Source: Camelus ferus (taxonomy: Eukaryota). Taken from it: DNA of 64,000 bases. This document shows, one piece after another, positions 1-64,000 of the stretch. Location of the stretch: the NCBI RefSeq assembly GCF_009834535.1, contig NC_045696.1:58530001-58594000 (forward strand), written 5' to 3'. Numbering within the stretch: the first letter of the stretch is position 1; each line of letters begins with the position of its first letter. The notes below the pieces were generated by a model. The model was not told the origin of the DNA. It saw only the letters and a list, made by a program, of their open reading frames with translations, and ran no database searches. Both the position numbers and the translations under genes were made by a program.

Positions 1-2869
1 TTATTTTTGTAGCCAAGTTTTAAAGAAGGATTGAACAACAGAATTTTTATTTCTAGTTCCTGACAAGAACCTGGACTTCATATATTTTCTATCATTGATT
101 AGAAACCTTGTTAGTTGGTTTCTAGTTTATTGAAGTTTTTATGCTATGTAACAATAAATTTAGCCTGAAATATATAAAATTGGGAATTTACGTGTGTACC
201 TGACTTATTTAAAATTCTCATATGACACCTTTTTCTAACCACCATGAGTTTGCCAGATAAAACTCAAAGATCTGCAGTAGTCATCTAGCACAGCGTGAAA
301 CCAGCACTAGTTTGGTTTCCTAGCCATGTTTCTAAATGCTTTTTCTTTCAAAGCCCAGTTTACAGCTTACTTCTTTTGAATTACCTTCTGCCTCATTACT
401 GCTGTTTAACTTCTCTAGTGGTTTCCCTCCCTTCACAGACAATCTGTAGAACTTGATGGACTTTTTCATCATTTTTTTCTTTACATTTTTAAAAATTTCT
501 ATATCCACTCTCTACAAATAGGTTGTAACTAATTGAGAGAATTGATCTGCCCTCCTCTGTATTATTTTTGATTCCTCATCTCTTAGTATTGTGGTCTTCA
601 AATTTGTACAGAAATCAAAATGCTCTTTGCAGAATACCACTAAGAAGCAAAACTAAGTGTATAATTATGTGTTAAATCAGATTATACATCACGTTAGATT
701 CTACTTCAGTAGGTAGAGAAAGACCAGAGTTTTGAGGGAAAAAAAAATAGGTAAGTAACATTTAAAATTGAGAACTTCCCTTTAATTTTCTCACCCTGTA
801 TATGGGAAACTGATGAATTTCATCAGACTATAGTAGCTGCATACTTTAGTTCAGCTAATGGAGCGTGTTCTGTAGAGACTGGCTTGTGCTGACACAGAGC
901 CTTGCACATACAATAGCTGCTACATGAGGGAGGGGTGGTTGTTTGTGGGATATGGCAGTGTTCAAAGTGCCATGGAGTTAAGTCTTCATTTTCTTCAAAA
1001 TTCTTCACCTTGGCTCATTGATTGGGGGTGGGGGCTGCATAATCCAGTTTTGCGATTTCTCTTCATATTACATAGTGATACAACAGTTATTTGCATAAAA
1101 TTTTAAGGAATTCATCTCTTTTATTAGTTGAAGGATACTCCTTAAATTGTAATAAATAATATATAAACTTACTACTTAAGAAACAACAATGGTCATAGCA
1201 ATAATTATGAACCATATGAAAATTAAGTTGTGTCTTATGAGATCTTAAAACTTTGAGGTTGGTTTTAGGTGTTTAAAAATCATAGTTGTACATTTTGAGA
1301 TCCCTTTAAACATTGAGACACTTATCTTATGAAAATACAAACCCTTTGGGAGGTCAGTCATACTCTGTTGAGTTTTAGCGCAAGAAATAAAATTCCTTAG
1401 TTCTTTCACAGCAAATTCATTTGAAGTCTGATAGTGGCTGTGGGCTTCATAGGTTCTCTTCTTACCCTAGAAGTCACTTTCTTCATATTTGTCCCCAAAC
1501 TGCTACCTCCAGCTGGGAATGCTGTTTTGGACTTAACCTGCCTTTTGGTTTTTGTTTCTGGATTTCCTTTCACTCTTTGGTGGTTTTGTTTGTTTGTTTG
1601 TTTCACTAATATTTTCTGATTACAAGAATAGCAACTTCAGCAATGACCCAGTTATTAAAAATACCAGCAATTGCCAGGTGCTTTACTTATCATTAAATTT
1701 AAGTTAAATTTAAGAAACTTATTCAAAGTCCCAAAGCTAATAAATGGTATATCTTGACATGCAATCATTTGTCTTCAGCATTCACATTATTCTCTGGTAA
1801 AAGAAGAAGTGGCCTCCCTTTACCCTTAACCTCTTTCTTGATAGGGCAAGGAGAAATTAACCAGGGAAGAGAATTTAGTAAAACTACTCTTCCCCTTTTG
1901 GTTGAGAAATGATGAGCAGCAGGGTATGTGTGAAGTCTGGAATTGATGAGAGCATGGCCTCACTAGACAAGGTGTTTAGGAGGGAGGGGGTATAGCGGGG
2001 GAATGCAACCCACCTATAGATACCAAACCACTTGGGGGAGGAAGATAACCTGTGTTTTGTCTCATTACTAGTATTGTATTCCTTTTCCACTGCTTATTAT
2101 GGTAAAAGCCACAGCTTTTCAGCACCATGTATGTTAAATAGGCTCTTATAAACTGGAACCTAATTGCTCTAAAATTACAGTTTCTTGTAGGAAAATGAGT
2201 TTTAGGTACAATAAACTTGTGGAATACAACAGTAAAATTAGGGGCTATCTATGATTGGTTACCTAGAATAAGTCAGGATCTTCATTCTCTGGGGTGTGAA
2301 GGTGTTAGGGTTAGTGGGAAAGGGTGAGTTAGGAGATAGATTAACTCTGCAGAAAAAGAAAATGCAGGATGTCAAAGGCAAATTTTGCATCCAAAGCTCT
2401 GATGGTATAATCACCTTTGGCCACTTCAAATCATCTGTTTCTCCTTTAGCTGACTGTTGTTAAGTTGCTATCATCTGGCATATTACATATTTTCTTATTT
2501 GATGAGGTTTAAATTAGTGACTAAAATGGGTCTTTCATCCATGGGATAATGTATTTATGATTTAGCTCTTCACCGTTGGAGGGTAATTGAAGGTTGGCTA
2601 CCTAAGAGAGGAGTAAGTGAGAAAATATGTTCTTGTAGAATGCTGCACATGGAGGACACTCAGTGTTTGTGAGCTCTTTCTGTCCCACTGATGGTGAAGT
2701 CTTGTTTTCACTTTGTTTCTTATCAGATGTATTTGGTGATAATAAATTCATAGGGCATATTCACTTTCATAAAGTCAAACCATTTTTTAATATTTAAAAG
2801 TTTAAGTGCTTTATTTTATAGAATGGAATTTATTGTGGAAAGTTCTGTTTAAAAAATAACATTTTTCTA

Positions 2870-3095
2870 AAATGTCACGAGTATTTTGACAAGAGTTGTG
2901 TTGGATCTGTAGATTGCTTTGTGTGGTATGGCCACTTTGATAATGTTGATTCTTCCAATCCAAGAGCACAAGATATCTTTCCATTTCTTTGTATCATCTT
3001 CAGTTTCCTTCATCAGTGTTTCACAGTTTTCAGAGTATAGGAAACCTCCTTGGTTAAGTTTATTTCTAGGTATATTATTGTTTTTGATGCAATGG
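2870..3095 (-). mobile_element. L1 ORF2 fragment
   Basis: gatctgtagattgctttg...ttcttccaatccaagagcac...ctttccatttc is antisense L1 ORF2 sequence. Confidence 0.8.
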
Positions 3096-4444
3096 GAATG
3101 TTTATGCTAGTTATAAAATCCTGGTTTTTGAAGTGAAAAAAAAAGTGAATGAAGGGCTGCAAATGGCAAAATTAAAAAAAAAATAACCTTTTTCTTATAT
3201 TTAGCATCTTTAAGAATAGATTAGCGATGGCATGTCCTACTAAAGAACTTGTCTTCACCCAGGAAGGTGGCAAACATGGCTACAAGGGATAAGCAGATTT
3301 TCTATGTGCAGTGGTACAGTTGGAGAATGAAAATTATGTGTAATACAAATATTATTACTGTTTCAATTTATAGTTTGCTATATACTTTAGCATGCTACAT
3401 GCTATATCTTCCATGTTACAAAATACAGTTTAGTTTCTTTAATCTTGTTTTGTATATCATTGTTTTAAGTACATTCCCGACACCTAATTGCAGGTGCCTG
3501 GAACCCAGGGACTTGGTCTTGACATCAGAGTCTATAGAGTAGAATGCTAGACATATGCTGGGTGCTCTGTTACTTGCTGTGGGGAAGACCAGTGTTTTCA
3601 CTAATTATTTAGTTTGGTGCAGCAAGCTAGAATTGTCCTAAAATGTCAATGTTTAATTGGTGGTGTCTAAAATTTCTTTGGCATTTCATAAATAAAATTA
3701 GATACCAGAAAAAATTTACTGTCTAAAACCGCTTACTCATTTTGTTGAACTTTAGGAATCACCTGAGTTATGGCCTGCTTGGATGCATGGTAAAATTAAC
3801 TTTTAAACAAAATGATTGAAATAGCTAAGTCCTCTTTATCTGGAGTTTGAACTTCCACCAGCTTTATCTACTCAAGACACATTTGATCCTGAAAGACTGT
3901 AAAGAAGTTACTAGTGTGTGTGCTGGAGAAAAACCAAAGATGCAGTGAGGTTTGATAAATTCCTTGGCCAGAAGAAAGGAGGTAGCTATAGAGATCAAAG
4001 CCCATTGGCCCTAAAGCCCAGAAGTGGAAGGAAATAAGAAAGAAAAATAAAGTTAGAGCAAAGTAGGAAGAAAACAACTGCAATTTAAGATTTGTGCTCA
4101 AGTTGGAGAAAAGAGGACTTTGTTGTTGTTGTGAAGATTAGTAATGACTGTGATAAAAAGAAAGCAGACATACTTGTTAGACCGTTATAGCTATCTGGAG
4201 GTACTCACTACAGAGGTGAGTAGTTCTACATGGTCCCTCTCTTTAAAGTACGGAGATGTTGAAGTCTCAACTGATCTGAACTCTGAAGCCTTCTGGGAAC
4301 ACTGACCTGGAAGAGCAGATGAAGGCCTGTTTTCTTCTGTCATTAGTCAAGTGTTTATTGAGTTGCTGCTTTATGTAGATACTGCTGAGCTGTATAATTG
4401 TCTGTGCACAATATACTAAGCAAATTAGGTATAAATGAGTAAAT

Positions 4445-5040
4445 GAATCATGCCATCTTTGCACTCATTTATTTGCTACTTTATTGAGCACTTATTGTGT
4501 ACTAGACACACAATATTCTAGATGCTAAGAATACAGTTGTGAACCATACAGAAATCATCCCTGCTTTCACAGAGTATACATATTAGAGGGGCATTACAGC
4601 AAACATACAAATATATAATTACAAACTGGGTTAGTTAAATGAAGAAAAATAACAGGTGCTACGATATAAGCATGGAGGTGGGATCAATTTAGATGATTTG
4701 CTCTGTAAAGGGCTTTTTTTTTTTTTGCCATGTATGTTGGATTTATTTTAATTTTTGCAACTTGCGTCTTGATTTTCATTTATTAGTGTCCTGGAGGGAC
4801 TTTTTAAGTCTAAGAACTGAAGGATGAGTAGGAATAGCCAGGTCAGAATTGGAGCATGGTAGAGGTAGGGTTGGGGATATTGCAAATGGGGAAGACAGAA
4901 TTCGTGAAACTTCTCAGATTGAGAGTTAGAGAATGGGAGGTAGAGAGGGAACTGGTATGCTTGAGGATCTGAAACAAGACTAGTGTGGCTGGAATGCAGA
5001 GGGGGAGTGGAGTTTTACAAGGTAAAGTGGAGAAATTGGT
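4445..5040 (-). mobile_element. L2 LINE 3' fragment
   Basis: tcattt...ttattgagcacttattgtgt (antisense L2 terminus) followed by purine-rich L2-like body. Confidence 0.65.
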
Positions 5041-5199
5041 AGAGCTTCCCAAATACTTTTTTGATACGAGTTCCAAAATCCTCAAGTTTTATTGCTCTTG
5101 ATTACAGGGAGAAATAGAGATTGATTTGTGGCTTGGAAAAAGTGAAAAAATGTTGGTGAATTAGAACATAATTGGTTTATACCATAGGAAGTTTTGTTG

Positions 5200-5425
5200 T
5201 GGAAAGAATGTTGGCTTTGGAGTTAGAACTAAGCTCTTCCCAGCTCTGTTTTGTAATGTTGTGTGGCCTTGGGTAAATTACTAAGCCTCTCGGAGCCTCT
5301 GTTCCTTCATATGTGAAATGGAGATGGTAATGCCCCTTTATTGTAAGAATGAAATTAGATAAAATATGTAAAGCACTTAGCAAAGGACCTGGTTCATACT
5401 AAGTGGTCTGTAAATTGTACCTGCT
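5200..5425 (+). mobile_element. MIR SINE
   Basis: ggctttggagttaga...ccttgggtaaattact...ctctgttccttcatatgtgaaatgg...atgtaaagcacttag MIR core. Confidence 0.8.
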
Positions 5426-6279
5426 ACTGTTACTACTGCTTCTCTTCTTCCTCCTCTTCAAAGCAGAAGGACAACCTCCAGATTGTCTATAAAAAGTGAA
5501 CTAAATGAACCTGATGGACAGGCTAAAGCCTGCACAAACCGTCATGCCTCTAGTGACCTTAGACTATTTGATATGAGTAGTCCTCAGTGCAATGGTAGGA
5601 GTCTCAGTTTGTCCCAGTGATATGAAAAAAGCAGAATTTTTGATAACAAAGGTGTAAATCCACTGCACTGTATATACTTTTGGAAAACTGGCTTTGCATT
5701 TCAAATAAAGACAGTTTTGTAAGGGGTAAGTTCACTATGAAAAGTCATAATATTATAGAACACTTTAGAGTATTTTCATAGAGCATCATGCAATTATAGT
5801 AAAACAAAGGCTTTGGAATAAAGACTCTGAAAATGTTAATATACAATCTTAAAAACGTAAGATTTTCTTAATGTTTCTATTTCTTTTCACAAATAATTCT
5901 CCACTTAAATTGAATGCAAGCAAGAGAAACCATTTGGGATAAACTGTCCTGTAAATATCTGTGGTTCACTCTGTTATTAACATGGAAATGCAGTGAACCC
6001 CCTGCCATAATACAACAAATGGAGTCTAAAAGCTTCAGTCATGTTATTGGAGGATGTGAAATAACTCCTAGATAGCCACTTGGAAGTTCCAAGTGTGTCG
6101 AAGCCAATCACCAGTTGTGTTCTATCAGAATTCAAGTTGCTGGGGTGTATATTTGAATGCTAATGACATGTCAAAGAATTTTGATAATGGCAGTGAAGTT
6201 TTTTTTGGAAAGAGAAAAGTACTTCGGAAAATCATACTTTGACTTTTGATTTAGTTGTCAATTTTGTAGAAAAACACTA

Positions 6280-6505
6280 TATGTTATGGCTAAACCTCTT
6301 TTGATTGTGACCCATAAGAAGAGATACATTTTACCTTGTGAACATTACTTACATACAAATAGGAAACTAAAACAAAAGTTTTATGAAACAACATGCATTC
6401 CAGTATTTTCTGTTATATTCTATTTCAAGTTTTAAGAAAATGCTGTGTGTAATTCACTGAACTAATTTTATGAGTTACAACTTGCAGTTTGAAAAACGTT
6501 GCATC
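6280..6505. mobile_element. hAT-Charlie non-autonomous DNA transposon (MER119-like)
   Basis: ttttgattgtgacccataagaagagatacatttta ... gcagtttgaaaaac resembles the MER119-type ends as I recall them. Confidence 0.5.
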
Positions 6506-7204
6506 AGATGACTATGTATTAAGTGGAACTTCAGAAAAGGAATTCCAGGTTATTCCAGAAGCTTAAGATCAGCACAGTTTCACTAGCAGTATATCCCACA
6601 TCATTAATAATTGAAGATTAATAGGTGCCAACTCCACATTATTTGGCTGCCTGGGCTGATTTTTTTTTAAGAAAGAAAGATATATGTTTATTTATTTGCA
6701 TATGTATAAAATCTCACTGGAAGGATACACATGAAGTTAACAATAACATGAGTTGCTTGAGGGACAGAGAACTCCGTATCTGTGAGCAGAGGTGAGGGTA
6801 GGACACTTTAAGTATAGTATTTCCTTTCATTTTTCATTGTTAAAATTTGAGTCATGTGAATATATTTATTCTAAAGGTTAAATTAAAAATAATAAATTCT
6901 GCTTCTACATTATTAGAGAAAAAAGGGAAGGAAGGACTCTAACATGGATCAGGGTTTAGCAGTAGAAGTTGCTGTGATAGATTAGCAGTGTCTGGCACAG
7001 GAGTGGGAGTTATAGTCTGTGTGCTGTTTGCTACCTGTGATCTACCTGTTGATTGACAGTACTATAAAAGAATGTTTAAATGACTTATTAAAAAGGGTCA
7101 GTTTGTGTTCCATGCTCTGCTTATTATAGGAAAGTATATACTTTATTTTAGAAAGTTTTTTTTCAATAGAAGGTGGTTAATTTAAACATTTTATTGCTAA
7201 AGTA

Positions 7205-7723
7205 GAAGCTTTTTATTTTAATTTTTAATGTCTTATTTAGAAATAATTTCAAACTTTCAGAAAAGTTATACAAATAAGAAAATTACAAATAATACCTGTT
7301 CCCAGGCTCATGTTTTATTAACATTTTACACCATTTGCTTTATTGTTTTATCTACCTACCTACCTATCTATCTGATTTATTTTTATCTGTTATTTGAAGA
7401 AACTTACAAATACTGTGCCCCTTTATTCCTACTACTTCAAAGTAATTTCCTAAAATTAGGGATATTCTCTTATGTAACTATTGTACAGTCATCAGGTCTA
7501 GTAAATGTAATATTGATACCATGTTTTTACCTAATCTGCCTATTTTCCATTTTTGTCAATTGACCCAGGAATGTCCTTTATAATAAACATTTCCCCCCCC
7601 CCGGCACAGGATCCAGACTAAGGTTAGGTATTACATGCAGTTGTGTCTTTATTTTTAATATATACTTATTTTACTTATTTTTTAGGGGAGGAGGTAATTA
7701 GGTTTGTTTGTTTGTTTGTTTGT

Positions 7724-7763
<40 letters not shown>

Positions 7764-8400
7764 AGAGGAGGTACATACTGGGGATTGAACCCAGGATGCA
7801 TGCTAAGCACATTCTCTACCACTGAGCTATTCCTTCCCTGTCACTTGTGTCTCTTTGGCCTCCTATGATCAGAAACATTTCCACAGCCTTTTTTTTTTTT
7901 AAACAACATTGAGATTTTTAAAGAATACAGCCTTCTCTTCACTTTAAAGAAAACAGAATTTTGATCATTCTGATATTCCTTCATGATTAGATTCAGATTA
8001 TGCGTTCTAAGCCAGAATACTACATAGCTGATATGTCTTACTGAAGATATTGCATCTGGAGGCACAGGAAGCCAATCTGCCCTTCATTAGTGATGTTAGA
8101 GTATCCTTGGTCAAGGTTTTGCCTAGTTTCTACTATATAATAAATATTTTCCCCTTGTGGCCAATAAGCAATCCACGAGAAGACACCATGCAAAATTTCC
8201 TGCTCCTCACCAAAATATCCACCTAGATTTGACATCCATTGATTATCTTTGCTTGATCCAATTTTTACTATGTTGGTTGCAAAGTGTAGATTTTTCCAAT
8301 TCTAGCACTGTCTCCCCATTTACCAGTTGGCATTCTGCTATGAACAAGAGTCTTCCGTTCTTCCCTTTTATTTGTTATTATGAATGCATAAACTCTCCCC
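7205..8400 (-). mobile_element. Old L1 3'-end fragment (L1MC/MD/ME-like), interrupted by the SINE
   Basis: Typical antisense L1M 3' UTR text, e.g. aataatttcaaactttcagaaaagtt and cctcatgattagattcag. Confidence 0.7.
7651..7838 (-). mobile_element. tRNA-derived SINE (Vic-1-like) containing a (TTTG)n(TTTA)n microsatellite
   Basis: Reverse complement of the same SINE (ggggattgaacccagg...ctctaccactgagctat). Tetranucleotide array at about 7703-7761. Confidence 0.85.
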
Positions 8401-8930
8401 CTACCCACAATGATTTGCAGTTCATTATTATGTGAAGAGAGGATTTGATGCTGGGGTCAGTGGATGACTTCAGGAGGTCAATAATCACCTTGAAATTATA
8501 TGCCAAGTTCTGTGTTGTTTTTTCTTTTTTCTGGGCAGAGTGTCCATAACTTTCATTAGAACCAAAAAGTCCTTGATTCAAACAGTGTTAAATTCTACTA
8601 GGTTGAAGAGTTGAAATCTTAAGGTATCTGTAACTTTTATATATTTGTATGTTCTTTCCCTTGTTTTCTACTCCAAGTGATAAATAACTGAACCATAGTA
8701 TGTGTCCCTCACTAGGTACATTCCATCTTTTGGTCTACTGTTTTTAAGCCATAACTGAAAATAGTATTATATTTTGGTTCCTTTAATTTTTTTGCTGAAG
8801 TATGTAATAAATGTTAATATCTTTATTGCCTCTGTAGCAGCAGTTTATGGTAAATAGAGCCAGTCTTGTGAAGCAACGAATTACCTTGATTACATTTGAA
8901 ATTTTAAATCCAATGTTTTTTACACTGTAG

Positions 8931-9094
8931 TTTTATTAGCTCTCTGGGAGTGAGCTACATGATGTTGTGCACTGAAAATTACCCAAATGTTCTGGCCTTC
9001 TCTTTCCTGGATGAGCTTCAGAAGGAGTTCATTACTACTTATAACGTGATGAAGACAAATACTGCTGTCAGACCATACTGTTTCATTGAATTTG
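8931..9094 (+). CDS. SEC22A: SEC22A internal coding exon (longin domain; exon 3 in human numbering, inferred)
   Basis: Acceptor ctgtag| at 8929-8930 and donor |gtaagg at 9095. Translates (N)[54 protein letters not shown](D), matching SEC22A as I recall it. 164 nt. Confidence 0.96.
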
Positions 9095-9423
9095 GTAAGG
9101 GACTGATTTTTTTTTTTCCTTTTCATTATCCTGTCTCCATCCAATCATAAGCAATTTCTCATCTAATACTGAGGGGCAAAGGGAAAACAGAAAATTCAGC
9201 TGCCTTGATTTTGATAGAACAGTTTGACAAATGGTCTGTAAATTATGACAACTTCTTCATTTAGGTGCCTATTAGAAAAATTGTATTTGAGCTGTGTAGG
9301 AGATTGTGATTACTTATGCAAAGAATTAATCCCGGAGGACAGTTTCTCAATGACAAACTTATAAGCCAGAGATTCAGAGTTTTGCGTTTATGTGATAATA
9401 TTTTCAGGCTGCTTAATGTAGAA

Positions 9424-9645
9424 CAAAGGGTGGCAAACATTTGTTGGAAAGGACAGGATAATACAATTTTAGGCTTTAAGGATCATATAGTCTCTGTCAC
9501 AGCTACTCAGCTCCTGCTATTACAGCTTGAAAGCAGCCATTTGCAATGAATAAATGAATGAGTATAGTTATATTCTGATAAAATTTTATTAACAAAAATC
9601 AGCAGGCTAGATTTGGCCTGTGGACATTAGTTTGCTTGACTCCTG
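9424..9645 (+). mobile_element. MER58A hAT-Charlie DNA transposon
   Basis: Termini ca..ggtggcaaac / gtttgcttgactcctg and MER58A body. Perfect 8-bp TSD atgtagaa at 9416-9423 and 9646-9653. Confidence 0.88.
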
Positions 9646-10245
9646 ATGTAGAAGGAAAAAAAAAAGTAAATCCAGGTTGTAAATAGTGAAAATAAAATTG
9701 GAAGATACTTAGGAAGTGTCTTTTATTGATTTCATTAAGTTTATTCTTTAAAACATATATTCTAGTGGTATAAGCAATACATAAGAAAACAGATTTATAT
9801 GAACATGCAATTTATAGTGTATGTTTTAATGTAATTACAACTGATAAATACTGACAGACTTATGTTTATGAGATTAGAACCCCTATAAAAATTAAGACTT
9901 TGATTTAAATTTAAAGGGAGCTGTTTTTGGGTTTTTTGTAGAAGTTCAAAGTAATTCCTTGAAGTGGATATAATAGAAATACTCTCACTGTCATGTGATG
10001 TTAAAACCCTAGTTTATTTACAATTATTAATTTCTAGAGTATAAATTCTGGTGAGAAAAACTGATGACGCCATGATATATTAACCATTAAACACAAATAA
10101 TATTAGGACGTTCCATGACAAATTGAACAGTTTGGAGTAACAAATTAAACTGTTTATTGCAAAATTTTCTATCCATAAACATCATACTCTCAAGTGATTT
10201 AATTAACGAATGACTGCAAGGAAATTTATTTTTTATTTTACATAG

Positions 10246-10440
10246 ATAACTTCATTCAGAGGACCAAGCAGCGATATAATAATCCCAGGTCTCTTTCAAC
10301 AAAGATAAATCTATGTGATATGCAGATGGAAATCAAGCTGAGGCCCCCTTATCAAATTTCCATGGGTGAACTGGGGTCAGCCAATGGAGTCACATCAGCA
10401 TTTTCTGTTGACTATAAAGGTGCTGGTAAGATTTCTTCCG
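10246..10440 (+). CDS. SEC22A: SEC22A internal coding exon (exon 4)
   Basis: Acceptor catag| and donor |gtgagt. Translates (D)[64 protein letters not shown]. 195 nt, phase compatible with the previous exon. Confidence 0.96.
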
Positions 10441-10829
10441 GTGAGTTCTGGATCTCAATTACTTCATTGAAATTTTTTTTTCTAAGACTGAGGAACTCTT
10501 AAAAACACTTTACTCTAAAATTTAATTATTTAAAAATTTTAAAGCAGATATATGAGAGAATGTAGAAATTCAAAGTAATCCTTTCTCCCAGTATTTTATA
10601 TAGTAATCTCTCAGATATGTGACTGATCAAAAAAATACTTTTAAACAACAGTCACAAAGGAACTCTTTGCTAGGGAAACATTTAAAAAGGTTTCTTTGTA
10701 TACATTTTTCTAAAAAAGAATAATAGTTTATTGTAATATATACCTGGAGGCATGTAAAGTGCTTTGCGTTGTGTAAAAATGGCTACATTCAAAGTCAGGG
10801 TTCTTGACTGTCACAGAAAATGTGATTAT

Positions 10830-11275
10830 CTACTCAAACCTCCCTCTTAAACAAGGAATACCATCCTCAATAGTTGTGACGTGTTGAAAATTTCTATTTA
10901 AAAGCAGAACTCTTGTTATTTTCTAAGGTAGTATATGCTGTTGTTGACGCTCATTTAAAAAATTCTTTCTTCTGTTTTGAGCTAAAATCTATTCTCTGTA
11001 ATGCCTACATTTGTCTAATTTCTTTGACCTCTCCCTCCTGCTCTTCAGCTGTACCAGAACTTTGAAGTCAGCAATTCTGTGTCCTTTCTATCCTATTAAT
11101 CTGATTTGCTTCCTATAAAATGGCCTTAGTTCCCTTAGCCTTTTTGTCTGTGGTGTTTTGAAACCCTCCCCATCCTGGAAGCTTCCTCTGTATATACTTT
11201 TGTTAGTATTCTTCCAATGTGACATTCAGGGCTGAACACAACACTTCATATTTGGCTTGATTAATACAAATTATG
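10830..11275 (-). mobile_element. Ancient CR1/L3 fragment
   Basis: ...ttcttccaatgtgacattcagggctgaacacaacacttca...tggcttga resembles antisense L3. Highly decayed. Confidence 0.45.
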
Positions 11276-11289
11276 GGAGAAAAGGGGAA

Positions 11290-14200
11290 GCAGATTTCAC
11301 TAAAATAGTCCAGCTAGTCAGGAAACAAGTAAACAAACAAATAACAATAGCAAACCCTGGGGGAGAGGAAGTGGATTAGTACCCAGAGTTGCTAAAATAT
11401 GTTACCTAAAATGTCCAGTTTCTAACAAAAAAATTTACAGAACATGCAAAAGAAGAGGAAAGTGTAATTCATACATTGGGGAGAGTGAGGGGGTAAGGCA
11501 GGCAAAAGAAATTGGCTGTAAGAGTGATCTGATGTCAAATTTAACAAAGACTTCAAAGTAGCCATTATGTTTATCTTCAGAGAACTAAAGGAAACCATGA
11601 TTAAAGAAGTAAGGAAGGTATGATGATGATGTCATATCACATAGTAGTAATAAGAGATAGAAATTATAAGGAAAAAGGACCAAATGGAAATTCTGGATTT
11701 GAAAAGTACAACTGAAAAAAAAATTCACTAGTTGGGCTCAACGGTGGATTTGAAATGGCTGAAGAGTTAGCAAACTTGAAGATAGATCAATAGAGATTAT
11801 GTAATTCAAAAACAGAGAAAAATGAATGGAAAAAAAAAAGAACAGAACTTCAGAAAAATGTGGGGCACTATATGCATGATGGGAGTATCAGAAGAAAAGG
11901 AGAGAAAGGAGCAGAAAAAGTATTTGAAGAAATAATGGCTAAAGAGTTTCCACTTATTCCTCCAGGAAGCTCAAGGAACTCCAAGTAGGATATATGTATC
12001 TACACGTAAGGATCTCTTACATGTATTCAACTTGAAATTCCACAAATAGGTGAATCATATTAAAAATGCTGAAAGACAAATACGAGAAAATCTTGAAAGC
12101 AGAAAGAAAAAAACAACTTGTCACTTACAAGGGAATCACAACAAGATTGACAACTGGATTCTCAACAGAAACAATGGAAGCAAGAAGTTGGTGGGATAAC
12201 ATTCAAAATATTCAAAGGGGGAAAAAAAGAAACCTCAACCAAGAATCCTCTGTCTAGCAAAGCTATCTTTCAAAAAGAAGGTGAAATAAAGATATTTTCA
12301 GTTAACCAAAAGATGAGAGAATTTATTGCTGACAGACTCACCCTAAGGAAGTACTAAAGGAAGTTCTTAATGCTTGAAACCAAGACCCAAACTTTATCCC
12401 TTCCCACCTGCTTACCCTCCAGTAACCAGAAGATGATTTACTATGTCTATGAGTCTGTTTCTGTTTTGTAGGTTAATTCATTAGTGTCTTTTTTTTTTCT
12501 TTTTTTGGATTCCACATGAGTGATACCATATGGTATTTTTCTTTCTCTTTCTGACTTACTTAGACTATCTCCAGATCCATCCATGTTGCTGCAAATGACA
12601 TTAAAAGAAAAATGTTAAACCTAAAGCAAATAGAAAGAAGGGGATAATAAAGATTGAAGCAGAAATAAATGAAATAGGAAGTAGAAAAACAATAGAGGAA
12701 AATCAATGGAATCAAAAGCTGGTTCTTTGAAAAGATTAACACAGTTTACAAACCTTTAGCTAGATAGACCAAGAAAAAAAGAAATTGCAAGAATCAGAAA
12801 TGAAAGAGGGGACGTTATACTAACCTTACAGAATATAGGATTTTAAAGGAATTCTATGAATAATTGTATGCAAATGAGTTATAAAACTTTGATGAGATGG
12901 ACAAATTCTTAGAAATACACAAACTACAGAAATTAACTCAAGAAGAAATAGACAATCTGAATAGACTTACAACAAGAATAGAGATTAAATTAGTAATAAA
13001 AAACTACTCACAAAGAAAATTCCACATCCAATGGCTTCACTGGTGAGTTTTGTCAGATAGTTAAAGAATTAACCAATTCTTTACAAACTGTTCCCAAAAA
13101 TAGAAGAGAAGGAATACTTTTCACCTCATTTTATGAGGGCAGTCTTATCCTAGTACCAAAACCAAATAAAGACATCACAAGAAAACTACAGACCAACATC
13201 TTTTATGAATATGGACACGAAAATCCTCAACAAAATACTAGAAAACCAAATCCAGCAACATATAAAAACTATTATACACCATGGCCAATTGGGATTTATT
13301 CCAGTGCTGCAAGGTTGGTTTAGCATCTGAAAACCAATTGTGATACACAGTATCAGTAGAATTTAAAAAACCCACATGATCATCTCAATAGATGAAGAAA
13401 AAGCTTTTGACTAATCCAACAGCCTTTTATGATAAAAACACTCAACAAACTAGAAATAGAAAGGAACTTCCTCAGCCTGATAAAAGGTATCCACAAAACC
13501 CCACAGCTAACCTCATACTTAATGATGAAAGACCAGATACTTTCCCTTAAGATCAGGAACAAGGCAAGGATGTCTGCTGTTACTGCTTCTATTCAGCATT
13601 TTACTGGAGGTTCTAGTCAGGGCAGTTAAGCAAGGAAAAGAAAAAAAGGCATCTAGATTGCAGAGAGAAAATAACTATTCTCATATGAAAATCCTAAATA
13701 ATCCCCTAAAAACGTATTAAACTGATGCATCTAACAAGATTGTAGGATACAAGATCAAAATACACAAATCAGTTGTATTCTAAATACTAGCAATGAACAA
13801 TCTGAAAATGTAATTAAGAAAATCTTAGCAACTGCTGGCCAGAACAAGACAGATTATACTTTCTGTCATTTGCAACTGAAAAAAAGGAAAAAATCCCATA
13901 TGCTGAAAACTACAAAACCATAGTAAGAAGTTAAAGAAGATCTAAATTAATGGAAAGTAAAGTAGACCTTGTGTTCATGAATTAGAAAACAGTATTATAA
14001 TGGCTCTACTCCTCAGTTGATAGATTCAGTGAAATCTCTATGAAAATTCCTGTGGTCTTTTTTTTTTTTTCCCAGAAATTCACAAGCTGATCCTTAAATT
14101 CATATGGAAATACAAGTGACCAAGAATAGTCAAAATAATCTTGAAAAAGAACAAAGTTGGAGGGCTCACTCTTCCAAACTTACTTCCAAGCTAGGTAATC

Positions 14201-15545
14201 AAGACTATGCAGTTTTCATAAGGATACACATATAGATCAACAGAATAGGATTGAGAGTACAGAAAGAAACCCTTACATTTTGATCAATTCATTTTTAACA
14301 AGGATGCCAAAGCAATGGTGAAAGAATAGTCTTTTCAGCAAATGATACAGGGACAAGTGGATGTCCACATGCAAAAGAAAAATGTTAGACCCCTACCTCA
14401 CAAAATATATTAAAACTAACTCAAAATGGATCAAAGACCTAATTTAACAGCTAAGACTATAAAGCTCGTGGAAGAAAACATAGGTGTAAATCTTTGTGGC
14501 TTTGTATTAGGCAATTTTTTTTCAGATTTGACACTGAAAATACAATGAAAAAAATAGATAAGGTGGATTTCATTAGAATTTAAAATTTTGTTCTTCAATA
14601 GACACCATCAAGAAAGTGAAAGGACAATTCCTAGACATGGAGAAAATATTTGCAAATCATATATCTTCTAAGGGACTCATGTCCAGGATATACAAGTAAC
14701 ACAACTCAAGACAATCCAATTTTAAAATGAGAAAAGGATTTGAAGATACATTTCTACAAAGAAGATATGCAGCTGACTAGCATATGAAAACATGCTCAAG
14801 ATTATTAGTCATTAGTAAAATGCAAAGCAAAATGATAAGGAGATAGCACTTCACATCCACTGGGATGGCTGTAATAAAAAAGACAGACATAGCAAGCATA
14901 AGCAAGGTTGTGGAGAAATTGGAATCTTCTTACATTGCTGGTGGGGTTGTAAAATGGTGCAGCTGCTTTGGAAAATAGTTTGGAAGTTCTCTGAAGGGTA
15001 AACAGAGTTACCATATGACCTGGCAATTCTACTTCCAGATATATACCCCAGAAATTGAAAATATATGCGTAAACAAAAATGTGTACGTGAATATTTGTAA
15101 CACCTAAAAAGTGGAAATAACCCAAATGTCCATCAACTGATGAATGAATAGACAAAATATGATATATTCATACAATGGAATATTACTAAGCAATAAAAGG
15201 GAATGAAGTACTGATACATTGTACAACATGAATGAAGTTTAAAATGTTATGCCACATGAAGGAAGCCAGATACAAAAGGTCACATATTTGTGATTCCATT
15301 TATACAAAGTGTCCAGAATAGGCAAATCCATAGAGACAGAAAGTATATTAGAGGTTGACGGGAGCTGGAGAAAAGTAGACAGTGACTACTGATGGTTATG
15401 AGGTTTCTTTTTTGGATGAAAAAAATGTTGTGGAATTGGATGATGATGATGGTTGTACAACTCTGAATATACTAAAAACTTCTGAATTGTACACTTTAGA
15501 AGGGTGAATTACTGTTTTTGGATTATATTTTAATTTTTAAAATCA
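11290..15545 (+). mobile_element. Decayed L1 (L1MB-like 3' end) with ORF1 remnant, ORF2 lacking the endonuclease region, and 3' UTR
   Basis: ORF1-like KILKAERKKQLVTYKG...RLT.FS.ETMEAR..W at 12066-12257. RT-like MIKTLNKLEIE at 13429. 3' end tccagaataggcaaatccatagagacagaaag. Confidence 0.88.
12381..12603 (-). mobile_element. Inverted fragment of a younger L1 3' UTR
   Basis: Collinear with 58341-58563 (tttatcccttcccacc...gagtctgtttctgttttgta...ccatgttgctgcaaatgacatta). Confidence 0.85.
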
Positions 15546-16389
15546 GTAATAAATGAAAGGGTTATTACTTTGAAGACTTCCAGTAATTGTGGAATAGGTA
15601 ATTCAGACCAATAGTCCCACAAAATACATGTAGAAAAGCTAAATGGAATGTATGTATTCTATAGAATATATAGGTATAATATAGAATTCAATCTAAAATA
15701 TAATCTTCCTGAAGTCCTTGGAGATCCAACAAAATTACTAGGAGTTACCAGGATACAGAGGAGGATGGAGGCTCAGGGAGATGAGCCCAATGTTTGGATG
15801 CTATTTTTCCCTTTGAGACTTTCACCAGTTCTGGAGGGAACTACTGACAGCCTCTCAAGACTAGGGAGACTGGGATTAGAGAGCAGGACTCACCAAGATG
15901 GTGAATCTCATGAGCAACCCTTCAGCTTTGGGTTAGGATCTTGCATGTCTGCACTCTAGGAATATGGGTAGACAGGAATGCAAAATAGACAGACTTTTTC
16001 AGTACTGCAGCTTAGTTTTGAATCATATTGGTCTCTAAAATTGGATTGAGCTGATTACACAGTGCTTTGCTCCAAAGATCCTGACAGAAGCAAACAGATA
16101 CATTTCCTGGAAGAAATAGCCTCACAACCTTCAAGTTATGTCTACAGCAAGATTTTGAAAATAGAATGGCAAATAATCATAAGTAAGAGGCTCTTGAATA
16201 GACTAGACTATGTGAATGCAAATCATTAGAAACACACACACACACCCACACCCACCCACCCACGATCTCAGGAATCATGGAAGCCAGGGGACAGGTATCA
16301 ATCCAGGGGAATGATATCTTCTAAAGGATAAAAGAAAATAACTGCAAACAGAATTCTATGCTTAACAGAAGTGACCAGAAAGAATTAAG

Positions 16390-18410
16390 TATTAAAAGTG
16401 GATATCCTTGCATTGTTCCTGATTCTGATCTTAGCAGGGAAAACATTCAGTCTTAAACAGTTAAATATGATGTTAACTTAAGAGTTTGTATTGATGCCTT
16501 TTTACCAGGTTGAGAAAATTCCCTTATATTCCCAGTTTGATGAGTTGTTTCATAGAAACTGAAGTTGTTTCCTGTCAAATGCTTTGTCTGCGTTTATTGA
16601 GATGATGGTATGGTTTTTCTTTTTAAAGTTTTTATGTGGTAAATTACTTGATTGCTTTTCAAATGTTAAATCCACCTTGTAGTTCTGTCATAAACCCTCT
16701 GGGTCATTATGTATTATCCTGTTTATATATTGTCAGATCTAATTTGCTAAAATTTTGTTAAGATATTTTGTATCTGTGTTCATGAGGGAATTGGTTCGTA
16801 ATTTTCCTCTTTTGTGATGCTATTGTCTGGTTTTGCTATTGGGATAAAGCCGGCCTCATAGAATAAATTGGGGAGATATTCCCTCTTCAAAAATTGAGAA
16901 ATGTTTCTGTCTAATTTTTATTTCTTCTTCTTTAAGTATTTAGTACAGTGAAGCCTTTCTAGCTTCAAGTTTTCTTTTTGAGAAGGTTTTTAACTACAAA
17001 TCAATTTACTTGGTGAATATAGGGTTATTCAAGTTATCTGTTTCTTCCTGAGTGAGTTTTAGCAGTTTGTTTCTTTTAAGGAATCTGTCCATTTCATCTA
17101 AGTTATTTAATTTTTTTGCATAAGGTTTGGCATCAGTCTTATTAGAGTTTATAATTTTTATTGATTTTTTTAAAGAACCAGCTTTTGCTTTCTTTTTTTT
17201 ATTGTTTTTGTTTTCTCTTTCATGGTTTATGTTCTGATCTTTATTACTCCCTCTCTTATGCTTCCTTAGGGTTTAAGTGCTTTTCTTTTTCTAGTTATTA
17301 AGGTGGAAGTTGAGGTCATTTGTTTCAGAATTTTCTTTTCTAATACAGGCATTTGGTACTTTGTATTTCCCGCTGAATATTGATGTAGCTACATTTCATA
17401 CATTTTAATGGATTGTATTTTCACTTTCATTCTGTTCAAAATGCTTTTTAATTTTCCTTTTGACTTCTTTCATGATCTATGGGTTTGTTAGGTATGTATA
17501 ACATAGTTTTAAATATTTAGAGATTTTCCAGATATCTTTCTGTTATTGATTTCAAATTTAATTCCATTGTGGCCAGATACCAAATTTTGTATGACTTTAA
17601 CATTTTTACATTTATTGTGATCTATTTTATTCCCCCAAAATAAGGTCTTAGTCATTTTTCTGCATTCATTTGAAAAGAATGTATATTCTACTATTATTGG
17701 ATAGATGGTCACCCAATATCAATATTAATGATAAATATCATTTAGATCAAGTTGGTTGATGTTGTTCAAGTCTTTTGTATCTTTTTGATTTTCTGTACTT
17801 TTATCAATTATTGAGAAAGGGGTGTTGAAATTTCTGACTATATTTGTGAATTTGTTTTTCTCCTTTAGGGCTATTTTTATTTTGTATATCTTAAATCTTA
17901 TAAATATTTAGGATTGTTTTGTTTTCTTGGTACATATACTCCTTTGTCACTTTGAATTACCTTCTGTATAGTCATATTCTTGGCTCTGAAATCTACTTTA
18001 TTAATATAGCTATTACATCTTCTTTTTTTAAAATTAGTGTTGGAATGATACGTCTTTTACTATCTTTTTTCTTTTAACCTTTTGGTGTCTGTATTGAAAC
18101 TGGTTTCATCTAAAAGTAGCATGCAGTTGGGTCTTTTGAAAAGAAATCCAATTAGAAAATCCAATCTGCCTTTTTATTTAGGTATTTAGACCATTTACAT
18201 TTAATGTGATTATTGATATGGTTGGGTTTAAATCTACCATCTTGGCTATTTGTTTTCTGTTTGTTTTGATCACTTTTCTCTTTTTCTGCCTTTGTTTGTA
18301 TTGGTAAGTTTTGAGCCATTTTCTGTTCTTTTTTGGCTTATTATGCCTCATTGTTTCATTTGTTTGTTTTTATGGTTGCTTTGGGCTTTATCATATATAT
18401 CTGGTATTTG
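16390..18410 (-). mobile_element. Decayed L1 ORF2 5' half (endonuclease to RT)
   Basis: Antisense ORF2. The ORF at 17509-17712 has EYTFFS...KIDH...S.HNGIK.EIN endonuclease motifs. Confidence 0.85.
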
Positions 18411-18419
18411 TGGTAGGGC

Positions 18420-19700
18420 CACTAGGTTCTGCTGTGGCTAACAAGCAACCAAGAACTACTTCTCAAAATGAAAACAGTTTTTGCCTAAGGGCCATGTCAC
18501 TGCTTCAAAACCCCGGAGCCTCTTTTATGATTCTTCTTTCCAGGTTTGCTACAGGCTGAAAACATCATCCCTATTTTCCACAGATATTTTGATCACCATT
18601 GGATCCATGGCTCATACAAACAGAGTGTCATAATGTCCTGTATTGAAGCCTAGATCCTTCTTGTTGCTTTCGGCCCTCCTCAACCATTGTCATTTAATAA
18701 ACCTACTGGAGCAGCATACATAAATCTAGTAAGGCATACTAAGCAGTGTATCTTTTCTTAGTGGTATGGGTTGCAAGATGAAACTTGATCTTTACTTTCA
18801 GTGTACTCTAGACCATTAAACACCAGAAACTTGACTGAGGTGGTAGGCTTCTATAATTTTGTAATTACTTTTCACTCTCTGGCATATATGTATCATCCCA
18901 GGTTATCTAACCTAAGGCATATACTGTTTGTTCTTTAGGTCCTATGAGCATAAAGTCATCAGTGAAGTAGATTAATATAGTGTTCTATGAGGTATTAAGA
19001 TATTAGGTCCCTGTAAGCCAAGAGGCAGCAAACTTTTTCTGGAAAGCCCGGACAGTAAATATTTTAGGTTTTATAGACCATATGGTATTTGTTACAACTA
19101 CTCAGCTGTCCTGTGTAGTATGAAAACAACCATAGGCAATATGTAAAAAAGGTGATGCTGTGTTGCAATAAAACTTTATTTACAAAAATGGGTGCTAGGC
19201 TGGATTTGCCAGCCTCTGCTATAGACTAACCACTGGCACAGAGTTGATATAACCTAGTGGCAATATCAACTGTAAATGTACTGATATCTCTGTTAGGTAA
19301 AAGCAAAATGCTTCTGATTTTCTCTGTTTTTTAGGATAGTGAAAAAAGTGTTTGAAAATTGGTACCTACATGCCAGGGAGTTAATTGATTTGTTCCACAT
19401 GGAGACTGCATCTGAAAAAGCATGTGCAGTTGGAACCTACAGTAATCTGTTGTCATTCTCTAAGATGCATCCATTTTGGAGACAAATTGGAGAGTTAAAA
19501 GGAGTATGGTAGGAATCACTATCCCTGCATCTTTTTAAATAAGCCTTGGATGGTGGCACCATTCTCTGCAGTTCACCCTAGGGATTAACATTTTGATGAT
19601 ATTTGGGTTGAGTGAGCCTCAAGACTTCCTTTGGACTTTCCTTTTCTGATAGTTTTAACCATTCCACAGATCTGGCAATTGCTAAGAGTATCTGTCCGTT
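18420..19700 (-). mobile_element. ERVL (class III) pol remnant, interrupted by MER58A
   Basis: The minus strand gives KDAGIVIPT (19508-19534), PFNSPI, RMTTDY and YFTDDFMLIGPKEQ (YFTDD at 18955-18969), then DPMV..SV and FEK.LL tether/RNase H-like text. Confidence 0.8.
19019..19218 (+). mobile_element. MER58A DNA transposon
   Basis: caagaggcagcaaactttttctggaaagcc...caactactcagct...aataaaactttatttacaaaaa. Degenerate TSD ctgtaagc / ctatagac. Confidence 0.85.
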
Positions 19701-20544
19701 AATATACACACTTAGGATTCAGGAGAATTACCTTCATTTGGGGGTAGAGGTCCAACTTGACCTACTAGGAAGCAGGCTCTGTAGGAAACTCCATGTGTTA
19801 CTTCATTTCTGTAAGTCTCCACTCTGAGCTGTAGATTGCAGTGTTAACCTGGATCACCAAATAGGAGATACTTGGAAAATGGGGAGAATCTGGGATTTGT
19901 TATTGTTTTAAGAAAGAGAAAGAAAAGCTTTAAGAAAGAGAAGTTTTAAAGATAATTCATGATTAGAAATTATTTTAATATTAACTTTATTTGCTTTTAA
20001 TTCAGACCAAGCCTGCATAATATTTTCTGTAGTTTCCCAGTTTAAATATATTTTCCTGTTTTACAGTTTTCTTTCCTAATTAAAATTATTTACTTTATTT
20101 TGAAATCTGGTTAATAGTTATTTGATAAGCATTATTTTGCAGACCTTTCCCTCTATTACAATATCTTACTTTTTATTTCTTTTTCTTGTGTTTCTTGACT
20201 TTTTTTTTCTCTTCCTAATCTTGTGACCTGTCTCCCCACAGTCTGGCATGAATTTTTTTTTCCATATTATTATTTTTTCCATATTATTATTTTCTGAAGT
20301 CTACAGATGTTCTGCTGGGGTCAATATGTTACATACTAAGTCCTACTTTTACTTTTTTTGTTTTATTTTTTAAACACTTTTTTATGGAAAAATTTAAACA
20401 TAAAGTAAATAAAATAGTGTAATTAACCCTATGTATCCATCACCCAACTGTAATAACATTTTGACATTCTTGTTTCCTCTATACCTCCACCCACTCCCCA
20501 CTCATCCACTTGATAATTTTTAGTTTTTTCTTTTTCTTAATTTA

Positions 20545-20670
20545 TTTTTTACACAATTTTTAAAGGTTACTTTCCATTTACAGTTATTACACAATATTGG
20601 CTATATTCCCCGTGTTGTATAATAAATACATCATCGAGCCTATCTTATACCCAGTAGTTTGCACCTCCCA
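20545..20670 (-). mobile_element. Short cetartiodactyl-type L1 3'-end fragment
   Basis: tttaaaggttactttccatttacagttatta...ttggctatattcccc, similar to 62045-62100. Confidence 0.7.
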
Positions 20671-20769
20671 CAAGTCTTTCTTTTTTAAGGGAAATTTGCA
20701 CGTGCTGAAATGCACACATCTTTGCTGTATGGTTTCAACAAATGGATACAGTTGTATAAACCACACTCT

Positions 20770-21290
20770 GTTTCAAAAATACAGATTTTATTATTACTCA
20801 GTTATGGCAAGGCCAACAGATTAGGAGGCAACTGCCATTGCAAAGATAGTTTATCATACTCATGGATCTCAAGAAAAGAGAGCACACCACCAGCAGCCAC
20901 ATGGGGAAGTACCAGTGACAGGAGGCAAAGGAGCAGGAGGGAAATGTGGGCAAGAGCCTTTATTGTGATTTCCCCAGGAAGGAACTGGAGAGGCAGAGTA
21001 AGTAGGTTTAGGATTGGCTAGTTTGAATACTTTCAGTGAGCAGTGGGACATAGGGCTGTCTCTTTGTCTGATACCTGACCCTAGGGTGATTCTGGCAGGA
21101 GAACAGTGTCCCTGAGTGTGAGAATGTCATAGAGCAGGTAGTTAGGAGTGTGCGCTCTGGATTAGGGGCTTTTGCTTAGGAAAGGCACTCTTGCAGATGG
21201 ATTGTTTGCTGTCTCTAGGGATTAGATAGGCTGGGGAGAGGCACTCCTTTGATGTCAGCAAGGCCCCAAGATTTACTCTGTCAATATAGA
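20770..21290. mobile_element. MER76-like ERVL LTR, inserted into an old antisense L1 3' fragment (about 20680-21870)
   Basis: aaggccaacagattaggag...tgtgggcaagagcctttattgtg...ggtttaggattggctagtttgaata matches MER76 as I recall it. Confidence 0.7.
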
Positions 21291-22084
21291 GTTTAAAAAA
21301 ACCATAATTAGTACATGCTTCTATCACAATATAGACCATTTCCATCTCCCCAGAAAGTTCCTTTGTGTCCCTTCCCAATCTCTGCCCTACTCCAGACAGC
21401 CATTGTTCAGATTTTTTTCACTTTAAGTCAGTTTTATTTGTTTTAGTACTTTATATAAACAAGATTATATAGTATGGTTCTTGTGTTCAGCTTTTTTTGC
21501 TTAACACAATGTCACATGTATTTTGCACATCTCTGTAAATTGTTCCTTTTTATTGCCGAGTAATAGTCATTGTATGAACATACTACAGTTTATCCAGTGT
21601 GGATGAACATTGGGCATTAGCTTGTTTCCAGTTTTGGGTTATTATAAATAAATCTATTAAAACTTTCATCTTTTGCTGACATTTGTTTTCATTTCTCTTG
21701 AGTAAGTATTAGAAATGGAATTGCTAGATCAAAGATTAGGTGCATGTTTAACGTTTTATGAAACTGCCAGTTTTCTAAAGTAGTTGTACCATTTTATATT
21801 TTCGCAAGCAATGTATGAGAGTTTTGATTGCTCTGTATCCTCACCAGCATTTAATATTGTTAATATTTTAAATTTTATATCCTTTTATTTTTTTAAAAAA
21901 ACTTCACAAACCCTGAACTTAATGTACTTTCCTCAGTTTCTTTGATGCTTCTGTTTTTAGGATAAATACTTGATTAATCAGCCTTTTTTCAATCTGTGTA
22001 ATTTTCTAGACAGTTTGTGAGTTGACTGAAAATGCTGCTATATTCCCTGGTGCCCCGCAAGGGAGATAGATTTCCCGGTCTGTT

Positions 22085-22090
<6 letters not shown>

Positions 22091-22126
<36 letters not shown>
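22091..22126. repeat. (AC)18 microsatellite
   Basis: Perfect dinucleotide run read directly. Confidence 0.98.
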
Positions 22127-22127
<1 letters not shown>

Positions 22128-22849
22128 AATCTAACAGGTATTTATTGCTTTTTTTCTCCAGACTATTATGCTAAATGTGGTTCGACATTTTATAAAGATA
22201 ATAAAGCACATTATACGCTTTCAAGATGGGAAAAGAAAATAAAAGCCAATATGTAAAATACAAGGTAGAATGTAATACATGCTCCAAAAGAGGTAAAAAG
22301 GAAGTAACAGTTCTAGCTCTTGGAGCCTTGAAGGACATGCAGGCTTTTGACAGGTGGTGATGACAAGGAAGGGCCTCATAATGAAAAGAAGAGTGTATTT
22401 TTGTATCATACGAGTAGTCTCATTTAGTCAGAATTAAATAGTACATTATGCTCATTTAGATAGAACTGACCTGAAAAATCTCTCTTATGTTCCAAAACCT
22501 CTTTCTTCAGATATTTGGGCATAATTGAATGACTGTACCTTCTGAACTTTGACTCAGAGCATAGGCACTGTTATATTATGATGGGGTTTGAGGGTTAGAA
22601 TGGTACCATCTTTTTGGATACTCACCGTGAATGTTCTGGTACTCTTTTTCACCAGTTATTTTTCCTTTCTCTTGATTCTTCTATTCTTCACTGAATTTTG
22701 TTATTCCACCCATAAATGTATTAAAATCTCCCTTCTACACCCCATTACAGGGGAAGAATAATTTGTTTTCAATTCTGTTATGTCTGTCAGGCTGTCATCC
22801 TGTTTTTTTTCTCCTTTAACTGCACTAGTATTCACTATGCTTCTATCTC

Positions 22850-24610
22850 TTACCTTCATCAGTTATTTAACCTCTTACAGGCTGAATTTTGCCTTCAACC
22901 ACTCTTCTGAAACTATTTTATAAAGGTTCAAAACCCGATCTCTTAATCAGTAAATCTTTTTTTTTTTTTTTCAGTTCAAATTGTCTTTGGCCTGTCTACA
23001 GGCATCATAAGCTGCATCTTTCTTCTTGATGGTCTCCCCTTCCTAGACTTCTGTGGCTCTTCACTCTTCTCGTTGTTCTACATCTGTCTCCCCTGCCTCG
23101 TCTTCCTCCCTGTACAGGTAGTGTTTACCAAAGATTTGTCTTGGCCCACTTCTTTCCTTTGTAATCTCATCCAAACCCTTCCCATCACATGCAGACCTCA
23201 TATGTTCCTTCAGTCCTGCTGCTCTTACATTCTTCAGTTGCTTGTTAAACATGATTCACCATCACTTCAAGTTTGATATGTTTAAAATGTCCCATTCTCA
23301 ATCAAACATGAATTTCTTCCACTGGGTCTGTAAGAGCACCTTATCTTTTCAGTCACCCACACTTCAAACCTTGGCATTTTCCTTGATTTTTTTTCTCTTT
23401 TGTGTCCCACATCTAGTTAGTTGCCAAGTCTAATAGTTTTTACTCCTGTAATCTCTCTAACTTCTTTCTTCTCTGTTTCTACTGTCACTGTCCTAATTCA
23501 GCCCTTATTTCAGTCAGTCTTTGGCAGTGACTCCCTCATGAACTTCCTAGTGCAGAATTGTAGAAAGAGCATGGGCTTTTCAGACCCAAGTGCTAATTGT
23601 GAAGATGGCACTTACTAGCTATCTGACTTATAACAAATTATTTAACCTCAATTCATAGATGAGAAAATTCAGACACAGAAGTTAGTCATTCCTACCTCAT
23701 GAAGTACCCCATTTTGAAGGCTAAATGGGACAGTGTATGCCTAGTGAGAAGGCAGTAAGAAAATAATATTTATCTCTACTTTCTATCTCTTTACAACCCA
23801 CTAATAAATATTTTTAAGCACAGCTTTAATCAGCAATTTCTTGCTCTTCTGTGTTTCCCCATTGTCCAATTTGCCCATAAATTTTTAGCGTCATAGTTCA
23901 CACTGTCTGTTAATTAATTTGCTTTATAGCCTTCCTTTCTGTCCTTATTTCTTCCTACTCTTATAAACATCTTTTTAAGTGAAACAAAACCAGTAGCAGT
24001 GCCCAACAGCAAAGTGGTTAAGAGCGTGAGTTCTAGAGTCAGGTTACCTAGATTTAAATCCCAGTTTCTTTTCTCAAATTGGGCAAATTACACAATCCCT
24101 CTAAACCTTAGTTTCCTGTCTGAAAAACCTGGGGATTATTATAGTGTCTCCTGCATAGGGTTGGTTCTTGGAAGGATGAAATGAGATCATGTACATAAAG
24201 CACGTTGAGAGCAGCCACTATTAGAAGGTTTAGTAGAAGGAGTAGTAGTAGTTTTTGTTGATGCTGTTATTATTTGCTTCTCCCATTTCCATCTCCAGGC
24301 TCCTCAGATGCTTTTCTCTGCATGAAATGCAGTTCTTCCCATTTGTATCTGTCTAAATTTTAACCATCTTTAAAGATCTTCCTTGATTCTCTTACCATTC
24401 CTATGTCACCACCTCTCCCCTACTTATCTTTCCTCTTCAGAATTCCTTAATTCTTTTAGTTTAGAATGCTTATGACTTTCATGTGTTTATCTGTCTGTTT
24501 ACCTTTAAAAACTAGAAATGCCTTGAGGACAGATTGTGTAATTCATTTTTTCAATTCTCTAAAACCCAGCATCTTACAAAGAATCATGCCAGAAAGTATT
24601 TGCTGAATAA
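22850..24610. mobile_element. Cluster of L2 and MIR fragments
   Basis: Pyrimidine-rich L2 body ending gtatttgctgaataaat near 24610. MIR cores at about 23560-23750 and 24000-24210. Confidence 0.6.
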
Positions 24611-25456
24611 ATATATTAATTCACTATAACCAGTAGCTTTTTAGTTCCAAGGAATTTACTCTTACTTCTTAAGGAACTTTTGTAAACTCTCCATTAATTC
24701 TTGATATATGAAAAATTTAATTTTGTCATGAAAATGCTATTATTGGGCTCAAGGAGACTAATTAAAATCATTGTAGCAGAAGACAGTAATAGCAAAACAA
24801 AACAAAAAATGACCAGGTGACACTGTTTTGGATTCAGCAAAATAATTCTTTTCTACATTGCCTCTCATTTCTTCATTTCTTACTGTTCCAAATCCACTGT
24901 ATACCTCATAGTACCTATCACAGTGCCAAACTGAAGTGTGAAGTAAGCATTTGTGGATAACAGTGGATCTAAAATCTGTTTTACTGGAATAAAAATATAT
25001 ATATATAACATAATACATTAAGATGGATTAAATACCTTGTTCAGTTTGTCTTTACAAAGTGTCATCCTCATGTTGTGTGCAGATAGTTTTTTCTTGGTAA
25101 CCATTCCCACAGGTCCTGGGAACGGGGTTGGGGTGGGAGTGGGAGAATCTCCACTTGAGAATTTTCCCTCGCAGTGATTTGGCATAGCTCCAGCCTGTCC
25201 TTCAGCATAATGCACGCCTTGTCCTTGTTAAAGGAGGCTTGTCATTTGTTTTCATGCCTTAAAAATGTTTCTGGTCATTTTGAAATAATTTATAAATGGT
25301 ATAGTGTCACTATAAAAGAGTACTCCAAGGGCAAGAGGCAAGTGTTAGAAGCTTAGTACAGATATTTCATTTGTATAGAATAGTATTTATTTCTTAAATA
25401 GGTATTGATCAACACATTAAAATGGTAATATTTTTCCTCTCAAGAGTGGCCATCCA

Positions 25457-25614
25457 GGGGGGAGGGTATAGCTCAGTAGTAGAGTGCATGCCTAGCATGC
25501 ACGAGGTCCTGGGTTCAATCACCAGTATCTCCATTAAATAAATCAATGAATGAATAAATTAATAAACCTGATTACTCCCCACTAAATAAATAAATAAACC
25601 CAAAAACAACAGTA
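25457..25614 (+). mobile_element. tRNA-derived SINE (Vic-1-like, camelid type)
   Basis: GGGGGGAGGGTATAGCTCAGTAGTAGAG A-box head, GGTTCAATC B-box and A-rich tail. TSD caagagtggccatcc (25441-25455) / caaaaatggccatcc (25615-25629). Confidence 0.88.
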
Positions 25615-26854
25615 CAAAAATGGCCATCCCTTATTTGGCCATCAAAAGCTTAAGTTTCTTTAATTATAATACAAAATATTGTTTGGATTCTTCGGTAAGG
25701 TAAACTTGTATACTTTATAAGTGTTATTCCTATAATCTGTTCAGTTATCAAGTGGCTTTATGCTTGAGGCCCATATTAAGGATTTCTTTTTTCCTTAGAG
25801 GACAGTTCCGCCTAACATACTGCTCAGAGAGGGTGCAGAGGTAGGGAGGGAGGGATGCAAAACATGACTGATTGGTAAACCAGTTGGATAGATTTTTAGA
25901 TTGTGAGGTTGTTTTTTCCTCCAGTGATAGAAAATTTGGTATTGGTACTTTACAAAGAAATTAGTTTTTTATTTTCGTATTAAAATCTCAAGGAAATTGA
26001 TTGGGAGACCAAGCAGTCACCTTGGGCACAAAAGAAACTGAAGAAAATGTTATCCTATATTAGCATTTTCTACTGAACTTGAGGAATAAATACTTTTTGT
26101 GAAATATGGGTTTTTGTGAATTGTCTGGGAAGCTTTTCCGTTGTAATGGCTGAATATAAGTTGCAAAGATTTAAGCTCTTCCTTATATTAATGTTCCACC
26201 TCATTAACTTCATTGTTAGGGCTTTTACACTTCAGTGATTTAAATAAAACGATCTAAATGTAGTTCTGTTGTCCTCTCTTTCCCTCTCTCTCCTTTCTGA
26301 GGTTTAGATTGATTATGTATTTAGTTTTGTGTTTTCATTTAGACTCTATTGTTAATTCTGTTAACTGCAGGAGGATGATGAAGGGAAGCTATTGTATATC
26401 TAAAGGTCTTATGCTCTGAAGCCCTGACAGATAAGGGAATGTGTTTGTAAAATAAACCGGTCACTTCAGCTAGTGTTTTAGTATTTTTACCTTCAAGTGG
26501 TCTTCAGAGACCAGGAACCTCATAACTATAAAAGTCCATTCTCTTGTAGAGTTCAGATTAGTTATTATATATGAGCTTTAACATCTGTCTCATGGTATTT
26601 ATGGCCCTGGAACCCAGATAAGGGAGAACTTTGCTTAAAAGCAAGCTGTTTGTCTTTAAAAATGTTTTCTAAGCATTTTCAGAAAAAGTAGGAATTATGC
26701 AGTGTGTTTCTGAGCAAAGTCACCTTTGCAAACGGTAGACATATTTAGGCAGTTAGGTTTTTTCCTATATGATTTACTGCCAAATATGAGCACTCCTTAG
26801 CACTGTGTACCCAAAATGCAAGTTAGGTGTCTTTATTAAAAATGTAGAGAAAAA

Positions 26855-26960
26855 CTGTTCACTTTGGCAGCACATATACTAAAATTGGAAAGATACAGAG
26901 AAGATTAGCATGGCCCCTACACAAGGATGACATGCAAATTCATGAAGCATCCCATATTTG
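26855..26960 (+). pseudogene. U6 snRNA processed pseudogene
   Basis: Full-length match to U6 (ggcagcacatatactaaaattggaa...acagagaagattagcatggcccct...). A-tail at 26961-26969. TSD core gtagagaaaaa at 26844-26854 and 26970-26980. Confidence 0.96.
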
Positions 26961-27202
26961 AAAAAAAAAGTAGAGAAAAAGAAGTTAATTCAACTTGAGT
27001 TCAGGGGAATGAAGCTGTCATCTTGTCAGACATTTTGCATTTTAAAAAATATTTATTACTAAGATACATATATTAAATAATTTTATGATGATTCGTCTAT
27101 ATTTGACCCATTTAAATTAAGCAGTGAGTTTCATTTTACATAAGTGTAGGTATTAATGTGAGATACTCATGTTCATTTCTAACTATTTGTTTTATTTTTC
27201 AG

Positions 27203-27319
27203 CTCACCAGAGGCTGGAAACCAGCAACTCTGGCAGGGATTGTGGCATTTATCCTTAGTCTTTTATGTGCAGCTCTGAATCTAATTCGAGGCTTTCATGC
27301 CATAGAAAGTCTCCTGCAG
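27203..27319 (+). CDS. SEC22A: SEC22A exon 5 (first transmembrane segment), with an apparent +1 frameshift
   Basis: Acceptor tttttcag| and donor |gtactg. Starts (A)HQRLE; the continuation [33 protein letters not shown] is in the next frame. Length is 117 nt, but the flanking phases require 3n+2 (116). Confidence 0.93.
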
Positions 27320-29539
27320 GTACTGTGCTATTTTTGCAATTTCAGGTGACTGTGCCTTTTGATTCTACTTGTTACACGATTGATTTGAATTGATTTGGGT
27401 ATTAGTACAACTTATAATGCATGGTCAGATTTTGTATTCTTTATACCTACTCTAGTTTCCCCTCTAAAAACAGGTTTCTTGTTGGCTTCTTTGGCTTAAT
27501 TAGCACATACTTATTTATTATCTCCATTGCAGGAGGCATTGTTTAGAGGTATTCTGGGGACACCAAGGTATGTGTGACATGGGCTCTGCAGTCTCAGACC
27601 CCAGAGCTGAATTGGGGAGGTAAAGAAGGCCACAAGTAAATGTCAAGTACAGAAGGTCTGGAAGGGGAGCAGTCATTGTGAGGGAGAAGGAAGCTCATGG
27701 AGGGGGGGTGGGCTGGGCCAGGAAGGATCTGAGTGGACAGAGAGGAATAGAAGGAAGAAGAGGGTGTTTGTGGACAGGATTTTGTCCTATCTCTGGGTGG
27801 TCCTACTTATCTGCTCTTTTTTCGTTTTTGTTGGCGGCTACCTGTGAAAACACTCATTTTCTTCAGATATTGCCAACTATTTTGTTTTCCAGTTGAGTTT
27901 CTTCTAGAGACTACAGCTATCAGAATATACTTTTTCTCTTATTCTTTTTGTAAACTTTTGAAACTTCCTTTCTTAATGTTAAGCACATTTCAGCTTTCCT
28001 TTTCCTATTTCCACTTTTCTCTGAAGATTTTTTTTTTTTGACACTTCCACATTGTAAATTAGTTCTCTTTTTTTTGGGAGGGGGCCAGCATTAGGCTAAG
28101 AGTATCATTTGTAAAAACCCGCTCAAGACACCTTATATTGTGTTTTTAAATTGCTGTTAGTTTGGGGAATACGCAAGAGAGTGCCATTCTGAGTACTTTC
28201 TGAATATCCTCAGTTGTGTGACACTAATAGCAGAGAACATTACAGGTTCCAGGCAACTGAGCTGTCCCTTGAGGGGGTTTGGGGTCTACTCATGACTTCC
28301 CAGTTCCTTTCCAGAAGATCCTGGGCCTTTAGGTAAAGCCCCTCTTCCCTTTCAGGCACAGGACAGCTGGCTACTGTCTATTGGCATTCCTGCCCCTGTT
28401 CCGTAGCCAGTTCAGCTTTATTCCAGCAGGAGTTCAGTTTCGAGCCAGTTAAACAACCTGCCAAAAGAAAAACAAAGGCAATTTGGAGACTGCCAAGTGA
28501 AAAAGCTAATAAAAAAGGTCCTCTTTGCCTTTTTTTTTTTTTAATGTGATGTAGTGGAAAGAAGAGTAGCATAGGTATGTGGAGAGTTGATTTTTATTTG
28601 TGGAAGAAAGAAGGAGGGTTGGCTCCATCTCAGCTTCTGATTAGTTCTATGACCTTGAATAGCTCACCTTACTTTCTGGTCGTCAGCTTCATTGCTTATG
28701 AAATGAAGGAGAAAGGTGGATTTGATGAGTATTTCTCTAAGTATAGGACACATTTACCTCTGGCTACACAACAGATGACTAGGTAGTAGAAGGGTAAACA
28801 TTTTTAGTTTTAAGGGTTAATGTATTTAATGTATATTAATGTATAATGTCTCTTTGGTAAGGGATACTAGTTTCGATTAATGATAGTGATATAAAATTTT
28901 CCTTTTAAAAGAAATTAATTTTAATAAAAAGTGACCTTTATGAAATACCTTAATAAATAATGGTATAATTAGTATTTAAAGTTGGCAAAAATTGTGAATG
29001 TGGTACTCTGAAGTTAAAATTCTATTGTTAAAAAAAATTCTCTGGTTGTTTGAAATGAGCAGATTAATAAATAAGGGGCAGGAGCAGGCCTGGGTAGAGA
29101 GAAGCAGAGCCTTACTACCTCTGACTTGGAAGACAGTACATAAGTTGGGGAACCTGTGGTTTAGGCCACATTACTTGTAAGTTAAAATTGAGGAAAGCTG
29201 TCCATATTTCACAAAACCTTTTAACGGGTGATTTTTTTCAGGCACTCATATCTTATCCCTCCTCTTCCTAGACTGATTCTTTCCTCTGATTCACAACTTC
29301 AAAACTAAGCAAAGTAGTTTAAACACAGCTTTTCATGCTTTTAAACCACTATCCCTGGCTAATGTTTGCCTTGATTCCTAAGTGTTTCATGTTCTCTCTC
29401 TGGTTAGTAATGTCTGCCTCATCGTATTTGAGGTTTTCAGAATACTAATCTGATTAAACTAATTACCACTTTTGTGTAACTGACTGATAGTGCTAGATTT
29501 CTCAGCCTACTTACATTTTAAAAAGACCACCGTTACTGT

Positions 29540-32160
29540 CCAGTATCTCTCATGAACACATATGCAAAAATCCTCAATAAAATATTAGCAAATTGAATCC
29601 AAAAATGTATAAAGAAAGAATTATATACCAAAACCAAGTGGGTTTTATTCCAGGTATGTAAGGCTGATTCAACATTTGAAAATCAAATTAGTGTAATCCA
29701 TTATATCAACAGGCTAAAGGAGAAAAATCATATGGTCATATCAGTAGATGCAGAAAAAGCATTTGACAAAATCATGATAAAACTCACAGCAAACTAGGGA
29801 TAAAGGAGAACTTCCTCAACTCGATAAAGAATACCTACAGAAACCCTACAGCTAACATCATACTTGATGAAAAACTAGATATTTTCTTCTAAAGATTGGT
29901 AACAAGACAAGAATGTCCCCTATCACCACTCCTATTCAACGTTGGAAGGCCTAGTTAATGCAATAAGACAAGAAAAGAAAAGATACACAGTTTGGGAAGG
30001 AAGAATGACAGGGATGACATGATTGTTTATGTAGGAAATTCAAAAGAATCAGCAAACTCCTGGAACTAATAAGTGATGACAGCAAGGCCATAGAATTCAC
30101 GTCAGTTGATTTCTTATATATCATCAAGGAACAATTGAAATTTGAAATTAAAACTACAATTCCATTTATATTGGCACCACCCAAAAATGAGACACTTAAT
30201 AAATCTAGCAAAATACGTTCTAGATCTTTATGGGGAAACTATAAAACTCTAAGAAAAGAAATAAAAGATCTACCATGTTCCTGGGTAGGAAGACTCAGTA
30301 TTGTTAAGATGTTGTTTCTTCTCGACTTGATCTGTCGTTTCATCAACAATCCCAGTCAAAATCCCAGCAAGTTATTTTGTGGATGCTGACAGTGATTTTC
30401 AAGTTTATGTGGAAAGGCAAGCCCAGAATAGCCAACACAATACTGAAGAAAAAGAACAAAGTCAGAGGACTAACACTATTCAACCTTAAGATTTACTATT
30501 AAGCTCTAATTAAGACAGTGTGGTACTGGCAAAAGAGTAGACAAGCAATTCAGTCAGTGGAACAGAATAGAGAGCCTAGAAATACATCCATACAAATATG
30601 ATCAACTGATCTTTGACAGAGGAACAAACAATTCAGTGGGCAAAGAATTCTTTTCAACAAATGGTGCTGGAACAGGTGGCCATCCACATGCAAAAAAAAA
30701 AAAAAGTCTAGAAATAGATCTTAACTCCTTTCACAAAAAATTAACTCAAAATGGATCACAGACCTAAATGTAAAACATAAAACTATAAAACCTATGAAAG
30801 GTAACAGGAGAAAACCTAGATGATCTTGGATTTGGTGATAAATTTTTAGATACAACATCAAAAGTATCCATGAAAGAAAATCGTAAGTTGGACTTAATTT
30901 AAAAACTGCAAAGGACATCAAGAGAATGAAAAAGATAAGCCACAGGCCAGAGGAAGGTATCTGCAAAACACACTTGACAAAGGGCTTATATCTAAAAACA
31001 TACATGGAACTCTAACACTAAAGAAAGAAAAAACCCAATTAAAAAATGAGCAGAAGAACTAAACACAGACATCTCAGCAGAGTAGATATGCAGGTGGCAA
31101 ATAAGCATATAAAAATGCTCAACATTATAAGTCATTAAGGAAATGCAAATCGAAACATCAGTAAGATACCACTAAACATCTATTAGAATGGCAAAATCCA
31201 AAAAACTGACAATACCAAATGCTGGTGAGGAAATGGAACAATAGGAACTCTCATTCATTGTTGGTGGGAAATCAGAATGGTATAGTCACTTTGGAAGACA
31301 GTTGGGCTGTTTCTCACAAAGCTAAACAGATTTACCATACGATCCAGCAGTCATGCTCCTAGGTATTACATGAGTAGTCCCATATGAGTAGAAAACTTCT
31401 GTCCACACGAAAGCTTGCACATTAATGTTTATATCAACTTTATAATTTCAAAAACACTGGACAGAATTAAGATGTCCTTCAAAAGGTGAATGGATAAACA
31501 AACTTCAGCAAACCATACAATGGAATGTTATTCAGTAATAAAAAGAAATGAGCTGTCAGGCAAAAAAAGACATGGCTAAACCTTAAGTGCATATTGCTTA
31601 ATGAAAGAAGCCAGTTTGAAAAAACTACGTACTATAAGATTCCAACTATATGACATTCTGGAAAAGGCAAAACTTTCAAGACAGTAAGTGAAAAGATTAG
31701 CGATTGCTAGAGGTTTGGAAGAATGGAAGAAGGAAGGGATGAATAGGAGGAACGTGAGATTTTAAGGGCAGTGAAACTGTTCTGAATGTTACTGAAATAG
31801 TGGTTATGTCATTATATATTTGTCAAAACCCATAGAATGTACAACACAGAGTGGGCCTTAATGTAAACCATGGACTTTAGTTTTTTTTTTTTAATTGAAG
31901 TATAGTTGGTTTACAATGTTGTGTTAATTTCTGGTGTACAGCATGGTGATTCAGTTATACATATAATGAATTTTAGTTAATAATAATGTGTCACTATTGG
32001 CTCATCAGTTGTAACAAATGTACCACGTTAATGCAAGGTGTTAATGATAGAGAAAGCTGTGAGCAGGGGAAAGTAGGTATATGGGTACTCTCTGTACTAT
32101 TATTGGCTTAATTTTCTGTAAACCTGAAACTGCTCTAAAGATAGCAGTCTATTAATTTAA
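29540..32160 (+). mobile_element. 5'-truncated L1 (L1MC-like 3' end)
   Basis: ORF2 RT text from gcaaaaatcctcaataaaatattagc. 3' end ttccaactatatgacattctggaaaaggcaaaact...tgtcaaaacccatagaatgtacaaca. Confidence 0.88.
31881..31965 (-). mobile_element. Very short L1 3'-terminal insertion nested in the L1MC tail
   Basis: Poly-T then aattgaagtatagttggtttacaatgttgtg. Flanking near-duplicate atggactttag (31870-31880) / atgaattttag (31966-31976). Confidence 0.8.
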
Positions 32161-35100
32161 ACACACACACACATACCAGCATTAAAACAAAGGCCAGAAA
32201 GGGAGAAGCATTCTCTGGGCATTGATGTTGCAATAGGTGTGGCTCCACTTAGTTAATAAGTTCAGCCTGTTACACCCAGCCAGCTCCATTTAACCATTTG
32301 TTAAAATAGTGGATGGGGCTTTCTCTTCTAATGGAGGGGCTTAGCGTTCCTGTTCACACAGGCCAGGTGGGGACCTCAGAGCACCAGCCAGAGTGGAGCC
32401 TGGGTTCAGGGATCTGATTCATGTTTTATGGTCAGATGTACAGTTTTGTGCCCTCTGACAAGGGCCATGTGAAAGCCAATGGATGCTTGTATCTTTGAAG
32501 ATGTATCTTTCTGATGGTTGATATGGAATTCTCTTTTTCATTGTCCTCCTAGACTAAATTCACCCCAACATCATTTCTTCCTCACTTGACTTAGAGAGCT
32601 ATAAATTGGTCCATGTGGGATTTTTAGTATCTGGAAACTAGGAAAACCTGCTTATGTTGTTCCCTTAGCATTATTTTAAGTCTTTGATCTGCTGTAACCC
32701 ACATGCATTCTCAGTAGTTGAGGTTCCTAAAGCAGTGATGCTCTAAGAGAGGAGTGAGGAAACAAGAGTGCAAAGATGAGGGGCATGTAGTCCACAAATA
32801 GTTTGTCACTCGTGGGTAGTTTTAAAGTATTTTCCAGTAAATTCTGACCCTCTCACGTAAATGAGAATCATTGCTTTAGGAAATTCACTGGACCAAAAGT
32901 AGAGATTCCTGTTCTAGTTACTGGGGGGTTTATATCTGTACAGAGAAAAATGTTCTGATAAATGACTGATTCTGGGAGATGTTTTTTTCTTGTCTTGTTA
33001 TGAGAATAATGGGGGGTTACTCTGTAGCCCTGGATTCCATGTTCTAAAAGATTGAATGGACAATAAGCAAACGAAAGGAGAAAATGAAATGTCAGAATGC
33101 AGAATGTACTGTGATAAATTTAGAACCGAAGCAGGGGAGGATTAAGGGTGCAAACTAGATTAGTTTCAACAAGTACATCCTTTATAGCCTGGATTAACCT
33201 GAGAGAAAATATATATAAAATTAGGGACCTGAGATCTCTTGCTTTTAATTTTCCTTCATTAGCTTCTATTTTATTATTGTTCATGATCTATATTGGTTAA
33301 AATGTCCTTTTTATTCTCACTAAAGCCATTGAACTTAGGACATACACTTAGCTTTCTCTCTGGCTCATCGTATTTTGTGTTAGGAATAATATCTAGAGTC
33401 ACTATAGATAATTTTTGGTCAATAAAGTAGATCTTTTTGAGGTGGTTTGTTACGTAGGCTTGAGTGCAAAATCCAGGATATGGGACTTAAACTTTTATGT
33501 TCTGAAGTTACCTGTAGTGGAGTTACTCAAATCTTGGTGATAAAGGAGGCAGAAAGACAGTAGCGAGATTAAGTGGCCTCAGCATTTCTTTAATACTTGA
33601 CTTAAGAGCAGAGGATTTATTTGGAGATCATATTTTTAGATCTAGCTAAAAATGTGTAGTGTATTTCCTGAATATGAGCAATATATCGATATTAAAGTTT
33701 GCTTTTTTTTAAGGCTGTGAATTCTAAATACTCTTCTCGAATGCTAAAAATGATAGCCATGTTTATCTTCTGGTATGTAACTTGGTGCCTGAGGCACATT
33801 TAAATTTGAGAACCCATGTGAATCAATATTCCTGTATATTGTTAATGTTTGAAGATTCAGCACAAGCTTGTTTCTTCTAGATTAATAGCTGCCTCTTAGG
33901 GCAATAACAAACGATTTATTTAAAATACCAAGTACTGGAGTTTTTCTTTGGTATCTAAGTTCAGACTAGGGACGTTTAGGGTGAATGTAGTTTTTTTTTT
34001 TTAAGTTGTAAATTTGATTTGGTATTCACAGTAATGTGTAAGTTAGATTTTTTCACTCATTTCCATACTTTGTTCTGAGTTTAGAGATGTTAATAAGTTT
34101 ATTGTGAATTGGCACCTCACAAATGCATAAGCTTTTATCACATTGGGTTTATATTGCCTATGTTCCTTTAAGGATCAACCTTGAAGCAACGATATTAATT
34201 AGGCTGATGCCAACCTAGAAGTAATTTGCATGTGATGCATTAGAAAAAGTATTGAGAATTCTGATACAGCAGTAGAAATGCTGACCTGGAAGACAGAATA
34301 CCTGGGTTGCACCTGCCAGTAACTAACTTTATGACATTGGATGGGTTACTTTACCTTCTTGGATCTCATTTTCCTATTCTGCAAGAGGAAGGCTTTACAC
34401 TACATATACTCATGGACCACTTCAGTACTAGTGTTCTAAGACCCTCTGATTCTAAAATTGTAATGGCTACTACAAAACAGAAGTAATCCACTTGCTTTTG
34501 TTTTTTGAGTTCTTTATTTCCCATAGATTTGTTGATACCTCTTAAAGAAATTACATACCTATTAAAGCTCAAAGGAAGTTTTGATTTATTTAGTGGCATA
34601 ATATTTATGCTAAGATGCAGTGCTTTCTTTCTTTCAAAAGAAATAAAAGTATTTTTCCTGAGTTCTATTTTCATATATGGGGAAATATATAACGAAGAAA
34701 AAAATTACCCCTAATTTTTCTCTGTATTTTATTAATATATACTGTATAGACACACATATACTTGTATACATATCATATACATTATGTAACTTTGTGCCCT
34801 TTTTTCGTTTAAGATTAAAAAGTGAATGTTTCCCAATTACTGCAAACATTTAAATAGTGTCATCCTAATACGTTGTGTGGCTGTTATATGAAGCTTCTGC
34901 TTACCTCTTCATCCTCACCTTAAAAAAATATTCTTTTCCTTTATTTGTCAGTTTTCAAAGCAATATGTTGGTACCCTAGCATCCTCTGAAGGTCAATGTG
35001 ATTTTTTAAAATCTGACTCCTTACCTCTGCCCTTATTTCCTCACCCCACCTTCATCCGTGCTCCAGTCCACCCTGCTCCCCACCGCGCTCCCACTTCTGT

Positions 35101-35199
35101 CCTCTCTAAACCTCTGTTCCATATTTCCTCAAGCTCTAGCTAGTCCCTCACCTACATTTCATCTGCTTCCTCTCTACTGGCTTTATTCTCTCAGCTCGT

Positions 35200-37200
35200 A
35201 AACATGATATATAGCCTGCTGGTCTCTAAAAAATAAGCAAACAAAAAAAAACCTAAAAAAACCTCTTGATGTATGTTTCCTTCTAATATTTTGAAAACAT
35301 AGACTATGTTTGTTGCCCCCACTCCCTTACCTCTATTCTCTTAGTCTGCTGTGATCTCTTTCTGCCGTATAATTCTTTCAAACACTGACCATTAAGTTCA
35401 CTAGTGTCCTTCTGGTTGTCACATATTGCAGCCACTCTTGAGGCCTTGTTTTGTGTGTCCTCTCTACCTCATCCCACAAACTGTTCAGTTCTTCCTCTTA
35501 AAAATAACTCATTGTTTAATTTAAAAAATAATGTTTATTTTAGAAAACTTAGAAGCAAATAAATCACTGTTAATAGTGTGATGTGTTACTTAACATTCTT
35601 TTTGAGATTATCAGTTCCATGGAACAATTCCCTTCAGTTCCATGAAAGTTTTCTCCTGTTGTATTTTCTCCCTTTCTCTTCCTGTTCCTCAGTTTATTTG
35701 GTAAACTTTCTTCCTCCACCTGTCCTTTAAATAGTGGCGTTCTCTGGTGTTGTGTCCTTGGCTTTATATTCTTCTAACTCTACACCTTCTCCTTGGATAT
35801 TTTCAAAATGATTTTTAGAAAAGTTAATAGATGTATATCCACAGACATCTAGAGTCATGCATACACACAGTAAAATGTGTACATGGTAAATTTCAAATCC
35901 TGTAATTTTCAGTAAGTAATTCTCTTCCCACTTCTCCCCAGAGTCAACCACTGGTGTGTCCTTGTAGAGAGATAATGTGTATATGCTAGTGCATATCTAC
36001 TTATATATTTACTTACGTAATTGTTCTCTTAAAATTACTCTTTGTAATAAGTATATATAAGTATACTATACATACTGATTTGCATCTTTTTTCACCTAAT
36101 AATATGTAGATCATTTCATTTGAGCATGTAGAGATTCTTTTTAGTGACTGCATAGTATTTTTTCATTTGTTTTCCCATTTTCCCCCACTACACAACATTT
36201 TATTTTGAGAGAATTCAAACTTACAGAAAAGTTTTTAAAACTTAATAGTAGACATAATTAACAGCTACCTGTATACCTACCTACCTACCTTTCTTTCTCT
36301 ATTCATTTTCTTTTTTTTTCTGAATCATTTGAAGTAAAACTAGGTATTGTGACAGTCCAAAATTATTCAATATGTATGTCTTAAGGACTAGGACATTTTC
36401 CTACATAATCACAATACCTTTATTACACCAAAGAAATTTAAGATCAGTGCAGTATTATCTAATATAAAGTCTATATTCAAATTTCACAATTCAAAATTGA
36501 CCCCAAATAATCCTTTATAGTGTTTTTTCCTCTCTCTGATCTAGCAGCCAATCAAGAATTAAGCTTTGCATTTGGTTGTCATAGTCCTTTCTTTCATTTA
36601 ACTACTATTTAAATTCATGACTACTAAACTAGATCTCTAGGTTAAACTCTTCCCTGAAGCTAACTTAAATGTCTACTAAGCATAATTATTTGGCTGTCCC
36701 ACTAGCAAGTCCAAAATAGCGTGTCCAAGATGAATTCTATTTTTTCTGTGCTCAAAACTACTTTTCCTCCTATATTCCTAACTTAATGAATGGTATCTTT
36801 CCAACTTGCCTAAACAGGAGACCTTGGAGTCATCCTAACCTCTTCCTTCTTTGAAACTGCACAAGCTATGTCCTTGGCCTGAATTCTCTTCCTACCTTGT
36901 CTACCAGTTCATCCATCAAGATGCAGATTAAGCTTTACTTCCTCTGGCAAACTTTCCCTGATCCTTTTTTTCTCCAGGCAGAATTAGCAGTGTCCTCCAG
37001 TATGTTCCCTTAGTACCCTGTACACACATCTATCCCATCAGTTACTACTTCGGGTAGGAATTGTTGGTGTCTGTATCTGCCTTCCTGATTAGAGGGTGAG
37101 CTTCTTGAGTTGGTGTTGACTTGTTTTCTATTCTTGGTCTAGAAATGCAGTACTTGGCCCGTAAGTGTTTAATGAATGAGTATTTATTGAATGGAAGAAT
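35200..37200. mobile_element. L2 fragments interrupted by old antisense L1 3' fragments
   Basis: L2-like pyrimidine-rich body ending aatgaatgagt near 37180. L1ME-like text at about 35800-36600. Confidence 0.55.
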
Positions 37201-39038
37201 ATGTTTATAGACATTCTCTTTAGCAAGTAGAAATAAAGATTTTTCAAAGTTCAGCTCAATTTGGCATGCATTTGTTGAATCCTACTATGTGCACATGCAA
37301 GTTTCATGCAAGTAGTAAGTTTTATTTTCTGCTTTGAAGAAAGGTTAGGATCTAATTGAGAAGACAAGGCCAGCACTTTAGAGGTTTAAACAATACTAAA
37401 GGTAACCCCAGTTATCTGATGAATAATGTATACAGTAACCTCTGGGAGAGAGAAGTTAATGTTTTTGAATACTTACTGTGTGTCAGTTACTGTTCTTTGT
37501 ATTTGCAAATGTTATTTCATTGAATCTCTGATTGACTCCAGAAACATACTCTTAAGTGTTCCAAAGGCAATTAAGAGAGTTATAAAGTGATGGTGTAAAT
37601 TTAGGGGAAATATAATATTCAATTGTAGGAAAATAATTACATTATTGTATTTCCCCACCATTAAAGGTTATATAATTATTACAAATTAAGTGGCTGAGAA
37701 ATATTTAGTATCTTGAAAACATGTTTATGATATAATGTGGAGTACAAAAAAAGCAGTATGTAAAAGTATGGTTCTATTTTTTTTAATGTACATGTATTTT
37801 TGTACAGAAAGGATTAGAAGGTGGTACATAAATGGGTAGCTCTAATTCTCCCAAAGTTGTGGCATTATGGACTATATGAGCTGCTTCTTTGTAACAATCT
37901 GTTCCATATTCTCTACAATGAACATGAACTTTTATAATTAAAAAAAATGATTTAAAGGACTAAAGGAAAACAATCAAGCAGAACTTATTTAAAGCCTTAG
38001 AATTATTAAAGTAGAGCAGTTTTATGTTGACCTTTCCTACCTCTGGGATAGAACTGGCCTAACCAGATAGTTGAATGGTTTCTATTTTAAGATCATCTCA
38101 CTAGGATAAGCCACTCTCCCTCTGCCTTACAGGCACTTTCTTGCCCAATAGCAAATGGAAAAGGAATTTTCTCTTTATATTATTTTGTGAAGACATGGTC
38201 ATGAGAGACAGTCCCATGTCTTGTGTAAATTTTTATTGTATAAAGATATTTTTCCTGAAATAAGGACCACATTTAATGCTCCTACCTGGAAGAATAATTT
38301 GATAACTCCCGCTTGGGTTTCATGTTCTACTTTGTAAAAACATTCAGATAAATGATACATATAGATATTTAAGAGGAATCAAAAAGGAATAGAAAAAATG
38401 GGTTGTATATGTCTCTATTAGTTTTCTTTTAAAAGAAGTATTTTATTCATGATCTCTCTCTGGTTTTCCTCTGGGCGCTATTTTTCTAACATAGTGTGTT
38501 ATGACTGACTTTCCTCGTTGGGATTTAGCACACTCTAGTGGGCAGTAGCTTCTCAATTTTGGTTTTTTGTTTTGTTTTTTTAATCATGCCAAATGACTTC
38601 ATTGGACAATTCAGTGATACACTTACTAGATGGTAAAGTTTGTCAATATTTATTTGAGTCAAATAGTAATCCTAGCTAGCAGGCCTAACTTTATAAGCCA
38701 CTGGGGTGTTGTACTTTTTTATGTGGTTTCTTTAGTAGAGAGGGGAGAGTCTTTTTATGTTACATGAAAACTTGTTTCCATTGACTTTCATCTTCTCTTG
38801 GATAAAATATAATTGATGGTGAGGCCCAGATAGAAGAACGCTGGTAGTCTTCCTCTGTATCACACTCCCTGGTTATTATATTTTATGTTTCTATTTTAGG
38901 ACTCGAGATTTTTATATGCCACTTTGTGAAAATTTTTACCATTTGTGCATAAATGCTGTCATATTCTATCCCAATGGTTGCTTTTGGAAATTGGCTTCCA
39001 CTAAAAAAAAAAAGTAATTTCTTATTTTGTTTTTACAG

Positions 39039-39104
39039 AGTGATGGTGAGGATTTTAATTACATCGTTGCGTTTTTCCTTGGAACAGCAGCCTGCCTTTA
39101 CCAG
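39039..39104 (+). CDS. SEC22A: SEC22A exon 6
   Basis: Acceptor ttttacag| and donor |gtaggt. Translates [22 protein letters not shown]. 66 nt, phase 0-0. Confidence 0.95.
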
Positions 39105-40865
39105 GTAGGTTCTCTCCCATTTTTAAGAAACACTTTCCCATTATTGCTTGTTTCAGGTGTCAGTTCTAATAATTCTTTGTGCACTTTAAATAAATAAAAA
39201 TGTCTGAATTCTATGCCTCTCTTTTAATTTGAGCCTCTATTAGTTTTGTTAGTTGAATTGATGTAGGTCCCAGTGAACTCAGTGTGAACCGTCTCCTGTG
39301 CTGGGACTTCGGTGGAGGCATGTCATCTGCCTACAGCAGTAAAGGCTAATTCTGGATATTCTGGGACTGATTATTCAGCTTCAAAGCTCTGCTTGTACTC
39401 CAGGCTGAGGATTTTGTACTCTTGGGGAAGTCTTTGAATAGGCGACAGCAAAGGCAGGATTTTAAGATATTTGATTTAGCAGTGATGAATAGGTTGGGTT
39501 GTCAGAGCGGAGAGACTAGAAGCAAGGAAGTTAGTTGAGAGGTGATTCTATTACTTCAGGTGGAAGGTATTGAAAGCCTAAACTATGGTAATGGCAGTAG
39601 GAATAGGAAGAGAAAGGACACGGAGAAGGAAGACTCTCTAGGACTTGATGACAGAATAGATCTGAGACTTTCAGGAGGGAGGGATTTTGCCCCCGAGTGA
39701 TAGGGAGTTGTGTGCTCTCATTTCCAAGGCCAGAGGAGGCACAGATACGTAGGGAAGGGGGAGGAACCATGCCAGTGACCCAGACTCAGCAATGTCTCTA
39801 CTCAAACATGTTAGAGCCAGCTAAGACTTCTGGCCTAACTTGTGTCTGTCTTGCAATGAAAAACGTTAGAAACAGTCAGGACTGCAAACAAAAGGCTACC
39901 TAAAACTCAGTGGAAGTCTTTAGGGAAATATTTTAAATATAGGCACTTGACTTTTGTGTAAAGACATCAGAAATTTTAGTTTCAGTGGCTCCATTTTTTT
40001 AAATTCCCTAATTTTTCTTAATCGTTTATATTAGCTTCAGAAATGGTTTTTCTGTCAAATTTGATGGATTCAATTATAATGAATGACATTTCATGCAGGA
40101 AATGTGAAAACTTGTATTCATTGATGTCGCAGTACTTTAATTTTATGAAATATTCTTGTGTAGATTTTCTGCTTTAATCTGTACAGTCCTGTCACACAGG
40201 TATATTATCCTTCTTTTGAAAACGAGAAATCTGAGGCAGTTTCAGTAGTATCCTGAGATCACATAGCCAGTAAGTGGTGGATCAGAACTTAACTCTGAGT
40301 CTTCTTAAGTGTCGTATTCCTTTCATGCTGTCTCTAAGTAAAATTCCTCTATTTACATGATTTTTATAATGCTATAAAATTTATAATTTAGTAACTTTTA
40401 TGTGTATTATTTCATATGATTCTAAAACAGTGTGAGGTAATTATTAACTTTCAAATAATTTCATGAATGATTATTCTTGTAAAATGTACTTCTAGCTTTT
40501 TGCCTTAATGAAATAATTTTAAATGCTAATAATAATGCCAAATGTATCAAGCTCTTACTTTGCTAAGCCCTTTGCATTCCTTGTACCATTAAATCCTCAC
40601 AGAAAGCCTTATGCTAATCCCGTTACCATCACCATTTTCACAGGGGCCTAAACTGTTTTTACAACCAGGGACTTGAACCTAGGTCTGTGTGACTCCAGAA
40701 CCAGAGCTCTTCCTACAGATAGGGACACGTCTGTTACTTTCCTCAGAACAGCTGAAAGTATTTCAAGAGTTGCCTCTTGGTGGAGCAGTGTCACCCAGGT
40801 GTTCATTTGAGGAGGGTAAACAAAGTGTGATGCTTTAGAAAAGAAAAGCAGAAAACACATTTTCT

Positions 40866-41018
40866 GGGGGTGGGTATAACTCAGTGCTAGAGTGTGTGCT
40901 TAGCATCCATGAGGTCCTAGGTTCAATCCCTAGTACCTCCATTAAAAAAAAAAACAAACCTAACACTAAATAGATAGACCTAATTACTCCCCCAACCCCC
41001 CCCAAAACAAAACAACAA
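40866..41018 (+). mobile_element. tRNA-derived SINE (Vic-1-like)
   Basis: Same head, B-box and aataga/acctaattactcccc tail as the copy at 25457. Degenerate TSD aaaacacattttct / aaaacaaatttcct. Confidence 0.85.
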
Positions 41019-41329
41019 AAAACAAATTTCCTTTGTATTGACAGGCATGAAACTGCATGCTTTCCAAATATGCTGAGCAGAGTGATAAGAATGTTGTTTT
41101 TTCCACAGTAAAATTTAAGGGATTCTATTTTACCACATAATATGTTCTGTCTCCAGTTGTCAGGATATTTTTTAATCCCCTTCAGATCAGCCCTCAAAGG
41201 CCACTGGTACGTGGTTTGTTGCCTTTGTCGCCAGGCTACAATTCAGTCAGTTAGGGGTAGTCTTGATATGGAACATTTAGAGTAGGAAATCAGAAGAAGT
41301 CTGAAGAAATTAGAGACTGTTTCTTTTCC

Positions 41330-44300
41330 CTCAGTGTTTTATTTTGAAAACCTTCAAACTTACAGATAAGTTGAAAGACTAGTACACCTAGAATCATCAA
41401 TTTGTAACATTTTGCAACACTTGCTTTAACTTTCTCTGTATGCTTGTGCATATAGTGTGTATATTCATTGTTCAAAAAGTAAGTTGTAGATAAAAATGAA
41501 TGTGTGAAGTTGTTTTTCTTATTAAACTTTTTATTTTGAGATAATTGTAGAGTCATAAGAGAGATCTTGTATAACCTTTAACTATTCCACCCCACCCCCA
41601 AAATGGTACCATCTGGCAAAGCTGTAATACAGTATCACAACCAGGATATTGATGTTGATGCAGTCAAGGAACAGAACCGTTCTGTCACCATGAAGACTCC
41701 TCATGTTGCCCTTTCATGGTTTCCACCTGCCCCAACCTGTCCTTAATCTCTGGCAACCACTAATGTGTTCTCCATTAATATAATTTTCTCATTTTGAGTA
41801 TGTTACATAAATGGAACCATATAGTATGTAACCTTCTGTGACTGGCATGTTTTATTCAGCATAATTGTCTGGAGATTTATCCAAGTGTTGCATGTATCAG
41901 TGATTTGTTCCTTTTTATTGCTGAATTGTACTCCATGGTATGGCTGTACCATAGTTTGTTTCATTATTCACTCATTTGAAGGACATCTGAGTTGTTTCTA
42001 GCTTTCAGCTATTATAAATAAAGCTGTATAAACATTCATGTACAGGTTTTAGTGTGAACCAAAGTGTTCATTTCTCTGAGATAAATAGGAGTGCAATTGC
42101 TGGGTCATGTGGTAGTTGCATGCTTATTAAAAGACAAACTTTTCTAGAGTAGTGTACCATTTTACATTCCCACCAGCATTGTGTGAGTGAGTGATCCAGT
42201 TTCTCTGCATGCTCATCAGCATTTAGTATTGTCACTATTTTTTGTTTTAGCCATTCTGATAAGTGTGTAATGATATCTCATTATGGTTTTAATTTGCATT
42301 TTCCTAATGGCTAATGATGTTGAATATAATTTCATGTGCATATTTGTCATATGTATATCCTCTTGGGTGAAATGTTTATTCATGTCTTTTGCCTATTTTC
42401 TAATTGGATTGTTTGTCTTTTACTGTTGAGTTTGAGAGTTCTTTATATATTCCAGATATTAGTCCTTTGTCACAGTTATGCAGTTTGCATATCTTCTCCT
42501 AGTTTTAACTTGTGTTTTCATCCTCTTAACAAGGTCTTTTGTAGAGCAAATGTCTTAAATTTTTATGGTTTAATTTCTCAATTTTTTCTTCTATGCATCA
42601 TGCTTGTGGTATTGTCTAAGAACTCTTTGACTGCCTCCAGATCCTGAAGATTTTCTCCTGTTCTTTCTAAAAGTTTTATAGTCTTATGTTTTATATGTAA
42701 GTTCATGATCCATTTTGAGTTAAATTGTATGTAACATGTGGGGGTTTTTGTTTTTTGATTTTTTTGCTTTGCATGGATGCTTAAGTTCTCCAGCACCATT
42801 TGTTGGAAAGGCTTTTTTCCTCTACTGAACTGCTTTTGCATTAAGAAAGTTGGGCATGTTTATATGGGTCTATTTCCATGTTTTGTATTCTGTTCCATTT
42901 ATCTGTGTCTGTCCCTCTGCCAGTACCATATAGTTTTGATCACTATAGCTATGTAATAAGTCTTAAATTCAATTTTTAAAAAATTCCTGAAGCCCTGGAG
43001 AGTTGAAACATCTCCTTACAGCATTATAGGCTCCCCATGTAGGCTTTGATGGGATGGGTGTGGGCAGTCACAGTTTTTTTTAGTGGTGTTTGGCTGGGGT
43101 AGCATAGTTATCGTGTAAAAGTCCTCTGTCTTGGTAAAGTGCCCCTTTCTTGGTCTTTTGGCTATAGGGAGCAAGATTTTACTTGGGAGTTTGTTTGTTT
43201 TTTAATATACACCCATTGGTGTTTCTAGTTGTCAGCTGCTTCAGCTCCAAGTGTGGGATCTATGAGGCAAAAAAAAAAAAAAAAAAAAAAGGCTTAGGTA
43301 ATTTACCACTGTGTCATTTCTTGAGTCTCAAGGTCCTTAGCCTGTCTGCCTTCTTCTTTCCATCATCCAGAGTCATCTTATACTTGTTTGATATGTAGTG
43401 TCCAGGGTTTTTAGTTGTACTTAGTGGGAAGAATAGGGGAAAGTACATCAACTTCATCTTTCCAGAAGCAGAAGTTCCTGCACAGTTGTTTCTGAAGTAA
43501 GTTACAAACATTAAGATACTTCATCTCTGGGAACTTCAGTGTGTATCTTTTGAGAACAAAGATACACTTCTACATAGTGATAATACCTTTATCACATCCA
43601 AGAAATTTGACATTGATACAATATTACCTAATACAGGAGTCATATTCAGATTACTTCAGTTGTCTCCAAAATGTTCTGTGTAGCTGTTCTCCTCTGATTC
43701 CAGATTATGCATTGTGGTTGGTTGTTGCATATCTTTTAATCTATATTGCCATCTTCTGGCCTTTTTGTTGTTCTGTTTTTGTCTTTCATAACACTAACAG
43801 TTTTTTAACAGTCCAGGCAAGCACCTTATAGAATGGCCTAAATCTGGTTATGTCTGTTTCTCATGATTAGATTCAGGTTAATTATTTTGGTAACAGTACT
43901 GTGTAGTATAGCATGCTGTATATCTCTAATTCAGGAAGCATGCAGTAAATTTGATCATTTGGTTAAGGTGATGCCTACCAGATATCTCCATTGCAAAGGT
44001 ATCTTTTTTCTCTTTGTAGTTAATAAATAACCTGTAGGGCAAAGACCATTATATTTTAAAGCCCTTGAAAACCACAAATTAAATATTTATTTTAAAAAAA
44101 TACCAGAAAATCTAGCTCTTCTTTATAGTAGAATTCCAATTAATAAATGTAGAGGATGATAGAAATAGAAAATGATCATTTGGCAAACACCATGATAATA
44201 ATTGTTACAGGCAGGAATCATCAATAGATGCTAAAATTAATGGGCAAAAGTATGATGGAATAGGATATGTACATAACCTCAGAGTATCCTCCCACAGGTA

Positions 44301-44830
44301 CTGATTACAAAGAGAACAATAGTAACTTCAGTGGAGAAACCTGTCAGATACCACCTTACCAAGAGATCAAAGTTAGTAAGTAATTTGACATACTACATAC
44401 ACATCAGCTCTGTGGTATTCTTGCTGAGCTGAATGTCAGTTCAACCTTGGAACGACATCAGGAAAACCAAAATTAGGGAACATTTTACAAAATAACTGAT
44501 CAATACTCTTTAAGACTATTAAGGTCATTGAAAACAAAGAAAGAGTTGAGAATCTGTTATAGATTTGAGGAGACATGACAATTAAATGCAATGTGGAATC
44601 CTGGATTGGATTCTGGACCAGAAAAAGGGCCTTATAGGACAACCGGAAAAATTTCAATGAAGTCTGTAGTTTACGTAACAGTGTTGTATCAGTGTTAATT
44701 TCCTGGTTTGATGATTATTCTGTAGTTATACACGAGGACAGCATTAGGTCAGGGTAAAGGGTATATGGGAATTCTTTACTGGTTTTGACAACTTTTCGGG
44801 AAGTCTAAAATTATTTCAGAAGAAAAAGTT
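41330..44830. mobile_element. Mosaic of old L1 fragments (antisense about 41330-44040, sense about 44090-44830)
   Basis: Antisense L1 3' UTR/ORF2 text (ttattttgagataattgtag, ggttttaatttgcatt). Sense L1MC/MD tail (atgcaatgtggaatcctggattggattctggacc). Confidence 0.75.
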
Positions 44831-45129
44831 TTTTTCCCCTCTGTTTTTCAACTTTTTTTTAATATAATGCAAAACACCCCAATAAAATAAATGCTTCCAA
44901 TTCACTTTACTTGGATAGCAAGCACAATTCTAATCTATGTAAGAACTAAACACATTAAACAAAACATCTCCACATTCTTTCTGTATTGTCACAAATGCCC
45001 TAATGTCCCTCCTATTCTGAAGTCTGGATACAGTTTCACAGAGACCTGTGCTTCTTTTTTAAGGCTTTGTGATCATATATGATTCCTATATTCACTGGAC
45101 TGTGAATTTTAGATATCTTCTAGAAAACA

Positions 45130-45630
45130 GTTCATGTAACAAATTTTTATTGAGCACTTACTATGTGTCAGACACCGTTCTGGGCACTGGAGAAAAATGA
45201 GTGAACAAACAGTTAAAAACTTCTCTCTTCATGAAGCTTAGATTTTATTGGAAGAATACAGATGACAAATAAAATAAGCATATTTTTGAAGTATGTTTAT
45301 AGTATTGTTATGGAGAAAAATAGAACAGGGAGAGTGAATGCCAAGGTTTGGGGGCAGAAGAGTACTTTCTTTACTGTATTTTCTAAAATAGCACTCATTG
45401 CATTCTTTGTTCCCTTTTTCTGAATTATCTTTAATATTTTTCAGAACACAACTACTTGATTTTATATATATATTATATATATATAATATAAAATATGTAT
45501 AATGTTTATAGTCTGTCTCTGTCCAGTAGAACGTAAAGTCCATGTGAGCGAGGTCTTTATTTGTTTACTGAAAACTAAAGAATAGTGCCTGTCTTGTAGC
45601 AGGTCCTCAATAAATATCTGTTGAACAAAT
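45130..45630. mobile_element. Two L2 3' ends in opposite orientation
   Basis: tttattgagcacttactatgtgtcagac (minus) and tagtgcctg...ctcaataaatatctgttgaa (plus). Confidence 0.65.
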
Positions 45631-46121
45631 TCTCCCTCAAGTGTTCAGTCAGATCCTGCCTAGTTTAGCTCCTTGCATTCAGTGGAGTTTGGTAAGTATT
45701 TATTGATTTCATTGCTATTCAGATTCAGGTTATATGCGTCCATTTTGCTGAAGAGCTTGTGTGAGTCTTTTGTGCTTTTCTGGGATCGAACCCCCTGTGA
45801 CGCTGGGAATGCTTCTTAGTTGCCTGTCATCTTGAGGAATTTGTTCAGCCTGTTTGCAAGGGAGTTATCCTTTAAATATGATACAAATCTTCTTTCTTTT
45901 GAAAAATGAAAAACGTAAAAGGAACAATCAATTTCCCTTTTAAGCTATGGAGCTTTCACAGCTGAATGTCTTAAAGATGTTACATTATCTTTATCTGTAG
46001 TTGAAAAATCCCCTTATTCCACTCTCATATTTTACCCTGTGACCTGTTACAGTTTTATAGTGGAAGCATTTATTTTTTTTCCTGTAACCACAATCATCTT
46101 TCATTTTTATATTTTCAACAG

Positions 46122-46322
46122 TGTTATTTACTTGTCTACTACACCAGCTGGAGGAATGTCAAATCTTTTTTGACTTTTGGCTTAATCTGTCTATGCAACA
46201 TGTATCTCTACGAACTGCGCAACCTCTGGCAGCTTTTCTTTCACGTGACTGTGGGAGCGTTTGTTACACTACAGATCTGGCTAAGGCAAGCCCAGGGCAA
46301 GGCTCCTGATTATGATGTTTGA
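46122..46322 (+). CDS. SEC22A: SEC22A last coding exon
   Basis: Acceptor ttttcaacag|. Translates [66 protein letters not shown], with TGA at 46320-46322. Confidence 0.96.
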
Positions 46323-48150
46323 TGCCATCCTTCAGACATATTGCCTTGGCTTCAGGGGAAAAGGAGGGAGAATATCGTAACTACCACTGTGATGAAGAAA
46401 CTGCTCACCACAAACCAGAAGCTCTGCTTTCTTTCTCTCCAACTGTTTTTGGTTTGAGTCAGCGTGGCATGCCTGTGAGCATGCAATACCTGCGAGCATG
46501 CAATACCTGCTAGGCAAACTCCTCTCAGCAATGATGGCCGTGAAATTATCATGAGGAAGAGGAAGAGGAGACCTCTCCTCAGGGCCATGGCAGTGGAAGA
46601 ACAGTCAGACGCCATTGAAAGACTTGGCCAGCAGCCGGGAATCCTGGCTGAAGCGTTCAACTAAAAAGTTTGTGTGGTACTTGCTCTGAGAACCAAGCAG
46701 GAGCTCTACAACCCGGGTTTGCCTTTGTGAGGCATTAGTGTAGACCAAATAAAAAGATGCTGCCGTGAATTGGAAAGTTTTATGTGTAAAACAGATGACT
46801 TGGTAAATATCAGATTATTTGCACATTTATGGTACCATGAGTTTATGAAGTCCTGAATGGTGTGGAATTGGTTCTTTTCCCTTTTATGTTTTTGCTTGAG
46901 TCTTAACCCTAGAAATTACCCAGTGTAGGAGAAGGCTGTGGTGAGCTCATCCCTGGAGCATCACAAGTGTTGAAAACACAGTGACACGTGTTTCTTTACT
47001 AGACCATGTTTATACTTTCTTTTGAAATCATTTTTTTAAAATATGATTTGTTGGACTATAGCCATTGTTTCCCAGATTTCGATTACTTGAGTATTACATA
47101 GGCTATTATTTACTTGATATTTATGTTTTAAATTTTAAAATATTTTAAAAAGAAACTAACCTCTACTCCAAGTGGAAAACCAGTATCAGTTTGCCATAAA
47201 TAAAAGATAACTACAAAATAAATAAAATTAAAACAAAAAATGTTACTAAATTCTAGCTGGATACTAATACCTGCCAAGGCTCTGAATCTAGAAAGCCTGT
47301 TCTTTCTTTGTTGCAGTGAGAGAGGTTATCCAGCACCAAAATGGGGCTCTCTCTTTGGAATTATCAGAAGTATAAAGAAAATTGTAAAGGGAATGACATT
47401 CTCACTGTGATTCAGCATTATTAAATTCAGTGTTGTGTACCACCTAAAATCATCTTGCATGCCACCACCTGGTATGGGTCCTGCACTATGGAAACACTGA
47501 GCTGTTCTAAGAATTAGAAGGTGCCTGACTCTTCTCTCAGCACCTCTTATTATTTTATGGCTTTGAGGAGTTAAGCACCAACTACCTTAAAAAACTTAAC
47601 TTGCTTTTTGATAACATTATAAAGGCTGTTCAAGCAGTTACACATTAATAATAGAGGAAGCATAATTTGGCTCCATTAACAAAATCAACAACTTTTGGTT
47701 TTGAAGCCATCTTCATGAGTGATTTTCTTGAGAAAAGATTCCAATTAAGGATCATAAGGTACTAAAATTTGATATCCAGGAAAACAGTGGACCTATTACA
47801 TATACTTCATGTTCCTGGGCATATTAATTATGCAGGAGAAATAGTCCAAAGGGGTAAAGTCATTGAACTGCATTGTTTGCAGAACCAGTATACATAGATA
47901 TGTCTACAGTGAAAAATCTTGCTTAACCAGAACCTTTCTGCTACACTATCCTTTTAGGAGAATAAGGCAAAAGGAAGACAATACACTTAAAATATTGGGA
48001 ATTTATTTAAAAACAAGAAACCCCAGTTCTCTCCAATTTTCTGCCTATAGCAGAACTGCCCAGAACTTATGTATGTTCTAAGATATACCAAGGTGCCACA
48101 TGATCCTAAATCATGAAAATAAAATTGATTTATGTTTGACATTTTGTACT
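46323..48150 (+). other. SEC22A: SEC22A 3' UTR (end uncertain) with candidate AATAAA signals
   Basis: Repeat-poor sequence after the stop codon. AATAAA at 46748, 47199, 47221 and 48118. The site actually used cannot be determined from sequence. Confidence 0.55.
46472..46510. repeat. 17-bp tandem duplication in the 3' UTR
   Basis: cctgtgagcatgcaata cctgcgagcatgcaata cctgc. Confidence 0.9.
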
Positions 48151-51100
48151 TACTGAGCCGGGAAAGTAAAATGGTTCAATGTAGAAAGTTTTTTCTAAAC
48201 TAATGGTTAAAACAAGAAGAATTTTTTTGTAAATAGTCAATTGACCAGGAGGTCGGAGTATTCTGGTTAATTGTAATTTTGCTGTATATTGGTATTTTAT
48301 AGCTCTCTTACCAGTTTGGTTCACCTTGTTACTGGGTTATAATGTTTAGTATTTGGATCCATTCAGCAAGGACACTTGAAAACTCACCAGCTGTCTTTAA
48401 AGGCTTAATTTGTTTTTTTATTTTTGTTTTGTTTCTTCTCCAGCTATTTTGGATAAGGGGTTGTTTACATTTTAATGTAAAAAATGAAAACAGTTATAAA
48501 TAATGTTTTATGTATGGAAATGCTTTCTTTCATTATTTAGTGCCTGCATCTCTGAATGTTTATACAACTACCTTGCCTCTATCATGTTGCTGCCAAAGAA
48601 ACTATGAATTTGGAAAGAGAAAATTTTGCCACACACGTACAGAAGTTTTTAAACTCTTGAGGGAGAATCCCTAGGCCTCTAATGTGTATGATGGTAATAT
48701 GTTGTGCTCATTGCATTTTTACTTCTGAGAGCAAGTCTGCTTTTACCTACCTAATCGTAACGGGTTTTACAGTGCAGGGGAGATGGTAGTTGCCCTCCTG
48801 TTAGCATGGAGGACACTAAGGCAATCAGATGTTAATGACTTACCTAGGGTCACAGAACTAAGCACACACAACTTCTAATCTCTTAGCCCAGTGTTTTCCC
48901 GCTAGAGTAGAAACTAATGAAGGTAACTAAGATTATATTCAGGAAATATATCCGTTGTTGGTAAAATCAAGGAACTGGGGACTTTAGCCTGCCATTGTCA
49001 AATCTAGGTGTATATTATCTTACTTAAGGTAATTCCTTTTTTGATTTTTTCATTTTGATTAATTCTTTTTTTGATTTTGATTTGCTTTTTGATTAAGGTA
49101 TGCTACGAGAGCAAAGATACTCCCTTTTATATCCTAAAGTAATTGTAATATTTGCTTGCTTTTTTGGTCTGTATTTGAAATGTGTTTATACCTGGCCTCT
49201 TTCCCAAAAGAATTTGAAGCAGCATACCAAGAAAGACATATACAATAATGTTAATAAAATATGAACATTAAGGGGAGAAAAACAAGATCAATGAAAGTGG
49301 AAGGAAGGATGAACACATTGCTGTCACTGGTTATAAAATGTGACTCTCGAATCTCTTGGAAGTCAAGGCTAGAAGAAGGAAAACAAGTTTTACCTTGCTC
49401 TCTATCCATAAGTCAAAGCGTGTTCCTTAGGGGAGATGTCTTCCTGATGAATTCTGGTAAAATGTTTGCACTTGGGGGTCCTGTTAAGTGAACAAAATCC
49501 TCAATTGTTTTACACACATTTCCATATTACAGTTGTGCCTTGGATTCTCAACTTGTCCCAGCTTTCAAGGGTTTCATTTCAGGGTGTTTTGTGTGGTTAA
49601 TAGAGGATTTTGTTCCCGTAAGAATTCTTATCCTAAGCCAAAAACAAATATCCTTGTTAAAGCTTGAAAATCCACTGAAGACAAATGCCTTGAGACATGG
49701 AAAACCTTTTACCCAATTTTGTAATTTTATAACTTGTATAAAGTGAATGCACTGCTCCTGGATTAGCACATTTATTTGGCATTGAATGTGGTGTTTTTCA
49801 CAGTGGAATCCAGTCTGAAGAAACACACAGCTCCATTTCTATTGGGCTATGTCTGGAATCTCATTAGAATCCTGACTTGTCAAGGCTTCACAGAGACCAG
49901 ATTGTCAGGTGAGCCTTAACCCCCATGTCACAGAAGTGCTTCCTCCTAAGGTGAGCTGCCTACCAAAAAGGCAGTCATTGAGGCTTTATTCCAAAAGGTT
50001 TATCGAGTAACCCAGGGAGTCACTTGGATTTCCAAGAAAGCTGTTGGATTTCCAAGAGACACAATAAAGTGTGTGCATGTGTGTGTGCCTTCACTTTTCT
50101 TCTTGCTATTTTAACAAACTTTTCATGTTAAAAATTGGAGCCATAATAAAGTATGTGGTAAAAGAACAAATTATTTCAAAGTCAGCCACCACTCAGACCA
50201 AATTGAACAGTTAGCTTTACCACACATTATGGGTTACTCTTCAGGGCTGTGTTCTTTGTGGTCAAGCTTTCTTTGTATTTTTCTGTTTTATTATCTGTAA
50301 GGAAGTAGAGTCTTTCTACCTAAAAATGCTGTGGTAAAATCATACCTGATTTTTGGTTTAAATTGGCTTTAGGAATGTCCTAGCCTAAAGTTAATAGAAG
50401 AAACCCCTCCAACTCCAAGGGTTATAATGAGTTGTTTACAGAGGTCATATCAGCTGAGGATTTAACTCTTCTAGTCTTGTTTAAGATTAGAGGTATCTAA
50501 TCATCTTCATCAGTGTTCTGGGACTGCTGTTGAATGTTGACATGTTGCAGTCTTCTTGAGCTTTTCAAAGAGAAGTTGTATCTGTGGCTGCCATTCTTGT
50601 AACATCGTTTCCTTGGGTTTCCAAGCTTTCTAGGTTACTTTATTCAGCAGATGAAATCACAGCGTCACAGCACTGCATGGTTGGAAGCCACATGACTTGT
50701 ATCCTCCTTGCTTGTGTTACAGGGAGTGACGTTAACGTGTGCATACGTTTTCTTCGGCTTTGGTGGTGCTGGTGCATAATGAATAGTTTCAGCACGGTGG
50801 AGGCTGTGGGAAACTCAAGGAGAGAACAGGCTTAGTTCTCAGAGTTCCTGAAATCAATACCCTAGCCTTATGAATTGTTCTTGACGTTTCCTTGGCAACA
50901 AATGGCATTTTCAGCCCAACCCCACCCACGGTTCACATTTGCCCTTTTCTCCTGCATCCCTTGGCATAGCAGTGCAAGCATCACTCACAGAAGCACATTC
51001 AGGCTCCATATGACAGTCAGAAACAGGACTTATATGTTCTGTTTCCTTACTGGTCCCGGCAGCCCCTCCCCAGCTCTGCCTTGGTCGCCTGCCTCCTTTG

Positions 51101-52139
51101 TGCCAATGCTTTTCTTCAAGGTTGGGTTGTCAAGGAGACCTTGCCTAAAGGTGAACAAAGAATATATTGCCTTCACACTTTGAATTCCTCCATACCTAGG
51201 ACTAATGAAATAAGAATGCCTGTTAGTGCTTTCTGTGGGCCAGTATCGGACGTCGTACATAGTTAATCCTTATGGCACCCTTGTTGGCTGAGTGAGCATT
51301 AGCTCGTGTTCACTTGAGAAAACAAAGACTCAAGTTCAAATCTGGGATTCAGGTTTAAATGACTCAAAATTTGATGCTCATTTTTCCATGCCACAGAGCC
51401 TTTCAGAAAGAAAGTTCTCCACTTGTGTGTTGCCGACAAAACTGGGCTCTTACTGTTACAGGAACAGTGAGAACAGATGAAGCCAACGTGCAGTGGGAAA
51501 TGGCACTGTGTGTGCTGAGCATCCTCACAGAAAGCTTTTATGAAGACTTTCTGTTTATAGACAAAGCACTCGAGGCCTAAAGAAGTTGGGTGACTAGACC
51601 ACAGCCACAATCTAACCTATGTGGTGGCACCATGCTTTCAGTACGGATCGGACTTAGAACTCATGCCATTAATCACCTTGCAATATTAAGCTAGGCAACA
51701 TGGAAATATGTTGAAATATATAAGGAATATATGTTGGAATATATATACAAGTAATTACATTACTTTTAAAATAAAAGAGATCAGGTTATTGCGAACTCTT
51801 GTAGTATCCATGTCCTAGACTGAATGAAATTGTTTCCTAAAATTTTTATAACAGTGACATAGGTCTGATGGTTGCCAGAGGTATGGTGAACCCTAAGCGT
51901 GCCTTAGATTTTAGGGCAAGGAGGTATAAAGTTTAGTCTTTCTCGTAAAACTAACTCATGAATTAATGATTCTTGATATAGAATGTTAAAGCTTCATTGG
52001 TAATTCATATGTTACAAACATTTACTTTTTTTAGCTGAAGGCCAGCATAGATTGTTTCTTTGATATAAACTAATTTGTTGGGAATTTTAAGTAGTTCCTG
52101 TATCTGAAAACATCAAACAAAAAATAGAAGGCAACTATT

Positions 52140-52350
52140 TGCAGTATAGAATAGTCATTGAATTTAGATCCAGACCCGTGGCTCTCCCTTCCACTGGCAT
52201 TGTGATTTCAGCAAGTCATGTAACCTCTCTGCCTCAGTTTCCTCATCTGTGAAGTAGGAATAATAATGGTACTTTGGGCAAAGCGTTGTGAGGATTGAAT
52301 GAGTCAATAAACAGAAAGCACCTAGAGCCTGGCACAGCGAGTACTAGGCC
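52140..52350 (+). mobile_element. MIR SINE
   Basis: gcaagtcatgtaacctctctgcctcagtttcctcatctgtgaagtaggaataataat core. Confidence 0.82.
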
Positions 52351-53617
52351 AGCGTTTGCTGCCGCGCTGTGGTCTGTCTTTCTGGTTGGTGTTACTTTCA
52401 GGATAATAATCTTTTAAATCGCAAATGCTCCCAAATATAATACATCATTGCACATAGCTTTTCAGTAATTGTGAATTAAGTGAGGATCCTGTTGAAATAT
52501 TTAGTAGGCAGGTGTCCTTCCTTGGCAAGCTCTTGTGTGCAGACTTCTGGGCAGGGCACTGGGGCATTCAAAGGCAGAGAAAGGAATTGAGGGAGTGATG
52601 CTTGCCAGATTCCTGCTGCACATTAGGGGTTTCATGTACAGAATCTATGTGAGCTTAACAAAAATCCATCTGAGGTAAGTAAAAAGGATGAAGTTGTCAC
52701 TTAATCCAATGTCACTCAGCCTGGAAGAAGTAGACTGTTCTCCAGGACCCCACAGTCTCCTAGGCACTGGAGGACTGCTGTCAAATGCGGAAGGTGCCTC
52801 TAGAAACCTTGCCTTATCCAGTGTAGCACTGGCACTTTGGCCCCATCATCCTTTCTAGTTTGGTCTATCGGATACTTCTGGATGGCTGCCACTTAGTGCC
52901 CATCACTCTGTACGGCCCCCATGGGTGTGTATGTGCATGTGGTCTGTGCACTGTTGGGAAGTGAGGGGTGGAGAAGGCAGTCAGCAGCCTTCAAGTGCAG
53001 TATAGAAATATTTAGATGCTGAGGATGTGAGAGTTCAAGCCACTCTTAAAAAACACAGATGCAACGTGGCTTTCAAGAGAGTAATCTTAAGCAAAATGCA
53101 CCCCCTGCAAAAAAAATTTGAGCCAGGGAAATGTCACTTTAACTGACAATACTGAAGCAGAGAAGCAAATTTTGAAAAATTGGAAAATAGTCTAAGAATA
53201 ACCAGAGAGGCTGACAAACTAGAGATTCCAGGCAGGTCTAAATTATAAATTGGGTTGGTGGCAGGTAGGGGGAGTGATGAGGCCCCTAATGGATTTCAGT
53301 GAATTTCTTTAAATTCATGGGCCTAATAGACCAGCAATATGAGAGGGGCCTTGGAGATGAATATGCAGTCAGCAAGAGGGGAAGGGGCTAGCTCACCTCT
53401 GCTCAGTAGAAACATGATAAGGTTTGAGACTGGCAAGCCAATGAGGACAGGATGCCTACTTTACTCTTAGCGCCAAAGAATCCTTTTCCTTCTCTTTGTC
53501 TTGTTCCCATCCCCTGTCTTTTGGACCCTCTGCTTGCTCTGTGAACCTTGGTTGACCTCCACCCATCTCTCCCCACTCTATGGATCAGAGCCCTTGATAG
53601 AAAAGGGCATCATGCAT

Positions 53618-53652
53618 GGCGGCGGCTGCTGCTGCTGCTGCTGCTGCTGCTG
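53618..53652. repeat. (GGC)3(CTG)9 trinucleotide repeat
   Basis: Read directly from the sequence. Confidence 0.95.
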
Positions 53653-55327
53653 GGTTAGTGTCAGGAGGAGGAGGAGAGAACAGACAAAGCCTGCTTCTGA
53701 CTTTGGTTTGAAGGTGATCCTCCCACAGATCCCTCCTGGCAAGGTGTTTTCATCTCCTTTGTGTCTCTGCATTTGGCTCTAAAATCTTAAAATCCTAATT
53801 CAGTTTTTGTTTGTGCCATTCCTGTAGTCTGGCACTTGAAGACTGGATAAAGAGTTGCACAAATATTTAGAGTCAGGGAATGCCAGAAAGGAAGAAATCT
53901 TGAAGGTCAGCCATTCCAATGGCCTCACTTTTCTTTGTTCTTGTGTCTGTCTTGCGAAGCAGTGACCTCGCAGGTGGGAAGGAAAGATAGGCAAGAGGAC
54001 AGCAAATATATTTTTTCTTCCCAAGACAGAAAATAAACCACCAAAGGGTTTTTTTTCTTTAATCTGGAAGGAGAAGAAAAGCTGTAATACTATAGTAATT
54101 GGATCTCATTTCATCTATTGTCAGCCTTGAAGAATGGCAAGCCCTCTGTTCCTGCCAACATTGTCAGTACTCAGCCACGTGGGCACAGTGAACAGAAGTG
54201 GCCCTAGGCTAATGCCACAGCTTTTGTTACCAAGGATCTGAGCCACTGCAGGAGCTGGACCAGTCATTTGCCTCCTACGCCTGGGTGGGGAAGCACAGTG
54301 AGAAAATGTACATGAAAGATCTTTGGACACTGGGAAGTTCATCCAAATGAGGGGGCACGGTATCCTCTGGCCACCTGTCCCCTCGCCTCACCCCCAGCCC
54401 CACAGTTTACACTAGCACTTCCAACATTCCTCCTGACGCCCATGCTTCGTGCTGCTTACAACGGCCAGCATGGCCCAGCCATGTGACTCCTCCCTTCTGG
54501 AGATGATGACCTGTATAGTATTTGTCGTCTTCAGTGTGGAGTTTCGATCTAGACAAATTCATAAGCTGTGGGTTTGTATGATGTGCTTGTTCCTGCCAGT
54601 GCAGTTCTCTTGTGTACGTGGCAGCGAGAGTCTGTTCAGCACTACCTTTGAGTGTGTGTGTATATCCCGTGCCTAAGAATGCTTTCCTGTCCTGCAGCGA
54701 TGCCAGCTCAGCATCTCTTTCAGGCTCTGGGAAGCTCATTTTCCACTGATTAGCAACCCATGGCCAGATTGTAGCATTACAGAAACACCCAAGTTTTATC
54801 ATGTAAAGACTACAGCTGTGGGCATGATTTATCTATATACCATTCAGGTATTCGCTTTAGGAAAAGTTCTATAAATGTAATTTGAAAAGTCTTAATGTAA
54901 CATGACTACCTGGTGAACGCTTAGCTTCAGCTTCCTCAGCAGACCAAGGTTCACCTTGCCTTCTTGCTAACGTTGCTCCCCCTTCACCCTCAAGCAAGTC
55001 ATCCCCTGGTTGGATGAAGTCTCACCTTGCTTTCCGCAGCCTTTGCTGTCAGTGGGCATTAAAGTGGTGTTCAAAACTCACCCTACGTAACAGTGGCGTC
55101 TTTGCTAATTAACATTCTAGGTATGGATATGCTTTTGAAGAAAAGTGTAATTTCTGCTGGAGAAACAAACCTGTTCTCTGAGATTAGCTCAGTGGAGATG
55201 GGGATGGGAAGGGCTTATGAAGGTCTAAATTGTTGTTGTGGCATGCCCTGGGTGTGCGTGTGGCTGCATGTGTGGTTCCATGGGCCTATCTGAGGCTTTG
55301 TCTTCACTACCCACAGCAAGGTGGGAG

Positions 55328-55874
55328 TGTTACTGAGCCAGGAGCATCCTGCTGGATGTACAGCAAGCCAGAATGCTGTGATGCCGAAGCGGGCAGCAAA
55401 GAGAGGGTTTACTCGCAAGGCAGTCAAGCAAGGAGGCTGGAGAACAAATCTCAAACCCGCCTCCCCATGGGCAAGGGGACTCAGGATTTATGGAATAAAG
55501 AATAAAGAAGCAGGGCAGTCTGAGGTGTGGCGACTGAGGGGAAAGGTGATTGGAAAAAGGTGTGGTAATCAACGTTCTGTGCGTAACGGGGCCACAGGCC
55601 CCTGCATGTTCTGAGGGTGGGATTGTCACCCCTCTGAGGTCAGGGGGTCACTGAGAGGACATTTGCACATGCCCAGTTTAGGGGTTGGTGGTCCTATCCA
55701 GTCTTAGCCAGCTTAACTTGAACTAGACAAAGCTGACTCTTAGCTAAGCTGAACTAGATGAAGCTGCAAACATCTTATTGTTTAGGCTACGTGCCCCTTG
55801 GAGGACATGCAAGTCTTACAACAACCTTGATTGGTGAAATGGATTAGGTGAAATGGATTTAACCCATGGTTTCA
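55328..55874 (-). mobile_element. 3' LTR of host class-I ERV
   Basis: TG...CA termini (tgttactg...ggtttca). The adjacent minus-strand purine-rich tract aaaagctagagggaac is PPT-like. No TSD on the inner side. Confidence 0.72.
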
Positions 55875-55921
55875 GTTCCCTCTAGCTTTTGCTCATTTGC
55901 CAGTCTTGAGGGAAGAGGGGC

Positions 55922-56680
55922 TGTTAGCAAACAGGACTTGGGTCTGATCACCTGCTGCACAGCAAAGTCAATCTGATGACACCTGGTTGTGCGGAAAGAA
56001 AGTACAGCACTTATTACAGGGCATCAAGCAAAGAGAACAGGCAGCTCGTGCTCAAAAGACCCAAACTCCCTGATGGTTTTCAGGGAAGGGTTTTTAAAGA
56101 CAATATTTGGGATAGGGGTTGCAACTCATGGACTTTCCTCTGATTGGTTGGTAGTGAGGTAACAGAATGATGTTTTGGGAATCTTAATCATCAATTTTCT
56201 GGTTGCAGGCAATCTGGGGTCTGGTGCTTGTGGTCAGCATGTAGTCACCATCCTCCATCTAGTTTTGAGGGGGGATCTTAGTTTCTGCAGAACTCAAAGG
56301 TATGTGTCAGGTTGTCATGTATATCCCTTGAGGAGAAACTAGAACTGTTTTAAGCTGTCATGACTTTTCTTTCTTAACTGCTTTTCCTTTGTTCTGCATT
56401 CCCTCACTTCCCTAATTAGTAACAGCTTGAATTTACTCTTTGGAACTCAAGGAAGGCCTGGGAGACTAAAGCCTTTTTCCTACAAAGAAGAAACAGGGGA
56501 CATAGATGGGCTTTTGTACCCAAGAGGGCCCTGCAAGGTCCTGCTCAGTTTCAGTGCCCCCTTTGATACTCCTCAGTCCTGAGGGAAACAAGTGCGGGAC
56601 AAGAAAGGGAAAAGAGACTTGAACAGAGAGTTAATCATAAACTTGGCAAGGGAGCTTGGTTTTAGGGGGGGCCAGTTTCA
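55922..56680 (-). mobile_element. Solo ERV1-class LTR
   Basis: tgttagca...cagtttca termini. 4-bp TSD gggc at 55918-55921 and 56681-56684. Confidence 0.82.
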
Positions 56681-58124
56681 GGGCAATAACTGTTCTGGCT
56701 ACTTCTTGCTGATAAGGGGCATAGGGTAGACCTAACTAGGGCTTGAAGAATGAAATTGGTTAGCACTTATTTGAAAGTATTCTCTTGTTCCTGGTTTCAA
56801 GTTAACATTTTGATCCTGTTGACTGAATAAAAACACACAACCTAAAAGTTGCAAGTTAGGTTTTATTTGGGGACCTTACTGAGAACTATAGCCCAAGAGT
56901 CAGCCTCTCAGATAACGTCTGAGTAAACCTCTCAGAAGAGGTAAGGGAGGAGCCAGGTTATATTGGAGATTTTTGCTGAAAAAAGTTTAGTCAAACATCA
57001 AAATATTACTGCTAATCACAGAAAATAGACATTTCAAGTTAATAATTTTAGTGCTTTTCTTTGTACAGGAAAATGCAAAAGTCTGGGCTGATTGAAATTA
57101 CTCCTTAGATATGCATCTCAACTAGGGGCCAGTATCTGAAGCACAGAATGCTTGTTTTTCACCTTAATCATTTCCCTTCAGGTGTACCATCAGGGGGCAG
57201 TTGCGGTGGCTGGTGGCTTGATCCTTGTGGAACTGGAATAGCAGGCAGCATTTCCTTTCTACAGGGCCCCCTCTTGGTAGTAAATTCGACCAAGTTTTGG
57301 GAGGCAGTCTATGGCTGAATTTATCCCATGGTGCTAGGAATTCTCTATCCTAGGTCACATGAGGATTTTGTTGGTAGACCACTCAATGTGGTTTTTTTTG
57401 TTTTGTTTTTTGTTTTGATTAGGCCTTGTTGATAACCTAACATTCTTTGGGTTGTCTGTTTTACTAGTCTATTATGATCCAGGACATGTTTTCTTATTTC
57501 TTTCCATATCTAGAGTTGCACTATTACAATTATTTTATAGAGTTATATATATAACCAATTGTCTTAAGATTTTAGCCATAATTAATTTGTCAGAGGCCTT
57601 GTTACACATTGAGTAATGTAAGAGACAACAATCTTATAAAATAGACAGGATATAAGTAATATAGCTAATAACATTAATAAAGTCATAGTACAGCAGAGAA
57701 AGATGAAACATACTGATCATAATTAATTTTCACATTGTTTATAACTAGTTGTAATTTGGTCACTATAAACCATCAAGTCCAGAGGGGAGCCAGCTGGAGA
57801 AGCCAAGTTCTGGAGGGACTGGGTAGAGAGAAAAAGACATATGTTTCATCTTTACTTATAAGTTCATCAACTTGTCATAGTTTAGTGTAAGAAGAAAGGT
57901 TTTCTGTAAAGCAAAGAATAAACCCAGTAATATATCAGACAAAAATCATAAAATTATAAATCATTTTTATTATTGAGTCCCATGTAAGTGATTCCTGTGA
58001 TTTGGATGAAGCCAGTGGGTTTCCCATCAGTTTTGTAATTTCTTACCTAGTTCAGTGGTATGATCTAAAAGTCATCAGAAACCTTTTCAATAAGTCCTTC
58101 TTATGAATCTTTTAAAAAAATTTA

Positions 58125-58855
58125 TATATATAAATTTTTTTATTGAAGTATATATTCAGTTTACAATGTTGTGTCAATTTCTGGTGTACAGCACTTCAGT
58201 CATATAGGAACATACATATATTCATTTTCATATTCTTTTTCACCATATATTTTGCACCAAGATATTGAATATGGTTTCCTGTGCCATACATTATAAACTT
58301 GTTGTTTATCTATTTTATATATATTAGTATCTGCAAATCTCAAACTCCCAATTTATCCCTTCCCACCCCCTTCCCCACCTGGTAACCACAAGTTTGTTTT
58401 CTATGTCTGTGAGTCTGTTTCTGTTTTGTAAATAAGTTCTTTTTTTTTTTTTCAAGATTCCACATATACGTAATATCATATGGTATTCTTCTTTCTCTTT
58501 CTGGCTTACTTCACTTAGAATGACATTCTCCAGGTTCCATCCATGTTGCTGCAAATGACATTATTTTATTTTCTTTATAGCTGAGTAGTATTCCATTGTA
58601 TAAATATACCACAACTTCTTTATCTGATGAACATTTAGGTTGTTTCCATGTCATCGCTGTTGTAAATAGTGCTGCTGTAAACATTAGGGTGCATGTGTCT
58701 TTTTGAATTAAGTTTCCCTCTGGATATATGCCCAGGAGTGAGATTGCTGGATCATATGGTAAGTCTGTTTTTTGTTTTAAGGAATCTCCATACTGTTTTC
58801 CATGATGGCTGCACCAAACTACATTCCCACCAACAGTATAAGAGTGTTCCCTTTT
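58125..58855 (-). mobile_element. Relatively young 5'-truncated L1 nested in the provirus
   Basis: Poly-T plus attgaagtata terminus. ORF2 C-terminal-like [14 protein letters not shown]...FAATWM in the ORF at 58511-58885. Confidence 0.88.
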
Positions 58856-59104
58856 GAAGAAAATATTTTTAAGCAGACATACCATAAAACATAATTTTTA
58901 GAGTTCACCTAAAAGCTCTTCCCCATTTATGTCTATTGAATTACAATTATGTATAGATTACCCATGAAAACTTTACGAGACATTAGATCAAGTTAGCCAT
59001 AATTCCAAACTATTATTTTGGTGGATAAATTCGTATTATCTCTGTCATGAAGTTTATTTGACTTTTAGCAAACCTAAGTACAATAAAAGTAAGACATGTC
59101 TGTA

Positions 59105-62100
59105 TTTTTTGAGATATAGTTGATTTACAATTTTATGTTAGTTTCAGATATACAACATAATGTTTCAAATTCTTATAGAATATACTCCATTTATAGTTAT
59201 TATAAAATATTGGTTATTCCCTGTGCTGTAAGATATATCCTTGTAGCTTATTTTATACATAGTAATTTGAACCTCTTAAACCTCTACCCATATCTTGCTC
59301 CATGTCCCTTCCCTCTCCCCACTGGTAACCATTAGTTTGTTCTGTGAGTCTTTTTCTTTTTTGTTATATTCACTTGTTTTATTTTTTAGATTCCACATGT
59401 AAGTGATATCATATTGTATTTGTAGGTTCACCCATGTTGTAGCAAATGGCAAAATTTCCTTTTTTACAGATGACTAATATTCCTTTATATGTATATGTAC
59501 CACATATTCTTTATCCTTTGGTCTGTTGATGGGCGCTTAGGTTGCTTCCATATCTTGGCTATTGTCAAAAATGCTGCTGTGAAAATGGGGTGCATGTATC
59601 TTTTCCAACTAGCGTTTGTCTTCTTCGGATATATACCCAAGAGTGGAATTGCTGGATCCTATGATAGTTCTACTTTTAGTTTTTTAAGGAACCTTCATAC
59701 TCTTTCCCATAGTGGCTGCACCAATTTACATTCCCACCAACAGTGTACTAAGGTTCCCTTTTCTCCATATCCTTGCCAACATTTGTTATTTGTAGACTTT
59801 TTGATGATAGCCATTCTGACAGGTGGCTATATCTCATTGTGGTTTTGATTTGCATTTCTCTAATGATTAGCAGTGTTAAGCATCTTTTCATGTGCCTGTT
59901 GTCCATCTGTGTGTCCTCTTTGGAAAAATGTCTGTTCAAGTCTTCTGCTCATTTTTTGATTGAGATTTTTGTTTGCTAGTATTTTCTTTAGGATTTTTGC
60001 ATGTATGATCAGCGACATTAGCCTGTAATTTTCTTTTTTTGTGATATCTTCGTTTTTGGTATCAGGGTGATCCTGGCCTCATGGAATGAGTTTGGAAGCA
60101 TTCCATCCTCTGCAATTTTCTGGAGTAGTTTGAGGAGGATAGGTGTTAACTCCTCTCTAAATGTTTGATAGAATTCACCTGTAAAGCCATTTGGTCCTGG
60201 ATTTTTGTTGGGATTTTAAAATTACTGATTCAATTTCATTACTGGTAATTGGTCAGTTTATATTTTCTACTTCTTTCTTGTCCAGTCTTCGGAGAATTTG
60301 TCCATTTCTTTTAGGTTGTTTATTTTACTGGCATATAGTTGTTTGTAATAATCTCTTATGATCCTTTTTCTTTTGATTGTAACTTTCTTACTTCTGATTT
60401 TATTGATTTGAGCCCTCTTTTTCTTGATGTCTCACTAAAGGTTTGTCAGTTTGGTTCATCTTTTTAAAGAACCAGCTCTAATTTTATCTATCTTTTTCTA
60501 GTCTCTATTTTATTGATTTCTGCTCTGATCTTTATGCCTTCTTTCCTTGTTTGTTCTTTTTCTAGTTCCTTTAGGTGTAAGGTTAGGTGGTTTGAGATTT
60601 TAATTTCCTGAGGTAAGCTTGTATTGCTATTAGAGCTGCTTATGCTGTATCCCATAGATTTCGGATCATTGTGTTTTTGTTGTCATTTGTCTCCAGATTT
60701 TTATTTCTTCAGTGATCCATTGGTTATTTAGTAGCATATTGTTAGCCTCCATGGTTTTTTTGTTTGTTTTTTTCCCTTGTAGTTGATTTCTACTCTCTGT
60801 GTTTTGGTTGGAGAAGATGCTTGATATGACTTCAATTTTCTTAAATTTACTAAACCATTTTTTGTGGCCTAGCATGTGATCCTGGAAAATGTTCCATGTG
60901 CACTTGAAAATAACATGTATTCTGCTGCTTTTGGGCGGAATAATCTATATGTACCTATTAAGTCCATATGGTTTTAATATGTCATTTAAGGCCAGTGTTT
61001 CCTTGATTTTCTGTCTAGATGATCTGTCCATTGATGTAGGGTGTTGGTGGGGATATGTTTGAATCACCTACTCTTATTGTGTTACTGTCAAACTTTCCCT
61101 TTATGTCTGTTATTTGCTTTGTGTATTTAGATGCTCCCAAGTTGGATGTCTATATATTTGCAATTGCTATGTCTTCTGACATTGACCCCTTGATCATTAG
61201 GTAATGTCCTTTGCCTCTTGGTACAGTGTTTAAAATCTGTTTTGTCTTTTTGTATGGAATATCTTTTTTCATCCCCTCACTTTCAATCTATGTCTTTAGA
61301 GCTGAGGGTTTTTTAGACAATATACGTACTGGGCTTGTTTTATATCCATTGAGCCACTATCTTTTTGTTAGATAGAAATTAAAAATGCTCCAGTGTGATC
61401 ATTGATAGGTATGTGCTTACCATTTTATTGCTTTTATTGTTTTTTGTTCTCTTTATGATTTAATGACTATCTTTGATACTATGTTTGGATTCCTTTCTGT
61501 CATGTTTGTGTATCTATTATAGATTTTGATTTGTGGTTACCATGAAGTTTATATATAGCAATCCATATATATGTGATTACTAATTTTGGTACATTTTACA
61601 TCTAATTGTTTTGTGTATCTCTTAACTGCTTATTGTGGATGTAGATTTTACTGCTTTTGTCTTTTAATCTTCCTACTAGCTTTTTGCATGGTTGATTTAC
61701 TGCCTTTACTGATAAGCTTTTTTCCTTTTGTAGTTTTCATATTTCTAGTTGTGGCCTTTCCTTATTTTTTACTTACAGAGTCCCTTTAACATTTTTTGTA
61801 AAGCTTGTTTGGTGGTGGTGAACTCTTTTAGCTTTTGATCTCTCCATCACATCTGAATGATAGCCTGGCCCAGTAGAGTATTCTTGGTTGTAGGCTTTCC
61901 CCGTTTCTGCTGGAAAGTCAACTATTAGCTCTTGTATATATAACTTGTTGCTTTTCCTATGCTGCTTTTATTTATTTAATTGAGGTAAAGTTGATCTATA
62001 ATATTATATAAGTTGCAGGTATATATAATGGCGATACACAACTTTTAAAGGTTATATACTCCATTTGTAGTTACTATAAAATTTGGCTATATTTCCTATG

Positions 62101-62190
62101 CTATATACAATATATATCCTTGTTGCTTATTTTATGCATAGTACTCTGAACCTCTTTACCCCCTATCCCCATATCTTGCCCCTAACCCTC
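59105..62190 (-). mobile_element. L1 mosaic nested in the provirus (3' end, ORF2 and ORF1 pieces with internal deletion, second 3' end at about 61965-62190)
   Basis: MNRHFSKED...MQIKTTMRY in the ORF at 59748-59939. LGHK...KFKKIE.ISSIFS endonuclease motif in the ORF at 60666-60875. Confidence 0.85.
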
Positions 62191-62256
62191 ACCAAACAAA
62201 AATCTTCCCCATGTCTTTGAACTGGAGGGCCAGTTTCCTGTTATACACCTTACAAC

Positions 62257-62631
62257 TGTCATAGTATATACAATGTGAGAGATGTGAGTGAGTTTTACAT
62301 GGGGCAAAGTGAGGACTATAGCTCAGGAGGCAGGATTTCAGAGAGCTCTGAGAAACTGCTCTGAAGAGCTCGGGGGGAAGGTCAGTATAACATATGATTT
62401 TAGTGCTTTTCTAGGTATAAGAAAATAGAAGAATTTGGACTCATAATAAAATTTTCTCCAAGAAATATCTAACTATGTGAAAGCCTGTTTGGCCAGTTTC
62501 TCCCAAAGCACAGAGTGCCTCATTCCTGATCTCCATCTGAACTCTTCAGGGTGTGTTGAAGGTCAGTGGCTGCAGCTTGTGATTTAAGTTACAGGTGGAG
62601 GCATAGGACGAGTGCCAATTTTTAATTGGCG
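62257..62631 (-). mobile_element. Related solo LTR nested in the provirus
   Basis: Shares gaggactatagc...cagagagctctgag...ctgctc.gaagag with the flanking LTRs. Degenerate TSD caac / cacc. Confidence 0.68.
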
Positions 62632-62796
62632 CACCATCAAATAAAACTCAGGCTCTACCAATGATTGGGATGTCTGAGAAACAGGAGAGGCTTATGGAAA
62701 TTCATCTGGACTCTGAGGAGGTGGACAGTGGACACACTGGTGGCACCAAGTCTCCAAATCCTAGTAGTGTTCAGGCGAAGATGAAGTCTGCTGTAG

Positions 62797-62814
62797 GTCC
62801 CTTCATGATCACCA
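62797..62814 (-). promoter_or_regulatory. Retroviral primer-binding site, tRNA-Arg type
   Basis: Plus strand gtcccttcatgatcacca against the recalled tRNA-Arg(TCG) 3' end GTCCCTTCGTGGTCGCCA gives 15/18, all mismatches G>A. It lies 4 nt from the 5' LTR. Confidence 0.8.
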
Positions 62815-63272
62815 AAACTGTTGACTGAAGAAAACACACAAAAGCTGAAAGTTACAAGTTTTACTTGGGGGCCTTACTGAGGAATATAAACCCGGGAGAC
62901 AGCCTCTCAGATAGCTCTGAGGAACTGCTCAGAAGAGGTAAGGGAAGAGCCAGGATATGAGTTTTTTTTTTTTTTTTCTCCCTGAAAGAGAAAAAAATGT
63001 AATTGATAAAAAAAAAAATTACTGCTTATCACAAAAAACAGATCAAGTTAATGATTTTAGTATGTTTCTATGTCTAGGAAGAGTATGGGCTCCTTGAAAT
63101 TATTCCTTAGGTATGAATCTTAACTACGTAGGGCCAATATCCAAAGCAAGAAATGCTTTCTATTTTTCTCCATACTGAATTCTCTTCAGGATGTACCATG
63201 GGCAGGTGGTGGCTACAGTGGCTGGTGGCTTGTAGGACTGGAATGGCAAGCAACATTTCTTTTCCACAATCC

Positions 63273-63900
63273 TCTTAAATACTACCTATGTGCCAGCTGT
63301 CAAGGTATTCATAGGCCCACAACTGGTAATCAAAATTGCAAACAAAAAAATGTACCCTTGAGGGGGCACACCAAATGCTAAACATTGTTGAACTTTAGGA
63401 CACAGTTAAGCCAGCGATCACTGTCTCATCTTTACATACTGGAGTCTCAATCATTATCAGTGTGGCTGAAACACTTAGGTATTAAATATGGAAGGGATAT
63501 AGGCTAGGAAAAATAAGTACTGTTTTTTACAATATCCTGACCAAGTAGAAGTTTGACAAGAGTAAACACCAGTGTCTACTTTCTTTTTACACAAAGAGAG
63601 CACCAAATTTTGACTTAGTAAAGAAAAAAAAAAGAAAAAAAAAAAAAAACGCAGAGGGGTGGGTGATGGCAGGAAATTCTGTTGATTCACCTAACTTGGG
63701 ATGTTACATTAGAGGGCTTTTTATCTTAAGTCACAGTGACTTTAGAGATGGTTGTAAAAATTGATGAAAGACACAACCAAGGGGTCAGCATGGTCAAATA
63801 CAGAAAATGATTTTGGATGACATATCTAACCACTAGAGAGATTATCTGGTTTTGCTAAAGTCTGAGAAATCCTGATTATTGAATTGTCCTTCCAAGCCTG
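63273..63900 (-). pseudogene. Decayed gamma-type env (SU) of the host ERV
   Basis: The minus strand reads WKDNSIIRISQTLAKPDNLSSG*ICHPK (degenerate CWIC at 63820-63831), then CAP/PQGYIFL and WAY (63311-63370). RNKR furin-like site at 56781-56792 on the far side of the inserted provirus. Confidence 0.7.
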
Positions 63901-64000
63901 GGAAGTTAGGTTATAAGTTATTTAATTTGCCTTTTGAAGAGTTTTACTTTACCACAGTCAACCATTGCAGCAATTCTGTTCACCCCAATTTCTTTCTCAT

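What the first reader, a model, noticed from the sequence alone, without database searches (positions are those of the whole stretch)
27203..27319. Apparent +1 frameshift in SEC22A exon 5 removes all transmembrane segments
Seen: the exon reads CTG GAA A CCA GCA ACT, one A more than L-E-P-A-T requires (AAA at 27218-27220). Its 117-nt length breaks the phase 1-to-0 requirement. From the canonical acceptor it translates [18 protein letters not shown] (TAG at 27256-27258). Known: SEC22A is a longin protein with C-terminal membrane anchors, and a stop with downstream exon junctions is an NMD substrate. Inference: the other four exons and all splice sites are intact, which argues against an old pseudogene. 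The options are an assembly or base-calling error (most likely a priori), a recent loss-of-function allele, or a lineage-fixed change.
Basis: partly seen in the sequence, partly recalled or inferred. Interest (0 to 1): 0.75.

Follow-up and report, generated by a model that had tools for sequence, protein, structure and literature searches.

The report
Extra base in camel SEC22A exon
One extra A breaks the reading frame of the otherwise perfectly conserved membrane-trafficking gene SEC22A in this camel genome assembly, but it is likely an assembly error, because other conserved genes in the same assembly carry single extra bases, though no sequencing reads could be checked at the site.

Summary
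In detail: AAA at 27218-27220, a 117-nt exon where phase needs 116, and a stop at 27256-27258 upstream of the membrane helices. Nothing else is damaged: 306 of 306 compared residues equal alpaca SEC22A, and all 207 orthologous records spanning the site read through. No reads could be laid, and no Camelus SEC22A record was found, so the decisive test is open. Controls in the same assembly gave six breaks in conserved exons, all +1 insertions: five in 4 of 50 clustered protocadherin exons, one in the bradykinin B1 receptor. The one I could check is absent from another Camelus ferus record, three dromedary records and alpaca. Titin's large exons are clean, so errors in unique DNA are rare. Verdict: likely consensus error (0.87); private or segregating null allele 0.09; fixed loss 0.03. 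The scan has not noted this gene on other DNA, but noted similar +1 breaks in this assembly.

The parts
8931..9094 (+). SEC22A coding exon 2 (longin domain part), 164 nt, AG/GT intact
   Evidence: 54 of 54 residues identical to alpaca P0121; Pfam Longin PF13774, E 1.9e-15; splice sites
10246..10440 (+). SEC22A coding exon 3, 195 nt, ends in phase 1
   Evidence: 64 of 64 residues identical to alpaca P0121; donor GT
27203..27319 (+). SEC22A coding exon 4, 117 nt where 116 are needed; encodes the first membrane helix in the downstream frame
   Evidence: hydrophobicity windows 184-214 of the 307-aa orthologue P0014
27218..27220 (+). AAA run holding the one extra A (+1 frameshift)
   Evidence: 207 of 207 orthologous records spanning the site are in frame
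27256..27258 (+). Premature TAG in the shifted frame (198-aa product in 307-aa numbering)
39039..39104 (+). SEC22A coding exon 5, 66 nt, phase 0-0
   Evidence: part of the 121 of 121 identical downstream residues
46122..46322 (+). SEC22A last coding exon with the normal TGA stop
   Evidence: identical to alpaca

Best explanation
The extra A is likely a one-base consensus error of this assembly, so the animal would carry a normal 116-nt exon and a full-length SEC22A. The frameshift and early stop are shown in the assembled sequence. That they are absent from the animal is inferred: a two-A run was likely called as three when long reads were merged and was missed in polishing. The sequencing method itself is shown by no call.
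For: (1) No other lesion: 60/60, 54/54, 64/64, two junction codons, HQRLE and 121/121 residues match alpaca P0121, 306 of 306 compared. (2) 207 of 207 SEC22A records spanning the site are in frame (209 of 266 records hold the exon's later part; 2 start after the site), and none holds a frameshift peptide. (3) The assembly has a class of such breaks. 4 of 50 clustered protocadherin first exons are split by five one-base insertions. The single-copy bradykinin B1 receptor has one more in its last helix. Six of six are +1 (p 0.016 at equal odds). (4) The protocadherin gamma-A2 insertion is absent from a Camelus ferus record of another assembly (582/583 identical upstream), three dromedary records and alpaca. 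(5) Short consensus indels that cause frameshifts are the commonest long-read assembly error (PMC8081667, passages) and favour homopolymers (PMC8574707, passages). (6) SEC22A is conserved: missense decile 4, and loss fraction 0.016 in the row found under a recalled Ensembl id (PMC13754592 supplement).
Against: No reads were laid on the site, and no Camelus SEC22A record turned up, so nothing tests this base directly. Unique DNA of this assembly is mostly clean: titin frames of 13,942 aa and 8 non-clustered protocadherin frames of 7,750 aa are unbroken, and 1 break was found among 149 GPCR matches (these were the best 147 of 1641 candidates, a set biased against broken genes). Five of the six control breaks lie in a paralogue cluster where polishing is harder than in SEC22A, and only one of the six was checked against other camels. 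A run of two is a short homopolymer. Real inherited gene breaks in camels are noted by the scan (unchecked). A polymorphic allele would give the same protein-level picture.
Confidence: 0.87

Rival explanations
1. The A is a real, young loss-of-function allele carried by the sequenced animal, probably heterozygous or at low frequency. Its message would be degraded by nonsense-mediated decay, and any protein would be a soluble 198-aa longin fragment without membrane helices.
For: The stop is 61 nt before the next junction and 127 nt before the last, beyond the 50-55 nt rule (recalled). An intact rest of the gene is expected of a young allele too. Unique coding DNA in this assembly has few breaks. 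AA to AAA is also a normal slippage mutation (general knowledge).
Against: The gene is constrained. A rough count gives about 180 breaks of this kind genome-wide (range 5-1000, from 1 break in about 185 kb; it assumes the bradykinin receptor break is an error), against a few real +1 alleles in constrained genes per haploid genome (recalled from human data).
Confidence: 0.09
2. SEC22A has been lost, fixed or nearly so, in this camel species or population within the last one to two million years.
For: Not excluded, because no Camelus SEC22A record was seen. SEC22B and SEC22C exist as paralogues (PMC6523435, passages). The loss fraction across mammals is small but not zero.
Against: There is no second lesion and no residue change in 306 against alpaca. 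With about 690 non-synonymous sites and a recalled neutral rate near 2e-9 per year, a loss older than 2-3 million years should have left changes. Alpaca is intact. No paper on it appeared in searches (listings only).
Confidence: 0.03
3. The A is real but bypassed by another splice acceptor that restores the frame and keeps the membrane helices.
For: AG sites opening an exon at 27129, 27150, 27213, 27225 or 27237 all give open, in-frame exons.
Against: The canonical acceptor has the best pyrimidine tract (0.82 against 0.35-0.71). The spacing across the site is the same in all 206 records where it could be measured. No transcript evidence was seen.
Confidence: 0.01

Closest known systems
Mammalian SEC22A (alpaca XP_072820075.1 = P0121; 307-aa form such as walrus P0014)
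   Same: Exon order, splice sites and 306 of 306 compared residues match alpaca; longin domain PF13774; follows PDIA5 on the same strand.
   Different: One extra A in coding exon 4 of this assembly. The alpaca model carries a 30-aa extra exon that is out of frame here.
Residual short-indel consensus errors of long-read vertebrate assemblies (PMC8081667, passages; the unpolished TLK1 frameshift example)
   Same: A single-base indel in an otherwise intact conserved gene, with sister cases in the same assembly.
   Different: Not proven here, since no reads were laid; the sequencing method of this assembly is not shown by any search.
Unitary pseudogenes and validated mammalian gene losses (PMC5865188, passages)
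   Same: A frame-breaking change within the central part of the coding sequence, in conserved gene order.
   Different: One lesion only, no sign of relaxed selection, and no validation by raw reads, which that study required.

Membership tests
SEC22A orthologue | N-terminal longin domain | tested here: met
   PF13774 on window 8932-9093, E 1.9e-15; closest solved chains are SEC22b
SEC22A orthologue | Sequence orthology and position after PDIA5 | tested here: met
   306 of 306 residues equal alpaca SEC22A; PDIA5 exons lie upstream on the same strand
SEC22A orthologue | C-terminal membrane helices in frame with the longin domain | tested here: not met
   In the assembled sequence the stop comes before the hydrophobic windows 184-214 and 227-247; the helices are intact in the downstream frame. 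Four helices is recalled; only two passed my threshold.
Assembly consensus indel error | Base absent from accurate reads of the same animal | not testable with these tools
Assembly consensus indel error | Base absent from other genomes or transcripts of the species | tested here: inconclusive
   No Camelus SEC22A record was found; alpaca lacks the base
Assembly consensus indel error | Like errors elsewhere in the assembly | tested here: met
   Six +1 breaks in five control genes; one shown absent from other camel records
Unitary pseudogene / fixed gene loss | Further inactivating changes or relaxed selection | tested here: not met
   No second lesion; 0 residue changes in 306
Unitary pseudogene / fixed gene loss | Lesion shared by independent individuals or sister species | tested here: inconclusive
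   Absent in alpaca; no Camelus record seen

The most novel reading that the evidence does not exclude
The A is real and common or fixed in a Bactrian-lineage camel, making these animals natural knockouts of SEC22A, a non-SNARE longin whose knockdown changes lipid-droplet number and size through the RAB18 pathway (PMC10641524), in a mammal known for fat storage.
Probability: 0.03. Interest if true: 0.55.

Novelty: not a real feature. Interest (0 to 1): 0.1.

Why it matters
If it is an error, it matters only as a caution: this assembly holds isolated +1 insertions in conserved exons, so single-lesion gene losses called from it need read support. If it is a real allele, it would be a natural null of a poorly studied ER protein tied to RAB18 and lipid-droplet control (PMC10641524, passages), and of some interest for genetic load in a small camel population. 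Only a common or fixed null would surprise a specialist.

Tried and rejected
Reads: no reads or contigs were laid on the site, so the base is untested. Run index: 14 DNA or unlabelled runs hold 0.98-0.99 of 129 sampled words of window 26700-27900 and none holds all. One run (X1, 0.99) misses one word and 13 miss two or three. The 29 words that span the AAA would give about 3 sampled words (chance of at most one: 0.16). That none is complete fits an error; that X1 misses only one fits a real allele in X1 or an unrelated variant. The differences are under five words and unlaid, so I count them as no evidence. Two RNA runs with share 0.06 are likewise no evidence. Camelus SEC22A proteins: none among the best 120 of 178 hits, 6 hits, or cluster listings that show at most 15 of up to 40 members read; the largest clusters (135, 119, 82 members) were seen only in part, so absence means little. 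The exact look-up of a 167-aa part of the alpaca protein found nothing. Second copy or haplotig: one match only. Old pseudogene: rejected. Exon skipping as rescue: skipping joins phase 1 to phase 0 and stays out of frame. Controls dropped: the LRRCT search gave one match and was useless; one decayed protocadherin-like match, L018, had no long frame and about 26% identity; two short non-clustered protocadherin frames, L028 and L029, were not resolved (split first exons recalled); an LPAR4-like gene ends at a 100-N run; three GPCR matches covering profile 1-223/225 were not fetched (intron recalled). PDIA5 exons matched only in part and showed no frame change, but coverage was incomplete. Programmed ribosomal frameshifting was not pursued: no orthologue has the extra base. 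Literature: SEC22A with camel gave 3 papers, 2 listed, unrelated by title and abstract start; two searches listed nothing on this gene. Supplements of bioRxiv preprints were not seen, and the PMC13754592 workbook was cut when stored and showed no per-species table.

Full report
Observation. The window reads a canonical acceptor ending at 27202, then CTCACCAGAGGCTGG-AAA-CCAGC, with AAA at 27218-27220 and a GT donor at 27320. From the acceptor the frame is [18 protein letters not shown], with TAG at 27256-27258; one base further on, the frame continues [10 protein letters not shown]. The stretch has one match in the own genome, a 2.09-Gb assembly in 2043 contigs.

Gene anatomy. A search with the upstream exon returned SEC22A orthologues, best alpaca. 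The window holds five coding exons: 8931-9094, 10246-10440, 27203-27319, 39039-39104 and 46122-46322. The first coding exon is 3.3 kb upstream of the window, and PDIA5 lies before it. The exon before the site ends in phase 1 and the one after starts in phase 0, so 116 nt are required and 117 are present. Against alpaca P0121, 60/60, 54/54 and 64/64 residues, two junction codons, HQRLE, and 121/121 downstream residues are identical: 306 of 306 compared, with one junction codon left out because the alpaca model has an extra exon there. Of 266 records gathered, 209 hold the exon's later part; 207 span the site and all are in frame, 2 start after it, and none has a frameshift peptide.

What the break would do if real. 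The product would be 198 aa in 307-aa numbering. It keeps the longin domain (residues 38-117 of P0014) and loses the hydrophobic windows at 184-214 and 227-247 and everything after. The stop is 61 nt before the next junction and 127 nt before the last, so decay of the message is predicted by the 50-55 nt rule (recalled). Five nearby AG sites would restore the frame, but all have weaker pyrimidine tracts than the canonical site. SEC22A lacks the SNARE coil, sits in the ER, binds RAB18, and its knockdown gives fewer, larger lipid droplets (PMC10641524, passages).

Direct tests. No reads or contigs could be laid on the site. The run index shows 14 DNA or unlabelled runs with 0.98-0.99 of the sampled words and none complete, but the differences are one to three words and point both ways, so I give them no weight. 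No Camelus SEC22A record was found in two searches and three cluster look-ups, which showed the large clusters only in part.

Control: does this assembly make such breaks? Of 50 clustered protocadherin first exons, 4 have short open frames. Each is split into overlapping frames offset by one extra base, and one has a second extra base near its end: five insertions, no deletion. For gamma-A2, a Camelus ferus record from another assembly (582/583 identical upstream), three dromedary records and alpaca all read through the site without X. That break is therefore peculiar to this assembly or this animal. Among 149 GPCR matches (the best 147 of 1641 candidates, so biased against broken genes) I fetched 10 with short cover or short frames. 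The bradykinin B1 receptor has one extra base in its last helix, and both frames match the human protein on either side. One further gene ended at a 100-N run and was dropped. Six of six control breaks are +1, as in SEC22A (p 0.016 at equal odds; 0.0014 if deletions are twice as common, which is recalled).

Results against this reading. Titin's eight large frames (13,942 aa) and eight non-clustered protocadherin frames (7,750 aa) are unbroken. Unique DNA thus shows about 1 break in 185 kb (the GPCR share, about 0.12 Mb, is my estimate from the listed spans), which projects to roughly 180 genome-wide with a range of 5 to 1000. Five of six control breaks lie in a paralogue cluster that is harder to polish than SEC22A, and only one was checked against other camels. 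The scan's unchecked notes include other +1 breaks in this assembly judged likely errors (GRAMD1C, a MUC13 copy) and a DNMT3L frameshift said to be missing from other camel data, but also real inherited breaks (KCNMB3, EGFEM1). I tested none of these.

Comparison with what is known. Short consensus indels that cause frameshifts were the commonest error of long-read vertebrate assemblies before polishing, and unpolished loci kept them (PMC8081667, passages). Such errors favour homopolymers and include A/T insertions (PMC8574707, passages; microbial genomes). Gene-loss screens require raw-read validation for this reason (PMC5865188, passages). SEC22A is in missense decile 4 across 462 mammals, and the row under its recalled Ensembl id gives a loss fraction of 0.016 (PMC13754592, passages and supplement rows). 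The locus is an SEC22A orthologue. It fails the test for an established pseudogene. Its filing as an assembly error rests on circumstantial tests only. Searches listed no report of SEC22A loss in camels (listings only).

Verdict. Likely one-base assembly error, 0.87; real private or segregating null allele, 0.09; fixed loss, 0.03; real but bypassed by splicing, 0.01. Shown: the extra base, the frame, the intact rest of the gene, the +1 class in this assembly, and one control absent from other camels. Inferred: that this base belongs to that class. Interest 0.1.

Noticed in passing
L065 (G000:C6:86395000-86398000), about 1712: Bradykinin B1 receptor gene with one extra base in the last membrane helix; both frames match the human receptor. 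Error or real allele is untested.
   Followed up: partly
L015, about 2281 (G000:C3, protocadherin gamma-A2): One extra A splits the first exon; absent from other Camelus ferus, dromedary and alpaca records.
   Followed up: yes
L014 about 1402; L016 about 1659; L017 about 1585 and 2719: One beta-like and two alpha-like protocadherin first exons split by single extra bases; cluster names inferred from order and paralogues; not checked against other camels.
   Followed up: partly
L069 (G000:C37:51539500-51542500): An LPAR4-like receptor gene (name recalled) stops at a 100-N run and does not resume after it: an assembly gap or withheld stretch.
   Followed up: no
G000:C1:58529423-58529520, just upstream of the window: The 30-aa extra exon of the alpaca SEC22A models is present here but changes frame next to an A-rich run; probably a cryptic, non-conserved exon.
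   Followed up: partly
window 25462-25533 (+): Weak tRNA-like Rfam match (38.6 bits) in the intron, likely part of a tRNA-derived repeat.
   Followed up: no
intron before the exon, a few hundred bases upstream of 27203: A short stretch followed by an A-run resembles a U6 snRNA retrocopy (resemblance recalled on reading; not tested).
   Followed up: no
L018 (G000:C3:98811500-98815500): Decayed protocadherin-like sequence with no long open frame and about 26% identity to neighbours.
   Followed up: no
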